Shown here: positions 1-64,000 of the stretch, piece by piece
Layout of the letters: each line of letters begins with the position of its first letter
Position numbering within the stretch: position 1 is the first letter of the stretch
Translations under genes and position numbers: made by a program
The notes under the pieces: model-generated
The model's input: the letters and a program-made list of their open reading frames with translations, nothing else
Databases searched by the model: none
Told to the model about the DNA's origin: nothing
Origin: a virus
IMG/VR virus record: IMGVR_UViG_3300008267_000003
Location: 32,001-96,000 of that record
Direction: 5' to 3' (one strand)
DNA: 64,000 nucleotides

Positions 1-1233
1 AATAAACCAAGATTTACAATCAATAACACTACTGTATTTGCCAGTGCTCAAAAAGTAGTTAGGGGTATTTTATCTCAGAAGGATAATGATGATACTGTTA
101 TTGTTAAGGATTCTAACGCCTCTAATTCTTCTTTCCTATTCCAAACAGGAAAAACAATTTTTGGTGATCGGAGTCAGTCATCAGCAGTCATATCCAGTAT
201 TGACAACTCTACTTTCAGTTTCGTAGAGCCTCATATAATGACAAATATCCCTCCTACAACATCAATAACACTTACGCAGAGAGCTGATAGGGTGTCTGGG
301 GCAGCATCTAACAATGCGATGTCATTTGGAGTATCTAATAAGACAGTAGCAGTATCCCAAATACGATCAAAGAGTAACGAAATTACTCAGCTATCTGGAG
401 CCAAATCATTCAAACTGTATGCTAGATTGACTCGTAACGCTGATACAGTATTGGTTGCCCCGGTTATCGATGTTAGTCCAGTTAGTATTCTCACTAAGAG
501 AAATATAATTAACAACAGCGCTGTTGATGAAACCACCTCCTACGGAAATTCGCAGGTTAGATATGTTTCAAGACGTGTTGTACTGGCTGACAAGTTGGAT
601 GCTGAGGACATGAGAGTTTATCTAACAGCATACAAACCCTCTGGATCCAGTATATTGGTGTATGGTAAGGTATTAAGTGGGGTTGACTCTGAAGACTTTG
701 AAAATAAGGATTGGACGCTTCTAGAACAAGTTACGGAAGCTAATCTGTACAGTGACAAGGCAAATGAGTACGATTACATAGAATATGAATACGCTCCTAA
801 ACTTTCTCCACCATCCTCTACTATTGACGGTAGAGTTCAAACGTATAGTAATACTACGTTAGTTGGTGTGGGTACAGACTTTACTTTACTAGCTGCAAAC
901 GACCTAGTTAAAATTGTTGGTTTTGATACCAACACCGACTATGAGGTTAATATTGTTAATTCGGTAGCAAACACTACAAGTTTAACTCTTAAGAACGCTC
1001 TTGGTCCTTATTCAAATACAACTGCCACTGGTTTGATTCTTGAAAAGATTACTCAACCTGGAGCCTCGTTCAAGTATGATGCTGGTGATGGAGCTATTTT
1101 AAGATATTATAACTCTTCAGGATCCTTGTATACCGGATACAAAACCTATGCTATCAAGGTTGTGTTGCTCTCTAGCTCAGAACATTTTCCTCCTATACTA
1201 AAGGATATTAGAGCGTTAGCGGTATCTCTATGA
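1..1233 (+). CDS. Large virion structural/baseplate-associated protein (VrlC/DUF4815-like), C-terminal part; 5'-truncated
   Basis: Frame is open from position 1 through the ORF-track start at 238. The C-terminus 'YAIKVVLLSS...PPILKDIRALAVSL' and 'YVSRRVVLAD...EDMRVYLTAYKP' are typical of this family in T4-like phages. Confidence 0.7.
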   Translation, partial: NKPRFTINNTTVFASAQKVVRGILSQKDNDDTVIVKDSNASNSSFLFQTGKTIFGDRSQSSAVISSIDNSTFSFVEPHIMTNIPPTTSITLTQRADRVSGAASNNAMSFGVSNKTVAVSQIRSKSNEITQLSGAKSFKLYARLTRNADTVLVAPVIDVSPVSILTKRNIINNSAVDETTSYGNSQVRYVSRRVVLADKLDAEDMRVYLTAYKPSGSSILVYGKVLSGVDSEDFENKDWTLLEQVTEANLYSDKANEYDYIEYEYAPKLSPPSSTIDGRVQTYSNTTLVGVGTDFTLLAANDLVKIVGFDTNTDYEVNIVNSVANTTSLTLKNALGPYSNTTATGLILEKITQPGASFKYDAGDGAILRYYNSSGSLYTGYKTYAIKVVLLSSSEHFPPILKDIRALAVSL

Positions 1234-1457
1234 CAATAAAGACTGAGATTGAGGGTTTCATAAGAGACCCAAAAAATAGTGCTCTAATAAATACAAATGC
1301 TACTGCTTACGTTCAATACAAAGAAAAGCGTAAGCAGCACCAGGATTACAGCACCCTAAAGAATGAAGTGGATAGTCTCAAGGAAGATTTAGGAAGTATA
1401 AAAACCATGTTACAAATTTTAATCCAAAGAGAGAATAATGGCTCTACCAACCGCTAA
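1230..1457 (+). CDS. Small coiled-coil protein typically following the VrlC-like gene
   Basis: 75 aa, overlaps upstream stop (ATGA); 'RDPKNSALINTN...EVDSLKEDLGSIKTML'. Confidence 0.7.
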   Translation: MTIKTEIEGFIRDPKNSALINTNATAYVQYKEKRKQHQDYSTLKNEVDSLKEDLGSIKTMLQILIQRENNGSTNR

Positions 1458-2529
1458 TTTAAATACATCAACTGATACGTTCCTCAATTGGTTTGATAAA
1501 ACTAATACGCTGCTTGATGCGTATTCCACTACGATTATAACTACAGCTGCTAATTCCTCTGGTGGTACAACAACTGGTAATGCTAGTCTTATTGGTATTT
1601 TCAATTCGAATACTGTTGCTGTAGGAACAGCGTTGAGAGGTGGTAACGTTACAACCAGCGCAGTGCTGACAGTGTCTAGTAACCTGTCAATTTCTGGTAA
1701 TACAATTTTTACCGGTAATGCTGATTTCTCTAATGACATATCCATCTCAGGTAATGCTGTTGTTACAGGTGCTTTGATTATCACTGGTGATATTACTGTA
1801 TCTGGATCGTTCTCTAAAGACACTGGAAATACTAACTTCAACAGTGGTGTATTGTTCATTGACTCGGTTAATAACCGCATTGGTATTAATAACACAGCTC
1901 CTGGTGTAGCTCTACGAGTTACTGGAGCTACTGACATCACAACTACTGCTAATGTTCAAGGAAACACCACTTTGGGTGGAACATTGTCAACAAATGGTGC
2001 TGCCAGTTTCTCTAACACTATGACTGTTGCTGGAAATACAACAATCACGAAAGACTTTGTTACCAACGCAAACACATATCTATCTGCTAATTTGTTTGTG
2101 ATTGCTGGAAGCTCAGTATCTGTAAATGCTCCTGCAACATTTACAGCTAACGTTGTTGTAGAAGAAAATACAACACTCCAAAGCAATGTTAGTATAGGTA
2201 ATATAGTTAATTTTGGTGTATCAAATTCAGACTTAGGAAGTAATACAACAAGTTATCTGACTCTGGTAAGCTTCCCCAAATCATCTCACAAAGGTGGTAA
2301 GTTTGTAATTAACATGAGCAGAGCAAATACTTCTCAGATGTCAGAGATGCTTCTTACTCATGATTCTAACGATAACACAAATATTACTGTATTCGGTACT
2401 GTTGTTTGCCCAACAACAACAGGTGAACTTGGTTCAATTACCGCAGCTATAAATAATGCTAATGTAGAATTACAAATACAACAAACCAATGCAAATACAG
2501 CTGTAAAAATTATAGCTCAACTATTCTAA
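1438..2529 (+). CDS. Tail fibre / virion structural protein
   Basis: Asn/Thr/Ser/Gly-rich beta-repeat sequence. N-terminal 'TDTFLNWFDKTN' motif; shares 'LFIDSVNNRIGINNTAP' module with the next gene. Confidence 0.7.
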   Translation: MALPTANLNTSTDTFLNWFDKTNTLLDAYSTTIITTAANSSGGTTTGNASLIGIFNSNTVAVGTALRGGNVTTSAVLTVSSNLSISGNTIFTGNADFSNDISISGNAVVTGALIITGDITVSGSFSKDTGNTNFNSGVLFIDSVNNRIGINNTAPGVALRVTGATDITTTANVQGNTTLGGTLSTNGAASFSNTMTVAGNTTITKDFVTNANTYLSANLFVIAGSSVSVNAPATFTANVVVEENTTLQSNVSIGNIVNFGVSNSDLGSNTTSYLTLVSFPKSSHKGGKFVINMSRANTSQMSEMLLTHDSNDNTNITVFGTVVCPTTTGELGSITAAINNANVELQIQQTNANTAVKIIAQLF

Positions 2530-2539
2530 CGGAATTTGA

Positions 2540-4906
2540 ATGGCTACCGCAAACACAAGATTTAAAACGCATTATGGATTACAAGCAAACTCAAACAGTT
2601 TTGTTGATGGTGACTTTACCATCAATGGTGATCTAGCCGTAAACGGTAGTATTGCTTTTCAAACCTTATCTGGACTTTCAGGCGACTTTTTTCCAAATGA
2701 AGATCAAAAGGCACTAGGCAATTCTTCACTCAGATGGAATCTTAGTGCATTTACAGCTAACGTAGGATCGACGTTTAATGTTGTTGGTGCCGCACAGATG
2801 GCTAACTCGCTTCAGGTAACCGGCCCTGTTACATTATCAAACACAATTGTTGTTACCGGAACTGCCAACGTTGTTGGATTCAATGCATCCGGTACTGCTA
2901 ATATATCTCAGAATTTTAACGTAGGTGGGTCTGCTAATGTTGGTGGCTATATCAACGCTGGTGGTAATGCTACGTTTGCATGTTCAATATTTAATCTAAC
3001 CACAAACAACACGTCAAACACTCTTACTATAAATGCAGCAAATGTAAACATTGATACAGGAGTGTTCTTTGTTGATGCTGTTAATAATAGAGTTGGTATT
3101 AATAATGCCGCTCCTGGTGTTGCTCTAAGAGTGACGGGAGATGTTGATGTATCAGGTGTTGCTAATATTCAAAGCGGAATGGTTATTGGTAATACGTTTA
3201 GTGTTACTGGAAATGTTTCTTTCGTGAATGGTTTGATTACGGCAAATCCTTCAGCTATAACAACAGGTTCTGCTAATCTCAACATAGACTCTGGTGTATT
3301 TTTTGTCGACTCGGTAAACAATAGAGTAGGAGTTAATAACACAGCTCCTGAATCAACATTGAGAGTGACTGGTGATGTTGATATTTCAACCACAGCAAAT
3401 GTTCAAGGGGATACAAACCTAAGAGGTAATCTAACGGTTAATGGTTCTGTAACCGTGCCTAATACAATTGCTGTTGGTAATACAACCGTAACTGGATTTA
3501 TCAATACATCATCAACAGCTAACGTTGGTGGTGCTGTAACACTACGAAGCACTCTAACTGTAAATGGTGCTGCAACCGTTGCAAATACATTAGCGGTTGG
3601 TAACACAGAGCTCACTGGTTATATTAACGTATCATCAACCGCAAATGTTGGTGGTGCTGCTACACTGAGAACTACTTTAACCGTAGATGGAAATTCCTCC
3701 ATATCAAACGGCCTGATTGTTTCAACAGTAAACAGTACAGCAAACTCTATCCAGTTTGGTGCAGGCAATGTTACGTTTGACACATCCGTTCTATTTGTAG
3801 ATTCTGTAAACAATCGTGTTGGTATCAACAATACAGTACCTTCTGTGGCACTAAGAGTAACAGGTGATGTAGATATTTCTGCATCAGCAAATGTACAAGG
3901 TCTCTTAACTGCTCGTGGTGGTCTTACAGTCAATGGTGTGTTAACCATAGCTAACACAGTGCTTGTTGGTAATACAGATATTGTTGGATTCATGAATGTA
4001 ACATCAACTGCTAACATTGGTGGTGCAACGAATCTAAGAAGCACTCTTGTGGTAAACGGTGCAGCCACAATTGCAAACACAATATCTGTTGGTAATACTG
4101 AGATTACTGGATACATCAACGCAACGTCTACAGCAAATGTTGGCGGTGCTACTAACTTAAGAAGTACATTGACAGTCAATGGTGCTGTTACAGTAGGCAA
4201 TACTCTTGCAGTAGGAAACACAACAATTACTGGTACAGCTAATGTATCAGGTAATGTTGGTTTAGTTGGATCGCTAATGACTGTGACCGACGATCAAAAA
4301 GTTACTATTGGCGCTGCAAATCTAGCTGTTGACACAAACGTACTTTTTGTAGATGCTACAAATAATAGAATTGGTATTAACAATTCAGCACCTACTGTAT
4401 CATTAACAATCACAGCCACAGATGGTATTCAAATTCCAGTCGGTAATACCACTCAACGCCCAACAGGTGCTGTAGGATTGTTTAGGTTTAATAATGAACT
4501 AACTAAGCCTGAGGTGTATTACAACAGTTCATGGAATACGTTTATTACATCAGGAGAGTTGGTAGGTAATTCAGAACCAATTCCAAATACACTAGCGTTC
4601 CGTGATACCAATGCTGATATATACGCAAATAATTTCTACTCAATATCTGACGTAGTTTTAAAAGAAAATATACATAATATTAACGACCCATTAAAGATTC
4701 TTTCACTAACGGGTAAAGAGTACAATTTTAAAGGAGCATCTAGAAAGCAGTATGGATTTGTTGCTCAAGATGTGGAAAAGATTATACCAGAAATTGTAGA
4801 TAAAAAAGGATCGCTAAAGGCTATCAACTACATTCAAATCATAGCTATGCTAGTCGAGACAGTCAAGCACTTGGATAAGAGAATCAGTGACCTGGAGCGT
4901 GACTGA
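2540..4906 (+). CDS. Tail fibre with C-terminal intramolecular chaperone (peptidase S74) domain
   Basis: Internal repeats ('NVGGA.TLRSTLTVNGA', 'FVDxVNNRVGINN'). C-terminal 'SDVVLKENI...YGFVAQDVEKIIPEIV...INYIQIIAMLVETVK' is the S74 signature. Confidence 0.85.
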   Translation: MATANTRFKTHYGLQANSNSFVDGDFTINGDLAVNGSIAFQTLSGLSGDFFPNEDQKALGNSSLRWNLSAFTANVGSTFNVVGAAQMANSLQVTGPVTLSNTIVVTGTANVVGFNASGTANISQNFNVGGSANVGGYINAGGNATFACSIFNLTTNNTSNTLTINAANVNIDTGVFFVDAVNNRVGINNAAPGVALRVTGDVDVSGVANIQSGMVIGNTFSVTGNVSFVNGLITANPSAITTGSANLNIDSGVFFVDSVNNRVGVNNTAPESTLRVTGDVDISTTANVQGDTNLRGNLTVNGSVTVPNTIAVGNTTVTGFINTSSTANVGGAVTLRSTLTVNGAATVANTLAVGNTELTGYINVSSTANVGGAATLRTTLTVDGNSSISNGLIVSTVNSTANSIQFGAGNVTFDTSVLFVDSVNNRVGINNTVPSVALRVTGDVDISASANVQGLLTARGGLTVNGVLTIANTVLVGNTDIVGFMNVTSTANIGGATNLRSTLVVNGAATIANTISVGNTEITGYINATSTANVGGATNLRSTLTVNGAVTVGNTLAVGNTTITGTANVSGNVGLVGSLMTVTDDQKVTIGAANLAVDTNVLFVDATNNRIGINNSAPTVSLTITATDGIQIPVGNTTQRPTGAVGLFRFNNELTKPEVYYNSSWNTFITSGELVGNSEPIPNTLAFRDTNADIYANNFYSISDVVLKENIHNINDPLKILSLTGKEYNFKGASRKQYGFVAQDVEKIIPEIVDKKGSLKAINYIQIIAMLVETVKHLDKRISDLERD

Positions 4907-6126
4907 TGGCGTATGGTACTAAATGTGGTGAAAACATAACAAATATTTTCCTCACAGAAGAAGAGTTGTTAGATTCTGTTACATTGGGTCATATTTTTGC
5001 AACCAGAAATTTGGCGGGGTACGTAGCTGATGATATTACTGGGTATACTTATGGTGTAGAAAGTATAGCTAAGGGCTCGACTAGTAGCCACCTTGCTTTT
5101 TTCCAATGTTTTCCAGACACCGGTGCTTCTTCTGTTTATAGAATAGGAATCACAGGTTGTAATGAACACGGACAACTTGGTAACCTTAGCACTGTATCAT
5201 GTAAAGCAGAAGTAACTATTAATCCGGTAACAAATCCTATTGATTGCTTGGACCATGTGTGTGCTGCAATGGGGTCGGCTCACACTCTTTCCGTCAAAGT
5301 TGACGGTTCTTTGTGGGCCTGGGGTAGAAACAACTGTAACCAGCTTGGCGAAGCTACAACAATATCAAGGAGCTCCCCTGTTCAAGTATCACTAAGTGGG
5401 TGGAAGAGGGTTGCAGGAGGAGAGTTTAGCTCCTTTGCAATCTCTAGTAATAACAGCCTATATGCCTGGGGTGATTCCAGATATGGTCAATCCGGAATAC
5501 CTTCCGTATCAACTTCATCATTATCTACTCCAACTTTTGTTGGTAGTGGATATAAGTGTGTGTCTGCGGGTTCTGGATTTGCGGTTGCATTGAAGACAGA
5601 CAATACCCTTTGGGTATGGGGTAATAATCCTGATGGACGGCTAGGTCTTGGTGACACTATAAACCGTAGTTCTCCTGTTCAAATATGCCCTAACAAGTTG
5701 TGGAAAAAAGTGAGTGCAGGACCTACTCAAGTTGCGGCTATAGATATGGATGGAAATATATATGTGTGGGGATATAATTGTAGGAATAACCTTGGTCTTG
5801 GTATAACTACTGCTCAATGTATCAGCTGCCCTGTACAGCTTACATCGCCACTCAGGTGGAGAGATGTGTCTATAAATAATCAAGCTGCTAGTGGAATTAC
5901 AACTGAAGGTGCTATATATGTGTGGGGCTCAAACTCCAACAACATGCTGGGTCTTGGTTGTTTTGATACGGCATTCATTGCAACAAGTCCAACTATTCTA
6001 TTCAGGCCGACGGGTGTAAGTGACAATTGTCCTGTACCATGGCAGTATAATGATGTGGAAGCTGTAAATGTTAGTACAGATAATATATCTTTCCTTACAA
6101 AAAAAATGCACTATATTTCATATTAA
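4906..6126 (+). CDS. RCC1-repeat beta-propeller protein
   Basis: Repeated 'LWAWGxNxxGQLG...RSSPVQ' motifs. Confidence 0.85.
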   Translation: MAYGTKCGENITNIFLTEEELLDSVTLGHIFATRNLAGYVADDITGYTYGVESIAKGSTSSHLAFFQCFPDTGASSVYRIGITGCNEHGQLGNLSTVSCKAEVTINPVTNPIDCLDHVCAAMGSAHTLSVKVDGSLWAWGRNNCNQLGEATTISRSSPVQVSLSGWKRVAGGEFSSFAISSNNSLYAWGDSRYGQSGIPSVSTSSLSTPTFVGSGYKCVSAGSGFAVALKTDNTLWVWGNNPDGRLGLGDTINRSSPVQICPNKLWKKVSAGPTQVAAIDMDGNIYVWGYNCRNNLGLGITTAQCISCPVQLTSPLRWRDVSINNQAASGITTEGAIYVWGSNSNNMLGLGCFDTAFIATSPTILFRPTGVSDNCPVPWQYNDVEAVNVSTDNISFLTKKMHYISY

Positions 6127-6150
6127 AGAATTAATTAGGAGTTCTACTTA

Positions 6151-6783
6151 ATGTACGTAATTACTCAGCATAATAAAATACTACTTGGTCCGGTGGAGTG
6201 GAATGCGTCATATATAGCATCTGTTCTCCAGAACGATCTTGATCTATCGCAGCGACCTACGGTACTACCATCAGATATGTTTAAAGTACCCTATTACATC
6301 CTACCTGAAATATATGTAAGAAATGCTGTTGTGAATAAACCAGAATACAACCCTAAAATTCAAAAGTTTGGTGGAACTACATGGACATTTGATGAGAACA
6401 ACGGGTATGCATCACACACCATAATAGATAAAGAGCTAGACGAGGTTAAGGGTGAACTTAAAAATGCAGTAGCTGCTAAGAGATGGGATAAAGAACAAGC
6501 TGGTACTACTGCTTCAATTAACAATCAAGATATTAGTATACCAACATCACGAGATCAAAGACGTGTTTACACGGATAAATTATTGGCTATGCGGGATGAA
6601 GATACATCTATGTGGAAATTTGAAGAGACATGGATATCTCTCACCAAACAGAATTTATTAGAGATTGTTAGAGCTATAGATACATCGGTTCAAGGTGCAT
6701 TTGATTGGGAAATTGAAAAGTGTAGTGAAATTGATTCATGCACCACACTTCAGCAGCTGGATCAAGTAAATTTAGATGGCTAA
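6151..6783 (+). CDS. DUF4376-like tail fibre assembly/chaperone protein
   Basis: 'AAKRWDKEQAG...WKFEETWISLT...VQGAFDWE...EIDSCTTL'; AGGAG RBS. Confidence 0.65.
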   Translation: MYVITQHNKILLGPVEWNASYIASVLQNDLDLSQRPTVLPSDMFKVPYYILPEIYVRNAVVNKPEYNPKIQKFGGTTWTFDENNGYASHTIIDKELDEVKGELKNAVAAKRWDKEQAGTTASINNQDISIPTSRDQRRVYTDKLLAMRDEDTSMWKFEETWISLTKQNLLEIVRAIDTSVQGAFDWEIEKCSEIDSCTTLQQLDQVNLDG

Positions 6784-8128
6784 CAATACAAACTACAAAC
6801 TTAGTAATGTAGACCTAAGCAATTGCTTGGTTACTCGTGACTATTTTAACAGTATCTACAACTCTTTAACTCCATCGTACAAACGAAATGTTCTTTGGGC
6901 ATGGGGATACCTTCCAGCTTCTATGAATGAATCTGGTGGCAACTATCAGGCAGACGATCCTTATATTGTTAAGCCTGCAGTTAGATGTGGTATGTACCCA
7001 ACATCATGGAAAGATTTTCACTTGTCCTCCCATTCTACTTTTAATAACGCAAGACTGTTAGATAATCAGGGAAAGTTATTTTTATGGGGTTGTTTTACTG
7101 GTCTAATTTGGAATGCAAATGCGACTACGGGAGGAACTAGCTTTACATCACCATCAGGTAGTAATAGCACGTCTCTTATAGAAAACTGTTCTTTCTATAA
7201 TTCAATTGTTAAATTGGGTAGTGATCACTCTCAAGGCCAGGTGTCTTATATCACTGTTAGTGAAACATCTTTCGGTGATTATACCTATCGGGCATGGGGT
7301 AATAATTGTTTTGGACAATTGGGTACTGATGCAAGCTTACCAACAGTTACAAACGTATGGCCACCCATCACGGTGGCTTGTACTTGTGCAACAACTAAAT
7401 CAAGTTTGGTGTGTGATACTTGTATAGATGTGTATAGTGGTCATATGATTAGTTCCGGTAACTTGTATTATTGGGGTAATAATAATAATGCAGCTAGCAG
7501 GAGATCAAGACCAGTTGTAGTTTCCAGTATATGTGGATCTGCTAATAATGTAAGTGATTATTGTGCAAGTAGAGCTACTGTTGGTGTAGTACTTAAAGAC
7601 ATAACAGGTGAAATAAATACCAACTTGTTAGTATTGATGGGTTATAATGATAAGGGACAGCTAGGAAGCAGTACAACAATCAATAGGATAGGTTATACAA
7701 ACACTTGTTTTGCAAATACCAATCCGGCTCTCTGTGTAAGAAGTTTTAGTTTAGGCGTTTGTTCTTCATTTGCTGTGGCAAGTAATGGTACTCTATGGGC
7801 GTGGGGGGACAACACATACGGTCAACTTGGTACAAATAGAACTGTTGGAACTTCATGTCCAATCCAAAGTATAGACAAGAACGACAATTGGAGATATGTA
7901 ACAACAAATTCAATGGGCACAGCCGTAGCAGCAATTAGAAACGATGGAACACTGTGGGTGTGGGGTGATGTTTCTAATGTGCAGGGTTCTGCTCTTGAAA
8001 GTGTGAGACGTAGCTCACCGGTACAGGTTGGCACAAAGAAAAATTGGGTTAAGGTTTCTATCCAAGGATGTAGAGGAGACTTGGCAAGTCCTAATCACAT
8101 GGTAGGTATAACAGAGGAGAACATTTAA
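6776..8128 (+). CDS. RCC1-repeat protein, Cys-rich
   Basis: 'WAWGDNTYGQLG', 'RRSSPVQVG' motifs. Confidence 0.8.
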   Translation: MANNTNYKLSNVDLSNCLVTRDYFNSIYNSLTPSYKRNVLWAWGYLPASMNESGGNYQADDPYIVKPAVRCGMYPTSWKDFHLSSHSTFNNARLLDNQGKLFLWGCFTGLIWNANATTGGTSFTSPSGSNSTSLIENCSFYNSIVKLGSDHSQGQVSYITVSETSFGDYTYRAWGNNCFGQLGTDASLPTVTNVWPPITVACTCATTKSSLVCDTCIDVYSGHMISSGNLYYWGNNNNAASRRSRPVVVSSICGSANNVSDYCASRATVGVVLKDITGEINTNLLVLMGYNDKGQLGSSTTINRIGYTNTCFANTNPALCVRSFSLGVCSSFAVASNGTLWAWGDNTYGQLGTNRTVGTSCPIQSIDKNDNWRYVTTNSMGTAVAAIRNDGTLWVWGDVSNVQGSALESVRRSSPVQVGTKKNWVKVSIQGCRGDLASPNHMVGITEENI

Positions 8129-10125
8129 TGTCTTCTAATCCTACAGGTTTTAAGATATATTGTGGGACTGAATATCCCGCAACAAGAGACTACTATGATC
8201 TTGATGATTTGTTCATTCGTAAAGATACATTTACCAGAGGCGGTCTTTGGGTTTGGGGTAGTGGATTAGGTGGCCAGCTTGGAAATGACTTGACAACAAG
8301 TAGATCTTCTCCTGTTCAAACTTGTATCAGAGGTAGCAGATGGCGTAAAGTGTGTCTTTCAAAACATGATGGTCACTTTGCTATTGCTTTATCTTCTACT
8401 GGTCAAGTCTGGGGATGGGGATGTAATGATACTTATCAGTTAGCTGATGGAACAACTGGTGATTATCTTTGTCCTAGAAGGTTAGTTGCTAAAGATAATA
8501 TAAGCGTTATATCAGCCGGTGGAGCTTCAGCAACTGCATATTCACCCGGAGTAGATCTTGAACAAACCGGATATGGTGCCCCAGTCACAGCACCAGGTCA
8601 CACAAATGGAGAAACGTGTAGATTTGTATGGGGATGTGTTGAAGGTTGTAGAGGTGGTTATGATTCCGAAACCATTTGTTCTTTGTCTAGTTTCAATAAC
8701 TGTGCTGACGTCGATAAAAAATGGGTTGATATATCCATGGGTAATAGATTTGGTGTTGGTATAATAGACAATTGCATTACATCAACACAAAGCGAGGATT
8801 TCAGTGCAGTTCCAGGTAACTTAGTAGAGTGGGGTGCGGGTAGACCATCAGCTTGCTATCTTGATCTTACACGAACAGTTTACTCAAGAAACTATACCGG
8901 TACTGGGCTCACACGAATCAGTTGCTCTACTGGCAATGGTAACAATACACTTGCTCTTTCTAATGATTATACAATTGAATTCTACACCTGTATGACAGGA
9001 ATAATTAACGAATGTGCACAGGTTGTATTTGACATGAGATGTCCATTTACAGTAAGCTCTTGTCCTGGTACCTACATGCCTAGCATTCAAATAGGAACTA
9101 CCCAGTGTCTTCATTTCCAGGTTAGATTAGCAAATGGAACAACTTCATTTGCCAATTCAACTTTAAGGTTAGGTAGTGAGAGGTGGTATCATGTTGCCGC
9201 TTCAAGAATAGGTAATACAACCCAGTTTTATGTGGATGGAACCAGGTATGGGAGTATATGTGATAATTTTAGTCATGCAAATACCTGTATAACAATTGGT
9301 GCTGATGGCTCCAACGCATCTATTACAGGTGATTGCTACAAGGGCAGTCTTTCAAACATAAGAATTATTAAGGGTGCAGGTATTTACAATGGAGCTACAA
9401 TAGATGTACCAAAGCCTCCTCTGACACTAGTTTCTAACGCCACAGCTAATACATCCTTGCTATTAAATGCAAATTCTCCATCAGCTCAAGAATCACTAAA
9501 TTGTTATAATATTACCGATGTAGCTGCCACATGCTCGTTGGAAATTTTCAACATAGAATCACATACAACATACACACTGTCTAGTGATTCGTGGAAGAGC
9601 GTATCTGCTGGAAATACACATGCTGTAGGCTTGAAGTGTGATGGTACTTTGTGGGTTTGGGGATGCAATCACAAAGGTCAGCTTGGTACAGGAGATACGG
9701 TAGATAGATCTCGTCCAGTCCAGGTTGGAACATCTAATAATTGGACTGCAATAACTGCTGGATGCAATTTCTCAGCAGCAATATTAGCTGGTTCTTTTAA
9801 ATTTAATGCTGCAGTACTATATACATGGGGTGAAAATACAGACGGTCAGCTTGGTATAAACACAACAACAGACCGCTCATCACCTACACAGATCACTAGT
9901 AGCTGTACTAGCTGGAAAAAAATAAGCGGTGGTGATTCTCACTTTGCTGCCATACAAACGGACGGTACTATTTGGGCGTGGGGTTCAAATCAATTTGGCG
10001 AGCTTGGAAGAGGAGATAGGGTCAATAGATCATCTCCTGTTCAGGTATTAGGTAATACTTCAGGGTGGTATGATGTTAGTGCAGGACAGTGTGCAACTTC
10101 AGGATTAAGAGAAGACGCCTGGTAA
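8128..10125 (+). CDS. RCC1-repeat protein with inserted LamG/concanavalin-like domain
   Basis: RCC1 motifs at both ends; middle 'DYTIEFY...WYHVAASR...FYVDG...GSLSNIRIIKG' is LamG-like. Confidence 0.8.
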   Translation: MSSNPTGFKIYCGTEYPATRDYYDLDDLFIRKDTFTRGGLWVWGSGLGGQLGNDLTTSRSSPVQTCIRGSRWRKVCLSKHDGHFAIALSSTGQVWGWGCNDTYQLADGTTGDYLCPRRLVAKDNISVISAGGASATAYSPGVDLEQTGYGAPVTAPGHTNGETCRFVWGCVEGCRGGYDSETICSLSSFNNCADVDKKWVDISMGNRFGVGIIDNCITSTQSEDFSAVPGNLVEWGAGRPSACYLDLTRTVYSRNYTGTGLTRISCSTGNGNNTLALSNDYTIEFYTCMTGIINECAQVVFDMRCPFTVSSCPGTYMPSIQIGTTQCLHFQVRLANGTTSFANSTLRLGSERWYHVAASRIGNTTQFYVDGTRYGSICDNFSHANTCITIGADGSNASITGDCYKGSLSNIRIIKGAGIYNGATIDVPKPPLTLVSNATANTSLLLNANSPSAQESLNCYNITDVAATCSLEIFNIESHTTYTLSSDSWKSVSAGNTHAVGLKCDGTLWVWGCNHKGQLGTGDTVDRSRPVQVGTSNNWTAITAGCNFSAAILAGSFKFNAAVLYTWGENTDGQLGINTTTDRSSPTQITSSCTSWKKISGGDSHFAAIQTDGTIWAWGSNQFGELGRGDRVNRSSPVQVLGNTSGWYDVSAGQCATSGLREDAW

Positions 10126-10144
10126 CATATTTTTATTTTATATT

Positions 10145-10822
10145 ATGAATAAATGCATATTTACATCCTTTAACAGTCAAATACGATCAAGTCTAGTTCA
10201 GGCTAATCATGATGTATTGCTAAAGTTAATAACCAACACTGATATCCATTACAAACCTCTATACTATCCACACAGTAATCAAGAATTAGTTCACGGACAA
10301 ATATTAGACATCTTCATTCCAAAACTTCTGGAAGAATATGATAATGTTTTAGTTATTGATATTGATTGTATCCCTCTATCGAGAACATCTCTCAAAAAAG
10401 CTTTCAGTATTATTGAGCAGGGTTATCTGTTTGGGTGCGCTCAAAGATCTTTGCATATTAACAATAATCAACACATATACATTGGGTCCCCGTGTATCGG
10501 CTTTTCTAAACAAACATTTAACAAACTAGGTTCTCCTTCCTTTCTCCCTACAGATCGTGGTGATACAGCTGAAGAGTTGACTTACATGGCTGAATCCAAT
10601 ATAATCCCTTTACAGATTCTCATGCCTTCTAAATATGAGTCTGACTCTTATGATGGCACTCAGTGGGATCTTGGTACCGGTAAGCCTAAGTATGGTATAG
10701 GTACTACTTTTGTGAATGATCAGGGAGAGGAGATGTTTTACCATCTCTTCGAAAGTAGACGACTTGTCCATGATTATCTGTTTATTAATAAATGTAAAGA
10801 AGTGTTAAAATATGCATCTTGA
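10145..10822 (+). CDS. Putative glycosyltransferase (GT-A fold)
   Basis: 'VLVIDIDCIP' DxD motif; first gene of the glycosylation cluster. Confidence 0.55.
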   Translation: MNKCIFTSFNSQIRSSLVQANHDVLLKLITNTDIHYKPLYYPHSNQELVHGQILDIFIPKLLEEYDNVLVIDIDCIPLSRTSLKKAFSIIEQGYLFGCAQRSLHINNNQHIYIGSPCIGFSKQTFNKLGSPSFLPTDRGDTAEELTYMAESNIIPLQILMPSKYESDSYDGTQWDLGTGKPKYGIGTTFVNDQGEEMFYHLFESRRLVHDYLFINKCKEVLKYAS

Positions 10823-11516
10823 TTCGTTGAATTATACTTACAACTTTGATGTAGAATCAGCTTACATTATCACTCTACCCGGTAACCAAGTATCTCAAGA
10901 TCTCTCAAGAAGATGTCAACTATCCTGTATTGAGATACAACAGCCGTTTAAAGTATGGGATGCCTTTGATGGAACATCTCACCAGCACATAGTATATCCA
11001 AAGCATGCTATTGATAAGCCACAGTATAAATGGCTTAAGCAGATGAATGATAAGCTGAAGATGACAGAGGTGGCTGCTATTCTTAGTCATTTTTCACTGT
11101 GGTGTCACTGTGTTGAGGTGGACCAACCAATTGTTATACTTGAGCATGATGCTGTTATGGTCAACCCCTATTTGAGGCATAATGGGTTCAATCAAATAAA
11201 CTATCTTGGTAATTATGAGCAATGGATTGCTCAAGAGTATCCTGACTTCCCTCCACATGCAGCAGCTACAGATAATAATAGATTTATATGTAGAGCGCAT
11301 GCATATGCTATAGATCCCTATATTGCTAGACAGCTTGTGTCTCATGTTATTCGTTTTGGCTTATCAGCTCCAGCAGATATGATAATTCGTGTTGATCTTT
11401 TTAACATTGTTCAAACCGGTTTTTATGCTTATGATCTTCCGGGTGAAACTACTATTACTGGTCGAGATGAAGAGTGGCAAAGACACTCTCGAGAAATCTT
11501 TAGTACTTTCTTATGA
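10812..11516 (+). CDS. Glycosyltransferase family 25-like
   Basis: 'AYIITL', 'AFDG', 'LSHFSLW', 'VILEHDA', 'AHAYAI' motifs. Confidence 0.75.
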   Translation: MHLDSLNYTYNFDVESAYIITLPGNQVSQDLSRRCQLSCIEIQQPFKVWDAFDGTSHQHIVYPKHAIDKPQYKWLKQMNDKLKMTEVAAILSHFSLWCHCVEVDQPIVILEHDAVMVNPYLRHNGFNQINYLGNYEQWIAQEYPDFPPHAAATDNNRFICRAHAYAIDPYIARQLVSHVIRFGLSAPADMIIRVDLFNIVQTGFYAYDLPGETTITGRDEEWQRHSREIFSTFL

Positions 11517-12325
11517 TTAATATCCATTATGCTATCCAAACATGTACTACTAAAAGTAATCAGAATCAAAAAAGGTTTTGCTCTGATGACAGGGCTGAAA
11601 TAACCAAGAAGTGTGTAACTTCATTTTTTGAATCCGTACAATACTGTGTTAGTATGCAAGGTGATCTGGTACATCACATTAAAATAATTGACGATTCATC
11701 AGATGCTGAAACGTTAAGATATCTTAAGGCGTTGTGTAATAGGTTTAATAGCGATAACATTAAAGCTGATATAGTGTCAACAAGTTTTGAAGGGTTGATG
11801 GATTCTATAAGAGCGTGTTATGAATACCTTAGAGATCAGGGTGATAATCTTGTGTTTCAAGTGCAGGATGATTATATGTTTACTAAGTCAGCTGTTTATG
11901 AAATGGTTGATTTATTCTACCAGTTATATGCTGATAAGGACACACAATCAATAATTAGTGGGTACAACTGTCCAGGGTGGTATATTGGAGAAAACAAATA
12001 CAGCCAGGAGCCTATTGTTATGGTACCAGGAATGTCAAGATATTGGAGACAAATATTCAACACATCATGCTCTTTTTTGACGTCTATAAATATACTTAAA
12101 GATAACTGGGATTTGATAGAAAGATTTTTAAACCTCCACCCTCTCAACTCTATGTTGGAAGCAGACTCGCTTAACTACATGCTGGTCAGACGAGGTATTG
12201 CCGGCTTTTGCCCCATCAACTCCGTCACTTTTCATATGCAAAGTGATTATGAAAAAGATCCTTACATTGACTGGAAACCCGTGTGGGAATCAATTGACTT
12301 AACTTGGTATGAAAACACCCTTTGA
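11513..12325 (+). CDS. Putative glycosyltransferase (GT2-like)
   Basis: 'IIDDSS' and 'FQVQDDY' motifs. Confidence 0.6.
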   Translation: MINIHYAIQTCTTKSNQNQKRFCSDDRAEITKKCVTSFFESVQYCVSMQGDLVHHIKIIDDSSDAETLRYLKALCNRFNSDNIKADIVSTSFEGLMDSIRACYEYLRDQGDNLVFQVQDDYMFTKSAVYEMVDLFYQLYADKDTQSIISGYNCPGWYIGENKYSQEPIVMVPGMSRYWRQIFNTSCSFLTSINILKDNWDLIERFLNLHPLNSMLEADSLNYMLVRRGIAGFCPINSVTFHMQSDYEKDPYIDWKPVWESIDLTWYENTL

Positions 12326-13658
12326 AATAACTCTAGATATATTGCTTAAACATGGTGAGAGAAAAGCTGCTATTGAAATGATAGACGCTCTTGCTAGACA
12401 TTCACATGGACTTGATCAATATGATCAAGTAGCTTACCTATATCAACAAGCAAAGTTACCACTTAAAGCAATAGAATATTGTGAGAAAGCATTAAAAAAT
12501 GCTTCTTCTCTTGATCAGACTATATCAATAAAATCCAATCTTGTTGATTTATATAACAGTGCTAACTACCCAGAAAAAGCACTTCAGCTAATTAAACAGC
12601 TTGAAATTGCAAATCCCCGGGATACAAGTTACAACGTGGTAAAGTCATTCAGTTATTTTCTACTAAACCACAAAGATGAAGCTGAAGATATTATCAGACA
12701 GGAGCTTGATAACCACTCACTCAGCGATGAAAAAAGAATAAGATTGAATTTTAATCTAGGAGCATATGAGCTGCTTAAAGATAACTTTCAATCAGGTCTC
12801 CGTAGATTCTTGTTCGAAGGACGGAAACTCAATCTTTGGAATAAACCCCAACTTCCATTTAAGTTCTGGGAAGGTGAAATACAACCAGGTAAAGAAATTA
12901 TATTACTAGCAGAGGCAGGTATCGGAGATGAATTCATCAATATTAGATTCATGAAGCATCTTGAGAAACTTGGAATGAAACCTGTATGGTTCTCTACAAA
13001 CAAAGATACAGTAGATATATTTAACAGATGTGGATATAGGAGTGTAGCATCAATCAATCCGGAAGATTTTGATAAAGATACATTATGGACCCACTCAATG
13101 GATGTACCAATATTTCTTAATCTTCAATACGAAGATTTATGGGACGGGCCATATATCAGTGCACAACCAAACCTAGCTGACCACTTGATCAGAGATAATG
13201 GAGAGTTCAAAATAGGTATAAGGTGGCAAGGTAATCCGGAGTACGATCATGATCTTCACAGATCAGTACCGTTAAAAGACTTTTATGATGTTCTTCAGAA
13301 TACTAACGCAGATCTATATTCACTACAGAGAGATGTTGGACTTGAAGAACTTGAACAATTTCCCGATATAGTGGATCTATCGTCTGAACTTAATAACTTT
13401 GAAACAACTCTTAGTGTAATATCAAAACTAGATCTTATTATAACATCATGCACATCTATAGCCCACGCAGCTGCAGCCATGGGTAAAAAAGTTGTTGTAT
13501 TCACTCCAATTTCAAGCTACTATGTCTGGTGCCATTCTAGTAGCCAAAGTCCGTGGTACGGCGATAATGTTAAGCTCATACGTCAAACAAAACCTAGAGT
13601 GTGGGACATCCCAAAGAAAGAACTTGAACAATATTTGAAAGAACAAGGTATTTTATGA
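12309..13658 (+). CDS. TPR + GT9-like glycosyltransferase
   Basis: N-terminal helical TPR-like repeats; 'AEAGIGDE', 'IGIRWQGNP', 'LDLIITSCTSIAHAAAAMGK'. Confidence 0.8.
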   Translation: MKTPFEITLDILLKHGERKAAIEMIDALARHSHGLDQYDQVAYLYQQAKLPLKAIEYCEKALKNASSLDQTISIKSNLVDLYNSANYPEKALQLIKQLEIANPRDTSYNVVKSFSYFLLNHKDEAEDIIRQELDNHSLSDEKRIRLNFNLGAYELLKDNFQSGLRRFLFEGRKLNLWNKPQLPFKFWEGEIQPGKEIILLAEAGIGDEFINIRFMKHLEKLGMKPVWFSTNKDTVDIFNRCGYRSVASINPEDFDKDTLWTHSMDVPIFLNLQYEDLWDGPYISAQPNLADHLIRDNGEFKIGIRWQGNPEYDHDLHRSVPLKDFYDVLQNTNADLYSLQRDVGLEELEQFPDIVDLSSELNNFETTLSVISKLDLIITSCTSIAHAAAAMGKKVVVFTPISSYYVWCHSSSQSPWYGDNVKLIRQTKPRVWDIPKKELEQYLKEQGIL

Positions 13659-14308
13659 ATTCATTAAGGTTTATATTTGATAATATGATAACACTTCGCT
13701 CTGATAAATGGGATCCCTATTTTGAAGTGTATGAGACATACTTCTCTAAATTTCGAAATAAGAGTCCAGTCATGGTGGAAGTTGGAGTATGTGGTGGTGG
13801 TTCTCTTGAAATGTGGAAACATTACTTTGGAGAAGGCTCTACCATAGTTGGTGTTGATAATGATCCAAACACCCTCAATATTGATATTCCGGGCGTTAAC
13901 ATAGAAATAGGTGATCAAGCTAATCCCGAGTTTTGGGATTACTTTAATGATAAGGTCGAGACAATCGATTGCTTCCTTGATGATGGTGGTCATCATATGG
14001 ATCAACAAATAACAACCTTTACGAAGGTGTGGCCTAAGATATCAGAGGGAGGTGTGTATATCTGCGAAGATACTCACACCAGCTATTGGGCTGATTGTGG
14101 TGGTGGTTTACACCAACCCTTTACTTTTATGGAGTTCTCAAAACATATATGCGATATGATTAATGTTGAGCACATCCCGGATAGAACTCCTCCAAAGGAG
14201 TTGTTTGAACTTACAGCAGATGTTGGCTCAATCCATTTTTATAACAGCATGGTTGTCTTTATCAAAGGAAAACCTGCATTTACCAGATCGATCGTGAATA
14301 ATAAATGA
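13655..14308 (+). CDS. Class I SAM-dependent (sugar O-)methyltransferase
   Basis: 'VEVGVCGGGSLEMW', 'GDQ', 'LDDGGH', 'GGVYICED'. Confidence 0.8.
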   Translation: MNSLRFIFDNMITLRSDKWDPYFEVYETYFSKFRNKSPVMVEVGVCGGGSLEMWKHYFGEGSTIVGVDNDPNTLNIDIPGVNIEIGDQANPEFWDYFNDKVETIDCFLDDGGHHMDQQITTFTKVWPKISEGGVYICEDTHTSYWADCGGGLHQPFTFMEFSKHICDMINVEHIPDRTPPKELFELTADVGSIHFYNSMVVFIKGKPAFTRSIVNNK

Positions 14309-15318
14309 ATACAACATTCATGTTAAGCGGTGGGGCAGGAAGAGTTATATGTGCCATTCCTGCACTTGAAAAATTTGCTATTAATAATCCTGATGATGAT
14401 TTTAAAATAATTGTTCATGGATGGGATTTCCTTTTCTGGGGTAATCCAATACTACAAAATAGAACATTTGGAATGGGTCATAAAGGAATGTTTGAACAGC
14501 TAATTAAAAACAACAGACTTGTTGTTCCGGAGCCTTATCAACACTGGTCTTATTATAATCAGAAAAAGTCGATGGCTGAGTGTTTTGATGAGGAGATTAA
14601 TAACACCGATGACCATACTGATTTGCTATCACCTCGACTCTTTACAAAAAAGAGCGAGCGTAATTTTATAACATCTATCTTCACTAAAGCTAAACTTGAC
14701 AAGTCTAAAAACAAAGTGGTTGTGTTTCAACCATACGGAAGTACTATGAGTTTGGTAGGTGGAAGATCAGTTGATCAGTCAAATAGAAGTATAGATCCAG
14801 ATCATGCACTCTATATTGCACAGCAGCTATCAAAGCATGCTATTGTTGTTTATTTTGGTGAAGAGCAATTTATACATCCTAATGACAATATTATGCTGAA
14901 TATACATCCTATGAAGCCAGACCTTAGGATGTTTATGACAGCTGTTCAGATGGCTGATTATTTTGTTGGATGTGATTCAGTAGGCCAGCATATGGCAAGA
15001 GCGTTTAATAAACCAGGTACAATTGTAATGGGATCAACTTTTGAAATAAATGTATCATATCCCGGTCATTTTAAGTTTTATAGAAATAATATCCGACCTG
15101 TATACAATCCAATAAGGGTCGGTGGTATTGATTGTGATCTTACCGATATGATGAATGACAGTGTAATGGATTTTACCAAAGAAGAGTTGGATTCACTCTG
15201 TAATCAGATAGTTAACGATATTGCTCCTGCCAAACAATCAAATGTTTCTCAGGTGTCACGCCCTATCAACAAGTTTGTAAAAGTCAGTTCTGAAAATAAA
15301 GATGAAAGTATTTGTTAA
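14305..15318 (+). CDS. GT9-like (heptosyltransferase-like) glycosyltransferase
   Basis: 'GGAGRVICAIPAL' and 'ADYFVGCDSVGQHMARAFNKP'. Confidence 0.7.
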   Translation: MNTTFMLSGGAGRVICAIPALEKFAINNPDDDFKIIVHGWDFLFWGNPILQNRTFGMGHKGMFEQLIKNNRLVVPEPYQHWSYYNQKKSMAECFDEEINNTDDHTDLLSPRLFTKKSERNFITSIFTKAKLDKSKNKVVVFQPYGSTMSLVGGRSVDQSNRSIDPDHALYIAQQLSKHAIVVYFGEEQFIHPNDNIMLNIHPMKPDLRMFMTAVQMADYFVGCDSVGQHMARAFNKPGTIVMGSTFEINVSYPGHFKFYRNNIRPVYNPIRVGGIDCDLTDMMNDSVMDFTKEELDSLCNQIVNDIAPAKQSNVSQVSRPINKFVKVSSENKDESIC

Positions 15319-15691
15319 CGGTACTTTTGACATACTTCACGTCGGGCACATACAGCTACTTTATTACGCTAAAAGCCTTGGTGATAGGTTGATTGTTGGT
15401 ATTGACTCCGATGAAAGAGTCAAGAGTCTCAAAGGAGAGAGTAGACCTATCAACAATGAATATGAGAGATTTATGCTTTTATCAGCTCTTAAACCAGTAA
15501 ATGGGGTTATTATATTTGATACGGATCAAGAACTAGAAGAGTTGATTCAGGATTGTGATATAATGGTCAAGGGCAGTGATTATATAAACAAGCCAATCAT
15601 TGGTGATACTCTTTGTAAACGTTTAGTTTTTTTTGACATAATAGATGGATACTCAACTACCAAAAAAATTCAACATACTAGTAGTCGGTGA
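15302..15691 (+). CDS. hldC: D-glycero-beta-D-manno-heptose 1-phosphate adenylyltransferase (HldE/RfaE domain II)
   Basis: 'NGTFDILHVGH', 'VGIDSD', 'LKGESRPIN', 'VKGSDY', 'GYSTT'. Confidence 0.85.
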   Translation: MKVFVNGTFDILHVGHIQLLYYAKSLGDRLIVGIDSDERVKSLKGESRPINNEYERFMLLSALKPVNGVIIFDTDQELEELIQDCDIMVKGSDYINKPIIGDTLCKRLVFFDIIDGYSTTKKIQHTSSR

Positions 15692-16394
15692 TACTTGCAC
15701 AGATGTGTATCAGTATGGTCGTACAACTAAACTTAGTCCTGAAGCCCCTGTTCCAATTTTTGTCAAAGAATATGAGGAAACCAAGGAGGGGATGGCTTCC
15801 AATGTCCAAAATAATCTTCTAGCTCTTGGATGTAATGTCCAACTCATTGCTGGCAATAACAGGTCAATCAAAACTAGGTTAATTGATTCCAAATCAAATC
15901 AACATCTCCTCAGAATAGATCAGGATCAAGAATCAGATCCAGTACCCTACATACCTGGTTTTTATTATGATGCCATAGTTTTTTCCGACTACAACAAAGG
16001 TACTTGTACGTATGAGCTGATAGAAGACACTATTAGACGCTTCAAGGGTCCTGTTTTTGTAGACACAAAAAAGACCGATCTCCAAAGATTTAAAGATGCC
16101 ATAATTAAAATAAACAGCAGAGAGTATCTGGAATCTGAAGGTGGCCACAACGTATCTAATCTAATAGTAACATATGGAAAGCAAGGAGCAATGTGGAAAG
16201 ACAAATACTTCCCAGCGCCCAGTGTAGAAGTATCGGATGTGTGTGGTGCTGGTGATACCTTCCTAGCAGCGCTTGTATACAAATACCTTGATAGTAATGA
16301 TCTAAATGCAGCTATTTCATTCGCTATTAAATCTGCTGCTATTACAGTACAGCATATGGGTGTATACTCTCCAGCAATAGAGGATATAGAATGA
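15645..16394 (+). CDS. hldA: D-glycero-beta-D-manno-heptose 7-phosphate kinase (HldE/RfaE domain I, PfkB family)
   Basis: 'VVGD...LSPEAPVP', 'SDYNKG', 'DVCGAGDTF'. Confidence 0.85.
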   Translation: MDTQLPKKFNILVVGDTCTDVYQYGRTTKLSPEAPVPIFVKEYEETKEGMASNVQNNLLALGCNVQLIAGNNRSIKTRLIDSKSNQHLLRIDQDQESDPVPYIPGFYYDAIVFSDYNKGTCTYELIEDTIRRFKGPVFVDTKKTDLQRFKDAIIKINSREYLESEGGHNVSNLIVTYGKQGAMWKDKYFPAPSVEVSDVCGAGDTFLAALVYKYLDSNDLNAAISFAIKSAAITVQHMGVYSPAIEDIE

Positions 16395-17170
16395 AAATAC
16401 TTGTAACCGGATATCAGGGTTTCATAGGTAAAAATATCACTGGTAGTCTTATTGCTGATGGTCACGACCTTAGCTATTTTGAATGGGGTGATGACCTTCC
16501 AACCATCAAAGGGTTGGACTGGGTAATACATCTTGGAGCTATCACCTCAACAACAGAAAGAAACATAGATCTAGTGATGACTCAGAACTATGACTTCTCT
16601 TGCTGGTTACTTGATTTGTGTGTATATCACAGGGTCAATATTCAATATGCAAGTTCAGCATCAGTGTATGGACTAGGATCTTCTTTTAAAGAAACCAGTA
16701 TGGTTGACCCAAAAACACCTTATGCTTGGTCTAAATACATGGTTGAAAGATATGCAGCTAAATATATCAAAACTAATCCCGCTTGCATGATACAAGGATT
16801 TAGGTATTTCAATGTATATGGCCCACACGAGGATCATAAACACGATCAAGCTAGCCCTTACCATAAGTTTAAGCTACAGGCTGATCGACAAGGGCATGTT
16901 ACAGTTTTTGAGGATAGTGAAAAATACCAACGAGATTTTATTCATGTTGACGAAGTGATAAATATACATAAACGATTTTTTAACATAAAGAAAAGTGGTT
17001 TGTGGAATGTTGGTACCGGTGAGCCAAAAAGCTTTATGGATGTAGCTAGAACATTTACTAGAAACATAAAAACTATTCCGATGCCAGAAAATCTTAAGGA
17101 TAGCTACCAGAAGTATACTTGCGCTGATCTTACGCGACTGAAATACTCTCTAACACAAGAACAAAAATAA
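16391..17170 (+). CDS. hldD: ADP-L-glycero-D-manno-heptose 6-epimerase
   Basis: 'VTGYQGFIG', 'HLGAITSTTE', 'YASSASVYG', YxxxK, 'RYFNVYGPHEDHK', 'RDFIHV'. Confidence 0.85.
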   Translation: MKILVTGYQGFIGKNITGSLIADGHDLSYFEWGDDLPTIKGLDWVIHLGAITSTTERNIDLVMTQNYDFSCWLLDLCVYHRVNIQYASSASVYGLGSSFKETSMVDPKTPYAWSKYMVERYAAKYIKTNPACMIQGFRYFNVYGPHEDHKHDQASPYHKFKLQADRQGHVTVFEDSEKYQRDFIHVDEVINIHKRFFNIKKSGLWNVGTGEPKSFMDVARTFTRNIKTIPMPENLKDSYQKYTCADLTRLKYSLTQEQK

Positions 17171-17178
17171 CATAAATA
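17171..17178 (+). promoter_or_regulatory. T4-type late promoter (CATAAATA)
   Basis: Variant of the TATAAATA gp55 motif in the intergenic region before structural genes. Confidence 0.5.
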
Positions 17179-17200
17179 TATATAAACAAAGGTTACTTAA

Positions 17201-17530
17201 ATGGCAACAAAAGCAAACATCGTCATAGATCAGGGTACTACGTTTAGTACCACTATAAATCTAACGGATGATGATGATGCTCCAATTAACTTAACTGGGT
17301 ATCTTGGTCGCTCTAAGATGAAAAAGCACTACTCATCATCCAACTCACACACCTTTACAGTGAGTCTTGGTGGGACTACTGGTGTTCTTACACTATCTCT
17401 TTCTGCTACCCAGACTTCAAATATTGTTCCTGGAAGATATGTTTACGATGTTGAATTGGTTGATCCCTCTAATGTTGTTTCAAGAATTGTTGAAGGTATA
17501 GTAACTGTAACACCAGAGGTCACTACATAA
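17201..17530 (+). CDS. Small virion structural protein (T4-like phage family)
   Basis: 'ANIVIDQGTTF...GRYVYDVE...RIVEGIVTVTPEVT'. Confidence 0.7.
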   Translation: MATKANIVIDQGTTFSTTINLTDDDDAPINLTGYLGRSKMKKHYSSSNSHTFTVSLGGTTGVLTLSLSATQTSNIVPGRYVYDVELVDPSNVVSRIVEGIVTVTPEVTT

Positions 17531-17778
17531 TGGCAAATATTAAGGTAAAATTTGGAGCAAGCAATCAATTACAATCTACATCTCCACTTACTCTTAAAAA
17601 CACAACAGGTGCTGTGTCAGCTAGTAGGTTGGACTCTCTTGTTGACGTAGAAGAAATTGATCCCCAAGACGGTGCATTTCTTGTTTACCGTGCTTCAGAT
17701 GATAAATATGTTGTATCCAGTAACATTTCATTTAGTTTAGAAAACTCAACAGGCGCTCTTGATGGTGGATCTTTTTAG
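17530..17778 (+). CDS. Small virion protein
   Basis: 82 aa ending 'LDGGSF', the same C-terminal motif as the next fibre gene (LDGGTF). Confidence 0.6.
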   Translation: MANIKVKFGASNQLQSTSPLTLKNTTGAVSASRLDSLVDVEEIDPQDGAFLVYRASDDKYVVSSNISFSLENSTGALDGGSF

Positions 17779-17804
17779 TATTGCCTGAACAATAAGGTAA
17801 AAAA

Positions 17805-19874
17805 ATGGCAAACAATTTAATTCAAATCAAAAGGTCGCTCACTACCGCTCAGCCAGGGTCACTGGCTAATGGTGAATTAGCCTATACCGCTAATGGTGAT
17901 GTATTATATGTTGGTAGTAACGGCTCTATCGTAGCTATTGGTGGTGCGAGAAATCCTGGTGTTTTAACAGCCAATCAAGCACTGGTTGCAAACTCAACCA
18001 GCTGGATGGATTCCGTAAAAGCAGCCAATCTAGTAACCCAAAAAGTATATGCTAACGGTGAGTTTGGTACTGCCGGTTATGTTCTCGCATCCGGTGGCAC
18101 AGGAAGCAATGCGTACTGGGTATCAACAGGCACACTTGCTACATCTCCCGGTGGTACGAACACTCAAGTTCAGTTTAATGATAGTGGAGTTCTAGCAGCT
18201 TCTGCTGGATTCACTTTCAATAAAGATTCGAACACACTTAACGTTTCCAACACTGTTACGGTTGGTGCTAATGTATCTCTTTCAACCAGCGCTCTCTCCA
18301 TCGGAAACAGCACTGTTAACACTGCTGTAAATTCTAGCTCTGTTACAACTGGCACAATCACTGCAACAACTGCTGCACTTACAAACGCAGCAATCACTAA
18401 AGTTTATGCTAACGGTGCTCATGGTACAGATGGTCAGCTATTGTACTCGAACTCAACAGGCGGACTCTACTGGGGTAATGTATCTTCAACTGTCAATGAT
18501 CTTGATGATCTATCAGATGTTGCTGTTGCGACACCTTCAGCTGGTCAAATTCTCGTTTCTAATTCTACCGGTGTCTTTAGAAACGTAAGTCTATCTGGGG
18601 ATGTAACAATTAATGCTGATGGTGTAGTGTCTATTGCAGCAGATGCAATTACTCTTGGTACAGATACCTCTGGTAACTACGTTGCTACAATCACAGCAGG
18701 CAATGGTCTTTCTGGTAATGCCACTACAGAGGGTTCAACACCAACAATAGCTGTTGTTGCTGGTAATGGTATCGCTTCTAACGCTACCGGTGTACACGTT
18801 GTAGCTGGTACCGGTGTTACATCTAACGCTACTGGTGTTCATATTGGGCAGGCTGTTGGAACTACAGATAATGTAACATTTAACGATGTTACTATTAACG
18901 GTAATACTATTCTTGGTAGTGCATCATCTGATGTAGTATCATTTACAGGCCATGTTAACACTGCAATTGTTCCTTCAGCTAATGTAACTTACGATTTAGG
19001 TACAACAGCATTACGTTGGAAAGACTTGTATTTGGCAGGTAGTACTATCTACTTGGGAGCAGCTTCTATTACTGAGAGTGGTGGTACTATTTCCACAGGT
19101 AATACTTCTGCCGCAGATTTTAGCGTCACAGGAAACACAACTCTAGGTTCGAATACATCAGATGTAGTTTCGTTCAATGCAGTTGTAAATTCAAACATTA
19201 TGCCTGCTGCCAATGCTACCTATAGCTTTGGTAACAACACTGTAAGATGGTTTGAGTTACATGCTGCTAATGTACATTCAGAGTATGGTTATTTTGACAA
19301 GGATGTTTCGATCAGTGGTAACCTATCTATCACTGGTACATTAACTACTGTTAACGCTAACAACCTAACAGTAACCGACTCGTTAATTCAGCTAGCTGCT
19401 AATAATACAACTAGTGATACTCTAGATATTGGTTTGTATGGAAATTATCAAACAGGTGGTGGTGATCATGAACACACCGGTTTGTTCCGTGATGCGACAG
19501 ATGGTAAGTGGAAACTTTTCAAAGATTTAACAGCAGCTCCAACCACTACTGTAGACACATCAAATACCACGTACACAACAGCTACTCTTGTTGCTTACCT
19601 TGAGTCGGGTGGATTACAGACTAACAGCTCAGCTGTTGCTATTTCTTCCAACTCAACTGTTTCTGTAAGTATTACTGCTAACAGTATTACTCTTGGAACT
19701 GCTCTTGCAGGTACTAGTGGTGGTACAGGATTGTCAAGCTATACTGCAGAAGATATTCTAGTTGCTAATTCCTCAAATGGATTTAGAAAACTAGGTCTTG
19801 GTACAGATGGATATGTCCTGCAGTCTAACGGTACAGCTCTTGTTTATGGTACACTTGATGGAGGCACATTCTAA
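17805..19874 (+). CDS. Tail fibre protein
   Basis: N-terminal 'IQIKRS...LANGELAY' fibre module; S/T/N/G-rich; ends LDGGTF. Confidence 0.75.
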   Translation: MANNLIQIKRSLTTAQPGSLANGELAYTANGDVLYVGSNGSIVAIGGARNPGVLTANQALVANSTSWMDSVKAANLVTQKVYANGEFGTAGYVLASGGTGSNAYWVSTGTLATSPGGTNTQVQFNDSGVLAASAGFTFNKDSNTLNVSNTVTVGANVSLSTSALSIGNSTVNTAVNSSSVTTGTITATTAALTNAAITKVYANGAHGTDGQLLYSNSTGGLYWGNVSSTVNDLDDLSDVAVATPSAGQILVSNSTGVFRNVSLSGDVTINADGVVSIAADAITLGTDTSGNYVATITAGNGLSGNATTEGSTPTIAVVAGNGIASNATGVHVVAGTGVTSNATGVHIGQAVGTTDNVTFNDVTINGNTILGSASSDVVSFTGHVNTAIVPSANVTYDLGTTALRWKDLYLAGSTIYLGAASITESGGTISTGNTSAADFSVTGNTTLGSNTSDVVSFNAVVNSNIMPAANATYSFGNNTVRWFELHAANVHSEYGYFDKDVSISGNLSITGTLTTVNANNLTVTDSLIQLAANNTTSDTLDIGLYGNYQTGGGDHEHTGLFRDATDGKWKLFKDLTAAPTTTVDTSNTTYTTATLVAYLESGGLQTNSSAVAISSNSTVSVSITANSITLGTALAGTSGGTGLSSYTAEDILVANSSNGFRKLGLGTDGYVLQSNGTALVYGTLDGGTF

Positions 19875-20087
19875 GTGGAAATTGAATTCGTTAATGCTTA
19901 TATTGCAAAACAAAAATCCTGGATTGAAGATTTAGTAGCAAAAAACATAATTTTAGAAACAAGGTTACAGCTAGCTGAGGCAAAGAGTGCTCAGCTAGCT
20001 GAGCTTTTATCTGAATCTAACTCTCAAATAGATAAGCTAAATACTAGAACAAAGAAGAAATCAGAAACTCCTGATTCGACGTTCTAA
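19875..20087 (+). CDS. Small coiled-coil protein
   Basis: 70 aa, GTG start abutting the upstream stop. Confidence 0.6.
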   Translation: MEIEFVNAYIAKQKSWIEDLVAKNIILETRLQLAEAKSAQLAELLSESNSQIDKLNTRTKKKSETPDSTF

Positions 20088-20126
20088 TTCAAAACATAGC
20101 CCTAGATAGGGTTTTTGAGGGGCCAT

Positions 20127-23100
20127 ATGGCTAATAAATTACAAATCAAGCGTACGACCATCTCTGGTCGTGCCCCCAACACTACCAACTCTGGTAACAC
20201 ACACTTTATTGATACGGGTGAGCTAGCTCTCAACCTTACCGATGGTAAGATGTTTTCGTCTAATGGTACTGCTCGCTTTGAGGTTGGTGCCAATTTAGCA
20301 AGCCTTTCTGTTGCTGGGAATGCTTCTCTCAACACAGTTACCGCCAATACCTTTTTAGCAGGTGATGGATCAGCTGCAACCCCTAGTATTGCCCTATCAA
20401 ATGATCCAGATACTGGGTTGTATAGATATGCTGGTGATTTTTTGGGTATTTCTACAGGGGGAACTGCTAGAGCTTATTTTAATTCGTCTGGGCTATCGCT
20501 TTTAAGTGGTGGTTATATGTATGTTGGTGGTGGAAGTGAATCGAATCCCTCTTTTGCTTTTACAGATGATACCAATACTGGAATGTACAGAGTAGCGGCA
20601 GATACCCTTGGGTTCGTAACTAATGAGCAGACTAGATTACAGGTTAATAACAGTGTTTTCAATATAAGCAACACTGTAGGGTTAATGGCCAATGGATCGA
20701 CAGGGACAACGGGGCAGGTGCTCACGTCTAATGGTACAGCAACATACTGGTCTACTGTATCTGGTGGTGGTTTTACCAATGGTTCTTCAATCTCAGTAGC
20801 AGATTTAACAATCACTGGAGGCTTGACTGCTAATGGTAGTACGGGTTCAAGTGGTCAGATTCTAGCCTCTAACGGCACATCTCTTTATTGGACCACCCAG
20901 TCATCAGGTTCAGGTGCTTTTGTATCTAGAACCTACACAGGTACAGGTGCTTGTACTCAGTTTACGGTCACAGACGGAGTTTCAAATAATAGTCTGCTTG
21001 TGATGGAAAATGGTATTGTCCAAACTCCTAGTACAGATTATTCCGTATCTGGAACAACACTTACATTCACTGCTGCTCCAGCTAGTAGTGTAAACATACA
21101 AATAAGAGAGCTTGCAGTAGTTGCAACCTTAGATTCAGCAACCAGCTATGCGGCAAACAACTTAACAGCTGTATCTACAATCACAGTTGGTAATAGTACA
21201 GTTAATTCAGTAATTAATAGTACATCAATCTCAGCAAACATCGGTAATTTCACTGGCACAGTTTCCTATACATTAACCGGTACTTCTACAACTGGTGGTG
21301 CACAGATTTATCTTAACGGTGCCACACAGAACCGTATTGATTTTAACACAAATGGTGTGGCTGCACCAACATATACTACGCGTAGTGCAGGCACCAAAGT
21401 AGCACTATATCCAGCTATAAGCGGCAGTTCAGTTGACTATGCACTTGGTGTTGATACTGGTGCATTGTGGACTAGTATTCCTGGTAATGACGCTGGCCAA
21501 TTCTTCAAATGGTACGGTGGCGAAACACAAGTAGGGTCTTTGAGTGGCACAGGGATGATGAACATTATTGGTGCAGTTAATGCAGCTAGCCATACGGTTG
21601 GATCCAATTTCATAGCCAATTCATCTCAACTTACCCTGACCGGTATACCATTATCTGCAAATGGATCTACTGGAACTGCAGGACAATTATTATATTCAAA
21701 CGGGACCACTGGATCGCCGTATTGGGCTGCCGACAACTCTAGTACTGCATATTCAAACGCTACTGCTTATTCAAGTAACGCTACTAATATATCATCTGGA
21801 ACAATCTCACCAGCAAGACTACCACAGGCAAATACTACATCTAACGGTGCAGTTATTATTCTTGATAGTGTATCAAATACCTCTATATCTATTTACGCAG
21901 CTTCAGCAAACAGTGTCAAGACAGCATACGATGCTGCTATAAATGCTAACACAGCTGCATCGGACGCATATACCAATGCAACATTGTACAGTAGTAACGC
22001 TACTAATATATCATCTGGAACCCTTAACACTGGTAGACTACCAGGTACAATAAGTATATCTACTGCATTTTCAGTAGGTAATTCTACAGTCAATACTGCT
22101 ATCACACCGGTATCCATTGATACTGACGGTACTCTCAGTGTTCTTGGAGTAGCTACATTTAGCAACACTGTTCAGATGTCCAACAACATCATTGCTAATG
22201 TGGCTGATCCAATTGATCCAAGAGATGCTGTTAACAAGCAGTATGTTGATACATTCATTGAGGGTTTACATATTCACGCTTCAGTTGAAGCTGCAACCAC
22301 AGATACGCTTGCCGTAATTACAGGTGGCACAGTAACATACAATAATGGAACTTCTGGTGTTGGTGCTACATTGACACTGTCCGTCGCATTAACAACTCTG
22401 GATGGGTACAGCTTACTGCCAGGAAATCGTATACTTGTAAAAAATGAAGCCAACACAGCTCATAATGGCATATATGAAAGAACAAGTAGTACTGTTTTAA
22501 CTAGAGCACAAGACACAGACTCCGGTGTTGAAATAGCTGGTGGTGATTTCACTTTTGTTACCAACGGTACGTTGTATAATAATTCTGGTTGGGTTCAGAC
22601 AGAATCAGTAACTACGGTTGGTACAGATGCTATATTATATACACAGTTTTCTGGTGCTGGCACATACACAGCTGGAAACTATCTCTATCTAAGTGGTTCT
22701 CAGTTTAATGCAAATGCTACAAGTTCAAGTACTGCATCAGTATTAATAGCAAGAGATAGTGAAGGAAACTTTGCAGCAAACACTGCTAATCTAATTACTC
22801 TTAGTTCTGGAGTTATTGGTGCATCTTCAAACGGATTAATAGCTAATTCTACAATAATTACTGTTGGTAATACATCTGTAAATGTTGCTATAACTACAGG
22901 TGGTATCACCTCTTCGGGTGGATCTGGTGTTAACCCTTCATCAAATACAATTGGTACTGCGCTTGGCACAACATCCCAGCGTTGGGTTATAACAGCAAAC
23001 TCGATTACAACGTCAGGTTCTGGCACTATTGGCACAACTCTTGATGCCGGTAACACAACAATCGCTGGGTTTGCTAACGTTACTGGTACCATTCAAGGTG

Positions 23101-23624
23101 GTTCTAGTTTAACTATTGCTGGTGCTGCATCTGGTATAACCACACTAGCAGCTGGTAATACAACTATTACTGGTTTTGTGAATGCCACGTCTACAGTAAC
23201 ATCTAATACCGTATCGCTAAGAGGTAGCTCTGGTTCATTTGCTGCTACACTTAACCCTACAACACTAACAGCAAGTAGGACAGTAACGATACCCGATGAA
23301 ACTTTTACTATAGGTTTCAGAAACATTCCTCCTGTTGGAACCAAGACTTCAAGTTATACTCTGACCACATCAGATGTTGGTAAGTATGTGCAGATTGGAT
23401 CGGGTGGATCAATAGTAATACCTGATGCAACATTTACTGAGGGTGATGCAATAAATATCTTTAACAACACTTCTGGATCTATTACTATAACGTGTTCAAT
23501 AACGACAGCCTATATTGCAGGAGCAGATACTGATGTTGCTTCTGTCACTCTTGCTACAAGAGGTATGGCTACAATCCTATTCATAAGTTCAACTGTTTGC
23601 GTTATAGCGGGTAACATAACATAA
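20127..23624 (+). CDS. Long mosaic tail fibre protein
   Basis: ATG at 20127 after GAGG. 'LQIKRT...GELALNLTDGKMF' N-terminus and several fibre modules ('DPIDPRDAVNKQYVD', 'RILVKNEA...NGIY'). Confidence 0.8.
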   Translation: MANKLQIKRTTISGRAPNTTNSGNTHFIDTGELALNLTDGKMFSSNGTARFEVGANLASLSVAGNASLNTVTANTFLAGDGSAATPSIALSNDPDTGLYRYAGDFLGISTGGTARAYFNSSGLSLLSGGYMYVGGGSESNPSFAFTDDTNTGMYRVAADTLGFVTNEQTRLQVNNSVFNISNTVGLMANGSTGTTGQVLTSNGTATYWSTVSGGGFTNGSSISVADLTITGGLTANGSTGSSGQILASNGTSLYWTTQSSGSGAFVSRTYTGTGACTQFTVTDGVSNNSLLVMENGIVQTPSTDYSVSGTTLTFTAAPASSVNIQIRELAVVATLDSATSYAANNLTAVSTITVGNSTVNSVINSTSISANIGNFTGTVSYTLTGTSTTGGAQIYLNGATQNRIDFNTNGVAAPTYTTRSAGTKVALYPAISGSSVDYALGVDTGALWTSIPGNDAGQFFKWYGGETQVGSLSGTGMMNIIGAVNAASHTVGSNFIANSSQLTLTGIPLSANGSTGTAGQLLYSNGTTGSPYWAADNSSTAYSNATAYSSNATNISSGTISPARLPQANTTSNGAVIILDSVSNTSISIYAASANSVKTAYDAAINANTAASDAYTNATLYSSNATNISSGTLNTGRLPGTISISTAFSVGNSTVNTAITPVSIDTDGTLSVLGVATFSNTVQMSNNIIANVADPIDPRDAVNKQYVDTFIEGLHIHASVEAATTDTLAVITGGTVTYNNGTSGVGATLTLSVALTTLDGYSLLPGNRILVKNEANTAHNGIYERTSSTVLTRAQDTDSGVEIAGGDFTFVTNGTLYNNSGWVQTESVTTVGTDAILYTQFSGAGTYTAGNYLYLSGSQFNANATSSSTASVLIARDSEGNFAANTANLITLSSGVIGASSNGLIANSTIITVGNTSVNVAITTGGITSSGGSGVNPSSNTIGTALGTTSQRWVITANSITTSGSGTIGTTLDAGNTTIAGFANVTGTIQGGSSLTIAGAASGITTLAAGNTTITGFVNATSTVTSNTVSLRGSSGSFAATLNPTTLTASRTVTIPDETFTIGFRNIPPVGTKTSSYTLTTSDVGKYVQIGSGGSIVIPDATFTEGDAINIFNNTSGSITITCSITTAYIAGADTDVASVTLATRGMATILFISSTVCVIAGNIT

Positions 23625-24994
23625 TGGCATTGATATTAAAAAATCGTGTAAAGTCTACAACCACAACAACAGGTACAGGAGCAATCACTCTTGGTAGTGC
23701 AGCTACGGGTTACCAAGACTTTTCAGTTATTGAAAACGGTAATCAAACATACTATACTATTAAAAGTGCTACCGAGTGGGAAGTTGGTAAAGGAACATAC
23801 ACAGCGTCTGGTACAACACTCTCTCGAGACGTTGTGTTCAGCTCATCCAATAGTGGTGAGCTAGTTAACTTTAGTGCTGGTACAAAAGATGTCCTATGTG
23901 TATATCCGGCAGCAGCTATGCCTGGTGGTGTTCCATATGCGGATGACAATGATGTTGGAACAGATCTTTCCGGTTGGACAATGTTTAAAGCTGCTTTGAA
24001 TAACGGAGTTGCTGGAGATGTAGCTTTCAATAATAACAATGCAGGTGGTATAGTATCAACGTATTCGTTGGTGTATACTGCTCCTGTAGCGTATACTGGC
24101 GGAGTACTAGCACCCAATGGCGATATTCACTTTATACCCGATAATGCAGTTCGAGGTCAGAAGGTAAACTATTTAACGGGTGTAGTATCCACTTATTCAT
24201 TGGTATACACCGGTGCAGCTTACTTTGGTGGGGTGTTAGCACCTAACGGTGATATTCACTTTGTTCCATATACCGCTAATAGAGGTCAGAAAGTATCAGC
24301 TTCTGGTTTGGTTAGTACATACTCACTGGTATTTACTACCAACACCGCATATTATGGTGGAGTACTAGCACAAAATGGAGATATTCATTTTATCCCATAC
24401 AGTGCTACCAGAGGTCAGAAAGTATCGGCTACTGGTGTGGTTTCAACATACTCACTGGTGTATACTACATCTGCAGCATATGCGGGTGGTGTTCTAGCGC
24501 CCAATGGTGACATTTATTTTGTTCCTCGTGCAGCGAGAGTAGGACAAAAAGTATCTTCTGCTGGTGTCGTTTCAACATATTCGCTTATATATACCACAAC
24601 CCAAGCGTATGTGGGCGGAGTATTATCACTTAACGGAGATGTTGTTTTTATCAGATCCAATGCTGCCGTAGGTCAGAAGGTAAGTATCAACGGTGTTGTG
24701 TCTACGTACTCACACAATCTTTCAGCAACTCCAGGATCCGCTGTGCTGGCACCTAATGGAGATGTGTTTCTTATACCTCAGACTGGTGCAGGAAGTAGAG
24801 TGTCTGCTACTGGTACTGTTTCAACTTACTCTTTAGTATCTACGTCAGGTTCTTATTTTGGTGGAGTACTGGCACCTAATGGTGATATTTATTTTGTTCC
24901 AGCTAGCGCACCTGTAGGTCAAAAAATATCTACAAATTCTGGCAACCCATTAGGAATTGGTGTTTGCTTGAGTCCTTTTTTAAACAAATTATAA
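23624..24994 (+). CDS. Fibre-associated protein with seven 43-aa repeats (putative beta-propeller), paralogue 1
   Basis: Repeat 'GVVSTYSLVYT..AY.GGVLAPNGDIHFVP..A.RGQKVS'. Confidence 0.75.
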   Translation: MALILKNRVKSTTTTTGTGAITLGSAATGYQDFSVIENGNQTYYTIKSATEWEVGKGTYTASGTTLSRDVVFSSSNSGELVNFSAGTKDVLCVYPAAAMPGGVPYADDNDVGTDLSGWTMFKAALNNGVAGDVAFNNNNAGGIVSTYSLVYTAPVAYTGGVLAPNGDIHFIPDNAVRGQKVNYLTGVVSTYSLVYTGAAYFGGVLAPNGDIHFVPYTANRGQKVSASGLVSTYSLVFTTNTAYYGGVLAQNGDIHFIPYSATRGQKVSATGVVSTYSLVYTTSAAYAGGVLAPNGDIYFVPRAARVGQKVSSAGVVSTYSLIYTTTQAYVGGVLSLNGDVVFIRSNAAVGQKVSINGVVSTYSHNLSATPGSAVLAPNGDVFLIPQTGAGSRVSATGTVSTYSLVSTSGSYFGGVLAPNGDIYFVPASAPVGQKISTNSGNPLGIGVCLSPFLNKL

Positions 24995-25003
24995 ACAAAA
25001 TCC

Positions 25004-27028
25004 ATGGCATTTAACCCTATAGATAGAGCAAAGGTTACAACCACTACAACAGGAACAGGTAACGTTGTATTGGATTCCGCTGTGTCTGGTTATCAGGATT
25101 TTGCTGGTGTTGGTGATCAAAACCAGACGTACTATACTATTGAAAATGGAACAGAATGGGAAACTGGTATTGGTACCATTAATCGACCAGCATCTAGCTA
25201 TTACTTTAGTAATAATTCAAGTATTCTTGTTCCTGGAAATTCAGCTTTTGATTTTGGTGCTGGTAATTTCACTATTGAATGTTGGATATACCCAGAAAGT
25301 CTTGTCACCCCTTCAACTCAGCTTATTGTTGATGCTTGGAACAATTCACCCACCAGATTTTTATTGAGGATTAATAGCGGAATTTTACAATTCTTTCAAT
25401 TTCCTGGTATCTCACAGAACATAAACTACACTTTACCTGCTGCAAATCAATGGTATCATGTGGCTGCTGTTAGGAATGGAACCACTACAAATCTATATGT
25501 TGATGGTGTCAGTAGAGGCACTCCAGTAACTCCTGGTGCTAATTCTATTACTTCTAGTACTGCATCGTGGAGTATTAGTAGAGTTAGTGCGGAGTTTTTC
25601 CAGGGATATATTTCAAACGTACGAATAGTTAAAGGCACAGCTTTATACACAGCTGGTTTTACACCGCCAACATCTCCCTTATCAGTAGTTTCTGGTACAA
25701 GTATACTCACATGCCAGTCAAGAACTATTGTAGATAACAGTCTCAATTCATTTCAATTAACACGGTCATACCAAAATACTTCCAGTATTCTATTTCCTTC
25801 AACTATTACTCCATCTTTTTCAAGCTATCCAAGTGCTTTAGAAAGAGATATTGTTTTGGATTCTAGTAATGGTGGATCGCTTGTAAATTTCTCAGCAGGA
25901 ACTAAAAACGTATTCATACCTCAACCAGCTGAAAATACTCAGGGTACAACACCAACCGCAGATAATAGTTCAATTGGAACAAATCTAGTTGCATGGAATA
26001 ACTTTCAAAAGAATCTATACAAGAGTATAAACTCCGGAGTCACATTCAAGAACAACAATACTGATGGTATTGTATCAACGTATTCTTTGGTATATGCTAC
26101 CAGTACAGCTTTCCGAGGTGGTGTTCTAGCACCCAACGGTGATATACATCTTGTGCCGTATTTTGCTAATAGAGGACAAAAAGTATCTTCTGCTGGTGTA
26201 GTTTCTACATATTCATTGGTGTATACTTTAGCTACTGGTGCATATGCTGGTGGGGTTTTAGCTCCCAATGGAGAAGTACATTTTGTACCTTATGCGGCAG
26301 TTAGAGGTCAAAAAGTGAGTGCATCTGGAGTAGTGTCAACATACTCACTAGTGTATACCACAACAACTGCCTACACCGGTGGTGCTTTAGCGCCTAATGG
26401 TGACATTCATTTTGTTCCAACCGATGCTGTCAGAGGTCAAAAAGTATCTGCGGCTGGTGTTGTATCTACTTATTCTCTAGTATATACTGCATCTGGTGCT
26501 CATAACGGTGGTGTTCTTGCACCTGATGGTGATATACATTTTATACCAGCAAGTGCAAACAGAGGTCAAAAGATATCATCTAGTGGAGTTGTGTCCACGT
26601 ACTCTCTAGTATATACTACTACTAACGCTTATGCTGGTGGTGTGTTAGCACCTAATGGTGATATACATTTTATTCCACAAAGTGCAAACAGAGGTCAGAA
26701 AATATCAGCTCTTGGTATAGTGTCCACGTACTCTCTAGTATATACTACTACTAACGCTTATGCTGGTGGTGTGTTAGCACCTAATGGTGATATACATTTT
26801 ATTCCACAAAATGCTAATAGGGGTCAGAAAATATCAGCTCTTGGTATAGTGTCAACGTATTCTTTAGTATACACTATATCTAATGGATACATTGGTGGAA
26901 TTCTTCAGTCCGATGGTACTATCTATTTCGTACCTTTATCCGGAGCTGTTGGGCAAAAAATATCTACCTGCCCAGGCATACCTTTTAAATCAGAAACTTG
27001 TCTTTCTCCGTTTTTAAATAAATATTAA
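25004..27028 (+). CDS. Paralogue 2: LamG domain + seven 43-aa repeats
   Basis: Same N-terminus and repeats; 'FTIECWIYP...WYHVAAVR...YISNVRIVKG' LamG insert. Confidence 0.75.
   Translation: MAFNPIDRAKVTTTTTGTGNVVLDSAVSGYQDFAGVGDQNQTYYTIENGTEWETGIGTINRPASSYYFSNNSSILVPGNSAFDFGAGNFTIECWIYPESLVTPSTQLIVDAWNNSPTRFLLRINSGILQFFQFPGISQNINYTLPAANQWYHVAAVRNGTTTNLYVDGVSRGTPVTPGANSITSSTASWSISRVSAEFFQGYISNVRIVKGTALYTAGFTPPTSPLSVVSGTSILTCQSRTIVDNSLNSFQLTRSYQNTSSILFPSTITPSFSSYPSALERDIVLDSSNGGSLVNFSAGTKNVFIPQPAENTQGTTPTADNSSIGTNLVAWNNFQKNLYKSINSGVTFKNNNTDGIVSTYSLVYATSTAFRGGVLAPNGDIHLVPYFANRGQKVSSAGVVSTYSLVYTLATGAYAGGVLAPNGEVHFVPYAAVRGQKVSASGVVSTYSLVYTTTTAYTGGALAPNGDIHFVPTDAVRGQKVSAAGVVSTYSLVYTASGAHNGGVLAPDGDIHFIPASANRGQKISSSGVVSTYSLVYTTTNAYAGGVLAPNGDIHFIPQSANRGQKISALGIVSTYSLVYTTTNAYAGGVLAPNGDIHFIPQNANRGQKISALGIVSTYSLVYTISNGYIGGILQSDGTIYFVPLSGAVGQKISTCPGIPFKSETCLSPFLNKY
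26591..26810 (+). repeat. Exact 91-nt direct repeat with 129-nt period inside the repeat protein
   Basis: 26591-26681 is identical to 26720-26810. Confidence 0.9.
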
Positions 27029-27037
27029 GGATTCAAA

Positions 27038-28930
27038 GTGCCATACGTTGTCAAAGATAGAGTAGCAGTCACATCAACATCTACAGGAACTGGTAACCTA
27101 GCTCTTGGATCTGCTGCATCTGGCTATCAGAGCTTTTCAGTTATTGGTGAAGGTAATCAAACATCGTATAGTATTACTGATGGCACTGATTGGGAGGTTG
27201 GATCGGGTACATACGCAACAGGGTGGAGTAATCAATTTCGTGGAACTGTTAATACTGTCACAGACTTTCTGAGGACTTCTGATAACGCATTGCTGAACCC
27301 GGAAACTAGTGATTTTGTTATGGAGGCCTGGGTGTATATTACCAGTACTACCGGTAATAATCAGGGTATAAACGGTAAGGGAACTGTTGGTACAAATGGA
27401 TATTCATTTTTTGTAACTAACGGATTAGTGCTCAGTTTTACATGGGATGGAACTGGAGGTACAACAATTACAGCCGGTACACTCTCTCTCAACACATGGG
27501 CCCATGTTGCAGTTGTAAGAAATAGCAATGTAATTCGACTATATCTAAACGGAGTCGGGGCTGCATCATCCACTGCTTGTACAACAAATATTACATCTAC
27601 CTCAAATAAGTTCATTGGGTCTGAGCGAAGTCCTAATCCTCTAGTGGGTTACATAAGCAACTATAGGATGACTAAAGGAACCCTTCCATCCGGATATGAT
27701 GCAACATTATCCACTCTCACTGTACCAACATCGCCTTTGACAGATATATCTGGCACCAGCATATTAACTTGCCGAACTGGTGTACTTGAAGATATAAGTT
27801 CTAACAATCTACCTATTTCACGATTTGGACTTGTAACTCCAAACACACTTATTCCGTTTACTGGATTAACTCCTTCTCTATCTAGAGATCAAATATACGA
27901 ATCATCCAATAGTGACAGTGCTGTCAACTGGGGAAGTGGTACTAAAAATGTAATCGTATCGTTTTTAGCAGATAATACAATAGGCAGTGCTCCTAGAGTA
28001 GACGAAACAAACATTTCTTCAGATCTTACTGAGTGGTATAATTTAAAAAAGCAGATGGACAGGGGAGTGGTGAATAGTAATCCTTATGACAATAACGGTA
28101 CTGGTGGAGTAGTATCAACGTATTCTTTAGTTTACACTACCACAAACTCTTATGCAGGTGGAGTTCTTCAACCTAACGGTGATGTTCATTTTGTACCTTA
28201 TGCGGCAGTTAGAGGTCAAAAAGTTAGCTCATCGGGCGTTGTATCAACTTATTCGTTAGTATATACAGCGGCAACAGCTTACTACGGTGGGGTACTTGCA
28301 CCGAATGGTGATGTTCATTTTGTACCTTTTAATACTGATAGAGGACAGAAAGTTTCTTCTACCGGTGTAGTTTCAACGTATTCGTTGGTCCACGCCCCTG
28401 CAAATGCTTATTTGGGTGGTGTTCTTGCTCCTAATGGAGATATTCACTTCATTCCATTTAGTGCCAGTGTAGGTCAAAAGGTATCTGCTGCTGGAACTGT
28501 GTCTACGTATTCCATATTAACCACTGTTTCCAGTGCATATTCTGGTGGTGTCCTTTCACCTAATGGTGATATACATTTTATACCATATTCAACTTCCGTT
28601 GGCCAGAAAATATCAATTGCTGGAGTTGTATCCACTTACTCTTTAGTATATACAGTCACTGCTGCTTATCAAGGAGGTGTTCTTGCTCCTAATGGAGATA
28701 TTTACTTCATTCCATTTAGTGCCAATAGAGGCCAAAAGGTATCTGCTGCTGGTGTTGTATCTACATACTCTTTGGTGTATACTACTTCTAACGCTTACTT
28801 AGGTGGAGTACTAACACCTGATGGCGAGATAATCTTTGTACCTAGAAATGCTATTAGAGGACAATCAATATCCACTGGAGTTGAAACACCAATTGGATAT
28901 TGCTTAGCCCCACATTTTAATAAATTATAA
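27038..28930 (+). CDS. Paralogue 3: LamG domain + six 43-aa repeats
   Basis: Same architecture; GTG start. Confidence 0.75.
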   Translation: MPYVVKDRVAVTSTSTGTGNLALGSAASGYQSFSVIGEGNQTSYSITDGTDWEVGSGTYATGWSNQFRGTVNTVTDFLRTSDNALLNPETSDFVMEAWVYITSTTGNNQGINGKGTVGTNGYSFFVTNGLVLSFTWDGTGGTTITAGTLSLNTWAHVAVVRNSNVIRLYLNGVGAASSTACTTNITSTSNKFIGSERSPNPLVGYISNYRMTKGTLPSGYDATLSTLTVPTSPLTDISGTSILTCRTGVLEDISSNNLPISRFGLVTPNTLIPFTGLTPSLSRDQIYESSNSDSAVNWGSGTKNVIVSFLADNTIGSAPRVDETNISSDLTEWYNLKKQMDRGVVNSNPYDNNGTGGVVSTYSLVYTTTNSYAGGVLQPNGDVHFVPYAAVRGQKVSSSGVVSTYSLVYTAATAYYGGVLAPNGDVHFVPFNTDRGQKVSSTGVVSTYSLVHAPANAYLGGVLAPNGDIHFIPFSASVGQKVSAAGTVSTYSILTTVSSAYSGGVLSPNGDIHFIPYSTSVGQKISIAGVVSTYSLVYTVTAAYQGGVLAPNGDIYFIPFSANRGQKVSAAGVVSTYSLVYTTSNAYLGGVLTPDGEIIFVPRNAIRGQSISTGVETPIGYCLAPHFNKL

Positions 28931-28950
28931 ACTATTTGAAGTGAGGTATT

Positions 28951-30315
28951 ATGTATAATCGAGATAAAATAATTAGTGTGATGCAAGAAATATATGATGA
29001 ATCTAAAACGATTCAGCCTTATGTAATGATTGCACAACCAAGACGAGATTTGAGTGAGACTGCTGCTCAGAACTTTGATGGATATGAAGGCCTCCATGTA
29101 GACCTCATGGGCTTCTCTCATGGTTTCTGTAACATTGGGGGTGAGAAGGTTGATGTTGCAAGAAACTATTTGATTGAACGAGCGTTAGAAAGTGGTGCAA
29201 AATACCTTCTCTTTATTGGTGAAGATACGGTAGTTCCCTATGATGCGTTTAAGAAACTTATGAGAACAGCTGAGCAGAATCCAAATTCGGTTGTTACAGG
29301 TGTTTACTACATTAAGTGTTCTGATGCCATGATCATGGTTCGTGAAGGCAACTGGATCACTATACCAAATGTTGACCCTGGTCAAGTAATTGATGCTTGG
29401 CAAACAGGTATGGACATTATGTTGATACCAATTGAGATTCTTCGTCAGATGAAGGAAGAAGATCCGGAACTTCCGTTCTGTTGCATTGGCACAAATATCA
29501 ACGATGAAATTCCATTTATTGGTGAAGATAATTTCTTCGTTCATAGGTTGCATAAACGTGGAACAAAGTTACTTGTAGACACAGATGTTCAATGTTTGCA
29601 TATGGATTTAGCAACTGGAATGTATACCGCACATCCATCAGTTGACTTGAAAAACTACTATACAAATATCAAGCCAACAAGACCATTAACATTGGACGAC
29701 AAAGACTTTATTGATCGTCGTTGGATAGATAGATTGCCGGAAGGTACTGGGCCATCAAAAGGCTACAAGAGTCTTATTAACCAAATGATGGAAGAAGGGC
29801 AACCTCTCAAGTTTAACATTGGTTGTGGTAGAGACAAAATTCCAGGGTATATTGGTGTTGACAAGTATGATAATTCAGCTGATATTAACGAAGATATCTT
29901 TGAAGTTGATCTTCCGGAAGCGTGTGCAGATGAAATCATGGCTTCTCATTTAATTGAGCATATACCTCACCATAGAGGTCCAGAGTTGCTTAAGAAGTGG
30001 TTTGATGTGTTAAAGCCTGGTGGCAAACTTGTAATGGAATTGCCGGACCTTGAAGGTCTGTGTAGATCTTTCGTTGAAGCAGAGACTGATGATGAGAGGT
30101 ACTGGCTCACCGTGTGTATTTACGGCGTTGCTCATGGTGAAGAAGTACCGTCAGAAGAAGTTAAGAAGTACGGTACAAAGTCACCACACCTGTGGGGATA
30201 CTATCCAAAAGTGTTGAGTGATATATTAACCGAGATTGGATACAAAGACATTCAAATCTTACCTCAGCAGGGTATGCACATAGGTAAGAACTTTAGATTG
30301 GAGGCAGTAAAATGA
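28951..30315 (+). CDS. Glycosyltransferase (GT2-like) - SAM methyltransferase fusion
   Basis: N-half 'DVARN...YLLFIGED...GEDNFF'; C-half 'NIGCGRD...GVD...ASHLIEH...LKPGG'. Confidence 0.7.
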   Translation: MYNRDKIISVMQEIYDESKTIQPYVMIAQPRRDLSETAAQNFDGYEGLHVDLMGFSHGFCNIGGEKVDVARNYLIERALESGAKYLLFIGEDTVVPYDAFKKLMRTAEQNPNSVVTGVYYIKCSDAMIMVREGNWITIPNVDPGQVIDAWQTGMDIMLIPIEILRQMKEEDPELPFCCIGTNINDEIPFIGEDNFFVHRLHKRGTKLLVDTDVQCLHMDLATGMYTAHPSVDLKNYYTNIKPTRPLTLDDKDFIDRRWIDRLPEGTGPSKGYKSLINQMMEEGQPLKFNIGCGRDKIPGYIGVDKYDNSADINEDIFEVDLPEACADEIMASHLIEHIPHHRGPELLKKWFDVLKPGGKLVMELPDLEGLCRSFVEAETDDERYWLTVCIYGVAHGEEVPSEEVKKYGTKSPHLWGYYPKVLSDILTEIGYKDIQILPQQGMHIGKNFRLEAVK

Positions 30316-30743
30316 GTAGTATTTCGCTTGAAGGGTTATCTGGGGTTGCTGGTGATGAACGATCTCTAGCTATTCTTAAAGTCAGTCATAATGATCAGGA
30401 ATATGATTGGTCGGTGTATATTCCAGCAAATGCGGATCTTTCTACTTACTTGAGCTCTATAGAGTCACAGGTTTATTCTGATATCGACTCAAAAGAAGCT
30501 CAGTGGGAAGCATTAAGTCCTAAAACCAGAGAATACACAGATCCTTTCACTAACAATATCGAAACCGTAGAAATTTTAAAAGGTGAAATTGTTAGGCCCG
30601 ATATTCCGGACTATTACGCTCTTCGTAGGGTGGAATATCCTTCTCTTGGGGATCAGCTTGATGCTATGTGGAAGGGTGGAAGTGCTGCTTCCGACATGCA
30701 AGCTAAGATTACTGCAATTAAAACCAAATATCCAAAACCATGA
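30312..30743 (+). CDS. Tail fibre assembly-like protein
   Basis: C-terminal 'RRVEYPSLGDQLDAMW...IKTKYPKP' motif common in phage fibre chaperones. Confidence 0.6.
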   Translation: MSSISLEGLSGVAGDERSLAILKVSHNDQEYDWSVYIPANADLSTYLSSIESQVYSDIDSKEAQWEALSPKTREYTDPFTNNIETVEILKGEIVRPDIPDYYALRRVEYPSLGDQLDAMWKGGSAASDMQAKITAIKTKYPKP

Positions 30744-31009
30744 TACTTAAAAAACAGCATGCTAATAAATTGATAAATATAGAAAGCTCACCTGAAGTAG
30801 AGATTGCTTCAGGTGAATTTGACGCTGGTGATGTATTAATTTTATTTAACAACAGCGAATTTTTACTGAAGATTAACTCTCACATAAAAAATACTTATAG
30901 ATCCGGAACACATAACTCGGTCAAAGAAATGCGCTTTCTTCCAAGATGTTTAATAAATGCGGCTTTCATAGACTCTGAAACTGTAGTATTTTCTGGAGGC
31001 TCATCATGA
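30740..31009 (+). CDS. Stand-alone homologue of the C-terminal domain of the 20127 fibre
   Basis: 'FDAGDVLILFNN...TYRSG...AFIDSETVVFSG' aligns with 'FTEGDAINIFNN...AYIAG...LFISSTVCVIAG'. Confidence 0.6.
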   Translation: MILKKQHANKLINIESSPEVEIASGEFDAGDVLILFNNSEFLLKINSHIKNTYRSGTHNSVKEMRFLPRCLINAAFIDSETVVFSGGSS

Positions 31010-31116
31010 GTGGAATATTCATGGTTCTATTTGTCAGCCCGCAAGCACAGGTACAGGTTCTTACTCTGGGAACATTTTCTGGCGAACCATTATCAGATGT
31101 AGGCTTTGCAGGATAG
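31006..31116 (+). CDS. 36-aa small protein (MSGIFMVLFVSPQAQ...)
   Basis: GGAGG RBS and ATGA overlap with the upstream stop; not in the ORF track. Confidence 0.5.
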   Translation: MSGIFMVLFVSPQAQVQVLTLGTFSGEPLSDVGFAG

Positions 31117-31147
31117 CATCATTACCAATTAACATAAGATCAAAAAA

Positions 31148-31888
31148 ATGGCCACACCTACAACAAGAAGCGAATTTAAAGAATACTGCCTTAGAAAATT
31201 AGGTAAGCCTGTTATTGAGATTAATGTTGATGATGATCAGGTTGAAGACAGAATAGATGAGGCTTTGAGATACTACTGGGATTATCATTTTGATGGATCT
31301 GAGAAGTTGTATTACAAACATCAGGTAACAGCTAATAATGTTGTTGATAAGTATATAACCCTTCCTGAAAATATTATTGGAGCTGTACGTATATTTAATA
31401 TTGGTGATCCTATGGTTACCAATAACCTTTTTGATATAAGATATCAGATTGCTTTGAATGACCTATACACTTTGACATCGGTCTCGATGATTCCTTACTA
31501 TATGGCGTTCCAGCATATTCAACTTCTAGAGCAGCTTTTAGTTGGTCAACAGCCAATTAGATATAACCGACACACAAACAAACTATACGTTGATATGGAT
31601 TGGAATAAAGTAAATGTTGGTAATTTTTTAATTGTTGAAGCGTATGAAACTATTAATCCAAACACTTACACTGATGCGTGGGGTGATAGATGGTTAGCAC
31701 GGTATGCAGCTGCTTTAATTAAGCGTCAGTGGGGATCAAACCTAACTAAATTCTCTGGTATGCAGCTACCCGGCGGTGTTCAGTTTAACGGAGATAAAAT
31801 ATATAATGACGCTGACAACGAAGTTGAAGCACTGGAAAAAGAAATGATTGTTAGCTACTCACTTCCTGTCACAGACATGATAGGATAA
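31148..31888 (+). CDS. gp13: Neck protein
   Basis: 'YCLRKLGKPVIEINV...QWGSNLTKFSGMQLPGG'. Confidence 0.95.
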   Translation: MATPTTRSEFKEYCLRKLGKPVIEINVDDDQVEDRIDEALRYYWDYHFDGSEKLYYKHQVTANNVVDKYITLPENIIGAVRIFNIGDPMVTNNLFDIRYQIALNDLYTLTSVSMIPYYMAFQHIQLLEQLLVGQQPIRYNRHTNKLYVDMDWNKVNVGNFLIVEAYETINPNTYTDAWGDRWLARYAAALIKRQWGSNLTKFSGMQLPGGVQFNGDKIYNDADNEVEALEKEMIVSYSLPVTDMIG

Positions 31889-31889
31889 A

Positions 31890-32612
31890 ATGGCTACTTC
31901 ATTCTTCTTTAATAATTTTGGAGCTAGCCAAGAACAACTTCTTATTGAAAATCTTGTTGTTGAATCCATTAAAATATATGGGCATGATATTTTCTATCTA
32001 CCAAGAACAAGAATAGGGATAGATGATGTGCTTGGTGAAGAGCAAACATCATCATTTGACTCACAATATTATGTTGAAATGTATATTAAGAACGTTGAAG
32101 GTTTTGGTGGGCAGGGTGATTTCCTTTCCAAATTCAATCTAGAAATAAGAGATCAGGTTACTTTCACTATTGCAAGAAGGACATTTAATGAAGAGATTGG
32201 CGCATCCTCTCTTCTCGAAAGACCTAGAGAGGGTGATCTTATTTTCATGCCTCTCAATAATAAGTTATTTGAAATAAGGTTTGTTGAACATGAAGCTATT
32301 TTTTATCAGCTAGGATCCTTGCAGACCTATGATTTGGTTTGTGAGTTGTTTGAATACAACAACGAAAGACTCAACACAGGTATACCTCTTGTTGATGAAC
32401 GTCAGAGAGATATTACCTTCAATATGTCTGACTTTGCATTAATGCTAGAGGATGGTTTATCTCTCACAGACGAAGATGGATTTGATCTAGTTCAAGAAAG
32501 ATTTGATATAGAAGTTCAAGATCCTATATCAAACAATGAAGATTTCCAAACCGAGGCAGATCTAATACTTGATTTTACTGAAATAGACCCATTTAGTGAA
32601 GGAAGGTATTAA
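31890..32612 (+). CDS. gp14: Neck protein
   Basis: 'EQLLIENLVVESIKIYG...RPREGDLI...FYQLG'. Confidence 0.95.
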   Translation: MATSFFFNNFGASQEQLLIENLVVESIKIYGHDIFYLPRTRIGIDDVLGEEQTSSFDSQYYVEMYIKNVEGFGGQGDFLSKFNLEIRDQVTFTIARRTFNEEIGASSLLERPREGDLIFMPLNNKLFEIRFVEHEAIFYQLGSLQTYDLVCELFEYNNERLNTGIPLVDERQRDITFNMSDFALMLEDGLSLTDEDGFDLVQERFDIEVQDPISNNEDFQTEADLILDFTEIDPFSEGRY

Positions 32613-33409
32613 TGTTTAATCAAGTTTTTTATCACGATACTATAAGAAAGTATGTGATTCTTTTTGGTACAATATTCAATGATGTGTACATTAATAAAAA
32701 TAATGGTACGGATCACAGTGAAACAATAAAGATTCCTATCTCCTATGGTCCAAAACAGAAGTTTGTATCTAGGCTTGCTCAAGATCCTAATCTCAACAAG
32801 CCTGTTGCAATTCAGCTACCTAGGATGGGTTTTGAACTTATTGATGTTAATTACGCTCCGGAAAGAAAGCTACCTACCATCAATAAAATAGCTGTTCAAG
32901 ATCCAAACAATAATAATAAAATGCATTATCAGTACATGCCTGTACCCTATGATTTTAATTTTGTATTGTATATTATGGTTAAAAACGCTGATGATGGTAC
33001 TAGAATACTAGAGCAGATATTACCATTCTTTACGCCTGACTGGACACCGACACTCAATCTAGATTCAACCATGCAACATAAGTATGATATCCCCATCATA
33101 CTAAATTCTGTTTCATCGGAAGACACATACGAGGGTGATTTTTTAAATAGAAGAGCGTTGATATGGACACTACAATTTACTCTTAAAGGATATGTGTTTG
33201 GTCCTACTAAATCTATCAAATCTATTAAAACATCAATGATTAATTTCTATGAAGTTGGAACTGCTACCCCATTCTCTGATGCTATAGATTCTAATCAGAA
33301 GATAACTACTGTAACTACGATCCCTGTGGTTGCTGGTAAAACATTGAGTGAAATAGAAGCGGATGATGACTACACCTTCTCCCAGACTATTGAAGATTTC
33401 TATGACTAA
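32612..33409 (+). CDS. gp15: Tail sheath stabilizer and completion protein
   Basis: 'FYHDTIRKYVILFG...LPRMGFE...EQILPFF'. Confidence 0.95.
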   Translation: MFNQVFYHDTIRKYVILFGTIFNDVYINKNNGTDHSETIKIPISYGPKQKFVSRLAQDPNLNKPVAIQLPRMGFELIDVNYAPERKLPTINKIAVQDPNNNNKMHYQYMPVPYDFNFVLYIMVKNADDGTRILEQILPFFTPDWTPTLNLDSTMQHKYDIPIILNSVSSEDTYEGDFLNRRALIWTLQFTLKGYVFGPTKSIKSIKTSMINFYEVGTATPFSDAIDSNQKITTVTTIPVVAGKTLSEIEADDDYTFSQTIEDFYD

Positions 33410-33785
33410 TGATCCAATAAGTGACGCTTTAAACATTACTCCTCTCCAAGAATTGCTACCTGCTGAACCTAAAAAACAGCTACCAGTAACTAATGATTAT
33501 GAATATGCACGGGGTAACATGCTCTCTATTCTAGAGAAGGGACAGGAAGCTTTGGATGGAGTATTAGAAGTAGCTCAACAATCACAACATCCAAGGGCAT
33601 ACGAAGTGGTTGCAGGATTAATAAAAACGCTAGCGGATGCTAATAAAGATCTACTTGAACTTCAAAAAAGACAGAAAGATATAGCTAATCCTGAAGACTC
33701 TAAACCCCAAACAGTAAATAATAATTTATTTGTGGGGTCAACTGCTGAGTTACAGAAGTTAATAAAAGACAATGCAAAAGAATGA
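33402..33785 (+). CDS. gp16: Terminase small subunit
   Basis: 'DYEYAR...HPRAYEV...NNLFVGSTAELQK'; likely start at 33402. Confidence 0.9.
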   Translation: MTNDPISDALNITPLQELLPAEPKKQLPVTNDYEYARGNMLSILEKGQEALDGVLEVAQQSQHPRAYEVVAGLIKTLADANKDLLELQKRQKDIANPEDSKPQTVNNNLFVGSTAELQKLIKDNAKE

Positions 33786-35388
33786 AAATTACCTAGGTAA
33801 TAAGAATCTTAAACGTGCTGATGTAACTATTGAATTTACTAAAGAACAGATTCAAGAGTATGTGAAGTGTGCAAGAGATCCAATTTACTTTATTGAAAAT
33901 TACGTCAAAATTATTAACGTTGATCGTGGTCTTATACAGTTTAAGCCATATGATTATCAAAAGGATATCGTAAAATTATTTGAGCGAGAGCGTTTTGTTA
34001 TATGTAAGATGCCTCGTCAGGTTGGTAAAACCACAATCGTTGTTGGTATTATATTGCACCACGCTCTGTTTAATGAGAATTATAGAATAGCTATTCTTGC
34101 TAACAAAGAAAAACAAGCTCATGAGATTCTTGGTAGAATTCAGTTAGCTTACGAGCATTTACCAAAGTGGCTGCAGCAAGGAATTAAAGAATGGAATAAA
34201 GGTAGCATTGAATTAGAAAACGGTTCTATAATACAGGCTGAAGCTACTGGATCATCTGCAATACGAGGTACTTCTCAGAACCTTGTGTATCTAGATGAGT
34301 TTGCATTTGTTCCAAACAACATCCAGGAAAGCTTTTTCTCTTCAGTTTATCCTACTATCTCTTCAGGATCTACTACAAAAGTATTGATAACATCTACACC
34401 TAACGGTTTGAACTTATTCTACAAGCTGTGGGTTGATAGTGAGAATGATCGTAACTCCTACAAAAGGATTGATGTTCACTGGTCAGATGTTCCAGGTAGA
34501 GATGAAGCGTGGAAAGAAGAAACCATACGTAACACGTCTAAGGAACAGTTTAGGCAAGAGTTTGAATGTGAATTTCTAGGATCATCTAATACGTTAATAT
34601 CACCAGAGGCATTAAGAAGGTTGGTTTTCAACGAACCAATAAAGCAAACAGAACATTTTAAGTTATTTCATGAGCCTAGGCAAACTGGTCTCTACGTAAT
34701 GATGGTTGATGTTTCAAGAGGGTTGGGTGGGGATTACTCTGCATTTATAGTGTGTGATATTTCTGAAGCACCATATAAGGTAGTTGCTACTTATAGAAAC
34801 AACAACATATCACCACTACTGTTCCCGGAAGTAATATACAATACAGCAAGAAACTTCTTCAATGCTCACGTACTTGTTGAAATAAATGATATTGGTCAGC
34901 AGGTTGTAGATATCCTCCATGAGGATCTAGAATATGAGAATATTGTATATACTGCTAAGAATCCAAAAGGGTCTGTAGAAGTCTCTCAGGGTTTTGGTGG
35001 AACATCGTACAAAGGTATAAGAACAACAAAATCCACAAAGAAGATTGGATGTAATAATTTTAAAGCATTGGTTGAAAATGATAAGGTTGAGTTAAATGAT
35101 ATCGATCTTATTGGTGAGTTGTATAGGTTTGTAAGCAATGGTCAAACGTATGAAGCAGAAGATGGTAATGATGACTTAGCTATGTGTGGTGTGCATTTTG
35201 GTTGGATAATGACACAAACGTTTATTAGGGAATTGAGTAACTTAGATATTAGAAGAAGGCTCGTGGATGAGCATAAAAGATATTTAGAAGATGATGTAAC
35301 ACCGTTTGGAATAATTTATGATGGCCAGCCTGAAGAGGAGCAGCCTGTTGTCAACACTGACTCCTTCACAAAATTCATGCTATCTTAG
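33772..35388 (+). CDS. gp17: Terminase large subunit
   Basis: 'PRQVGKT' Walker A, 'YLDEFAF' Walker B, RNase H-like C-terminus. Confidence 0.97.
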   Translation: MQKNENYLGNKNLKRADVTIEFTKEQIQEYVKCARDPIYFIENYVKIINVDRGLIQFKPYDYQKDIVKLFERERFVICKMPRQVGKTTIVVGIILHHALFNENYRIAILANKEKQAHEILGRIQLAYEHLPKWLQQGIKEWNKGSIELENGSIIQAEATGSSAIRGTSQNLVYLDEFAFVPNNIQESFFSSVYPTISSGSTTKVLITSTPNGLNLFYKLWVDSENDRNSYKRIDVHWSDVPGRDEAWKEETIRNTSKEQFRQEFECEFLGSSNTLISPEALRRLVFNEPIKQTEHFKLFHEPRQTGLYVMMVDVSRGLGGDYSAFIVCDISEAPYKVVATYRNNNISPLLFPEVIYNTARNFFNAHVLVEINDIGQQVVDILHEDLEYENIVYTAKNPKGSVEVSQGFGGTSYKGIRTTKSTKKIGCNNFKALVENDKVELNDIDLIGELYRFVSNGQTYEAEDGNDDLAMCGVHFGWIMTQTFIRELSNLDIRRRLVDEHKRYLEDDVTPFGIIYDGQPEEEQPVVNTDSFTKFMLS

Positions 35389-35404
35389 TGGAGAATAATA
35401 ATAT

Positions 35405-35412
35405 TATAAATA
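35405..35412 (+). promoter_or_regulatory. T4 late promoter TATAAATA
   Basis: Exact consensus upstream of gp18. Confidence 0.8.
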
Positions 35413-35442
35413 TAAAGAAACTCTCGTCTTTAGGAGAATAAA

Positions 35443-37734
35443 ATGGCATTTCAAGTTAGTCCTGGTGTAAACGTATCTGAAATTGACTTAACGACAGTCG
35501 TTCCAGCCGTATCCTCTTCAGTGGGTGCTGTGGCTGGTGTTTTTAAGTGGGGTCCTATTGAAACAAGGACTTTGGTCAGTTCAGAAATCGATCTCGTCTC
35601 AAGATTTGGTAAACCAACCAACCATAATCCCGAAACATTCTTTACTGGAGCTAGTTTTTTAGCTTACGGTAATGCTCTTTACGTTGTTAGAGCTGGTAAT
35701 ACAACTCCAGCCACAGCTTACGTAGATTGTACAACAACAAGCTCTTCCCCAAATATCACAACTACAAGTACTACTAGCCTAGCTACTGGTATGAGAGTTG
35801 CTGGAATGACTACTGTTCCAGATGGAGCATTAATTCAGTCGATTACTAATTCTACTTCATTTGTTATTTCAGTATCGGCTAATGGTGTTGAAACAAGTAC
35901 AAATGCGTACTGGTATAGCTCTAATTCTGTATTGAGTGCTATTGCAACATCTAACAGTTCTAACACTATCGCTGTTAACAACTTTGCAGGGACATCGACA
36001 GTTAAGAATGATGAACATTATCAAACATTATCTTTTTCCGATACAGATCTTCTATACATTGCAAAGTATCCTGGCGATCTAGGCAACTCTCTCAAAGTTT
36101 CAGTTTGTGATAGTGTCAATGCTTATTCAAGATCAATTAATATTCAAGGCGGCGATGCCAACTTAGCATCGGGTACAGTCTCGGTTACAGTTGGTTCTAA
36201 TACACTTACAATTGCTCTAGCAAATAGTGCATCTGGTGCTTTGACTGAAGCTAACACCCAATTAGGTACAGTTTTATCTAGATTGAAGCTAAATGATATT
36301 GTTGAAGTTGGTAACAGCTCAATTGGTAAACAGTATCTGAAAATCACTTCTATACCAAGTGTTATGGGTACTAACTCAATGTTTGCAAATTCAACGCATA
36401 GATACTTTACTGTAAGTGTTGACAACTCATATCAGCTTTCTACTAACTACTCTAGCAATACTGTTTCTGCATACTGGGAGTATTTCAATGTAGTTGACAC
36501 AGCTCCAGGTACTTCAGACTACCAAGCAAACTTTGGTAATTCATCTGCTGTTGATGAATTGCACATTGTAGTATCTGATGAGGATGGTAAGTTTACAGGT
36601 GTTCCAGGAACAGTTCTAGAAGTATTCGCAGGTCTATCAAGAGCAACAGATGCAAAAACAAATGACGGTGCAACAAACTACTATAAGACAGTCATTAATG
36701 ACACTAGCACTTATATTAGATGGGCTAATGATAGAAGCGGTGTGAGCTCTGGTCTTGCATCAACCTTATCTAGTGCTAACACTCTTCCACTATATGCATC
36801 GTTCCACAATGGTCAAGATGGAGATGATGAGTCTGTAATTCCAATGGGTAGATTGTTATCTGCTTACGATATGTTTGTATCAGAAGAAGTGGATGTATCT
36901 CTACTGATGACAGGTAAATCAAGAGGCGGTACTAATGGTGAGCAAATAGCTAATTACCTTGTAGATAACATTGCTGAGGTCAGAAAAGACTGCATCGTTC
37001 TTGCTTCTCCAGAAAAGGACGATGTTGTTAATAACGCTAGCAGAGATGAATCAAATGATGTTGTAACATTCAGAAATTCATGTCGTTCTTCTTCTTACTT
37101 GGTCATTGACTCAGGTTACAAGTATATGTACGACAAGTACAGCGATACATTCCGTTATATTCCTCTGAACGGTGATATAGCTGGTCTATGCGTTAGAACA
37201 GATTCTACTAGGGATCCATGGTTCTCACCAGCTGGTTTCAATCGTGGCCAGATCAAGAACATTATTAAACTGGCCTATAATCCAGACAAAGCTAACAGAG
37301 ATGTTCTTTACAAGAATGGTGTTAATCCTGTAGTTTCGTTCCCAGGACAGGGTACAGTTCTATTTGGAGATAAAACAGCGTTGGCTAAGCCAAGCGCTTT
37401 TGATAGAATTAACGTACGTAGATTGTTCATTACTTTGGAAAAAGCTATTTCTACTGCTGCTAAATTCTCACTATTTGAGTTTAACGATGAGTTCACTAGA
37501 GCACAGTTTGTTTCCTTAGTTGAGCCATTCTTGAGAGATGTACAAGGTAGAAGAGGTATTTACGACTTCAGAGTCGTTTGTGATTCCACCAACAACACAG
37601 GTGAAGTGATTGATAGAAATGAATTTGTGGGAGATATATACATTAAGCCTGCTAAATCAATTAACTTTATCCAACTCAACTTTGTTGCTGTAAGAACAGG
37701 TGTTGCGTTTGACGAAGTTGTTGGTAAGTTTTAA
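35443..37734 (+). CDS. gp18: Tail sheath protein
   Basis: 'SPGVNVSEIDLT', 'PWFSPAGFNRG', 'FDRINVRRLF'. Confidence 0.97.
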   Translation: MAFQVSPGVNVSEIDLTTVVPAVSSSVGAVAGVFKWGPIETRTLVSSEIDLVSRFGKPTNHNPETFFTGASFLAYGNALYVVRAGNTTPATAYVDCTTTSSSPNITTTSTTSLATGMRVAGMTTVPDGALIQSITNSTSFVISVSANGVETSTNAYWYSSNSVLSAIATSNSSNTIAVNNFAGTSTVKNDEHYQTLSFSDTDLLYIAKYPGDLGNSLKVSVCDSVNAYSRSINIQGGDANLASGTVSVTVGSNTLTIALANSASGALTEANTQLGTVLSRLKLNDIVEVGNSSIGKQYLKITSIPSVMGTNSMFANSTHRYFTVSVDNSYQLSTNYSSNTVSAYWEYFNVVDTAPGTSDYQANFGNSSAVDELHIVVSDEDGKFTGVPGTVLEVFAGLSRATDAKTNDGATNYYKTVINDTSTYIRWANDRSGVSSGLASTLSSANTLPLYASFHNGQDGDDESVIPMGRLLSAYDMFVSEEVDVSLLMTGKSRGGTNGEQIANYLVDNIAEVRKDCIVLASPEKDDVVNNASRDESNDVVTFRNSCRSSSYLVIDSGYKYMYDKYSDTFRYIPLNGDIAGLCVRTDSTRDPWFSPAGFNRGQIKNIIKLAYNPDKANRDVLYKNGVNPVVSFPGQGTVLFGDKTALAKPSAFDRINVRRLFITLEKAISTAAKFSLFEFNDEFTRAQFVSLVEPFLRDVQGRRGIYDFRVVCDSTNNTGEVIDRNEFVGDIYIKPAKSINFIQLNFVAVRTGVAFDEVVGKF

Positions 37735-37750
37735 TCAAGGAGAATCATAA

Positions 37751-38296
37751 ATGGCTTTCAATATTAATACTTTCAAATCGCTAGTAAGTACTACCGATTT
37801 TGCAAGACCGTCGTTATTCACAGTTAGTATTGCAACACCCGCGGGTGTTGCACCCCTGATTCCTTTTAGTCCTTTTCTTGTTAGATCAGCAAGTTTACCG
37901 GCCTCTTCTATTGGTCAGATCCAAGTTCCTTATGGTGGTAGAACAATTAAAATTGCTGGTGAAAGAACATACGGTGACTGGACAACAACAATAATGAACG
38001 ATGAAGGATTCATTATTAGAAATGCCGTAGAAAATTGGATTGAAATTATGAATAACAAGACAACCAATTTCAGAGCATATCCTAACGAGTATAAAAAAGA
38101 TCTACGTGTAACTCAATACTCTAAGAAGGGTGCTGGAATTGGTATTCCTCTTAAGTCTATTAGTTTAATAGGCTGCTTCCCAACTGCTGTTAGTGAAATA
38201 GCTCTTGATTGGGGTGCAGCAGACCAGATTGAAGAATACTCAATCACTTGGTCTTATGATTATTGGGATGCTAATCCTTTAGCTGGTATAGTTTAA
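37751..38296 (+). CDS. gp19: Tail tube protein
   Basis: 'ARPSLF...GRTIKIAGERTYGDWTTT...YDYW'. Confidence 0.95.
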   Translation: MAFNINTFKSLVSTTDFARPSLFTVSIATPAGVAPLIPFSPFLVRSASLPASSIGQIQVPYGGRTIKIAGERTYGDWTTTIMNDEGFIIRNAVENWIEIMNNKTTNFRAYPNEYKKDLRVTQYSKKGAGIGIPLKSISLIGCFPTAVSEIALDWGAADQIEEYSITWSYDYWDANPLAGIV

Positions 38297-38310
38297 AATG
38301 GTGAATAAAG

Positions 38311-38332
38311 AAGGGGGCAGTGCCCCCTTTCT
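38311..38332 (+). terminator. Hairpin / probable terminator after gp19
   Basis: AAGGGGGC-AGT-GCCCCCTT followed by TCT. Confidence 0.55.
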
Positions 38333-38346
38333 AACAAGAGGATAAT

Positions 38347-39870
38347 ATGGCAAGTTTGTTTGGCTTTGAGTTTAGAAAACGTATACCAGAGGAACCTCTA
38401 GAGTCGTTTGTACCTCCAACAAATGATGATGGAGCAGCTATTGTAGCTGCTGGTGGCTCTTATGGTACATATGTAGATTTAGAAGGCACTGCTAGAACTG
38501 AAGCAGAGCTTGTAACCCGTTACAGGGATATGTCAATCACAGCAGATATTGATAGAGCTGTGGATGAAATAGTAAACGAGGCAATCGTTCTAGAGTATGA
38601 TGAGAAAGTAGTTGAACTCAATTTAGATAGACTACCTTATCCAGATGCTGTCAAACAAGCGATTCTCCAAGAATTTGAAGGCATTAAGAGTTTACTAAAC
38701 TTCGAAAACTCTGCTTATGACTTGTTTCGTAAATGGTATATTGATGGTAGATTGTACTATCACGTCATCATAGACGATAAGAACCCAAGACAAGGTATTA
38801 AAGAACTCCGTAATATAGATCCTAGAAAGATCAGAAAAATACGTGAGCAAAAGAAAAAGAAAGATCTAAAAACTGATACAGTTATAACCACTACTGCAAG
38901 AGAGTATTATATCTACAACGAAAAGGGATATAATGCTCAAGGTATTGGGAGCGGATCAGCAGCTGCTTCGCCAGCTACAGGTTTAAAGATTGCTAAAGAT
39001 TCAATTGTACACTGTACTTCAGGACTTATGGATACCAACGGTACCATGGTCATTTCCTATTTGCACAAAGCAATCAAACCACTCAATCAGTTGAGAGTTC
39101 TTGAAGATGCTACTGTTATCTACAGATTATCAAGAGCTCCTGAAAGAAGAATATTTTATATTGACGTTGGAAATCTACCGAAGATGAAAGCCGAGCAGTA
39201 TCTTCGAGATATGATGGTTCGTCATAAGAATCGGCTTGTGTATGACGCATCCACTGGTGAAGTGAGAGATGATAGAAAGTTCATGACAATGCTTGAAGAT
39301 TACTGGCTTCCAAGAAGAGAAGGTAATCGTGGAACTGAAATTACTACTTTGCCTGGTGGAGAGAATCTAGGTAAGATAGAAGATGTTGAATATTTTCAGA
39401 AGAAGCTATATCAGTCATTGAACGTACCTGTTACTAGACTACAATCAGAACAAGTTTATTCGATTGGTCGTGCAACAGAGATAACTAGAGATGAAGTAAA
39501 GTTCTCTAAGTTTATCAATCGTATGAGAAATAAGTTTTCAAGTCTTTTCTTAAAGTGTTTGGAAAAGCAACTTGTGCTTAAGGGTATTGTAACAGTGGAT
39601 GACTGGAAAGTAATGTCACAGTACGTTGCTTTTGATTACTCTAAAGATAACTACTACGAAGAGTTAAAAGAAACTGAGGTAATGACTACAAGAACTAATA
39701 CTGCATCTTTAATGGTTCCATACATAGGCAAGTATTATTCTCACGATTGGGTAAGAACCAATATATTTAAAATGAGTGATGAGGACAAGCAATCTCAAGA
39801 TGCTCAGATAATTGATGAGCTTAAGAACCAGATTTTGTATCCTCCTCCACCACCTGAACCTCAACAATAA
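38347..39870 (+). CDS. gp20: Portal vertex protein
   Basis: 'RAPERRIFYIDVGNLPK', 'EDYWLPRREG'. Confidence 0.97.
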   Translation: MASLFGFEFRKRIPEEPLESFVPPTNDDGAAIVAAGGSYGTYVDLEGTARTEAELVTRYRDMSITADIDRAVDEIVNEAIVLEYDEKVVELNLDRLPYPDAVKQAILQEFEGIKSLLNFENSAYDLFRKWYIDGRLYYHVIIDDKNPRQGIKELRNIDPRKIRKIREQKKKKDLKTDTVITTTAREYYIYNEKGYNAQGIGSGSAAASPATGLKIAKDSIVHCTSGLMDTNGTMVISYLHKAIKPLNQLRVLEDATVIYRLSRAPERRIFYIDVGNLPKMKAEQYLRDMMVRHKNRLVYDASTGEVRDDRKFMTMLEDYWLPRREGNRGTEITTLPGGENLGKIEDVEYFQKKLYQSLNVPVTRLQSEQVYSIGRATEITRDEVKFSKFINRMRNKFSSLFLKCLEKQLVLKGIVTVDDWKVMSQYVAFDYSKDNYYEELKETEVMTTRTNTASLMVPYIGKYYSHDWVRTNIFKMSDEDKQSQDAQIIDELKNQILYPPPPPEPQQ

Positions 39871-39882
39871 ATAGGAGTATCA

Positions 39883-40128
39883 ATGGAAGTCGAACCAACA
39901 CAATATGAAGTGAGTGACCTTGTTAAATACGCTTATGAAGGTCAGCCTGCTAAGATGCAGGATGTTTTTAATGAATTAATGATGGGTAGATTGTACGATT
40001 CTATTCAGCAGAAAAAAGTAGAGGTAGCTCAAAGGTTCTTTGGCACCAAGGATGAACTTGATCAAGATGCTGATCAAGATAATAACATCGAAGACATAGA
40101 GGATACACAAGATGGCCAAGTCGCTTAA
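39883..40128 (+). CDS. Prohead core protein (gp67-like)
   Basis: Small acidic protein immediately after the portal gene. Confidence 0.55.
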   Translation: MEVEPTQYEVSDLVKYAYEGQPAKMQDVFNELMMGRLYDSIQQKKVEVAQRFFGTKDELDQDADQDNNIEDIEDTQDGQVA

Positions 40129-41245
40129 AAATATTTTGGAAGTTTATGCTCCAAAATCAAAAGATGAAAAAAGGTTTAAAGACAAGCATATTGTCGTTAA
40201 ATCTAAACTTGATGATAAAGGTACTCAGGATGATAACCTATTCAACGCTTCCAATATTAAACCAGTAGATCGTGAGACAGAGCACGGATATAACCCTGGT
40301 AATGACGAGAAGGTATATGAGGCTGTTCATCCAATGGCACTTCATGTAAAACCTGTTAGCGTCAACGGAAAAACGAAATACAAAGTTCATGCTGTCGGTA
40401 AAGAGCTAGCTGATGGGATTAAAGTTGGAGAGCATCTATCTGATACAGAGTTAGATGATGCTACAGATATGGGTGCTAAAATCAAGCACCTCAAAGAAGA
40501 TAATCTTAATGAAAAGAAGCTTACTCCAGCTGAAATGAAAAAGCGTGAAGATGTTGCAAAGGCTATCAAACGTGAGAATCCAAATATGCCGATGGCTAAG
40601 AAGATGGCTATTGCTACTGCCACAGCTAAGAAGGTTGCAGAAGATGTGGAGGAGTTGGATGAGTTGAGCCACGGAACTTTACGCAGCTATGTAGACAAAG
40701 CTAAAAAAGAAAACCTCCCGGGAAAAGGTGGTAATAGAGGTGTAGCATTATTGACTCCTGGTACCAGAGATAAGGGTGTTCACAGAGCAGTTGACAGAAT
40801 GAAGAAGATGAAAGCCAATGAGGAAGCAGAATATATTAACGAAAGCGAAGACTCACACAAGGCTTTCCAAGATCATCATAACATAGCTGCTAAGCACATC
40901 AAGGGTATTACCAAAGCACTTTCCAGCCACTATGATAACGTGACAAATAATAAAAACTATAATAAAGGTGAGGCACAGTGGCATCATGTTAGCGCTATTA
41001 AAAACATTAATAGAGCTCTAGAAGATCTTCATCAGAATATTGCTCAAGAGGTTGATTATAGCAGACCTCCTAAACCTCTCAAAGAAGAGGCTGACTATTT
41101 CGAAGATGATTTGACCGATCTATTGAACACAATTTACGAACACCTCTCCGATGAAAACAAACAAATTTTTGATGAGATAATCGATCATGATCCCAACCAA
41201 CTAGTTGATTTTTTAGAAGCATTGGAGATTGAATATGGCCAGTAG
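40112..41245 (+). CDS. Prohead core / internal head protein
   Basis: Located between portal and gp21; charged, with repeated xxE motifs ('EELDELS'). Confidence 0.55.
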   Translation: MAKSLKNILEVYAPKSKDEKRFKDKHIVVKSKLDDKGTQDDNLFNASNIKPVDRETEHGYNPGNDEKVYEAVHPMALHVKPVSVNGKTKYKVHAVGKELADGIKVGEHLSDTELDDATDMGAKIKHLKEDNLNEKKLTPAEMKKREDVAKAIKRENPNMPMAKKMAIATATAKKVAEDVEELDELSHGTLRSYVDKAKKENLPGKGGNRGVALLTPGTRDKGVHRAVDRMKKMKANEEAEYINESEDSHKAFQDHHNIAAKHIKGITKALSSHYDNVTNNKNYNKGEAQWHHVSAIKNINRALEDLHQNIAQEVDYSRPPKPLKEEADYFEDDLTDLLNTIYEHLSDENKQIFDEIIDHDPNQLVDFLEALEIEYGQ

Positions 41246-41579
41246 AATTCTATCAAATCAAAAAGGTGGTAAGCTAGTTGTACTTTTTACATCTAACACA
41301 GAAATGACAGTTGCTTCAGCAAATGTTGATGCCACAGAAACTGTAACAGGACTTCATATCAATCAAGTATGGTATGGTTTGGATGGTGGCTATTGGAAGA
41401 TTAGTCGTGGTGCTAACACAATTCAAATTGCAGAAACTTCTTTATATAATGACTTTGCTGGCTGCGGTGCTGCCATACAGCTTGATCAATCAGCTAATGT
41501 TGTTGTTAACTGTACTTCTGCTAATTGCACACTCATAGTTGACTTCCAAAAAGTATCAACATACACAAGCCAGTACTAA
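41235..41579 (+). CDS. Small virion protein
   Basis: GGAG RBS, ATG at 41235; position within the head gene block. Confidence 0.6.
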   Translation: MASRILSNQKGGKLVVLFTSNTEMTVASANVDATETVTGLHINQVWYGLDGGYWKISRGANTIQIAETSLYNDFAGCGAAIQLDQSANVVVNCTSANCTLIVDFQKVSTYTSQY

Positions 41580-41588
41580 GGATACCAG

Positions 41589-42236
41589 ATGAAACTTATT
41601 AGCGAAGTATATGAAAAAGTAAATTTTCTCGTAGAAGAAAAGGAAGGTAAAAAAGACTTTTTCATAGAAGGAACTTTCATGGTTGCCAATCGAGGCAACA
41701 AGAATAATAGAATATACAAAAAAGATATTCTTGAAAGAGAAGTTCAAAGATATACTAAAGAGCACATCAACGAGAATAGGGCTTTTGGTGAGTTGGGTCA
41801 TCCACAGGGACCTACCATCAACTTAGAAAGAACAGCTATTCTTATTAAGTCTTTAAAGAGCGAGGGCGATAACTTTATTGGTAGAGCTAAAGTTATGGAT
41901 ACTCCTTATGGTAATATTGTTAAAAATCTAATGATGGAAGGTGCAACTCTAGGTGTTTCATCTAGAGGTATGGGCTCCTTAAGAATGAATGACAAGGGAT
42001 TGAATGAAGTACAGGATGACTTTTATCTTGCAACAGCAGCAGATGTAGTTGCAGATCCTTCCGCTCCAGGCGCCTTTGTTAGAGGCATCATGGAGGGTGT
42101 TGAGTGGGTTTGGGATAATGGAGTCTTAAAACCTCAAGAGGTTGAAGAGATGAAGAAAACCATCCAAAAGGCATCTAGTAGAAACCTTGAGGAAGCTCAA
42201 CTTAAGGTTTTTAAACAGTTCATCAAATCACTGTAA
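41589..42236 (+). CDS. gp21: Prohead protease
   Basis: 'GELGHP', 'GVSSRGMGSL', 'DVVADPSAP'. Confidence 0.97.
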   Translation: MKLISEVYEKVNFLVEEKEGKKDFFIEGTFMVANRGNKNNRIYKKDILEREVQRYTKEHINENRAFGELGHPQGPTINLERTAILIKSLKSEGDNFIGRAKVMDTPYGNIVKNLMMEGATLGVSSRGMGSLRMNDKGLNEVQDDFYLATAADVVADPSAPGAFVRGIMEGVEWVWDNGVLKPQEVEEMKKTIQKASSRNLEEAQLKVFKQFIKSL

Positions 42237-42246
42237 ATTTTTAAAA

Positions 42247-42254
42247 TATAAATA
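42247..42254 (+). promoter_or_regulatory. T4 late promoter TATAAATA
   Basis: Exact consensus upstream of gp22. Confidence 0.8.
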
Positions 42255-42282
42255 ATAAAGATACTTTTAAGGAGTAAAGAAA

Positions 42283-43236
42283 ATGGCAACAAAACAACAA
42301 CTAGATGAATTACAAGTAGGTGGTGGTGCTACTGGTGTCTCGATGGTACCTGATGCCGGCACTAAGAAAACATCTCTTCCTAATTCTAAATCACAGGGTG
42401 ATGGTTCACAGTCTCTAGCTGGAGATCAACAAGAAACAGATCCTCAAAACAACTCAGCTCCAACAGGAGATATGTCAGCTCAGAATAAGGCTTCGGTAGC
42501 AATGAAAGAACACATCGACGCAATGTTTAACGGAGAAGATCTCTCCGAAGAATTTAAAGAAAAAGCAACTACAATTTTTGAAGCTGCTATCTACGCTCGT
42601 ATTAACGAAGAAGTTCAGCGTCTAGAAGAGCAGTACGCAGACAAAGTAGAAGAAGCTGTTGGCGAGATTGCAGAAGAAATCACTTCTAAATTAGACGACT
42701 ATCTCAATTACTGTGTAGAGCAGTGGATGAAGGAAAATGAAGTTGCAATTGAGCATTCACTTAAGTCTGAAATCACAGAAGATTTCATGGACGGTCTAAA
42801 GAATCTATTTGCTGAAAACTATATCGAGATTCCGGAAGACAAGCTAGATGTTCTCGAGCAGCTTACAGCCAAGGTTGAAGAGCTAGAAGACAAACTCAAT
42901 TCTCAGATTTCTGAAAACATTGAACTATCCAAGTCTATCAGCCAGTACAATGTTCAAGAGATTTTTGCTGAAGTATCAGAAGGCCTAGTAATGACACAAG
43001 TTGAAAAACTACGTCAGCTTGCAGAAGGCATCGATTACGACTCAGCAGACAACTACAAAAAGAAATTGTTACTTGTTAAGGAAAACTATTTCCCAACACA
43101 GCAAGTTTCAGTTTCAACAACAGAAGAAGATAATGCAATTGGTAACAACGATTTAGCTGAAGATACTTCAGTTAGATTCCAAGATCCATCAGTTAAGCGT
43201 TACTTTTCTGCGATCTCAAGAATTAATAAAGCATAA
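42283..43236 (+). CDS. gp22: Prohead scaffold protein
   Basis: 'LSEEFKEKATTIFEAA...DDYLNY..EQWMKEN'. Confidence 0.95.
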   Translation: MATKQQLDELQVGGGATGVSMVPDAGTKKTSLPNSKSQGDGSQSLAGDQQETDPQNNSAPTGDMSAQNKASVAMKEHIDAMFNGEDLSEEFKEKATTIFEAAIYARINEEVQRLEEQYADKVEEAVGEIAEEITSKLDDYLNYCVEQWMKENEVAIEHSLKSEITEDFMDGLKNLFAENYIEIPEDKLDVLEQLTAKVEELEDKLNSQISENIELSKSISQYNVQEIFAEVSEGLVMTQVEKLRQLAEGIDYDSADNYKKKLLLVKENYFPTQQVSVSTTEEDNAIGNNDLAEDTSVRFQDPSVKRYFSAISRINKA

Positions 43237-43274
43237 ATAAAAAAGATTTTATCAACCCCGTAAGGAGAAGTAAC

Positions 43275-44603
43275 ATGATGTTAGCTGAAGAATTACAATC
43301 AAAATGGGATCCTATTCTGACTCACCCAGATTTAGCTCCTATTAAAGATCAGCATCGTAGAAGCGTTACCGCTGTTGTTCTAGAGAACACAGAGAAGGCA
43401 CTTCGCGAAGCCAATCAATACGTTCCACAAACACTTACAGAGACAGCTGCTAATGCAACTGGTGCTGATATCGATACTTTCGATCCAGTTCTTATCTCTC
43501 TAGTTCGCCGTGCAATGCCAAATCTAATTGCGTATGACATCTGCGGCGTTCAGCCAATGACTGGTCCTACCGGTTTGATCTTCGCAATGCGTTCCAAGTA
43601 TAGCAACAGCTCCAATAGCGGTGTTGAGAACTTCTACAATGAAGTTAACTCATCATTCTCTTCTGTTGTTACTGGTGCTAACACACTAGGTCAGAAGCAT
43701 GTTGGTGGTGTTCCTGGTAACACAACAACTGGTACTGCTAACCTTGCTGAAACAGGTATCTACAACTTCGGTTCAGGTATGTCTACAGCGCAAGCAGAAG
43801 CTCTAGGTACTTCAGGTAACGTTTCTTTTGCTGAAATGGCTTTCTCGATTGAGAAAGTAACTGTAACAGCTAAGTCACGTGCTCTAAAAGCTGAGTACAC
43901 AATGGAACTTGCACAAGATCTGAAAGCAATCCATGGTCTAGATGCTGAAACAGAACTAAGCAACATTCTCTCTTCAGAGATCCTTGCTGAGATCAACCGT
44001 GAAGTTGTTCGTACAATCAATGTTACTGCTACACGTGGTGCTACTGAGAATACAACAACAGCTGGTCGTTTTGACCTTGACACAGACTCAAACGGTCGTT
44101 GGAGCGTTGAGAAGTTCAAGGGTCTAATGTTCCAAGTTGAGCGTGAAGCTAACCAAATTGCCAAGGCTACACGTCGTGGTAAAGGTAACATGATCATCTG
44201 TTCTTCTGACGTTGCTTCTGCACTTCAGATGGCTGGTGTTCTTGATTACGCTCCTGCTCTAAACAGCAACAACCTAAACGTTGATGACACAGGTAACACT
44301 TTCGCTGGTGTTCTAAATGGTCGTATCCGTGTTTACATCGATCCATATGCAACTGGTAACTACATGACTGTTGGTTACAAAGGCGCATCTGCATTCGACG
44401 CAGGTCTGTTCTATTGCCCATACGTTCCTCTACAAATGGTTCGTGCAGTTGATCCTGACAGCTTCCAGCCTAAGATTGGCTTTAAGACTCGTTACGGAAT
44501 GGTTGCAAACCCATTTGCTGAAGGTTCGACAGCTGGTCTAGGTGCTCTAACCAAAGATTCTAACGTTTACTACCGTAGACTCATGGTTGACAACCTAATG
44601 TAA
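43275..44603 (+). CDS. gp23: Major capsid protein
   Basis: 'GVQPMTGPTGLIFAMR', 'AKSRALKAEYT', 'FQPKIGFKTRYG'. Confidence 0.98.
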   Translation: MMLAEELQSKWDPILTHPDLAPIKDQHRRSVTAVVLENTEKALREANQYVPQTLTETAANATGADIDTFDPVLISLVRRAMPNLIAYDICGVQPMTGPTGLIFAMRSKYSNSSNSGVENFYNEVNSSFSSVVTGANTLGQKHVGGVPGNTTTGTANLAETGIYNFGSGMSTAQAEALGTSGNVSFAEMAFSIEKVTVTAKSRALKAEYTMELAQDLKAIHGLDAETELSNILSSEILAEINREVVRTINVTATRGATENTTTAGRFDLDTDSNGRWSVEKFKGLMFQVEREANQIAKATRRGKGNMIICSSDVASALQMAGVLDYAPALNSNNLNVDDTGNTFAGVLNGRIRVYIDPYATGNYMTVGYKGASAFDAGLFYCPYVPLQMVRAVDPDSFQPKIGFKTRYGMVANPFAEGSTAGLGALTKDSNVYYRRLMVDNLM

Positions 44604-44642
44604 TTGTTTATAAAAATTACAATATAACATAGCAGCAATTTT

Positions 44643-44669
44643 GAGAGGATCTTCGGATCCTCTCTTTTT
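44643..44669 (+). terminator. Intrinsic terminator after gp23
   Basis: GAGAGGATC-TTCG-GATCCTCTC-TTTTT (UUCG tetraloop). Confidence 0.9.
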
Positions 44670-44699
44670 ATTTGCATAAATAGTAAAAAAGGATATACT

Positions 44700-45236
44700 A
44701 TGAGTGCCATTACAAATACACCAGTAAATAGAAACTTCTTAGCATCATCTAACTTCAGAATGGCTCTGCAGAGAGCTCCTTCGCTGAACTTCTTCCTTCA
44801 AGGTATTTCAATCCCTGGGTTATCTTTTGAGGGTTCTATAGATGTGCCCACCCCGTTTGTTAAAATTCCTATCCCAGGTGACCATATTAACTACGCTCCT
44901 CTTACAGTTGAGTTCATAGTTGATGAGGATCTAACAAACTATCTAGAAATATGGAATTGGATTATTTCCATTGCCGGCCCAGAATCAATAGACCCAACAT
45001 CAACAGATAGACTTGACAATAAGTTAGTAACGGATTATAATTCTAGAGCTAGATCAGATATTAAGTTAATGATTCTTTCTAGCGCTAAGAACCCAAACCT
45101 TGAAGTTACTTTTTATGATGCATTTCCTTCCAGTCTTGGCCAATTAAACTTTACAACTGTTTCTTCCGATATCTCTTACATACAATGTTCGGTTACCTTC
45201 GACTATATCAAATATAAAATTGAAAAATACAGTTGA
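44700..45236 (+). CDS. gp3: Tail completion / sheath stabilizer
   Basis: 'NFLASSNF...FIVDEDLTNYLEIWNW...DAFPSSL'; CATAAATA at 44675. Confidence 0.9.
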   Translation: MSAITNTPVNRNFLASSNFRMALQRAPSLNFFLQGISIPGLSFEGSIDVPTPFVKIPIPGDHINYAPLTVEFIVDEDLTNYLEIWNWIISIAGPESIDPTSTDRLDNKLVTDYNSRARSDIKLMILSSAKNPNLEVTFYDAFPSSLGQLNFTTVSSDISYIQCSVTFDYIKYKIEKYS

Positions 45237-45261
45237 CCTTGTTTGATTAATAATGTATCAT
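45233..45261 (+). promoter_or_regulatory. sigma70-type promoter
   Basis: TTGACC-17 nt-TATCAT upstream of uvsY. Confidence 0.65.
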
Positions 45262-45283
45262 ATGATCTAAATGGGAGGATTGT

Positions 45284-45718
45284 ATGAAGACTGATGAACT
45301 TATAATTGAGTGGGAGCGAGATAGTGATGTTGATAAAACTGAGCTGGGAAAAGAGTCACTGCGTATTCCTCAATTACACTCAAAGTATTTGAAGGAGCTG
45401 TTCCTAGCTAAATCAATGCTTACCAAACTTAACGGTGACTTCAAAAAACTATACAAACTCAAACATCAATACTATCAGGGTATCTTATCCCAGGAAGAGT
45501 TAGAAGAGCATGGTTGGAGTCCGCAACCACTGAAGATACTTAAGGTTGACATTCCAATTTATCTTGAATCAGATGATGATCTTCAGACTATACAACAAAG
45601 AATACAGCTAACAGAAGACAAGTTAGAAATTATCGAAAACATTATACGTACACTCAATAACAGAGGATATCTTTTGAAAAATGCTATTGAGTGGGAAAAG
45701 TTTAAAATGGGTGTATGA
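45284..45718 (+). CDS. uvsY: Recombination mediator
   Basis: 'ESLRIPQLHSKY...NRGYLLKNAIEW'. Confidence 0.92.
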   Translation: MKTDELIIEWERDSDVDKTELGKESLRIPQLHSKYLKELFLAKSMLTKLNGDFKKLYKLKHQYYQGILSQEELEEHGWSPQPLKILKVDIPIYLESDDDLQTIQQRIQLTEDKLEIIENIIRTLNNRGYLLKNAIEWEKFKMGV

Positions 45719-47166
45719 TACAGTTAGAGAGATATAACGAAACCTATATTAAGGTTCATTGTAATGATGGTGTTGCTCAAGAGCTTTCAGACTATTTTAC
45801 GTTTGAGGTACCTGGTGCTCGTTTCATTCCTTCAGTGAGAAAGAAAGGATGGGATGGTAAGATACGGTTGTTCAACTCTGGTACGCATCACATCTACACA
45901 GGATTGATAGATTATGTTAAAGACTTTGCAAAACAAAATGATTATCCTGTAGATCTGCTTTCTGATTTTTCAGATGACACTGATGAGGTTGATGTTGAGC
46001 AGTTCTTTAAATCAATCAACCTTACAAAGCACCCTAGAGATTATCAGATAGCAGCTTTCAAGCATGCAATAAAGAAAAAAAGATCTTTACTATTATCTCC
46101 TACAGCTTCTGGTAAGTCATTAATAATATATCTTCTCTGCAGGTTCTTCAATCTTAAAACGCTATTGATTGTACCCACCACATCTTTAGTGTATCAGATG
46201 TATTCTGATTTTGAAGAGTATGGCTATGATTCAAAGTCCAATTGCCACATGATATTCTCTGGTCAGGAAAAGGACGAAGATAAATCAATATACATATCAA
46301 CATGGCAGTCAATATATAATCAACCACGTAAATGGTTTCAGCAGTTTGATGTGGTGATAGGAGATGAAGCTCACCTATTCAAAGCAAAGTCTCTTACATC
46401 TATAATGCAGAATCTTTTCAACTGCAAGTATAGGTTTGGATTCACAGGAACACTAGATGGGTCGCAGACTCATAAATTAGTACTCGAGGGTTTGTTTGGT
46501 ACAGTCAAGAAAGTAACAACTACAGCTGATTTGATTGAGCAAAAATATCTATCCGAATTCAGAATCAAAGCTATTGTATTGGAATATGATGACTACTATA
46601 AGAAGTTAATGAAAGTAGCTCCGTACAGAGATGAAATTGAGTTCCTAATTAATCATCAAGCTAGAAACAAATTTATAGCAGACCTATCATTACAACTCAA
46701 AGGCAACACCCTTATTTTATATCAGTATGTTGACAAACACGGAAAAGCACTATATGATCTTATCAAGCAAAATAAAAACAATCACATCCAGCTGTATTTC
46801 GTTTCTGGTGAGATTAGTGGTGAGAACCGAAATGATATTAGAAGAGCTGTGGAAATGGAAACTGGTTCGATTATTGTCGCTTCTTATGGTACTTTTTCTA
46901 CTGGCGTCAATATTACAAACCTGCACAATATCATTTTCGCTTCACCTTCAAAATCAAGGATCCGAAACCTACAATCCATCGGACGTGGACTACGAAAGGG
47001 AAGTAGAAAAGATAAAGCCACTCTTTTCGACATAGCGGATAATTTACAGTGGAAGCAACGACGTAACTACACCTTGAATCATTTTGTGGAAAGAATAAAA
47101 ATATATAATGAAGAGAAGTTTGAGTATAAAACATATTCCATACCTTTAAAGGATAGCAATGATTAA
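45715..47166 (+). CDS. uvsW: DNA helicase
   Basis: 'SPTASGKS', 'DEAH', 'LQSIGRGLR'. Confidence 0.95.
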   Translation: MIQLERYNETYIKVHCNDGVAQELSDYFTFEVPGARFIPSVRKKGWDGKIRLFNSGTHHIYTGLIDYVKDFAKQNDYPVDLLSDFSDDTDEVDVEQFFKSINLTKHPRDYQIAAFKHAIKKKRSLLLSPTASGKSLIIYLLCRFFNLKTLLIVPTTSLVYQMYSDFEEYGYDSKSNCHMIFSGQEKDEDKSIYISTWQSIYNQPRKWFQQFDVVIGDEAHLFKAKSLTSIMQNLFNCKYRFGFTGTLDGSQTHKLVLEGLFGTVKKVTTTADLIEQKYLSEFRIKAIVLEYDDYYKKLMKVAPYRDEIEFLINHQARNKFIADLSLQLKGNTLILYQYVDKHGKALYDLIKQNKNNHIQLYFVSGEISGENRNDIRRAVEMETGSIIVASYGTFSTGVNITNLHNIIFASPSKSRIRNLQSIGRGLRKGSRKDKATLFDIADNLQWKQRRNYTLNHFVERIKIYNEEKFEYKTYSIPLKDSND

Positions 47167-47557
47167 AATAGTTAAGCTTCAAAATAACAGTGAAATCATT
47201 GGTCATGTAATTCACGAGGATGAGAAAGATGTTCTCATCGAAGATCCCTTCACAATCAACTATATCTTTTCACCAAGAAGTGAACGTCCTGTGATAGGAC
47301 TTTTAAGATATATGCCTTTTGCTGAGAGTAGAACTATATCCTTCCAAAAGGAAAATGTAATTGTATCACTTGCTGCTAGAAAGTCTATGGCTAATTATTA
47401 TGAGGCTGTTCTTCAATCCTACATTAAAGAGGTTGATGAAAGCATAGATATTGAGCTAGAAAGTATTGCAGAGCTAGAAGACAATCAAAATGATACAAAT
47501 ACAGATGTGCTCACAGCAATGATGGAAAGACTTAATCCTAATAATAGTATGCACTGA
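47159..47557 (+). CDS. Conserved T4-like hypothetical protein (Sm-like fold suspected)
   Basis: 'IKIVKLQNNSEIIG'; usual position between uvsW and gp55. Confidence 0.6.
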   Translation: MIKIVKLQNNSEIIGHVIHEDEKDVLIEDPFTINYIFSPRSERPVIGLLRYMPFAESRTISFQKENVIVSLAARKSMANYYEAVLQSYIKEVDESIDIELESIAELEDNQNDTNTDVLTAMMERLNPNNSMH

Positions 47558-47558
47558 T

Positions 47559-48098
47559 ATGACAACTAACTACATTGACAATAAAACATTCTACGAAGCC
47601 ATCAAACAATACAAGCAGACAGTAAGAGATGCTGAGCAACAAAACAAAACGAAGCCTATTTTACCAAACTATCTTGGTGAGTGTATATTGTTAATTGCAA
47701 ATAGACTAGCTACCAAACCAAACTTTATCAACTATTCTTATCGTGATGAGATGATTGCAGATGGAATTGAAAACTGCATCATGTATATTGATAACTTTGA
47801 TCCAGATAAATCCACAAACCCTTTTGCATATTTTACTCAGATAATCTACTTTGCTTTTCTAAGACGGATACAGAAAGAAAAGAAACACCTGTATATTAAA
47901 CATCAGGTATATAAGAACTCGGCTATATCAGAGGAGTTGTTTGATCTACAGGATGGAGATATGTTTGATGGTGGTCCAACTAACAATATGTTTGAGAATG
48001 AGAAAATGAGTGACTTTATTAAGTCTTTCGAGGATAATCTAGAGAAGAAGCGAAAGCCCGCAGAGAAGACTGGTATTGATAAATTTGTTGAGGAATAA
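47559..48098 (+). CDS. gp55: Late transcription sigma factor
   Basis: 'NYSYRDEMIADGIENC...NPFAYFTQI..AFLRRIQKEK'. Confidence 0.95.
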   Translation: MTTNYIDNKTFYEAIKQYKQTVRDAEQQNKTKPILPNYLGECILLIANRLATKPNFINYSYRDEMIADGIENCIMYIDNFDPDKSTNPFAYFTQIIYFAFLRRIQKEKKHLYIKHQVYKNSAISEELFDLQDGDMFDGGPTNNMFENEKMSDFIKSFEDNLEKKRKPAEKTGIDKFVEE

Positions 48099-49147
48099 TG
48101 AAGATAGCTTTAATAACGGACACGCACTTTGGTGCAAGGGGAGACCATGGAGCATTCGACAAACATTTTAAGAAATTCTACGACCAATCGTTTTTTCCAA
48201 CACTTGATGAACGAGGAATACGGAATGTTATTCATCTTGGCGATATGTTTGATCGTCGCAAGTACATTAACTATCTTACTCTCAACAATTGCCGCGAGTA
48301 CTTTTTTGATCCTTTACGTGATCGGAAAATTAGGCTCGATGTTATCGTCGGTAATCACGACGTTTTCTACAAGAACACAAACTCAATAAACTCTCCAGAG
48401 CTATTACTAGCTGATTATGACAACATATCACCTTATAGTGACCCTGTTGAGTTAACATATGCAGGTTTAGACATCTTGATGCTGCCATGGATATGTGCAG
48501 ACAACTACAACGATGTCATGGGTATGATCAAGAATACTAGAGCGCAAGTATGCTTTGGTCATCTTGAACTAGCTGGTTTCCAAATGTATAAAGGACAGGT
48601 AAACGACCATGGATTTGATTCTAAAATATTCGAACGATTTGATCTTGTTTGTACTGGTCACTTTCATCATCGTTCAAGCTCTGGCAATATTCACTATCTC
48701 GGAAATCCTTATGAGCTTACGTGGGCTGATTATGAAGACCCAAGAGGATTCCACATCTTCGACACAGAGACAAGAGAGTTAGAGTTTATACAGAACCCTA
48801 ACAGGATGTTCTACAAAATATTCTTTAATGATAAGTTTGAGCTAGGTGATTATAGCCATTTAGCAGATACGTTTGTTAAGGTAGTGGTACAAAGCAGAGA
48901 TAATCCAATTCAATTAGACATGCTTATTGATAAACTAGAAAAGTCAGGTATTGCAGATCTACAGGTGGTAGATGATCACATGCATATGGATCTTCAGGAT
49001 GATAATGATATTGTTGAAAGTGCTGAAGATACAATGACAATCCTATCTAAATTTTGTGAGCAGATAGAAACAACTGCTGACAAACAACGACTAGACAGAC
49101 TTCTACGTAGTTTATATAATGAGGCGATCAATATAGAGTCAGCTTAA
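48098..49147 (+). CDS. gp47: Recombination nuclease subunit (Mre11-like)
   Basis: 'DTHFG', 'GDMFD', 'GNHD', 'GHFH'. Confidence 0.95.
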   Translation: MKIALITDTHFGARGDHGAFDKHFKKFYDQSFFPTLDERGIRNVIHLGDMFDRRKYINYLTLNNCREYFFDPLRDRKIRLDVIVGNHDVFYKNTNSINSPELLLADYDNISPYSDPVELTYAGLDILMLPWICADNYNDVMGMIKNTRAQVCFGHLELAGFQMYKGQVNDHGFDSKIFERFDLVCTGHFHHRSSSGNIHYLGNPYELTWADYEDPRGFHIFDTETRELEFIQNPNRMFYKIFFNDKFELGDYSHLADTFVKVVVQSRDNPIQLDMLIDKLEKSGIADLQVVDDHMHMDLQDDNDIVESAEDTMTILSKFCEQIETTADKQRLDRLLRSLYNEAINIESA

Positions 49148-49150
49148 TAT

Positions 49151-50869
49151 ATGATAAGTTTCAAATGTATTAGATGGAAGAACATTCTATCTACGGGTGA
49201 TGTATGGACAGAAGTTAATTTTCAGAAATCAAAATCAACATTGATAGTAGGTGAGAATGGTGCTGGTAAAAGTACTATTCTTGATGCTATCTGTTTTGCT
49301 CTTTTTGCAAAGCCTTTCCGCAAGATAAACAAACCTCAATTGATCAACTCGATCAATAAGAAGGGAATGCTTGTTGAGCTAGAGTTCTCAATTGGCTCTA
49401 AGCAGTATTTAATATGTAGAGGTCAAAAGCCAAACGTCTTTGATATCATCTGTAATGGTGATATGATGAACCAGACATCAGATGTTAGAGAGTATCAAGA
49501 GATGCTTGAGAAGAATATTCTTAAGCTGAACTTCAAATCCTTTTCTCAGATTGTTATTTTAGGTAGTGCATCATTCACTCCTTTCATGCAACTGCCAGCA
49601 GCTCATCGTAGAGAGATAATAGAAGATCTATTAGATATCCAAATCTTCTCCACTATGAATAGTATTCTTAAGGAAAAGATATCTCTCAACAAAGAAGAGT
49701 TGACTAGCGTATCGTTTGAGATTAAAAATGCTGTTGATAAAATTGAGCTGCATAAAAGATTGACTACTACAATCAAGGACAATAAACAAACAACAATTGA
49801 TGCAAAGAATAATCAGCTTAAAGAAGTAGCTGGCAACATGCAGATAGCTCTTGATGTTATCAAGGAGCATAAAACGACTATCACCCTTCTTGAAGGCAGT
49901 ATTGTTGATGAGGACGTTGTATCAGGTAAGTATTCTAACTACCTTGATTTGAAACGTACTGGTGAAGACAAACTAAGATCAATAACAGAAAGCATTGACT
50001 TTTTACAAGACCATGAAAGCTGTCCTACTTGCAATCAAGATATAGATGCTCACTTTAAAGATGGTAGTATCGAAGAAAAGAACAAACAAAAAACAAAAGT
50101 AGAAGAGACCCTTGTCTCACTACAAGATCATTTAGACTCTTTAAATGAGAGGTTGATGGTCATATCAGATGTGCATTCTTTTATTCAACAACAAGAGTCT
50201 TACATACAAGAATGCAACACTCAAGTAAAAATATATCAGAACACAATCAAGCTGTTACAGGATGAGATAGCAACACTTCAGTCAGACATAGAGGTACAAT
50301 CAACGGATGATGCTGAAGAGCTAGATGCGATCAAAAGAACTTTGAAAGCAGCGATCAACACGAAAGAAGAACTACTAAAAGATAAATCCGCTCTTGATGT
50401 TGCAGCTGTACTACTGAAGGACTCTGGTGTTAAGACTAAGATTATAAAGCAATATATTCCTGTAATAAATAAACTTGTTAACAAATACTTAGCTGCAATG
50501 GACTTCTTTGTTAACTTTGAATTGAATGAAAACTTCGAAGAGACAATTAAATCAAGACATCGTGATGACTTTAGCTATGAGTCGTTCTCTGAGGGAGAGA
50601 AAATGCGTATTGATCTTGCTCTCCTGTTTACATGGAGATCTATCAGCAAGCTTCGTAACTCTGCATCTACTAATCTCCTAATCATGGACGAAGTGTTTGA
50701 TAGTTCACTAGATAATAATGGTACAGAAGAGTTCCTAAAGATAATCAATACGTTGACCGCTGATACTAACTTGTTTATAATATCGCACAAGGGTGATCAA
50801 CTGTTCGATAAATTCCATTCAGTAATCAAATTCCAAAAAGTAAAAAACTTTAGTCAAATGGTGAAATAA
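49151..50869 (+). CDS. gp46: Recombination ATPase subunit (Rad50-like)
   Basis: 'GENGAGKST', CPTC hook, 'FSEGEK', 'MDEVFD'. Confidence 0.95.
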   Translation: MISFKCIRWKNILSTGDVWTEVNFQKSKSTLIVGENGAGKSTILDAICFALFAKPFRKINKPQLINSINKKGMLVELEFSIGSKQYLICRGQKPNVFDIICNGDMMNQTSDVREYQEMLEKNILKLNFKSFSQIVILGSASFTPFMQLPAAHRREIIEDLLDIQIFSTMNSILKEKISLNKEELTSVSFEIKNAVDKIELHKRLTTTIKDNKQTTIDAKNNQLKEVAGNMQIALDVIKEHKTTITLLEGSIVDEDVVSGKYSNYLDLKRTGEDKLRSITESIDFLQDHESCPTCNQDIDAHFKDGSIEEKNKQKTKVEETLVSLQDHLDSLNERLMVISDVHSFIQQQESYIQECNTQVKIYQNTIKLLQDEIATLQSDIEVQSTDDAEELDAIKRTLKAAINTKEELLKDKSALDVAAVLLKDSGVKTKIIKQYIPVINKLVNKYLAAMDFFVNFELNENFEETIKSRHRDDFSYESFSEGEKMRIDLALLFTWRSISKLRNSASTNLLIMDEVFDSSLDNNGTEEFLKIINTLTADTNLFIISHKGDQLFDKFHSVIKFQKVKNFSQMVK

Positions 50870-51381
50870 TGATATATGATTTAGTAGCTCCAGACCACCC
50901 ACTGCTAAGAACAAAGCTGGAGAGGTTTGATTTCAACAACCCTCCAATCAACCCACACGAGCTAACTAATAACCTTATCGAGACAATGATCCACTATAAG
51001 GGTATTGGTCTTTCTGCTAACCAATGTGGTTTACCGTACAGAGCTTTTGTACTATGGTCCAATCCAACAAAAGTAATCTTTAATCCAGTCGTAGCTGATG
51101 TATCCACAGAGCAGATTATGCTGGAAGAAGGTTGTGTCACATATCCAAATCTGTTTATCAAAATTAAACGTCCTAAGCTAGTACGTATTCGCTACATGGA
51201 TTCTTTTGGTGAGTCGCATACTGATAAGTTTACTGGTATGTCAGCACGGTGCGTATTACACGAAGTAGATCATTTGAATGGTGTTAACTTTACATTCAAA
51301 GCAAATAAGTTTCATTATGATCAAGCAATGAGACAAAGGAATAAGCGTCAAAAATCTTATAAGGTGCCTGAATATGAGTAA
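50869..51381 (+). CDS. def: Peptide deformylase
   Basis: 'GIGLSANQCG', 'EGC', 'HEVDH'. Confidence 0.92.
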   Translation: MIYDLVAPDHPLLRTKLERFDFNNPPINPHELTNNLIETMIHYKGIGLSANQCGLPYRAFVLWSNPTKVIFNPVVADVSTEQIMLEEGCVTYPNLFIKIKRPKLVRIRYMDSFGESHTDKFTGMSARCVLHEVDHLNGVNFTFKANKFHYDQAMRQRNKRQKSYKVPEYE

Positions 51382-52225
51382 AATTAAAGTAGCCGAGCTG
51401 TTCTACAGCTTGCAGGGTGAAGGTAAGTATGTAGGTGTTCCTAGTGTGTTTCTACGGACGTTTGGATGCAACTTCATGTGTAGTGGTTTTGGTATGCCAA
51501 AAGGAAGTGCCTCTAAAGAGCGAGATGTCATCGCTATGAATGTTGACGCATATAAGACCTATGATTCTCTTCCTCTTGTACATACAGGTTGTGATTCGTA
51601 TGCCAGCTGGGATCCTAGATTCAAACATCTTTCTCCTGTACTTAGAACTGACAGTATCGTAGATTCTATTTTAGATCTATTACCTAACAAAGAGTGGAAG
51701 AATGAACACTTAATTATTACCGGTGGCGAGCCTCTTCTTGGATGGCAAAGATCGTATGAAGATCTGCTTTGGAATGATACGATGAGACCTTTGAAGTCTT
51801 TGACTTTTGAGACTAATGGTACACAACAGCTCACAGATGATTTCAAAAAGTTCCTGGCTAAGTATTCAAGCAAGCTCAATGGAAAAACAGAAGTGGTATT
51901 TTCTGTGAGTGCAAAGCTGAGTCCATCAGGTGAGAAGTGGGAGGAAGCTATTCTTCCTAAGGTAGTCGCAGAGTATGCTTGGTATGGTGAGGTTTATTTT
52001 AAATTCGTCGTTGACAAAGAGACGGATCTTGAGGAAATTGATAGAGCAGTAGCGGCGTATCGTGAACAGGGTATTGCTGGTGAAGTATATCTGATGCCTG
52101 TTGGTGGTACTGATCAAACTTATTTCAGCAACTACAAAGCCGTTGCAGAGATGGCTATGAAGCGTGGTTGGAGATATAGTCCCAGACTTCAGGTTGACAT
52201 CTGGAGAAATGCCTGGGGCACTTAA
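51374..52225 (+). CDS. queE: 7-carboxy-7-deazaguanine synthase (radical SAM)
   Basis: 'ELFYSLQGEG...FLRTFGCNFMC...CDS', 'ITGGEP', 'ETNGT', 'SPRLQ'. Confidence 0.88.
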   Translation: MSKIKVAELFYSLQGEGKYVGVPSVFLRTFGCNFMCSGFGMPKGSASKERDVIAMNVDAYKTYDSLPLVHTGCDSYASWDPRFKHLSPVLRTDSIVDSILDLLPNKEWKNEHLIITGGEPLLGWQRSYEDLLWNDTMRPLKSLTFETNGTQQLTDDFKKFLAKYSSKLNGKTEVVFSVSAKLSPSGEKWEEAILPKVVAEYAWYGEVYFKFVVDKETDLEEIDRAVAAYREQGIAGEVYLMPVGGTDQTYFSNYKAVAEMAMKRGWRYSPRLQVDIWRNAWGT

Positions 52226-52678
52226 ATGGATATAAACTACAATGATTTCCAAAAAGCAATTGCTTGCCTTGTTTCACAGGTCAGAAACAGTAAGATTGAG
52301 TTTGACTATGTTGTTGGAATCTCTCGTGGGGGGCTTGTTCCTGGTGTTGTTATTTCTCACCGTCTTCAGATTCCTTTTCGGGCTGTTGAGTGGTCATTGA
52401 GAGATTCACATAAAAAATACATTCCACCAGACATTGTTGTTGATGCATGGGAAGGTAGTAAAATACTTTTCATAGATGATATTGTTGATAGTGGTGAAAC
52501 TTTCATAACTATACGTAATAAGTTTGGAGAGTCTTTCAAAAATGTTAAAATAGCTTGTGTGGTTTATAATAAAGCACAGGATCTGGTTACTCCGGACTTT
52601 TGGTTCAGACAAATAGATAGAAACGTAGATAAAGAGTGGGTTAACTTCTGGTGGGAGAAAAATGAATCAACCAATTAA
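52226..52678 (+). CDS. Type I phosphoribosyltransferase (purine PRTase-like)
   Basis: 'VGISRGG' and PRPP loop 'LFIDDIVDSGET', 'FWWE'. Confidence 0.85.
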   Translation: MDINYNDFQKAIACLVSQVRNSKIEFDYVVGISRGGLVPGVVISHRLQIPFRAVEWSLRDSHKKYIPPDIVVDAWEGSKILFIDDIVDSGETFITIRNKFGESFKNVKIACVVYNKAQDLVTPDFWFRQIDRNVDKEWVNFWWEKNESTN

Positions 52679-53162
52679 ATATAAGTACGTGTCTACGAAA
52701 GAATATGTAGATGCGTTTCCAGTAGCATACCGTCAGTGGCGTGCTGACTCGCACTGTAACCTTATTCATGGTTACAGTTTTTCGATGAAGTTTTATTTCG
52801 GTACTAATGATCTTGATGTTCGTAATTGGGCAGCTGATTATGGTGGATTGAAAGAGCTTAAAGAAGTACTACAAGATCAATTTGATCACACCCTGCTTGT
52901 TGCAGAAGATGATCCTGAGCTGGAAACATACAAGATTCTGCAGGAGAAGAAGATGGCCAAGCTAACCATTCTTCCTAAACTTGGCTGTGAAGGTCTTGCT
53001 GATCAGCTGTACAAGTATATGAACGGTGTATATATTCCAGACTACTGGGGTGTGGGTGAAGCTAAGCGTTTGTGGTGCTATCGTGTAGAAGTACGAGAGA
53101 CACAAAGCAACATGGCTTTCCGTGAGGGTCATCGTGAGTGGAATGAGGATCTTTTTGCGTGA
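52662..53162 (+). CDS. queD: 6-carboxytetrahydropterin synthase
   Basis: 'HCNLIHGY', 'FDHT', 'GCEGLA', 'VEVRET'. Confidence 0.85.
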   Translation: MNQPIKYKYVSTKEYVDAFPVAYRQWRADSHCNLIHGYSFSMKFYFGTNDLDVRNWAADYGGLKELKEVLQDQFDHTLLVAEDDPELETYKILQEKKMAKLTILPKLGCEGLADQLYKYMNGVYIPDYWGVGEAKRLWCYRVEVRETQSNMAFREGHREWNEDLFA

Positions 53163-53434
53163 TAAAAAGAACACACGTCTGGCTATCTGGTGGAAAGATC
53201 AAAAAGATTCCTTTTGATCCAGCCGGTAGACACATTAGGAGGCAATTTCCTTGGGCACCAGATGGTGTATATGACCATTCTGGATACGAAGTTAGATATG
53301 TTGTTGAGCAAGGCTTCATTATGTTGAACATATCAAAAATGTGGATTGATAACGGAGGTCCAGATGACGTCGACATCGCATTAAGACTTCCATGGGGAAC
53401 CTATAACGATATGCCTAAAAAGCCGCAGAAATAG
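53159..53434 (+). CDS. Hypothetical protein
   Basis: GTGA overlap with the queD stop. Confidence 0.5.
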   Translation: MIKRTHVWLSGGKIKKIPFDPAGRHIRRQFPWAPDGVYDHSGYEVRYVVEQGFIMLNISKMWIDNGGPDDVDIALRLPWGTYNDMPKKPQK

Positions 53435-53440
53435 TTGATG

Positions 53441-53469
53441 TTGACTTAATTTTTATCAAACGTTATAGT
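53441..53469 (+). promoter_or_regulatory. sigma70-type early promoter
   Basis: TTGACT-17 nt-TATAGT. Confidence 0.7.
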
Positions 53470-53484
53470 GGTATCTCTTTTGAA

Positions 53485-53685
53485 ATGGAGGACACTATGA
53501 CATTGAACGAGATCATGCAGGCTATTCACAGTCCTATGATGGCTGATCGTGAAACCATTGAGGAGGCCTTTGAGTATGCAATGATGGTTGCCAAAGCATC
53601 TGACAATCCTATGGCTGTCTTAACAGCAGTCTATGTAATGACAAATACTATTGCTAAGCAGTTGAAGGAGATAGATTGTGAATAA
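53485..53685 (+). CDS. Hypothetical early protein
   Basis: Downstream of the promoter; GGAGG RBS suggests the real start is ATG 53497. Confidence 0.6.
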   Translation: MEDTMTLNEIMQAIHSPMMADRETIEEAFEYAMMVAKASDNPMAVLTAVYVMTNTIAKQLKEIDCE

Positions 53686-53860
53686 CGAGTCTCTTCGCGA
53701 TAACTTTATCAAGGCTGTGAACTGCTTCAAGCACAAGCCAGCAATGCTGAAGCAGACGTTGAAAGATGCAGAGTTATATAAACAACAAGGAATTTTGTCA
53801 GAAACTGATGTTACTATTTTAAAAAGACTTGCTATGAACCACAGTTCATGCGTGTTTTAA
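53678..53860 (+). CDS. Hypothetical protein
   Basis: AAGGAG RBS, GTG start. Confidence 0.55.
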   Translation: MNNESLRDNFIKAVNCFKHKPAMLKQTLKDAELYKQQGILSETDVTILKRLAMNHSSCVF

Positions 53861-53865
53861 AGGTG

Positions 53866-53894
53866 TTGACCTAATTTCGTTAATTGACGATAAT
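53866..53894 (+). promoter_or_regulatory. sigma70-type early promoter
   Basis: TTGACC-17 nt-GATAAT. Confidence 0.7.
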
Positions 53895-53939
53895 GATCAA
53901 GCTGTTAAATTAAATGATTAATTGATAGGAGTTTATATT

Positions 53940-54254
53940 ATGGTAACAAAATCTAAAGTGGATCCGGACACAGGTTATACCCCGGAGCAGCAACTGGAGG
54001 CTTTCAACAATGTATTCTCAAAAAAGCCCAAGCGCAAACTGGCTCGCAATCCGGATCCAGTAGCGACAGAGAAGCCACAGACAAAGTCCGTGGATCTGAA
54101 GACTCAGGCAGTAAACCTGTACGGTCAAGGTCTGAGCGCAAAGGACGTAGCAAAGACTCTTAGCATCACGTATGCTAACGCTTACTACTACAAGCGCTTT
54201 GTTGGTGCAGATGTAGCTAAGGCTCGTCTGGATCAAGCACTGGCTCGAGTATAA
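53940..54254 (+). CDS. Helix-turn-helix DNA-binding protein
   Basis: 'AVNLYGQGLSAKDVAKTLSITYANAYYY'; AGGAG RBS. Confidence 0.65.
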   Translation: MVTKSKVDPDTGYTPEQQLEAFNNVFSKKPKRKLARNPDPVATEKPQTKSVDLKTQAVNLYGQGLSAKDVAKTLSITYANAYYYKRFVGADVAKARLDQALARV

Positions 54255-54284
54255 GTATTAAAGTGGGGTGCGACACTTCAACGC

Positions 54285-54380
54285 ACCATATTGAAGCACA
54301 CTGATCCTCAAGGGCACGAGAGGTGGTGTAACCCTAATGCCGGGTGAAGGTTCGAATCCAGCAGTGTGTTTCAATATGGT
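54285..54380 (+). ncRNA. Long-stem structured RNA element H1 with internal T-loop arm
   Basis: 19-bp closing stem 54285-54303/54362-54380 (one G.U); interior hairpins plus GGTTCGAATCC. Confidence 0.55.
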
Positions 54381-54443
54381 AACCCAACTAACTGTGATAC
54401 CAGTACGACATGCTGGGTAGCGGTTATCATAACCAGAATAGTA

Positions 54444-54571
54444 AAACAGAAACATTCTCTGTGATGTGTGCCTTGCTAGGAAACACAGGTACTTACCCTG
54501 TGTGATAGAATTAGCATTGAGGAGTCACGAAAGTTGAGATAGCGTGAGGGAGACTCAGCATGTTTCTGTTT
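54444..54571 (+). ncRNA. Long-stem structured element H5
   Basis: 15-bp closing stem 54444-54458/54557-54571 with one mismatch; internal hairpins. Confidence 0.4.
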
Positions 54572-54603
54572 GGCAAGATTTTGAAATAAAACAGAAATGT
54601 GCG

Positions 54604-54968
54604 TTCTGTCTCTGCAGAGAGTTCAGCAAGGGTTTGATGCGGTAATGACTTCGACATCATGTAACAGTCAGTTCCTTGTTAGCATTAATATTAATTTAGA
54701 GTAACTGAGGCGCTTCACCTCAGGGCGACCAGTGTGAGCCTGCTTTAAGTAGGACAGCTCGCAGAATCAAAGAAGCAAGAATCCGGTTACTACTTCCCTG
54801 AAAGTAGCGTTTGATTAGCGATAGAGATCCGGTGGCAGAAAACCGTTAGCGAGGCAACCCCTCAGACTCTGATAGGCAGTATCCCTCTGCACACAGACAA
54901 CAGAATAAAAGGGATGGACAGGGTAACAACTCGAGGGAGGGGCTAGCGTGGAAAACAGTAGCCTCCCA
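54604..54968 (+). ncRNA. Unknown ~360-nt structured RNA, copy A
   Basis: No ORF; shares ordered motifs and covarying helices with 60514-60880. Confidence 0.6.
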
Positions 54969-54976
54969 CTAATTCA

Positions 54977-55053
54977 GGGCCGGAAGCTCATTTGGTATGA
55001 GCAATCGACTCATAATCGATCGGCATTGGGTTCGAATCCCAAACGGCCCACCA
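54977..55053 (+). tRNA. tRNA-CAT (probably Ile2; Met possible)
   Basis: Cloverleaf, ctCATaa loop, CCA. C4:G69/C5:G68 pairs as in TilS substrates. Confidence 0.85.
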
Positions 55054-55067
55054 CTATTGGAGATAAT

Positions 55068-55499
55068 ATGAAATCTTGGACATTACCTGTTAAAGAAACT
55101 GAGAACGGTGAACTTTACATTGAACTTAACGATGAAATACTTGAAGGTAGTGGATTCAAGATTGGTGACACATTACAATGGAAAGATCTTAAAGATGGAT
55201 CGTACAGCTTAACTAAAGCTGAGGGTGACCTATATGTTGTTGAAGGTATCAGCATGTTCCATATCAAATTTGTAGTTCGTGCAAAGCAAGCGGAACATGC
55301 ATGTGATGAAGTTGTTATGGATAATGGTTCATTGAAAGAGCTTAGCCAGAAACATATAGACTTTAACATTCTTGGAGCTCGAAAAATCTCTCAGGATGAG
55401 TACCTTAGAATGTTCGACGAGGATAATGACTATCTTCGTAGCTGGACAGATGAACAGAAGTTAGATCTGATTAACGAGATTGATTATGAAAGTGATTGA
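55068..55499 (+). CDS. Protein with N-terminal AbrB/MazE-like domain
   Basis: GGAG RBS, start 55068; 'GELYIELNDEILEGSGFKIGDTLQW'. Confidence 0.6.
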   Translation: MKSWTLPVKETENGELYIELNDEILEGSGFKIGDTLQWKDLKDGSYSLTKAEGDLYVVEGISMFHIKFVVRAKQAEHACDEVVMDNGSLKELSQKHIDFNILGARKISQDEYLRMFDEDNDYLRSWTDEQKLDLINEIDYESD

Positions 55500-55644
55500 A
55501 CGTTGGTACGAGAAGCTGCTAGGATATGACTGGCACTACAGACTCCGTAAACAATTTACGTTTACAGAGTGGATAATTGTGTTTGTTGTGGGCTTCTTTG
55601 CCATATACTTTTTCCTTGATTGGATGATTTACGGAGATCTATAA
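55486..55644 (+). CDS. 52-aa membrane protein
   Basis: MKVIERWYEK...WIIVFVVGFFAIYFFLDW; stop overlaps the next start (TAATG). Confidence 0.55.
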   Translation: MKVIERWYEKLLGYDWHYRLRKQFTFTEWIIVFVVGFFAIYFFLDWMIYGDL

Positions 55645-56309
55645 TGCGTGTATACATTGGACCATACAAGAATTGGGTCGGTCCTTTCCAGATTGCAAGA
55701 ACTATTTTGTTCTGGATGGACAGGGAAGACGATCGTGTGTACAAGTTTGGTGAGTGGCTTGCTGGTAAGGACGATTATTCTTTGTTGATGAGGGCTTGTC
55801 TTTGGGTTGAGAAGTTTAGAAAGCAAAAGATAAGCGTCAGAATTGACAATTATGATACATGGTCAATGGACCATACACTTGCTCATATCATCTTACCGAT
55901 GTTAAAACAGCTCAAGGAAACTAAGCATGGAGCTCCTAACGTTGATGATGATGATGTCCCTGAAGAACTGAAAAGCTCTTCGGCTCCACCTAGGGAAGAT
56001 GAGTGGGATATCGATGGTAACCATTTCAAGCGGTGGGATTGGGTACTTGATGAAATGATATTTGCCTTCGAGTGCAAACTTAATGATAGCTGGGACGATG
56101 AGTTCTGGACTGGTGAATGGGGCAAGTCTGAATTTGTAGAAACTGATGAAGAGCATCTTAATTCGTTGACAAATAAAATGGAAAAGTTGTATACTATGGT
56201 TAATTCAGGTAACCGTACCTGTGATTGGGAAGCGCGTCAGAAAGTTCAGAACCGTATAACCAATGGGTTCAAACTGTTTGGCAAATATTATGAAAATCTT
56301 TGGGATTGA
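55644..56309 (+). CDS. Conserved phage hypothetical protein
   Basis: 'YDTWSMDHTLA.IILPML', 'WDWVLDEMIFAF', 'GFKLFGKYYENLWD'. Confidence 0.75.
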   Translation: MRVYIGPYKNWVGPFQIARTILFWMDREDDRVYKFGEWLAGKDDYSLLMRACLWVEKFRKQKISVRIDNYDTWSMDHTLAHIILPMLKQLKETKHGAPNVDDDDVPEELKSSSAPPREDEWDIDGNHFKRWDWVLDEMIFAFECKLNDSWDDEFWTGEWGKSEFVETDEEHLNSLTNKMEKLYTMVNSGNRTCDWEARQKVQNRITNGFKLFGKYYENLWD

Positions 56310-56310
56310 T

Positions 56311-56841
56311 ATGAACAAATTTTATATTATGATGTTGGTAGTGGCTCTTGGTGCTTGTTCTAGTAATAAGATGACCAAAGTTCCAGAATCAACTGGTCTT
56401 GTTCCAGACTGGTTTGCATCCGAGCCTCAGAAAGACAGTACTGATGTTGTTGTTACTGCAACTGATATATCTAAGGACATGCAGTTTGCAATTGATAAAG
56501 CAATGTTAAATGCACGAGTAGAACTGGCTAACCGTATCAGTACTAAGGTAGAATCAATAGTTCGAGAATCTGTTATAGAAGATAGTTCATCCAAGGTTAA
56601 GGATGTAGAACGTGAGGTTGATCGAGTATCTAAACAAGTTACGGAACAGGTGCTATCAATGTATACACGTGAAAAACTTGTTGTGGTTAAAGAAGGTGGC
56701 GGTTATAGAGCTTATGTAATGCTCAAGCTATCTGAAGATCAAGGTCGTAAGCTGTTCAACAACGCTCGCAAAAGTTCTAAGAATAGAGAGGCTGCTTTTA
56801 GAGAACTTGATTCTGAAATTGAAAGATCAAGAAAAAACTAA
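56311..56841 (+). CDS. Lipoprotein (LPP20-like)
   Basis: Lipobox 'LGAC' after the signal peptide; 'VPDWF'. Confidence 0.7.
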   Translation: MNKFYIMMLVVALGACSSNKMTKVPESTGLVPDWFASEPQKDSTDVVVTATDISKDMQFAIDKAMLNARVELANRISTKVESIVRESVIEDSSSKVKDVEREVDRVSKQVTEQVLSMYTREKLVVVKEGGGYRAYVMLKLSEDQGRKLFNNARKSSKNREAAFRELDSEIERSRKN

Positions 56842-56869
56842 AATATTTTTAGTAAAAGTTTGATTTACG

Positions 56870-56898
56870 TTGACATTTTTTATATATAGTAGTACGAT
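56870..56898 (+). promoter_or_regulatory. sigma70 promoter of the tRNA array leader
   Basis: TTGACA-17 nt-TACGAT. Confidence 0.75.
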
Positions 56899-56926
56899 TA
56901 CTTTTTTTTGCAGGACCATTGGAATA

Positions 56927-57016
56927 ATGATACAGATACATACAACCCCCCAGATTTCCATTAATGGCTTTACGAAGCCAGGATATCGCGCCGACTCATG
57001 GAGCGAGATATCATAG
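56927..57016 (+). CDS. Putative 29-aa leader peptide MIQIHTTPQISINGFTKPGYRADSWSEIS
   Basis: AGGA/GGA upstream; stop codon abuts the antiterminator/terminator hairpins. Confidence 0.6.
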   Translation: MIQIHTTPQISINGFTKPGYRADSWSEIS

Positions 57017-57048
57017 GGTCATAGTATACTCCGTATATTCCAAGACCC
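57016..57048 (+). promoter_or_regulatory. Putative antiterminator hairpin
   Basis: GGGTC..AGTATAC-TCC-GTATATT..GACCC; its 3' strand overlaps the terminator 5' arm. Confidence 0.55.
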
Positions 57049-57074
57049 GAGCAAAACGACTCGGGTTTTTTTTT
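57045..57074 (+). terminator. Intrinsic terminator (attenuator)
   Basis: ACCCGAG-CAAAACGA-CTCGGGT followed by 8 more T. Confidence 0.85.
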
Positions 57075-57075
57075 A

Positions 57076-57087
57076 GCTCTCTAACAA
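57076..57087 (+). promoter_or_regulatory. boxA-like antitermination site
   Basis: GCTCTCTAACAA, one mismatch to rrn boxA GCTCTTTAACA, just before the first tRNA. Confidence 0.6.
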
Positions 57088-57099
57088 TTAGGATCCATT

Positions 57100-57189
57100 G
57101 GAAGCTTGGCTGAGTGGTTTAAGGCAGCGGTCTTGAAAACCGTCGATCGTTTGCGCGGTCCGTGAGTTCGAATCTCACAGCTTCCACCA
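57100..57189 (+). tRNA. tRNA-Ser(TGA)
   Basis: Cloverleaf, long V-arm, CCA. Confidence 0.93.
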
Positions 57190-57260
57190 TATAAAAGTAC
57201 ACTAACCACTACAGTAGGGATCCTGGTGGGGCTGCTACACCCTAGTGTACTTTTATATGG
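57187..57260 (+). ncRNA. Long-stem element H2 between two tRNA-Ser genes
   Basis: Perfect 18-bp inverted repeat 57187-57204/57243-57260. Confidence 0.55.
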
Positions 57261-57348
57261 AGAATTGGCTGAGAGGCTTAAGGCAGCGGTTTGCTAAACC
57301 GTCGATTCAGTAATGGGTCCACTGGTTCGAATCCAGTATTCTCCACCA
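57259..57348 (+). tRNA. tRNA-Ser(GCT)
   Basis: Cloverleaf, long V-arm, CCA. Confidence 0.93.
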
Positions 57349-57363
57349 ACTAAGGAGGAAGAA

Positions 57364-57960
57364 ATGGCAAATATATTTTTAGTTAGCGATACCCATTTTG
57401 GTCATGCTGGTGTTTGTCGTTTCCTTAGAGACGATGGAACCAAGCTTCGGCCATGGGATGATCCAAATGATATGGATGAAGCTATGATTGAAAAATGGAA
57501 CTCTGTTGTCAAACCAAGAGACAAGGTGTATCATCTTGGAGATGTAGTAATAAATCGGAAAGCATTAAAGATACTAGGATTGCTTAATGGTGATAAGGTT
57601 TTAATCAAAGGTAATCACGATATCTTTAAGCTAGAGGATTATACACCTTACTTCAGAGATATTCGTGGTTATCATGTAATGAGTGGAATGATATTAAGTC
57701 ATATTCCAGTTCATGAAAGTAACCTTTATAGATTTGGAACAAATATTCACGGTCATACTCATAGTAACCGAGTAATGAAAACAGTTACTGTGCAAGAGTC
57801 TAGTCCGTATGATCCAAGACCGTATGATGTTAAAAAGCAAGTTATCGATCCTCGATACCACTGTGTATGTGTTGAACAAACTGACTTTGCACCAATCTCT
57901 TTTGAGGATGTAAAGTTACGAATCAAGGCAGAAGGTGGTGACATATCATTTAAAAGTTAA
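57364..57960 (+). CDS. Calcineurin-like metallophosphoesterase
   Basis: AAGGAGG RBS; 'SDTHFGH', 'HLGD', 'GNHD', 'HGHTH'. Confidence 0.88.
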   Translation: MANIFLVSDTHFGHAGVCRFLRDDGTKLRPWDDPNDMDEAMIEKWNSVVKPRDKVYHLGDVVINRKALKILGLLNGDKVLIKGNHDIFKLEDYTPYFRDIRGYHVMSGMILSHIPVHESNLYRFGTNIHGHTHSNRVMKTVTVQESSPYDPRPYDVKKQVIDPRYHCVCVEQTDFAPISFEDVKLRIKAEGGDISFKS

Positions 57961-57961
57961 T

Positions 57962-58039
57962 GCAACGGTGGCAGAGAGGCCCAATGCAAGAGTCTGCAAA
58001 ACTCTAAAACCGTCAGTTCGAATCTGACCCGTTGCTCCA
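57962..58039 (+). tRNA. tRNA-Cys(GCA)
   Basis: ctGCAaa loop, U73, CCA. Confidence 0.92.
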
Positions 58040-58048
58040 GGAGGCTAT

Positions 58049-58294
58049 ATGAGTGGTAAAGGAAGTAAACCAAGACCTTATAGTGTTGATCAGAAAACGT
58101 TTGATTCTAATTGGAATAGTATATTCAATAAGAAGAAAAAGACTGATCAAGAAAAGTTTGATGAAGCAATAATGAAGAATGAATATTATGATAAGCTAAC
58201 CACAGAAGAAGCTTTAACTGAAATGGTTAGGATTAGTGAAGAGATGGGTGCTTATGTTGATGAGCCTATTGAGAACCCATTGATTAAAAAATAA
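58049..58294 (+). CDS. Hypothetical protein ('GKGSKPRP' family)
   Basis: GGAGG RBS. Confidence 0.65.
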   Translation: MSGKGSKPRPYSVDQKTFDSNWNSIFNKKKKTDQEKFDEAIMKNEYYDKLTTEEALTEMVRISEEMGAYVDEPIENPLIKK

Positions 58295-58295
58295 T

Positions 58296-58369
58296 CTCGG
58301 TGTGATGTAATGGTAGCATAGCGATCTCCAAAATCGTTTGTTGCGGTTCGAGTCCGTACACCGAGGCCA
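58296..58369 (+). tRNA. tRNA-Trp(CCA)
   Basis: ctCCAaa loop, G73, CCA. Confidence 0.9.
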
Positions 58370-58377
58370 GAAACAAC

Positions 58378-58472
58378 GGTAGGTAGCACTGGTGTGCGGC
58401 TAGGTCTTATAAGCCTGGGAGAGCGGTCAGATGGGCTGCAACGGAAGAGTTCGAATCTCTTACCTACTACCA
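58378..58472 (+). tRNA. Non-canonical tRNA with TAT anticodon and long variable arm
   Basis: 95 nt; short 4-bp/4-nt D arm, 6-bp anticodon stem, ctTATaa loop, T arm, CCA. Confidence 0.75.
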
Positions 58473-58474
58473 AC

Positions 58475-58549
58475 GCGGATATAATTCAGTGGTAGAATGT
58501 TTGCTTGCCAAGCAAAATGTCGTCGGTTCGAACCCGACTATCCGCTCCA
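58475..58549 (+). tRNA. tRNA-Gly(GCC)
   Basis: ttGCCaa loop, U73, CCA. Confidence 0.93.
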
Positions 58550-58675
58550 CTAACAAGGAGAACCAAAATGGGGCTGTTGCAGTAATCTTTTTAGTTGTTG
58601 TATTGTTATATTTTATTGATAAAAATTCTTAGAAAGGAGTCCTGTTATGGACAGTGACAAGAGTGATAAGATGAT

Positions 58676-58752
58676 GGGTGCGTAACTCAACTGGTTAGAG
58701 TAATCGGCTTTTAACCGATAAGTTGTGAGTTCGAGTCTCACCGCACCTACCA
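58676..58752 (+). tRNA. tRNA-Lys(TTT)
   Basis: ctTTTaa loop, CCA. Confidence 0.93.
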
Positions 58753-58836
58753 TATACAAACACATTCAAACACATAATGACGCCCGGGGTTATGGATTAC
58801 TGTTACGAGGATCCAAGAGTGTGTTTCTATATGGTA
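58748..58836 (+). ncRNA. Long-stem element H3
   Basis: 20-bp stem 58748-58767/58817-58836 (one C.C, one U.G) enclosing two hairpins. Confidence 0.55.
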
Positions 58837-58841
58837 TCTAT

Positions 58842-58915
58842 TGGGGTATAGTGAAATGGTATAACAACTGGTTTTGAGCCAGTCGTCCTTGGTTCGATTC
58901 CAAGTGCCCCTGCCA
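58842..58915 (+). tRNA. tRNA-Gln(TTG)
   Basis: ttTTGag loop, 1:72 mismatch, G73, CCA. Confidence 0.9.
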
Positions 58916-58921
58916 AGTATT

Positions 58922-58996
58922 CGGTCTTTAGTAAAATGGAGATTACGCAACGCTACGGACGTTGAGGTGTGGGTTCGATTCCTGCAAGACCGGCCA
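58922..58996 (+). tRNA. tRNA-Arg(ACG)
   Basis: ctACGga loop, CCA. Confidence 0.9.
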
Positions 58997-58998
58997 AT

Positions 58999-59074
58999 GG
59001 TGTCTTTAGTGTAGTGGCCTGCATTCGAGTCTGTGAAACTCGAGGTACGAGATCGATACTCGTAAGACACCCCA
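58999..59074 (+). tRNA. tRNA-His(GTG)
   Basis: G-1:C73, ctGTGaa loop, CCA. Confidence 0.9.
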
Positions 59075-59076
59075 AT

Positions 59077-59152
59077 GCTGCTTTAGCTGATGTGGTCATA
59101 GCAGGTCCCTGAAGAGGACATGAACTAGGTTCGATTCCTAGAGGCAGCACCA
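59077..59152 (+). tRNA. tRNA-Phe(GAA)
   Basis: ctGAAga loop, CCA. Confidence 0.9.
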
Positions 59153-59162
59153 AAGTTTGAAT

Positions 59163-59247
59163 GGGAGTGCGGCGCAGTTAGAGAGGCGCGGCTGACTGTA
59201 AATCAGTTCTTTCGGGTGAGTAGGTGCGAATCCTTCCACTCCCACCA
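59163..59247 (+). tRNA. tRNA-Tyr(GTA)
   Basis: ctGTAaa loop, V-arm, CCA. Confidence 0.9.
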
Positions 59248-59251
59248 ATTT

Positions 59252-59326
59252 ACCTTCGTAGCTCAGTGGTAGAGCATTCGCTTGATAAGCGAAGGGTCAG
59301 TGGATCGTTCCCACTCGAAGGTACCA
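59252..59326 (+). tRNA. tRNA-Ile(GAT)
   Basis: ttGATaa loop, CCA. Confidence 0.9.
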
Positions 59327-59335
59327 AAGGATATT

Positions 59336-59824
59336 ATGAAAAAATTACTTTTTATTTTAATGTTGTTACCATCCATTGCAAGTGCTTGTGACAGTTACGT
59401 TATTGGATTCAAAGGCATTAACAATGTATTTGATGATAACGCTTTTAGACAGTATGCAATGAAGTATAAAGCATGTTCATTAGCTTACAGTTGGAATCAA
59501 GTGCATACAGCTGTTAAATTTATTAACAGTACTAAGAAGAAGTATCAGCTGTATGGATTCAGTAAGGGCGCAGAAAGTATAGGACAGGTTTTAAAACAAG
59601 TTAAACGCAAACCATACCACGTAGTAACAATTGGTGCTTACCATACTGCGAATGTTAACTATAGAGTGTACGGTGTGTCAACGCAGAACTATTTTGACGG
59701 CTCGGGAAGTAGGAACAGGTCCCCGGGCACTCATATAAGAGGAGTAGATCACGAAGACATGCAAAGACACGTTAATAGTTACTATTTTGGTATCAAACAA
59801 TGCCAGCGGAGAAAGGGCTGTTGA
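59336..59824 (+). CDS. Secreted small alpha/beta-hydrolase-like protein
   Basis: AAGGA RBS, signal peptide MKKLLFILMLLPSIASA, 'YGFSKGA' GxSxG motif. Confidence 0.6.
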   Translation: MKKLLFILMLLPSIASACDSYVIGFKGINNVFDDNAFRQYAMKYKACSLAYSWNQVHTAVKFINSTKKKYQLYGFSKGAESIGQVLKQVKRKPYHVVTIGAYHTANVNYRVYGVSTQNYFDGSGSRNRSPGTHIRGVDHEDMQRHVNSYYFGIKQCQRRKGC

Positions 59825-59849
59825 CTTATTTTTGTGCTTGAGAGATAAT
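59821..59849 (+). promoter_or_regulatory. sigma70-type promoter
   Basis: TTGACT-17 nt-GATAAT. Confidence 0.7.
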
Positions 59850-59880
59850 ACATTTGTAACCATTGATAAAGGATAACATT

Positions 59881-60303
59881 ATGAAATTAGCTGCCGGTAA
59901 GTATGTGATTGCAGACCCCTGCTACATCCTCAATGAGGAAGTGTACTTCAGACTGCTGAAAGAAACCAACTACTTCATGTACGAAGCTGTTGAACGTGGT
60001 GGTGTAATGTCAGACAGTGAGACGGGAAAGTTCTTTGCTGTATTCAGTACCAAGTATGGTGATGGCACATACAGGGATGGTAAGGGATTCAAGTATGGTG
60101 TAGATGCAGGTTGCATTGCATGTATCCCTGCTGAGATGTGTGATCTGAAAGAAGACCGTGAGTACATCAACGAAGTAACTTTTGCTAGAGACTTCGAGGT
60201 ACGGTACGAGGATGGTTTGATTATATTTGGAGATGTAATTATTAATACTGATCCAGATGATTTTTATGATGATGAGGAAGAAAGCTACGAAGATGTAGCG
60301 TAA
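59881..60303 (+). CDS. Conserved phage hypothetical protein
   Basis: AAGGA RBS; 'YVIADPCY', 'TKYGDGTY', 'VDAGCI'. Confidence 0.7.
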   Translation: MKLAAGKYVIADPCYILNEEVYFRLLKETNYFMYEAVERGGVMSDSETGKFFAVFSTKYGDGTYRDGKGFKYGVDAGCIACIPAEMCDLKEDREYINEVTFARDFEVRYEDGLIIFGDVIINTDPDDFYDDEEESYEDVA

Positions 60304-60312
60304 GGTTTTAGT

Positions 60313-60387
60313 GCACCGTTCGTCTATCGGTTAGGACATTGCCCTTTCACGGCAGTAAGAGGAGTTCGATTCTCCTACGGTGTACCA
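60313..60387 (+). tRNA. tRNA-Glu(TTC)
   Basis: ctTTCac loop, CCA. Confidence 0.92.
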
Positions 60388-60506
60388 TTTGATATGCTGG
60401 TTGTAAGCCATGGGCCGCAAGCCTGAGTAACTATCACAATATCTGGTTATCTCGAGTAACTCCAGTGAGTCGATAGCAAATAGTGCAGCCAGCATTTCAA
60501 ATGGTA
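60383..60506 (+). ncRNA. Long-stem element H4
   Basis: 23-bp stem 60383-60405/60484-60506 (two U.G, one U.U) enclosing a branched interior. Confidence 0.55.
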
Positions 60507-60513
60507 ACATAAA

Positions 60514-60880
60514 GGTTTGGCAGGAGCAGAGTCCAGTGGGAAGGACGACTAGGGGCCTGTAAAAACAAAGTAGTGAAACAATGGTATATCAACCATCAAA
60601 GTAGCGAACAGCCCTTATAGTAAACGGAGTAGCGGGAGAGAGTGATGTCTCAATGTGTCTACACCGGCCAAAAGAATCCCGTAGTCCCGTCTACGTTATT
60701 AACGGGGGTGTATTGGCACTAACCAGAACGCCAGGGTGCATACGATCACGGACCTCAAAACTCACTGACATGAGTGATAGAAACATCGTAGGTGGGTATC
60801 ACACCTTGTTTAACCAAAAGTAAATGTGATGGACAGAGTAACTGCTCAGGAGGGGGCTTATGGGAATGAGTAGCCTTCCA
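60514..60880 (+). ncRNA. Unknown ~365-nt structured RNA, copy B
   Basis: Paralogue of 54604-54968; no ORF. Confidence 0.6.
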
Positions 60881-60887
60881 AGATTAT

Positions 60888-60964
60888 TGACCAGTAGCAC
60901 AGTTGGTAGTTGCATCTGACTGTTAATCAGAATGTCGGTGGTTCGAGCCCACCCTGGTCAGCCA
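60888..60964 (+). tRNA. tRNA-Asn(GTT)
   Basis: ctGTTaa loop, G73, CCA. Confidence 0.93.
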
Positions 60965-60980
60965 AATTAGAAAGGGTAGT

Positions 60981-61220
60981 ATGTGGGAAGTAATATTTAC
61001 GTTCTTAGCGTTATTCTTTACAGATATATTTTACACATACTATCTAAGATCAATACAGAATGAGCAGCCACTTGCATCTAGTATATGGGCTGTGATTGTA
61101 TTTGCTGTTGCCAGTGTAGCAGTAATCAACTATACTACTAATCACTGGCTTCTCATTCCTGCATGCCTAGGTGCTTTCTGTGGCACTTACGTAGGTATGA
61201 TTCTGAGGAGAAAGAAATAA
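60981..61220 (+). CDS. Small multi-pass membrane protein
   Basis: Three hydrophobic segments, basic C-terminus. Confidence 0.65.
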   Translation: MWEVIFTFLALFFTDIFYTYYLRSIQNEQPLASSIWAVIVFAVASVAVINYTTNHWLLIPACLGAFCGTYVGMILRRKK

Positions 61221-61295
61221 GGTTCCAAAGTGTTCATGGACGCACACGACACTGTCACTGTCGAAGAAGGGGATCGTTACCCCTTGGGACCGCCA
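61221..61295 (+). tRNA. tRNA-Asp(GTC)
   Basis: ctGTCac loop, G73, CCA. Confidence 0.88.
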
Positions 61296-61331
61296 TCATA
61301 TATACATTATTGTTAACTTCCAAAGGTAATA

Positions 61332-62120
61332 ATGAAAGCACTAATACTTTCCTTTGCGTTGCTGTTCAGTACCAACGTCCTGTCAGCAACCCAGTACGTA
61401 TATAACTATTCAAAAAATGAAATTGTGATAGATGAAGGTTCAGATAAGGTAAGACCCATTGCAAGTGTTACAAAGTTGATGACTGCTATTGTAATCCTTG
61501 AAAGTGAAGTTAGCCTAGATGAAAAAGTTCCTTATAAAGGATTCAAGAACATTCCATCCAAGCAAAGAACAAGAGACGAGTTGTTAGCTCTCCTGCTGAT
61601 TAAGAGTGACAACAACGCTGCAGAAGCTCTTGCAAGAAGTTTTCCAGGTGGTAGAGATCATTTTATTGATATGATGAATGTAACATCCAAGTTCCTGGGC
61701 ATGGAGTATACTACGTATGATGATCCTTCTGGTCTTAGTCCTAGAAATCAAAGTACTGCAAAAGATCTTACAAAGCTGTTGCATTATGCTTCGACCTACC
61801 CTAAAATCAAACAGATTGCTTCTATGACTAGCTTCATGTTGGTAGAACCTTCTGTAAAGAAGGCAACAGCAAAGAAGAAGAAAAAGAAAGCAAGAACATT
61901 CAGTAGTTATAGAGTGATTACAGTAAACAATACTAACTTTCATCTACTGAATGAATACGAAGAGATTGAGATCTCCAAGACTGGATACACCAATCCAGCT
62001 GGTAAGTGCTTAACAATGTTTGTTACTAAGAATGGTGAGCATTTTGCAGTTGTTATTCTTGGTGAGCGTAATATGAGAGATGTAGAAAAAGTATCAAGAA
62101 AGATTTTAGATAATCTGTAG
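61332..62120 (+). CDS. D-alanyl-D-alanine carboxypeptidase/endopeptidase (peptidase S11, PBP7-like)
   Basis: Signal peptide; SxxK 'ASVTKL', 'SDN', 'KTG'. Confidence 0.88.
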   Translation: MKALILSFALLFSTNVLSATQYVYNYSKNEIVIDEGSDKVRPIASVTKLMTAIVILESEVSLDEKVPYKGFKNIPSKQRTRDELLALLLIKSDNNAAEALARSFPGGRDHFIDMMNVTSKFLGMEYTTYDDPSGLSPRNQSTAKDLTKLLHYASTYPKIKQIASMTSFMLVEPSVKKATAKKKKKKARTFSSYRVITVNNTNFHLLNEYEEIEISKTGYTNPAGKCLTMFVTKNGEHFAVVILGERNMRDVEKVSRKILDNL

Positions 62121-62193
62121 CCCTTTTAGTTAAATGGTATAACACTTGATTTGTAATCATGGATTGGCAGTTCGATTCTGTCAAGGGGCACCA
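62120..62193 (+). tRNA. tRNA-Thr(TGT)
   Basis: ttTGTaa loop, CCA. Confidence 0.9.
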
Positions 62194-62194
62194 T

Positions 62195-62271
62195 CTGAGT
62201 GTAGTTCAGCCTGGTAGAATGCCTGCTTTGGGAGCAGGAGGTCGGGAGTTCGATCCTCTCCACTCAGACCA
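62195..62271 (+). tRNA. tRNA-Pro(TGG)
   Basis: ttTGGga loop, CCA. Confidence 0.93.
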
Positions 62272-62280
62272 ATTATAGGA

Positions 62281-62649
62281 ATGGTTATGACTAAATTATT
62301 TGGTAAAGTTGATAAGGGTTGGGGCCATGAACTTATATGGGCATCGACCGATCAGTATTGCTGCAAGTTTTTAAACTTTGATAGACCAGCAGCAAAGACA
62401 TCAATGCATTATCATGAACATAAAGATGAACAGTGGTATGTTCAGAGTGGTAGGTTTCAGGTCGACTGGATTAATCTAGAAGATGGTTCGACAAAGTTTT
62501 GTAATCTTGAGGTAGGAGATACATGGCATAATTATGCTGGTACACCTCATAGGTTAGTTTGTATTGAACCTGGAACAGTAGTCGAAGTGAGCACTGCTGA
62601 TAGTGTTGAGGACAACTACAGGATTATTCCTGGCGATAGCCAGAAATAA
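62281..62649 (+). CDS. Cupin (mannose-6-phosphate isomerase-like) protein
   Basis: 'KGWGHELIW', 'SMHYHEHKDE', 'PHRL', 'EVST..DNYRI.PGDSQ'. Confidence 0.8.
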   Translation: MVMTKLFGKVDKGWGHELIWASTDQYCCKFLNFDRPAAKTSMHYHEHKDEQWYVQSGRFQVDWINLEDGSTKFCNLEVGDTWHNYAGTPHRLVCIEPGTVVEVSTADSVEDNYRIIPGDSQK

Positions 62650-62658
62650 TAAACAAAT

Positions 62659-62740
62659 GCGCATGTGGTGAAATGGTAGACACGCTAGTCTTAGGAACTA
62701 GTCTTTCGGGGTGGGGGTTCGAGTCCCTCCATGCGCACCA
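62659..62740 (+). tRNA. tRNA-Leu(TAG)
   Basis: ctTAGga loop, V-arm, CCA. Confidence 0.93.
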
Positions 62741-62790
62741 CACACTCGCGTTTGTTGACCGCGTATAATAGGATAAGTTGTCAACATCTA

Positions 62791-62864
62791 GCCTCGTTAG
62801 TTTAATGGTAGAACTCCATCCTTACACGGTGGTTACGGTGGTTCGATTCCATCACGAGGCACCA
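62791..62864 (+). tRNA. tRNA-Val(TAC)
   Basis: ctTACac loop, CCA. Confidence 0.9.
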
Positions 62865-62871
62865 AATTAAA

Positions 62872-62957
62872 GCCCGGGTGGTGGAATGGTAGACACAGCA
62901 GACTTAAAATCTGCCGCTTGAAAGGGCGTACCGGTTCGAGTCCGGTTCTGGGTACCA
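62872..62957 (+). tRNA. tRNA-Leu(TAA)
   Basis: ctTAAaa loop, V-arm, CCA. Confidence 0.92.
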
Positions 62958-62969
62958 ATAGGAGATGAT

Positions 62970-63170
62970 ATGAGTATAGTGCTTCGAAGAGATCAGATAG
63001 AAAAACTAATTGACATTTATAATCACTTTCATGAGATACAATCGTTTACTATCTCTCTGGATGATAATTCTGATATGATATCAATCAACTTCGATATTAA
63101 CGATGTTAAAGCAGATTACAAACCAAGTGAAAAGTTTGATAAACCCTTCAAGCCTATGGTGTTTAAATGA
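62970..63170 (+). CDS. Hypothetical protein
   Basis: AGGAG RBS. Confidence 0.6.
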   Translation: MSIVLRRDQIEKLIDIYNHFHEIQSFTISLDDNSDMISINFDINDVKADYKPSEKFDKPFKPMVFK

Positions 63171-63367
63171 AAATAGAACTCAGTGATGATACAGTCAATC
63201 GTCTCATATGGGATGTTCTATATGAAGACCTCAAAATTTTTAGAGTAGACTTGAATCGACTGGATAGTATGTCTATACTCAATGAAGCAGATCGTAGAGA
63301 TTACAAAGACTACCTAAGATATATCAACGCTCTTGAAACTCTTTTAGAGTATTATAGCGTTAAATAA
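63167..63367 (+). CDS. Hypothetical protein
   Basis: ATGA overlap with the upstream gene. Confidence 0.6.
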   Translation: MKIELSDDTVNRLIWDVLYEDLKIFRVDLNRLDSMSILNEADRRDYKDYLRYINALETLLEYYSVK

Positions 63368-63371
63368 ACAC

Positions 63372-63446
63372 CTGGCGTTCGTTCAACGGATAGGACAGGA
63401 GTCTTCTAAACTCTTAATGGGGGTTCGATTCCCTCACGCCGGACCA
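63372..63446 (+). tRNA. tRNA-Arg(TCT)
   Basis: ctTCTaa loop, CCA. Confidence 0.92.
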
Positions 63447-63452
63447 ATCAAT

Positions 63453-63526
63453 GCGGGATTAGTTTAATGGTAAAACAGCAGATTTCCAATCTTCGGTTAT
63501 CAGTTCGATTCTGATATCCCGCTCCA
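63453..63526 (+). tRNA. tRNA-Gly(TCC)
   Basis: ttTCCaa loop, U73, CCA. Confidence 0.9.
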
Positions 63527-63535
63527 AACAAAAAA

Positions 63536-63712
63536 ATGGATCTTAATTCTAAGTTAGAGAATAAAGCAGAAGAGCTAGACAACCAGGTGATGTATTCACC
63601 ACAAGGGTTGTCTAAACTTTTATTAGAAGCATTGAATCGTATTCAACAACTCGAGTCTGAAATTGAAGTACTGAAAGAAGAAAATGCAAAACTTAATTCT
63701 AACTTTAGATAA
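63536..63712 (+). CDS. 58-aa coiled-coil hypothetical protein
   Basis: MDLNSKLENKAEEL...LLLEALNRIQQLESEIEVLKEEN. Confidence 0.5.
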   Translation: MDLNSKLENKAEELDNQVMYSPQGLSKLLLEALNRIQQLESEIEVLKEENAKLNSNFR

Positions 63713-64000
63713 TAGTGGACTTCCAAACAATTGGACTACATGGCAAGATGCCGTAGTATTGAAATGTAAAGGACTCATCGCATGGGAGTTTGGTGATGAG
63801 GAGTTTATGTTCAGAGGTGGAATATCTCGTATGACAGGAGAGCAATCTACTGTGGAGGTATCGTCAATCATTGCTCTCAAATCAAAGTTCAAGTACAAAG
63901 GTAGATCACCTGCATTCTCCAATCGTAATTTGTTTAGACGTGATTTACATACCTGTGCTTATTGTGGTAAAAGTTCTGGTGACCATGAACTAACTAAAGA
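63684..64000 (+). CDS. HNH endonuclease, 3'-truncated
   Basis: MQNLILTLDNSGLP...'SNRNLFRRDLHTCAYCG...ELTK' runs off the window. Confidence 0.8.
   Translation, partial: MQNLILTLDNSGLPNNWTTWQDAVVLKCKGLIAWEFGDEEFMFRGGISRMTGEQSTVEVSSIIALKSKFKYKGRSPAFSNRNLFRRDLHTCAYCGKSSGDHELTK

What the first reader, a model, noticed from the sequence alone, without database searches (positions are those of the whole stretch)
54285..60506. Family of long-stem RNA elements that start exactly at CCA ends
Seen: four elements with 18-23-bp closing stems whose 5' arm begins with the CCA of the preceding RNA and whose 3' arm ends ATGG. H1 is 54285-54380, H2 57187-57260 (after Ser-TGA, its last GG being the first bases of Ser-GCT), H3 58748-58836 (after Lys) and H4 60383-60506 (after Glu). 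The 5' arms of H1-H3 are related (CCATATTGAAGCACACT / CCATATAAAAGTACACT / CCATATACAAACACATT). The interiors (about 40-80 nt) differ but each forms a multi-branch structure. Most deviations are G.U pairs, which favours RNA-level selection over DNA inverted repeats. Inference: these are cassettes with a constant protein-recognised stem and variable cargo, such as RNase III-released small RNAs, Y-RNA-like or decoy RNAs for defence proteins, or structures that sequester the CCA to control tRNA maturation. They recall the function-unknown T4 species 1/2 RNAs.
Basis: partly seen in the sequence, partly recalled or inferred. Interest (0 to 1): 0.75.

Follow-up and report, generated by a model that had tools for sequence, protein, structure and literature searches.

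The report
Hairpin RNA cassettes between phage tRNAs
Four long-stemmed RNA hairpins wedged between the tRNA genes of an uncultured T4-like lake phage belong to a large, uncatalogued, virus-only family in which one conserved stem, starting on the CCA end of the preceding tRNA, frames hundreds of different small RNAs; they are most likely cut out of the tRNA transcript by the cell's RNA-trimming enzymes, and what the released RNAs do is still unknown.

Summary
H1-H4 are real 19-23-bp hairpins (fold z-scores -4.2 to -5.0). H2, H3 and H4 start on the last bases of tRNA-Ser, tRNA-Lys and tRNA-Glu. H1 starts on a tRNA-Lys-derived mini-hairpin, not on a real RNA 3' end.

H1-H3 belong to a large family. 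I found 315 non-nested copies in 2.0 Mb of related virus DNA. Rfam 15 and GenBank phages gave no match.

The family has these properties:
- The 15-bp core arms are conserved and covary.
- Wobble pairs lie on the tRNA-sense strand.
- In about half of the copies the first A of the core is exactly A76 of a tRNA, mostly Lys, Gln or Glu.
- Interiors fall into 187 sequence clusters, are never inverted, and show internal compensatory changes.
- The same inner stem closes the excised intervening segment of the phage's own permuted tmRNA gene.

H4 is a separate conserved RNA class whose arms differ between phages but covary.

Best reading: these are RNA processing cassettes excised from the tRNA-array transcript, releasing small stem-closed RNAs. 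Cleavage and function are inferred, not shown. This scan's other agents reported the same family before on other phage DNA.

The parts
54267..54288 (+). Mini-hairpin (6-bp stem, 9-nt loop) made of the two acceptor-stem halves of tRNA-Lys. Its last base is the first A of the H1 core arm.
   Evidence: Read from the sequence and compared with tRNA-Lys at 58676-58752. ARAGORN and Rfam call no tRNA here.
54285..54380 (+). H1: family-type arms (5' arm 54285-54305, 3' arm 54360-54380). The cargo has a T-loop-like motif.
   Evidence: (I4). The cargo resembles L010:608-716 and the T-loop cargo class.
57100..57189 (+). tRNA-Ser(UGA). Its CCA forms the first three pairs of H2.
57187..57260 (+). H2: family-type arms with 18 perfect pairs. 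It exactly fills the gap between tRNA-Ser(UGA) and tRNA-Ser(GCT).
   Evidence: (I9).
57259..57348 (+). tRNA-Ser(GCT). Its G1 and G2 are the last two bases of the H2 3' arm.
58676..58752 (+). tRNA-Lys(UUU). U72-A73-C74-C75-A76 form the outer pairs of H3.
58748..58836 (+). H3: family-type arms with the family's typical mismatch at arm position 5. The same cargo (92% identical) sits in other arms and another context at L062:1252-1336.
   Evidence: (I8).
60313..60387 (+). tRNA-Glu(UUC). Its 3' end forms the outer pairs of H4.
60383..60506 (+). H4: a separate conserved RNA class of about 125 nt. The long closing stem differs in sequence between phages but stays complementary.
   Evidence: (I3). In alignment A1, 15 of 35 pairs have changes on both sides.

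Best explanation
H1-H4 are RNA-level cassettes co-transcribed with the tRNA array. Each is a small structured RNA (the cargo) enclosed by a long helix, and the outer pairs of that helix use the CCA end, often also N73 and U72, of the RNA in front of it.

In H1-H3 and hundreds of relatives the helix has a conserved 15-bp core: 5' ATATWRAARCACAYT paired with 3' AGTGTGYTTYWATAT.

Proposed mechanism:
1. The helix is a processing module. While it is intact, the upstream 3' end cannot be trimmed or charged.
2. Host enzymes excise the cassette. RNase P cuts where the 3' arm abuts the next tRNA. A double-strand-specific or trailer endonuclease, RNase III being the prime candidate, cuts on the 5' side.
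3. This frees the upstream CCA end and releases a nuclease-protected, stem-closed small RNA.
4. The cargo-specific job of that RNA is unknown.

Shown: the structure; its conservation and strand; its exact register with tRNA ends; the modular cargo; and its use as the intervening segment of permuted tmRNA.

Inferred: the cleavages, the enzymes, the stability of the released RNA and any function of it.
For: 1. Register with tRNA ends. In 150 of 315 non-nested elements (162 of 339 before removing nested ones), the first A of the core is exactly A76 of an ARAGORN tRNA. In 59, the GG after the 3' arm are bases 1-2 of the next tRNA.

2. Sense-strand RNA pairing. Position 13 is U.G in 211 elements, C-G in 79 and C.A in 0. 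Positions 8 and 11 behave likewise. Among 261 arm haplotypes the paired fraction is 0.937, against a permuted mean of 0.812 and a maximum of 0.821. Position 4 switches between U-A (137) and A-U (110) and stays 99% paired.

3. The helix includes the CCA. Pairs at C75 and C74 covary (C-G, with U-A alternatives). Behind Lys, Gln and Glu tRNAs, N73 and U72 are paired in 54-97% and 73-84% of copies.

4. Link to tmRNA. The same inner arm closes the intervening segment between the CCA and the 5' G of the phage's own permuted tmRNA gene, and of 5 of 6 other permuted tmRNAs in related loci. Such segments are removed by tRNA-processing enzymes (PMC11915505).

5. The cargo is selected as RNA. Compensatory changes occur inside cargo helices. 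Cargo matches between elements give 0 inverted against 552 direct blast pairs. T-loop motifs occur in 22 cargos against 0.8 expected.

6. Experimental precedent. T5 RNAIII, an annotated stable RNA, is a 12-bp-stem-closed RNA lying between the CCA-ended RNAI and tRNA-His.

7. Host enzymes must do the work. The phage genome encodes no RNase III, Mini-III, RNase P RNA, CCA-adding enzyme, RtcB, Ro or integrase.
Against: - No expression or end-mapping data exist; every cleavage step is inferred.
- A mere processing helix would not need a conserved sequence across hundreds of divergent phages. That points to a sequence-specific partner or to spread by recombination, neither of which is identified.
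- The staggered-cut geometry of RNase III does not coincide exactly with the A76 and tRNA +1 boundaries (my own reasoning).
- Arm position 5 is an A.C mismatch in 39% of copies, which is unexplained.
- Cargo fold z-scores are modest: mean -0.49 over 182 representatives.
- About 90 of 315 elements are not preceded by CC at all, so pairing with a CCA is frequent but not obligatory.
Confidence: 0.55

Rival explanations
1. The conserved helix is a docking site for one specific protein, phage or host, in the manner of the Ro-binding stem of Y RNAs. The variable cargo is the working part, for example a decoy, sponge or aptamer aimed at host defence or RNA-metabolism proteins.
For: - The arm sequence, not only the pairing, is conserved across hundreds of contigs, including contigs over 300 kb.
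- One arm position keeps a mismatch.
- Cargo turnover is very fast: 43 cargo clusters sit behind tRNA-Lys alone.
- The family is virus-only: at least 120 virus stretches against 2 short MAG contigs.
- Some cargos carry T-loop or tRNA-like modules.
Against: - The genome has no TROVE/Ro gene and there is no Rfam Y_RNA or YrlA match.
- No candidate partner was identified.
- Anticodon-loop mimics are not enriched in cargo.
- The use of the same stem in the discarded tmRNA intervening segment fits processing better than an effector role.
Confidence: 0.2
2. The hairpin is a cis-acting clamp that regulates the tRNA in front of it. By pairing U72-A76 it delays 3' maturation and charging of tRNA-Lys, Gln and Glu, and the cargo is only a spacer.
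For: - There is a strong preference for Lys (10 of 33), Gln (9 of 24) and Glu (7 of 31), against 8 of about 840 other tRNAs, in loci not selected for the arms.
- The helix extends into U72 of exactly these tRNAs.
Against: - Cargo classes are conserved across phages, with internal covariation and fixed orientation.
- Elements also occur in tandem, after non-tRNA RNAs, and without any CC in front.
- H1 follows only a mini-hairpin.
Confidence: 0.12
3. This is primarily a DNA-level element. The arms are terminal inverted repeats of a MITE, or folded single-strand recombination sites like integron attC, that shuffle cassettes among phage tRNA islands. The RNA structure is incidental.
For: - The same cargo cluster sits behind different tRNAs in 13 of 26 clusters.
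- Different cargos sit at the same tRNA.
- H3's cargo recurs with different arms in L062.
- The arms are near-palindromic, and TA flanks both sides of H3 and H4.
Against: - There is no consistent target-site duplication: behind Gln the left flank is TG and the right TA, and Ser and Leu differ again.
- The genome has no integrase.
- Elements are always co-oriented with the tRNAs, and cargo is never inverted.
- Cargo helices contain G.U pairs and compensatory changes.
- The T-loop motif is an RNA motif.
- Recombination between arms may still explain the shuffling as a secondary property.
Confidence: 0.08

Closest known systems
Intervening segment of circularly permuted (two-piece) tmRNA genes (Rfam RF04321, RF01849; PMC11915505)
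   Same: - It lies between a CCA 3' end and the 5' end of the next RNA piece.
- It is a hairpin that tRNA-processing enzymes remove.
- In this phage and in 5 of 6 related phages it is closed by the same inner arm sequence as H1-H3.
   Different: - H1-H4 lie between separate RNAs (tRNA to tRNA, or tRNA to a large ncRNA), not inside a tmRNA.
- Their interiors are conserved RNA classes.
- The family is far more numerous than tmRNA genes.
RNase III processing stems: stems flanking 16S and 23S rRNA in rRNA operons, 23S rRNA intervening sequences, and phage T7 R1.1-type sites (from my own knowledge; reviews PMC3867540 and PMC8708148 were listed but not read)
   Same: - A helix of about 20 bp is formed by sequences flanking an RNA that is to be released.
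- The excised piece is not re-ligated.
- 23S intervening sequences are likewise sporadic and exchangeable.
   Different: - Cleavage by RNase III has not been shown here.
- The arm sequence is conserved across very different phages, which RNase III does not require.
- The helix is in exact register with tRNA A76 and tRNA +1.
Stable small RNAs of phage tRNA clusters: T5 RNAIII, RNAI and RNAIV (NC_005859) and T4 species 1 and 2 (rnaC, rnaD; NC_000866)
   Same: - They are non-tRNA RNAs packed head to tail with tRNAs.
- T5 RNAIII has a 12-bp closing stem around a three-way junction, follows the CCA-ended RNAI and abuts tRNA-His.
- T4 species 1 RNA carries a T-arm, as H1's cargo does.
- Their functions are unknown.
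   Different: - There is no sequence similarity to the arms.
- Their stems are shorter or absent.
- They have no shared constant stem with swappable interiors.
Bacterial Y RNAs (YrlA) bound by Ro/Rsr
   Same: A long stem formed by the 5' and 3' ends carries a variable module that can be tRNA-like, as with the T-loop in H1's cargo.
   Different: - The genome has no Ro/TROVE gene and there is no match to the Rfam Y RNA models.
- Most cargos are not tRNA-like.
- The stem sequence is unrelated.

Membership tests
Conserved-arm hairpin cassettes of phage tRNA arrays (undescribed in Rfam or the papers searched; defined here) | A 15-bp core helix matching 5' ATATWRAARCACAYT / 3' AGTGTGYTTYWATAT at 12 or more of 15 positions on each arm, with 13 or more pairs | tested here: met
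   H1, H2 and H3 pass. H4 does not: its arms are of another type.
Conserved-arm hairpin cassettes of phage tRNA arrays (undescribed in Rfam or the papers searched; defined here) | Same orientation as the tRNA genes, with the first A of the core coinciding with A76 of the preceding RNA | tested here: met
   H2, H3 and H4 start on real tRNA ends. H1 starts on a mini-hairpin remnant.
Conserved-arm hairpin cassettes of phage tRNA arrays (undescribed in Rfam or the papers searched; defined here) | A variable interior of 23-198 nt that differs between copies | tested here: met
   The cargos of H1-H3 are unrelated to each other. The family holds 187 clusters among 315 elements.
H4-type RNA (a class of about 125 nt, usually behind tRNA-Glu) | A conserved interior with three internal helices and a long closing stem that covaries between phages | tested here: met
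   In alignment A1 of 8 sequences, 15 of 35 pairs have changes on both sides.
Any Rfam 15 family | A covariance-model match at E <= 1 | tested here: not met
   Only chance microRNA-like matches on the opposite strand of H2 were found. Six element-rich related loci gave nothing either.
Y RNA / YrlA | A Ro (TROVE) protein gene in the genome and a match to the Y RNA models | tested here: not met
   PF05731 is absent from the 162-kb genome and there is no Rfam match.
RNase III processing site | An uninterrupted or nearly uninterrupted helix of about two turns | tested here: met
   The stems are 19-23 bp.
RNase III processing site | Staggered cleavage by RNase III | not testable with these tools
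   This needs enzyme assays or end mapping. The phage encodes no RNase III or Mini-III of its own.
Intervening segment of permuted tmRNA | Lies between the acceptor-piece CCA and the 5' end of the coding piece of one tmRNA gene | tested here: not met
   H1-H4 lie between separate RNAs. The phage's true tmRNA intervening segment is at G000:C1:6269-6335 and shares the inner arm.
MITE / IS630-Tc1-type element | Target-site duplication, insertion in both orientations, interiors of one descent | tested here: not met
   The flanks are inconsistent. All copies are co-oriented and none is inverted. There are 187 cargo clusters.
Integron attC-like recombination site | A tyrosine recombinase partner | tested here: not met
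   PF00589 is absent from the genome.

The most novel reading that the evidence does not exclude
The conserved stem is a universal adaptor that lets large lake phages express, process and exchange a library of well over a hundred different small effector RNAs (decoys, sponges, tRNA mimics) from their tRNA islands. This would be an RNA counterpart of a gene-cassette system. A dedicated, still unknown stem-recognising factor would be involved, with a functional tie to the Lys, Gln and Glu tRNAs that anticodon nucleases attack.
Probability: 0.2. Interest if true: 0.9.

Novelty: new variant of a known kind. Interest (0 to 1): 0.72.

Why it matters
Phage 'tRNA islands' hold far more than tRNAs. This family appears to be their commonest non-tRNA component in lake phages, yet it is in no RNA catalogue.

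If the reading is right:
- It explains how many small RNAs are produced from one transcript without their own promoters or terminators.
- It gives annotators a simple signature for hundreds of unannotated RNA genes.
- It offers a natural, portable processing cassette for expressing small RNAs.
- It poses a testable question: why are tRNA-Lys, Gln and Glu singled out? These are the tRNAs most often targeted by anticodon nucleases (my own knowledge).

The rapid swapping of cargos behind a constant stem suggests an arms-race function worth testing.

Tried and rejected
- **Cultured phages.** Megablast and blastn of the region and of H3 against 50,697 GenBank phage records found only tRNA matches or chance hits. 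The family is not seen in cultured phages at this sensitivity.
- **First pattern search.** My first pattern on the own genome was one base out of register and found nothing.
- **Y RNA.** No TROVE gene and no Rfam match.
- **Phage-encoded processing or repair enzymes.** RNase III, Mini-III, RNase P RNA, CCA-adding enzyme, RtcB and integrase are all absent.
- **Anticodon-stem-loop decoys.** Seven-nucleotide loops with the U33/R37 signature numbered 29, against 16 in shuffles, out of 156 against 120 loops. Lys, Glu and Gln anticodon-loop words are almost absent. Not supported.
- **MITE with a TA duplication.** Flanks are inconsistent.
- **attC-like site.** No integrase and strict orientation.
- **Promoter readings of the arms** (T4 late or middle promoter, or a sigma-70 -10 box). 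The words occur in only some arm variants and would place start sites inside tRNAs. This is by inspection only.
- **T4 rnaC and rnaD.** They lack the closing stem.
- **IMG/VR structured-RNA catalogue.** The supplementary alignments of PMC10690425 are not held, so I cannot exclude that single members are listed there under anonymous numbers.
- **Wrong paper.** A guessed paper id was wrong.
- **Lenient hairpin scans.** Scans at 16 of 17 pairs are dominated by chance hits: 61 against about 32 in shuffles.


Full report
**Context.** The window is bases 32001-96000 of a 162,011-bp IMG/VR virus record with direct terminal repeats. Its gp46-like recombination nuclease is 46-50% identical to those of T4-like phages of Stenotrophomonas and cyanobacteria, so this is a distant, uncultured T4-type phage. 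ARAGORN finds 24 tRNA genes, all on the + strand, between 54977 and 63526, and Rfam agrees. The finding lies in this tRNA island.

**The observation.** All four hairpins exist where stated.
- RNA folding gives closing stems of 19-23 bp and energies of -29.5 to -44.8 kcal/mol. These lie 4.2-5.0 sd below dinucleotide shuffles.
- The inverted-repeat finder lists them as its strongest local pairs (I3, I4, I8, I9).
- H2 runs from C74 of tRNA-Ser(UGA) to G2 of tRNA-Ser(GCT).
- H3 starts at U72 of tRNA-Lys and ends 5 nt before tRNA-Gln.
- H4 starts at U72 of tRNA-Glu.
- H1 is different. What precedes it is not a tRNA but a 6-bp mini-hairpin (54267-54288) whose two strands are the acceptor-stem halves of tRNA-Lys, so its 'CCA' is two stem bases plus an A.
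- In the whole genome, hairpins with at least 18 of 19 pairs number 14, against 5.7 in shuffles. Five of the 14 start at a CCA. Chance cannot give that.

**A large family.**
- I fetched 80 related loci through the phosphoesterase gene that sits among the tRNAs. The same hairpins appeared there behind Glu, Lys, Gln, Leu, Arg, Phe, Ala, Gly and Ile tRNAs.
- The same pattern found only two short MAG contigs, from Planktophila and Sediminibacterium and most likely phage DNA, in 185,579 prokaryote genomes.
- GenBank phages gave nothing. Rfam 15 gave nothing for the window or for element-rich loci.
- In 201 loci (2.0 Mb) I count 339 distinct and 315 non-nested elements. Their core arms are 5' ATATWRAARCACAYT and 3' AGTGTGYTTYWATAT.

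**It is an RNA helix on the tRNA strand.** I oriented each element by its neighbouring tRNAs.
- Every variable arm position but one shows G.U, never A.C, as the intermediate state. Position 13 is U.G 211, C-G 79 and U-A 24. Position 8 is A-U 207, G.U 54 and G-C 51. Position 11 is C-G 233, U.G 48 and U-A 29.
- The G/U-rich 3' arm is the more constant arm and the A/C-rich 5' arm takes the transitions, as expected for RNA pairing.
- Among 261 arm haplotypes, 93.7% of positions pair. After permuting partners the figure is 81.2%, with a maximum of 82.1% in 1000 permutations. Position 4 flips between U-A and A-U yet stays 99% paired.
- The exception is position 5, which is A.C in 39% of copies. It looks like a tolerated or wanted mismatch.
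- A folded single DNA strand would show the same strand bias. The cargo evidence below is what argues for RNA.

**Register with RNA ends.**
- In 162 of 339 elements the first A of the core is exactly A76 of a called tRNA. Other offsets are almost absent.
- In 59 elements the GG after the 3' arm are bases 1-2 of the next tRNA, so the cassette fills the inter-tRNA gap to the base.
- The pairs at C75 and C74 covary with their partners (C-G, or U-A where no CCA is present). Behind Lys, Gln and Glu tRNAs the helix usually also takes in N73 and U72.
- Other elements follow non-tRNA RNAs that end in NCCA: mini-hairpins, or the 3' domain of large ncRNAs like the two in this window. Still others follow another cassette in tandem, or nothing recognisable.

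**Cargo.**
- Interiors are 23-198 nt long (median 50). Their GC content is 49%, against 22% in the arms and 40% in the loci.
- They fall into 187 blast clusters.
- Clusters are conserved across phages and show compensatory changes in internal helices.
- T-loop motifs occur in 22 cargos, against 0.8 expected. H1 is one of these.
- Cargo is never inverted relative to the tRNAs: 0 minus-strand against 552 plus-strand matches.
- Cassettes move relative to tRNAs. Sixty elements behind tRNA-Lys(UUU) carry 43 cargo clusters. Thirteen of 26 clusters with three or more members sit behind different tRNAs. H3's cargo recurs at 92% identity in other arms and another context in L062.
- H4 is the converse case. 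Its interior is conserved in eight phages, while its arms differ in sequence and covary: 15 of 35 pairs change on both sides.

**The tmRNA clue.**
- The phage has a circularly permuted tmRNA gene at genome bases 6176-6544, outside the window.
- Its intervening segment lies between the acceptor-piece CCA and the 5' G of the other piece. It is a hairpin closed by the same inner arm, in the rarer variant that H2 also has.
- Five of six other permuted tmRNAs in the related loci do the same.
- Such segments are absent from mature tmRNA and are removed by tRNA-processing enzymes (PMC11915505).
- This is the best available indication of what the stem is for: it marks a stretch to be excised between a CCA 3' end and the next 5' end.

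**Mechanism.** The phage encodes none of the obvious enzymes: RNase III, Mini-III, RNase P RNA, CCA-adding enzyme, RtcB, Ro or integrase. Host enzymes must therefore act. My reading has three steps.
1. RNase P makes the 3' end where a tRNA abuts.
2. An endonuclease opens the 5' side. RNase III fits a 19-23-bp helix; RNase E or RNase Z are alternatives.
3. The upstream tRNA is trimmed to CCA, and the cargo leaves with a protective stem.

All of this is inference. The conserved arm sequence and the position-5 mismatch ask for something more specific than generic double-strand recognition.

**Unexplained preference.** In loci not selected for the arms, the element follows Lys in 10 of 33 cases, Gln in 9 of 24 and Glu in 7 of 31, but only 8 of about 840 other tRNAs. 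These three tRNAs have U72, which the 3' arm extension pairs with, so sequence fit may suffice as an explanation. Anticodon-loop decoys are not enriched in cargo.

**Comparison with known systems.**
- The nearest experimentally known RNAs are the stable RNAs of the T5 tRNA region. RNAIII has a 12-bp closing stem and lies between the CCA-ended RNAI and tRNA-His.
- T4 species 1 and 2 abut tRNA-Arg, and species 1 has a T-arm, but they have no long conserved stem.
- In working principle the closest are the tmRNA intervening segments and the RNase III stems and intervening sequences of rRNA.
- Related loci also carry GOLLD RNAs, so these are the lake phages already known for ornate RNAs next to tRNAs (PMC12286853).

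**Earlier notes of this scan.** Other agents reported the same family on other phage genomes, with similar readings. I reached the tmRNA link and the family statistics before reading those notes. The T5 RNAIII lead came from them, and I checked it myself.

**Verdict.** The feature is real and the family is widespread and uncatalogued. The constant-stem, variable-cargo architecture is well supported. Processing is the best-supported role (0.55), and the function of the released RNAs is open.

Noticed in passing
G000:C1:6176-6544 (outside the window, genome coordinates): The phage carries a circularly permuted tmRNA gene (tag ANDSEYALAA). Its 67-nt intervening segment is closed by the same inner arm as H2.
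   Followed up: yes
window 54381-54976 and 60507-60887: Two large non-coding blocks, each directly after a cassette (H1, H4) and ending just before a tRNA (Met, Asn). They share a 3' motif (D18). In relatives (L086, L134) the same 3' domain ends in CCA and is followed by a cassette. There is no Rfam match.
   Followed up: partly
window 54381-54440: The stretch right after H1 recurs after a cassette in L130, where it ends in CCA and is followed by another cassette. It is probably a further small RNA module.
   Followed up: no
window 58378-58472: A 95-nt tRNA-like gene with anticodon UAU and a long variable arm. It scores only as a weak tRNA-Sec match in Rfam (29 bits). Similar long tRNA-Ile(UAU) calls occur in relatives (L075, L181).
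   Followed up: no
whole genome G000: ARAGORN finds tRNAs for 19 amino acids but none for alanine, although relatives carry tRNA-Ala.
   Followed up: no
window 57364-57957: A calcineurin-like phosphoesterase gene embedded in the tRNA island. It is conserved in at least 598 IMG/VR stretches. An RNA-end healing role is conceivable but untested.
   Followed up: no
L011:4059-4158 and L077:4178-4275: Long-stem cassettes of another arm type whose cargo reads as a complete tRNA-His (anticodon GUG). ARAGORN did not call it.
   Followed up: no
L044:9002-9465, L081:503-965, L131:2633-3098; L044:11364-11566: GOLLD RNAs, and in L044 also a group I intron, lie in the tRNA islands of related phages.
   Followed up: no
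window 60974-61045: A further hairpin with 18 of 19 pairs, 10 nt after tRNA-Asn. It is rich in G.U and overlaps the start of a 79-codon ORF. It may be chance.
   Followed up: no
window 61332-62117 and 62281-62646: A D-Ala-D-Ala carboxypeptidase (Peptidase_S11, E 1e-36) gene and a cupin gene sit between tRNA genes.
   Followed up: no

Follow-up and report, generated by a model that had tools for sequence, protein, structure and literature searches.

The window, a 64,000-nt stretch of the genome of a T4-like phage, carries two stretches without open reading frames in its tRNA array, each proposed in the original prediction to be a structured RNA of ~360 nt that ends just before a tRNA gene. The position relative to the tRNAs was right: copy A ends at ~54970 ahead of tRNA-Met at 54977, and copy B at ~60880 ahead of tRNA-Asn at 60888 (gaps of 6–8 nt). 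The length was overestimated, as the conserved RNA unit of the two copies spans ~195–215 nt (Table 1). Covariance model R1 matched copy A over 54776–54970 (198.6 bits, E = 5e-72, model positions 1–194), its match to copy B was restricted to the 3' 82 nt (60796–60877, 42.1 bits), and in type B relatives the RNA directly adjoins a tRNA 149 nt upstream of the scan motif.

Table 1 Features of the two RNA loci, in window coordinates.
Feature	Position	Strand	Basis or remark
ORF-free 5' half of copy A stretch, outside core	54604..54775	+	Holds separate module 54618-54695
Copy A core (type A), ~195 nt	54776..54970	+	R1 match; row 1 of alignment A3
A, 5' hairpin H1	54790-54796 / 54801-54807 (within 54785..54807)	+	Pairs 22-39 and 24-37: 10 and 21 compensatory cells
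A, pseudoknot PK1, H1 loop CC with 5' GG	54797-54798 / 54785-54786	+	Pair counts; mutual-information rank
A, hairpin H3	54813-54816 / 54826-54829	+	Pair 48-60: UA 39, AU 7, CG 6
A, hairpin H2, loop GGCAGAAA	54830-54833 / 54842-54845	+	No variation seen in H2 pairs
A, variable hairpin H4	54851..54863	+	Compensatory change in 3/4 pairs
A, H-type pseudoknot stem S1b, GCAG/CTGC	54876-54879 / 54887-54890	+	Closed by A.A/U.U covariation at columns 138-145
A, H-type pseudoknot stem S2, ATCCC/GGGAT	54881-54885 / 54911-54915	+	Pairs 142-173 and 143-172: 24 and 12 compensatory cells
A, near-invariant strand GGACAGGGTAACAACTC	54916..54932	+	3-bp mini hairpin 54920-54922 / 54929-54931, loop GUAACA
A, 3' hairpin H7	54935..54967	+	Conserved internal loop (G / AG); UGGAA loop
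tRNA-Met (CAT), 6 nt 3' of copy A	54977..55053	+	ARAGORN; Rfam scan
ORF-free 5' half of copy B stretch, outside core	60514..60667	+	Type B cores elsewhere directly adjoin an upstream tRNA
Copy B core (type B), ~213 nt	~60668..60882	+	Row 1 of alignment A4; structure counts; partial R1 match
B, 5' hairpin	60680-60684 / 60691-60695	+	Pair 22-37: UA 6, AU 2, GC 1; pair 23-36: UA 8, AU 1; all cells paired
B, pseudoknot, 5' hairpin loop	60686-60690 / 60702-60706	+	All cells paired
B, hairpin	60713-60717 / 60730-60734	+	Type B structure counts
B, hairpin	60735-60737 / 60752-60754	+	Type B structure counts
B, hairpin	60761-60763 / 60772-60774	+	Type B structure counts
B, long-range loop pairing, ACGAU with AUCGU	60742-60746 / 60785-60789	+	Pair 79-126: AU to UA in L078
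B, pseudoknot stem S1b, AGG/CCT	60790-60792 / 60804-60806	+	Type B counts
B, pseudoknot stem S2, ATCACA/TGTGAT	60798-60803 / 60825-60830	+	Type B counts
B, strand GGACAGAGTAACTGCTC	60831-60847	+	R1; type B counts; cross-subtype 3' module
B, 3' hairpin	60849-60879	+	R1; type B counts; cross-subtype 3' module
tRNA-Asn (GTT), ~7 nt 3' of copy B	60888..60964	+	ARAGORN; Rfam scan

Outside the cores, the 5' halves of the two stretches had been read as parts of the RNAs; they share no similarity (best E 0.55). The copy A half includes a separate module, 82–92% identical to segments located downstream of the core at eight further phage loci (L001, L002, L006, L031, L077, L098, L113 and L122), and the copy B half has no relative among the fetched loci. 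The 5' motif AGAGTYCAG occurs three times in the window with 1.18 expected, a count reached by 9 of 100 shuffles; the 3' motif GGACAGRGTAAC, also described as common to the copies, occurs twice, against 0.02 expected. Both stretches are non-coding, as first supposed. A 56-aa ORF over copy B (60653–60823) is broken by stops or frameshifts in 8/8 relatives, and any frame of the type A core is open throughout in at most 2 of 57 sequences, none of them on the RNA's own strand. Length differences in the variable hairpin are not multiples of three, which also argues against coding.

The fold begins with a 5' hairpin whose loop is paired to the 5' flank, followed by two to three hairpins, one with a loop that contacts a downstream strand. 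The remainder consists of a variable hairpin (on a segment of 19–46 nt across the family), an H-type pseudoknot, a near-invariant GGACAGRGUAAC strand that contains a 3-bp mini hairpin, and, at the 3' end, a further conserved hairpin. Two pseudoknots are supported in types A and B, and a third in type B. In type A, PK1 pair 16-30 is CG in 37 sequences, GC in 8, UG in 2 and AU in 1, and unpaired in none. The type B hairpins include pair 71-88 (CG 5, UA 4; region 60713..60789), and the long-range loop pairing of this type was scored with two alignment rows shifted by one column. By analogy with type B and L042, the H2 loop of copy A probably pairs with 54868–54871. A stem S1a (UCUG/CAGA) competes with this CAGA/UCUG loop pairing, and in type A the two hardly vary; the same type B and L042 comparison favours the loop pairing as the predicted one. 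S1b and S2 of type B occupy the same position as those of type A, with R1 aligned there at model positions 104–140. The S2 helix, noted at the outset as ATCCCT/AGGGAT in copy A versus ATCACA/TGTGAT in copy B, is real and covaries family-wide. Its loop was thought to pair with the far 5' end of the RNA, a segment absent from most members, and the loop CTGC instead pairs with the nearby upstream GCAG; a closing helix between GTYC of that segment and GGAC is likewise unsupported. In the near-invariant strand, an A-U pair of the mini hairpin changes to G-C in two subtypes, and its closing pair was seen as A.G, G.A, A-U, G-C, U-A and C-G. The terminal hairpin was borne out, with covariation across five subtypes and compensatory change in 9 of 11 H7 pairs. 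Two further candidate pairings were rejected: 5' GUUAC with 3' GUAAC lacks covariation, and the L141 group alters the 3' loop while retaining 5' GUUAC; a 5' AUCCC as the other partner of GGGAU showed no covariation.

Statistical comparison of the alignments agrees with the early view of a structured, covarying and pseudoknotted family in two diverged copies. In type A, 95.7% of the cells in 45 pairs are paired, versus 35–42% once the partners were slid, and 18 pairs show compensatory change; none of 500 shuffles equalled the alignment in pairing, double-change or covariation score. Type B gave the same outcome against 500 shuffles (49 pairs, 96.4% paired, 15 compensatory). The pairs with the highest mutual information are helix pairs, and the covariation score of the 3' module over five subtypes is 0.53 versus 0.14. 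Minimum-free-energy folds were not more stable than those of shuffled sequence (z 0.76 and -1.07), a result common among pseudoknotted RNAs that nevertheless lends the fold no support. The invariance of the motif is partly circular, because the sequences were collected by motif-based scans; in a check with an independent motif, the exact motif was retained in 90 of 118.

The superfamily was found on at least 151 IMG/VR contigs and divides into subtypes A to E. The first motif scan yielded at least 118 viral contigs, all with the flanking fold in common; scanning for another, independent motif contributed 29 more, and a type B motif scan a further 4. Two diverged subtypes on one contig are common, as in the window phage with types A and B. 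Across 185,579 prokaryote species genomes (596 Gb) the motif had 6 matches versus ~34 estimated by chance, of which only L125, a 3-kb contig of a cyanobacterial MAG, scored with R1. Blastn of both gaps and one typical member against 50,697 phage records gave no real match, R1 found nothing in three cultured phage genomes (T4, Stenotrophomonas phage DLP6 and Synechococcus phage S-CREM1), and literature searches did not retrieve a description of the family. Its carriers are uncultured freshwater T4-like phages, to which the superfamily is specific; most copies lie within tRNA arrays and a few outside them.

Most copies lie flush between tRNAs on the same strand. In most loci, the motif is 130–149 nt from the end of the upstream tRNA; it is 61–65 nt from the start of an adjacent downstream tRNA. 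Each stretch carries one gene of a single superfamily of ncRNAs of ~190–215 nt, and we consider it likely that tRNA processing sets the RNA free as a stable, autonomous molecule. The RNA would be co-transcribed with the flanking tRNAs, its 3' end would be released by a host RNase P cut a few bases past the 3' hairpin, and its 5' end by 3'-end maturation of the upstream tRNA. Once freed it would act alone as a stable RNA, with the invariant junction strand and loops as a putative catalytic site or a binding site for a protein, tRNA or small-molecule partner. Autonomy is supported by the non-tRNA feature that follows 35 of 108 unique cores, by two contigs of 5 and 11 kb with no called tRNAs (L050 and L061), by the frequent presence of two diverged subtypes on one contig, and by L071, in which a terminator-like hairpin and a promoter-like site (TTGCTG-17-TATACT) precede the core, although the first hexamer matches at 3/6 positions and the consensus scan listed neither the site nor the hairpin. 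A promoter and terminator scan of the window tRNA array found nothing adjoining either core, and a search for RNA sequencing runs over 54200–61000 found none. No RNA-related Pfam match was obtained for ten ORFs of the array, and a Ro60/TROVE protein, a candidate partner of long-stem elements, was not found in the phage.

The downstream tRNA bears on whether the RNA acts in cis. The spacer to the next tRNA is constant at 5–9 nt and often reads YCUAAUUU, and among the 73 unique cores that adjoin a downstream tRNA, this is an Asp, Tyr or Asn tRNA for 66 (90%), a bias that could mean a cis rather than a trans role and that we count against an autonomous RNA. The core could then be a leader that aids 5' processing of the next tRNA, protects it from nucleases or holds its anticodon loop, with no independent life after cleavage; by sequence, ACAG of the invariant strand is complementary to C32-U35 (CUGU) of the Asp, Tyr and Asn tRNAs. 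We regard such a leader as unlikely. About one-third of cores lack an adjacent downstream tRNA, and on some contigs, with no tRNA near the core, an ORF or another module follows it; copy A precedes a tRNA-Met without CUGU, a 4-nt complementarity is within chance, and the fold is much more complex than a leader requires. The bias itself may be synteny, because the Tyr and Asp slots adjoin in the arrays.

On the upstream side, the core starts 0–8 nt past an encoded CCA in most loci, which together with several pseudoknots and near-invariant unpaired nucleotides would suit a ribozyme, self-cleaving or of another kind, such as one that trims the upstream tRNA at its 3' end. This has been proposed for the HDV-like theta ribozymes of gut phages, structured RNAs directly beside phage tRNA genes (PMC10879173). 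Such activity seems improbable here: no Rfam match to HDV-like, hammerhead, twister, hatchet, pistol, glmS, RNase P or group I RNAs was obtained, the junction immediately upstream of the core shows no conservation, and where another module or a promoter-like site precedes a copy there is no tRNA for it to trim. Quite speculatively, the GGACAG... strand might dock on the C32-U33-G34-U35 anticodon loops of queuosine-family tRNAs (Asp, Tyr, Asn and His), or the RNA might be a new ribozyme class that acts on tRNA precursors; docking could then protect these tRNAs against nucleases of the host that cut anticodons, or regulate how the tRNAs are modified, and subtype pairs in a genome would serve different tRNA clients. 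Least credible is a single ~360-nt RNA with its 5' end paired to the pseudoknot loop and GGAC, for which ~160 nt without ORF upstream of both window cores could speak, but which is contradicted by unrelated upstream parts with a common 9-mer at chance level, by most relatives starting right after a tRNA without the segment, and by the upstream module of copy A sitting 3' of the core elsewhere.

The RNA is of interest on several grounds. It constitutes a new, widespread and well-defined family in phage tRNA arrays without an Rfam match. Its structural complexity is ribozyme-grade: each RNA has two to three pseudoknots and a junction that hardly varies, and the family comprises at least five subtypes, often two to a genome. 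The family is abundant in lake viromes, with none found among the cultured phages searched, and would be a good target for structure determination. It would also offer a test of whether phages employ host tRNA-processing machinery to produce functional RNAs, and the Asp/Tyr/Asn bias is one concrete testable idea.

Comparison with known RNAs upheld the initial failure to recognize the family. With Rfam 15, whose models cover RNase P, tmRNA, group I/II introns, GOLLD, ROOL, manA, HDV-like and YrlA, no family overlapped the core at E up to 10 for both copies or up to 5 for eight relatives, and tRNA matches alone passed the gathering threshold; ARAGORN reported 24 tRNAs and no tmRNA. PreQ1, a candidate in view of the neighbouring tRNAs that accept queuosine, and other riboswitch models had no match on the copies or the eight relatives. 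A riboswitch would carry a known aptamer followed by an expression platform; the 3' hairpin here has conserved internal and end loops and lacks a U-tract immediately behind its stem. HDV-like theta ribozymes are minimal and much smaller than ~200 nt; they have a nested double pseudoknot, whereas the new RNA has another helix order and no HDV-family Rfam match. GOLLD (RF01998), first seen in lake metagenomes, and ROOL (RF03087) are elaborate orphan RNAs, often in phages or prophages beside tRNA genes. The suggested likeness to such large ornate RNAs overstated the size, as GOLLD is ~800 nt and ROOL ~580 nt versus ~200 nt for the new RNA, for which Rfam gives nothing even at lenient E limits of 5 to 10 and which shows no sign of multimer formation. 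Stable RNAs of obscure role, such as rnaC and rnaD of T4 (species 1 and 2 RNA), have been recognised in phage tRNA arrays for decades, and we know of no function assigned to these two. They differ from the new RNA in length (139 and 119 nt versus ~200 nt), and at its end rnaC bears a T arm like that of a tRNA, a feature absent from the new RNA; with filters off, the best R1 score in the T4 tRNA cluster was 4.7 bits, not on rnaC or rnaD, and the whole T4 genome had no match. The arrangement is nevertheless alike: rnaC and rnaD are non-tRNA genes on the tRNA strand of the tRNA cluster of a T4-type phage, 1–6 nt from their neighbours, and the new RNA, known so far as a sequence, likewise lies a few nucleotides from the ends of tRNAs.

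A motif in the 3′ part of the RNA, GATGGACAGRGTAACNNCTC, was present in at least 118 IMG/VR contigs (motif scan), and every listed match was followed by the same hairpin, with compensating changes. An alignment of 88 unique relatives showed that conservation begins only ~135–150 nt 5′ of this motif, usually directly after the upstream tRNA. R1, a covariance model for which 57 non-redundant sequences of type A were used, matched copy A with 198.6 bits, and matched only part of copy B. Type B relatives begin 149 nt 5′ of the motif, directly next to a tRNA, and the start of copy B was therefore placed near 60668.

Support for the fold comes from covariation, given that plain energy folding was unremarkable (z = 0.76 and −1.07). 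For type A, the structure built by hand (11 helices, 45 pairs) was 95.7% paired, dropping to 35–42% when partners were slid by 1–3 columns. Both-sided changes occurred in 18 pairs (209 cells), and none of 500 shuffles reached the scores observed for pairing, double change or covariation. The pairs with the strongest mutual information were those of the hand-built helices; two further pairs emerged, A.A/U.U at the closure of the GCAG/CUGC stem and R/N within the mini hairpin. Likewise, type B (n = 9) had 49 pairs, 96.4% paired and 15 with compensatory change, and its observed scores exceeded every shuffle. For the 3′ module, the covariation score over subtypes A to E was 0.53 versus 0.14 for shuffles. 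These results bear out the original prediction of a structured, covarying, pseudoknotted RNA in two diverged copies; the long-range pairings proposed with it were judged wrong.

Types A and B are built to a common plan, with elements in the same order. Both have a 5′ hairpin whose CGUUA-containing loop pairs to the 5′ flank, then two hairpins and one more that varies in length. An H-type pseudoknot and an A-rich linker come next, and the strand GGACAGRGUAAC is followed by a 3′ hairpin that has a UGGAA-like end loop and a conserved internal loop (G/AG). The second stem of the pseudoknot is, in both types, a helix already recognized in the original prediction (ATCCCT/AGGGAT in A, ATCACA/TGTGAT in B). 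The loop of the second of the two hairpins pairs, in type B, with a strand ~40 nt downstream, with one compensatory change, and we infer the same pairing in type A and in one relative locus (L042). When relatives were selected independently by the H2 hairpin, 90 of 118 kept the exact 3′ motif and the others had near variants, which fix the register of the 3-bp mini hairpin. Two subtypes have G-C in place of its A-U pair, and the pair that closes it was found as A.G, G.A and each of the four Watson-Crick forms.

Coordinates of the RNA cores, neighboring modules and tRNA array in the window (L numbers denote fetched relative loci)
Feature	Position	Strand	Observation
Gene-free gaps around the two flagged stretches	54255-54976 and 60388-60887		
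Copy A core	54776-54970	+	R1 match over the same span
Copy B core	~60668-60882	+	R1 match 60796-60877 only
Stem-closed element	54286-54378		Long stem CCATATTGAAGCACACTG ... CAGTGTGTTTCAATATGG closes ~55-nt interior with tRNA-like T arm (GGTTCGAATCC); stem design with other interiors also before cores in L009, L026, L032, L065, L078, L083, L110
Stretch upstream of second stem	54386-54431		Only a 46-nt blastn match among fetched loci (L078, 78% identity)
Second long closing stem	54446-54580		AAAACAGAAACAT ... ATGTTTCTGTTT around ~110 nt of structured sequence; among fetched loci, the sole match is to the stretch just upstream (54386-54431)
~80-nt module	54618-54695		82–92% identical to segments in L001, L002, L006, L031, L077, L098, L113, L122; counterparts just 3′ of a core copy, reaching the start of tRNA-Glu in L002
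Module directly after tRNA-Glu	60388-60505		Closing stem GATATGCTGG ... CCAGCATTTC; motifs TTGTAAGCC / GAGTAAC; relatives in L042, L071, L103, L121 (69–73% identity)
ORF-free 160 nt	60505-60667		Three AGTAGYG repeats; no relative among fetched loci
24-tRNA array	54977-63526	+	ARAGORN
tRNA-Ile (TAT), 95 nt	58378-58472		ARAGORN call; not in Rfam tRNA model list at gathering score
tRNA-Asp (GTC)	61221-61295		ARAGORN call; not in Rfam tRNA model list at gathering score; overlapped by ORF 61163-61405, abuts ORF 60981-61220
D-Ala-D-Ala carboxypeptidase gene	61332-62120		Inside tRNA array; Peptidase_S11, E 1e-36
Cupin-domain ORF	62281-62649		

The architecture of the stem-closed element before copy A recalls Y RNA/YrlA; there was no Rfam YrlA match at this position and no Ro60 gene in the phage.

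The window (bases 32001-96000), taken from a viral genome of 162 kb that has direct terminal repeats, codes for T4-type terminase, tail sheath, portal and gp46-like proteins. The portal shares 56% identity with its counterpart in Stenotrophomonas phage DLP6 and ~53% with cyanomyovirus portals, and DNA runs with this stretch are mainly from lakes and other fresh water. Motif scans detected the RNA in at least 151 viral contigs, with exactly two copies in this genome. R1 gave 115 matches on 100 loci. In ~20 loci there is a further copy that has diverged, either of subtypes B to E or A-like, so that phages with one A-like copy and one of a second type are a recurring pattern. Among 185,579 prokaryote species (one genome each) the motif occurred 6 times, under the estimated chance expectation, with the only true member on one 3-kb MAG contig. 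Cultured phages had no blastn match, and R1 matched none of DLP6, S-CREM1 and T4.

The RNA is always on the tRNA strand, and a tRNA follows within a few bases in 73 of 108 unique cores (Asp 55, Tyr 10, Met 2, Cys 2, Gly 2, Asn 1, Ala 1); as originally predicted, both flagged stretches end just before tRNAs, with a gap of 6–8 nt. Tyr and Asp labels are mixed on the tree of cores, and the bias in downstream tRNA identity may reflect synteny, as the same arrays have both slots, one on each side of tRNA-Tyr. A cis role on the tRNA that comes next is one possible reading, which we consider rather unlikely. Other small modules or ORFs come next in 35 of the 108 cores, and no tRNA was called in L050 (5 kb) or L061 (11 kb). 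In L071, a terminator-like hairpin and a TTGCTG-17-TATACT site precede the core, neither in the list of the consensus scan, and in L061, L048 and L114 the core has a TTGATT-17-TATAAT site on one side and a small membrane-protein ORF on the other. In this last sub-lineage the core is not part of a tRNA array, and downstream of it is a conserved ORF for a small hydrophobic protein (~55 aa). Cores without an adjacent tRNA or behind promoter-like sites speak for an autonomous module rather than a mere tRNA leader.

The RNA has a conserved, multiply pseudoknotted fold, is non-coding and mostly flush with tRNAs, and occurs in several subtypes. The 56-aa ORF of copy B was broken in 8 of 8 relatives; in the type A core, any given frame was open throughout in at most 2 of 57 sequences, and on the RNA's own strand no frame was. 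The length of the variable hairpin differs by non-multiples of three. In the reading that we favor, the RNA would be co-transcribed with the tRNA array and released by RNase P and 3′-end maturation of the upstream tRNA, and its invariant junction could be the means by which the free, stable RNA acts.

That the RNA is a ribozyme appears improbable. Theta ribozymes are minimal HDV-like RNAs, and their helix order is unlike that of this RNA. They are described in PMC10879173 as likewise adjoining phage tRNAs. Least credible is the pair of ~360-nt RNAs first proposed, with a shared 5′ motif (AGAGTYCAG), since conservation stops well short of that size, the 5′ halves of the two copies have no mutual similarity, the motif is at chance level (3 found versus 1.18 expected), and 54618-54695 of the 5′ half of A is a separate module that, in eight other loci, is located 3′ of the core.

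At gathering thresholds, Rfam 15 returned only tRNAs, and no family overlapped the core at E up to 10 for both copies, in line with the original prediction, or up to 5 for eight relatives. ARAGORN detected no tmRNA, and literature searches gave no account of this RNA family. Besides the AGTAGYG repeats at 60505-60667, AGUAGC is found in two core helices and twice in T4 rnaC, which may be chance. T4 rnaC and rnaD are similar to this RNA in where they are encoded but do not match R1. We conclude that the RNA superfamily is real and apparently undescribed, and that it belongs to a known kind, the orphan structured RNAs of phage tRNA arrays.

Follow-up and report, generated by a model that had tools for sequence, protein, structure and literature searches.

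The window analyzed here, a 64,000-nt stretch of viral DNA, comprises positions 32001-96000 of the IMG/VR record IMGVR_UViG_3300008267_000003, a phage contig of 162,011 bp with direct terminal repeats at its ends. The contig encodes a major capsid protein of the T4 type (Gp23 family, E 3.5e-155), and the source is a T4-like freshwater phage. The 25 tRNA genes found genome-wide serve all amino acids except Ala; a permuted tmRNA with a 10-residue tag was also identified by ARAGORN outside the window (genome positions 6176-6544). The tRNA array of the window is preceded by a small cassette, present in one copy in this genome, whose upstream neighbour is an LPP20-like lipoprotein gene with a lipobox. 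The features of the cassette and of the region behind it are listed below in window coordinates.

56870..56898, plus strand: sigma70-type promoter; -35 TTGACA at 56870-56875, 17-nt spacer, -10 TACGAT at 56893-56898; scores 10/12
56912..56915, plus strand: Shine-Dalgarno sequence AGGA, 11 nt 5' of the ATG
56927..57016, plus strand: leader ORF; ATG at 56927, 29 sense codons, TAG at 57014-57016
56984..57001, plus strand: Y-R codons (56984-56989) and W codon (56999-57001) of the leader, invariant across cassettes
57016..57020, plus strand: 5' arm of helix P1, GGGTC; it starts on the final G of the TAG and is complementary to GACCC at 57044-57048
57023..57039, plus strand: hairpin P2, enclosed by P1; predicted in every cassette
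57042..57074, plus strand: intrinsic terminator; 10-bp stem 57042-57051 / 57060-57069, 8-nt loop, nine T to 57074
57076..57087, plus strand: boxA-like 12-mer in the 25-nt spacer before tRNA-Ser, one base off the E. coli rrn boxA core
From 57100, plus strand: tRNA-Ser(UGA), first tRNA of the array; 22 further tRNAs up to 63526
57100..59326, plus strand: putatively gated proximal region; two tRNA-Ser, a metallophosphoesterase gene (57364-57960), a small ORF and the tRNAs from Cys to Ile
59327..63526, plus strand: distal tRNA array; 10/12 promoter-like sites at 59821 and 61108

A preliminary description of the locus had proposed a promoter, a 29-codon ORF, the GGGTC arm, a terminator, a boxA-like motif and the tRNA-Ser gene, and all of these were recovered at the same positions. 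In the window sequence alone each part of the cassette stands near the chance level and is weak as evidence. The leader promoter, which is preceded by an A/T-rich tract (56841-56859), belongs to a class of sites that is modestly enriched (39 observed vs 29 expected in 12 kb). Strong canonical terminators are scarce in the genome (about one in every 20 kb of coding strand), and the terminator described here is the top terminator match of the scan, with the longest T run among the terminator-like hairpins of the genome. About 4 of 10 other terminator-like hairpins in the genome have a confident upstream partner of at least 5 nt for their 5' arm in a fold of the nascent RNA (45 nt upstream plus the terminator 5' arm). 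Because terminator arms often find an upstream partner by chance, a pair of mutually exclusive hairpins in a single sequence is no evidence by itself; the cassette is accepted as real because it is kept in six related contigs with compensatory changes. Two other strong terminators of this genome, both outside the window (about 115160-115206 and 112060-112110), have a 5' arm that pairs upstream with a mean probability of 0.99 and 0.68, respectively, and could represent further switches or chance pairings.

Related cassettes in uncultured phages

With the lipoprotein gene as an anchor, 22 viral and 69 metagenomic loci were retrieved. Six homologous cassettes were recovered by BLAST, a weak peptide match and a covariance model, all of them in contigs of uncultured phages.

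L030: lipoprotein identity 86%; cassette at about 1755-1997
L044: lipoprotein identity 68%; cassette at 2686-2925
L032: lipoprotein identity 65%; cassette at 1560-1789
L002: lipoprotein identity 65%; cassette at 3540-3744
L040: lipoprotein identity 59%; cassette at 1596-1851
L008: lipoprotein identity 53%; cassette at 4106-4302

The preliminary description had suggested a test for a conserved layout in related phages, and the layout proved to be conserved. Six cassettes (the window, L030, L032, L044, L002 and L040) have the full arrangement of promoter, Shine-Dalgarno sequence, ORF, TAG running into P1, P2, terminator with 8-9 T and tRNA gene, and a seventh (L008) has the stop codon on P1, P2 and the terminator. 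In the five relatives with the full layout the -35 and -10 hexamers are retained at a spacing of 16-17 nt, and AAGGA or AGGA lies at an equal distance from the ATG. The tRNA that follows the terminator is Ser(UGA) in five of the full cassettes and Gln in L040. In L008 a 45-aa DUF7230-like ORF that has no promoter of its own ends on P1, and the gene behind the terminator is protein-coding, not a tRNA.

P1 was found only where an ORF ends on it, and five terminator-only relatives are without the antiterminator. Four relatives (L006, L003, L005 and L009) have no leader, yet an equivalent strong terminator lies directly before equivalent downstream genes, so that some read-through must happen without the switch. 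The cassette was not found among 50,697 cultured-phage records searched with megablast, blastn and tblastn, where tRNA-Ser provided the only matches. When the peptide alignment and the covariance model were run against viral contigs and another 99 loci, L008 was the only addition, and in an Rfam search over 52-64 kb tRNAs alone scored above threshold, the leader having no match.

In the window a 13-nt segment of the Shine-Dalgarno region (56912-56924) recurs as a direct repeat, with one indel, at 57090-57104, extending into the 5' end of tRNA-Ser. This repeat was seen only in the present phage; the Shine-Dalgarno region of L030 repeats another 8-mer from the tRNA 5' end. A small basic ORF of 41-49 aa lies just 5' of the cassette or terminator in relatives, at the following positions.

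L005: 3521-3646
L038: 459-584
L032: 1417-1551
L044: 2558-2689
L040: 1463-1612
L008: 4106-4243

This ORF matches phrog_20887 and, below threshold, the Pfam family DUF7230; it has 371 matches in viral contigs and no copy in the genome of the window itself. In L005 and L038 this small ORF ends with a stop codon inside the terminator loop, and in L008 it is fused to the C-terminal motif of the leader. A possible resemblance to ArfA was considered and dropped, since the sub-threshold DUF7230 match was all that Pfam returned and NCBIfam returned nothing.

Pairing of P1, P2 and the terminator

Positions 57044-57048 are common to P1 and to the 5' arm of the terminator, the stem of which begins 26 nt past the last base of the stop codon; the T run ends 25 nt before tRNA-Ser. 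The stop codon overlaps the first base of P1 in all seven cassettes. In the model-based alignment A7, which holds seven sequences only and was fitted to a model containing P1, standard P1 pairs are formed in 35 of 35 cells. Compensatory double changes affect two of the five P1 pairs (G-C to A-U in L008 and U-A to G-C in L040), and a U-A pair has become U-G in L002. When the partner is slid by one column, at most 57% of the P1 cells remain paired, and a score as high as the observed one is attained by 12 of 500 column shuffles. In each lineage the shared arm has likewise kept its pairing with the terminator 3' arm, the stem being conserved or compensated in all relatives. Retention of both pairings is the pattern expected for two competing helices, and the covariation of the stop-adjacent GGGTC and GACCC segments that had been anticipated in the preliminary description extends to both partners of the shared arm. 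The arms of P2 vary among cassettes yet remain able to pair, and L044 shows a clean compensatory change; P2 is also found in L006.

In the nascent-RNA fold the terminator 5' arm is paired with a probability of about 1.0 in all seven cassettes, compared with only 0-0.5 in five terminator-only relatives (L006, L005, L038, L003 and L009). The minimum-energy structure of this fold is P1 + P2 in every cassette, at -10 to -16 kcal/mol. P1 is only 5 bp long, and at equilibrium the terminator state is predicted to be about 4 kcal/mol stabler in five cassettes; in L040 the P1 state is the energy minimum even with the 3' arm present. As the terminator state is mostly the stabler of the two, the choice between P1 and terminator would be kinetic. 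In folds of the full-length naked RNA the P1 5' arm pairs elsewhere in 3 of 5 leaders. A candidate anti-antiterminator formed by ORF codons 6-8 with the P1 5' arm appears in 3 of 5 naked-RNA folds and was rejected, as it is not conserved.

The pairing data bear directly on another explanation, in which the ORF is an independent micro-protein gene, driven by a promoter of its own and followed by an ordinary, slightly leaky terminator, the GGGTC pairing is non-regulatory and the tRNAs are expressed by constitutive read-through. Such a gene would be in keeping with a conserved peptide (pN/pS mostly 0.3-0.85), with the equivalent terminators before equivalent genes in leaderless relatives and with the high frequency of chance alternative pairings. 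We consider it improbable, given the two compensatory double changes in a helix that is paired in 100% of the cells, the occurrence of P1 only where an ORF ends on it and the overlap of stop codon and P1 in 7 of 7 cassettes. The constraint on synonymous sites and the lack of a family match for the peptide argue against it as well.

Complementarity was also noted between the start region (56909-56938) and the 3' arm of P2 with its linker (57021-57043), and likewise in L030 and L044. The duplex energies for the window, L030 and L044 are -9.6, -12.1 and -10.2 kcal/mol, each the best of its row in a 5 x 5 cross-comparison; the complementarity beats shuffled sequences in these 3 of 5 cassettes only and fails to do so in L032 and L002. 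In the terminated RNA such a duplex could keep the start site inaccessible. It would also suit a reading in which the terminated transcript of about 170 nt is itself the product, a structured and possibly dual-function small RNA to which the ORF is secondary, as would the folding of the leader (z -3.2 relative to shuffles) and a nucleotide conservation that exceeds the needs of the protein. This we regard as highly improbable: the leader has no Rfam match, the hairpin within the ORF is no better than shuffles in 3 of 5 cassettes, the Shine-Dalgarno sequence, ATG, frame and stop position are all conserved, and the 5' half varies in nucleotides while the frame stays.

The leader ORF and its peptide

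The preliminary description had made its proposal depend on a conserved leader, and the ORF is indeed open over 28-29 codons in each of the six full cassettes, the L002 version having a 3-nt indel that preserves the frame. Alignment A3 of the leader peptides contains 13 invariant columns; one Glu codon is absent from three homologues. Counted from the last residue, Y occupies position -10, R position -9 and W position -5 in 7 of 7 cassettes, L040 and the fused L008 ORF among them, so that the spacing Y-R-x3-W-x4-stop is constant, and the stop codon is TAG throughout. In codons 14-26 of the leader pS is 0-0.18, compared with 0.59-0.82 (saturated) in the neighbouring lipoprotein gene. Leader synonymous sites are thus nearly frozen, which implies selection on nucleotides or codon identity besides the peptide. 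A conserved hairpin inside the ORF (codons 19-29) was considered and rejected: its register differs among cassettes and its z score is -0.1 to -0.7 in three of five, so a hairpin that does not exceed shuffles does not explain the frozen sites. An overlapping ORF in the +1 frame (56964-57113) was likewise set aside as unconserved, as it meets an early stop in L044. These comparisons suggest that the leader ORF is translated and subject to more than one kind of constraint.

The invariant Y-R...W suggests a role of the peptide itself, possibly in setting the dwell time of the ribosome at the stop codon. This raises an alternative in which the switch is the same and the sensed event is pausing at or near the stop that depends on the nascent peptide, not the codon-by-codon speed of translation; Y-R-x3-W-x4-stop would then act in the exit tunnel, perhaps together with a small molecule or the supply of RF1. 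The fixed position of Y, R and W relative to the stop, even in L008 with its otherwise different protein, speaks for such pausing, as do the use of TAG in all seven cassettes and the free variation of three or four residues past W. The TAG is demanded by P1 pairing too, however, and a peptide requirement neither accounts for the frozen synonymous sites nor offers an explanation of the high leader diversity. Moreover, the leader peptide has no family match in Pfam, PHROG or phage-database searches and is unlike any known arrest peptide or family. Pausing of this kind as the sensed event is in our view unlikely.

The diversity of the leader had been stressed in the preliminary description, which called it a codon sampler. 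In the window the ORF uses 24 different codons for 17 amino acids and has a GC3 of 0.52 vs 0.31 in the long ORFs of the genome; codon diversity, amino-acid diversity and GC3 each give P of about 0.05-0.09 relative to 29-codon windows of the phage's own long ORFs. Eight of its codons have a relative usage of 0.14 or less. The homologues are in line with this characterization, with 18-19 amino acids each and, at most, 27 distinct codons among 28. The six free-standing leaders (28-29 residues) contain 17, 19, 18, 19, 18 and 19 different amino acids, for which P ranges from 0.05 down to 0.001 relative to the phage's own proteins; this diversity sits largely in the conserved core, so that the six leaders do not count as independent tests. 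If all amino acids were equally frequent, 19 different ones would still correspond to P 0.011. The L040 leader shares 7 of 28 residues with the window leader in the C-terminal register, and 27 of its 28 codons are different from each other.

The sampling is incomplete in some respects. Leu is missing from 4 of the 6 leaders, and the end of the L008 ORF is of ordinary diversity, with 14 different amino acids. The codon run for a single amino acid that characterizes classical attenuators is absent, the leaders holding 17-19 amino acids instead. Sensing of Ser-tRNA through S-W-S codons that match the first tRNAs of the array was examined as a candidate and rejected, because L008 has Q-W-G there. 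A pure codon-speed sensor, for its part, would not predict the invariant Y-R...W.

The tRNA region and the proposed switch

Between the cassette and 59821 no terminator-like site of more than 6 pairs was found, and a sigma70-type scan gave no 10/12 promoter-like site outside coding regions. The 10/12 sites at 59821 and 61108 lie in the distal array, which possibly has its own promoters; because of them the switch may govern the proximal part only. The claim of the preliminary description that the whole array is gated is thereby narrowed, in that gating may be limited to the proximal part.

The preliminary description had also named a separate downstream promoter for the tRNAs as a point against its proposal. 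The sigma70-type scan detected no such promoter in the spacer between terminator and first tRNA, either in the window or in the longer spacers of relatives. In L006, L002, L030 and the window this spacer is only 10-25 nt, too short to accommodate -35 and -10 elements past the T run. Both observations weigh against the possibility that the terminator merely ends lipoprotein or small-ORF transcripts and that the tRNAs are transcribed from a phage-specific or weak promoter in the spacer, the boxA-like motif being an element of that promoter. In favour of such a promoter, conservation of the spacer motif is limited to versions of the locus with tRNAs downstream, and a T4-like phage may have promoter classes of its own beyond the sigma70-type covered by the scan. 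P1 covariation is not explained in this way, however, and we judge a spacer promoter very unlikely.

The identification of the motif as boxA is tentative. At one mismatch or fewer the genome contains 2 matches vs 1.2 expected, which is statistically weak, and the consensus used is that of E. coli and may not be the host's. Related boxA-like motifs are present in every version of the locus with a tRNA downstream and in none with an ORF downstream, a distribution that fits a putative role in protecting untranslated RNA from Rho. As the motif lies 3' of the terminator it cannot aid read-through of that terminator.

Two further peculiarities of the proximal region were recorded. The spacer separating tRNA-Ser(UGA) from tRNA-Ser(GCU) is taken up by a near-perfect hairpin of about 69 nt (57190-57258), whose arms run from the first tRNA's CCA end to the 5' end of the second; Rfam gave sub-threshold miRNA-like matches only. 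The corresponding spacer is of equal size in L030 and only 5 nt in L002, and these sizes suggest that the hairpin is either an inserted element or a site of processing. The tRNA-Ile(UAU) at 58378-58472 is 95 nt long, with its anticodon at position 31, and has only a weak tRNA-Sec-like match in Rfam; L007 and L041 have a 92-nt version.

From the comparison of the seven cassettes, the element is probably a ribosome-mediated (leader-ORF) transcription attenuator that heads the tRNA-rich region of the phage. Transcripts would begin at the conserved promoter (about 56905) or arrive from upstream. Past the stop codon the RNA would fold as P1 + P2, locking the GC core of the terminator 5' arm, and as a default state the polymerase would read through into tRNA-Ser and beyond. 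A ribosome that reached the last codons or the TAG in time would cover the P1 5' arm and half of P2. The ribosome footprint reaches about 12-15 nt past the A site; the terminator stem lies beyond this, so that a ribosome at the stop codon should leave the terminator free. With P1 blocked by the ribosome the terminator would form, and transcription would end at 57074. The output of the tRNA region would consequently rise whenever leader translation was slow, stalled or not begun, which would amount to negative feedback on translation capacity. The attenuator of the preliminary description is thus strengthened by the layout, the P1 covariation and the link between ORF and P1 in relatives, and it is weakened by L008, where the element would gate a protein gene.

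As to the physiological signal, the general sensor of tRNA integrity that had been suggested is plausible and gains some support from the diversity of the leader. It is possible, and we advance it only tentatively, that the element works as an all-amino-acid leader attenuator, in which any shortfall of tRNA or of translation would switch the phage tRNA set on and restored translation would switch it off. Such shortfalls may include host shut-off, starvation and anticodon-nuclease defence.

The purpose of phage tRNA sets and the timing of their expression are actively debated, the proposed roles being compensation for codon usage, tolerance of a degraded host translation machinery and escape from tRNA-cleaving defences. 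A cis switch that ties tRNA transcription to translation performance would provide a concrete and testable control logic for phage arrays. If true, the phage would provide the first known case of a tRNA operon under ribosome-mediated attenuation and also the first 'all-codon' leader, and leader-ORF attenuation would reach beyond amino-acid and antibiotic-resistance operons into viruses and stable-RNA genes. Being self-contained, about 200 nt long and equipped with signals of bacterial type, the element lends itself to reporter tests that do not require the uncultured phage.

Several known systems invite comparison. The amino-acid operon attenuators of E. coli and Salmonella (trp, his, leu, thr, pheA) likewise place a short ORF near the promoter and rely on antiterminator and terminator hairpins that exclude each other, and in both cases a ribosome that finishes the leader would lead to termination and a stalled one to read-through. 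The phage element differs in its maximally diverse leader without a codon run for a single amino acid, in having no conserved anti-antiterminator of the 1:2 type and in a stop codon that is part of the antiterminator; it is moreover phage-borne, and the genes it would regulate are tRNAs and a phosphoesterase. In the tna operon the leader peptide TnaC has an essential Trp at a set distance from the stop codon, and its stalling blocks the access of Rho and results in read-through. Here, too, a short conserved peptide has Trp fixed relative to the stop, and a ribosome at the stop would govern downstream termination; in contrast to TnaC, with which there is no sequence similarity, that ribosome should favour intrinsic termination. 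The boxA and Nus-factor antitermination of rrn operons and lambda nut sites (PMC4807359) resembles the present case in that a boxA-like 12-mer lies between a promoter and long untranslated stable-RNA genes; it differs in that neither boxB nor boxC was seen here and the motif is a weak match.

The closest parallels in the sensing of translation come from two leader ORFs of other bacterial genes, and on account of these precedents general translation sensing is not as novel as the preliminary description had supposed. In bmrB-bmrCD of Bacillus subtilis, translation of the leader ORF picks the terminator or the antiterminator, read-through increases when translation slows, and its basal level is determined by rare codons (PMC4191407). 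The proposed switch has the same polarity as such antibiotic-sensing leaders and as the basal decision of trp-type attenuators, and the eight rarely used codons of the window leader recall those of bmrB; the bmrB terminator, however, lies inside the leader ORF and its output is a drug exporter, whereas here the terminator is 26 nt past the ORF and the output is tRNAs. The toiL uORF of topAI-yjhQ in E. coli has been described as a multipurpose sensor of many translation stresses, which it registers by stalling at different positions (PMC12121999). It shares with our reading the concept of a 'general' sensor of translation stress; toiL acts by unmasking a ribosome-binding site and through Rho-dependent termination, in contrast to the intrinsic terminator and antiterminator of the phage cassette. 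The principle of attenuation is known from such systems, and what is new here, in our estimation rather probably, is its ribosome-mediated form applied to phage tRNA genes through a maximally diverse leader.
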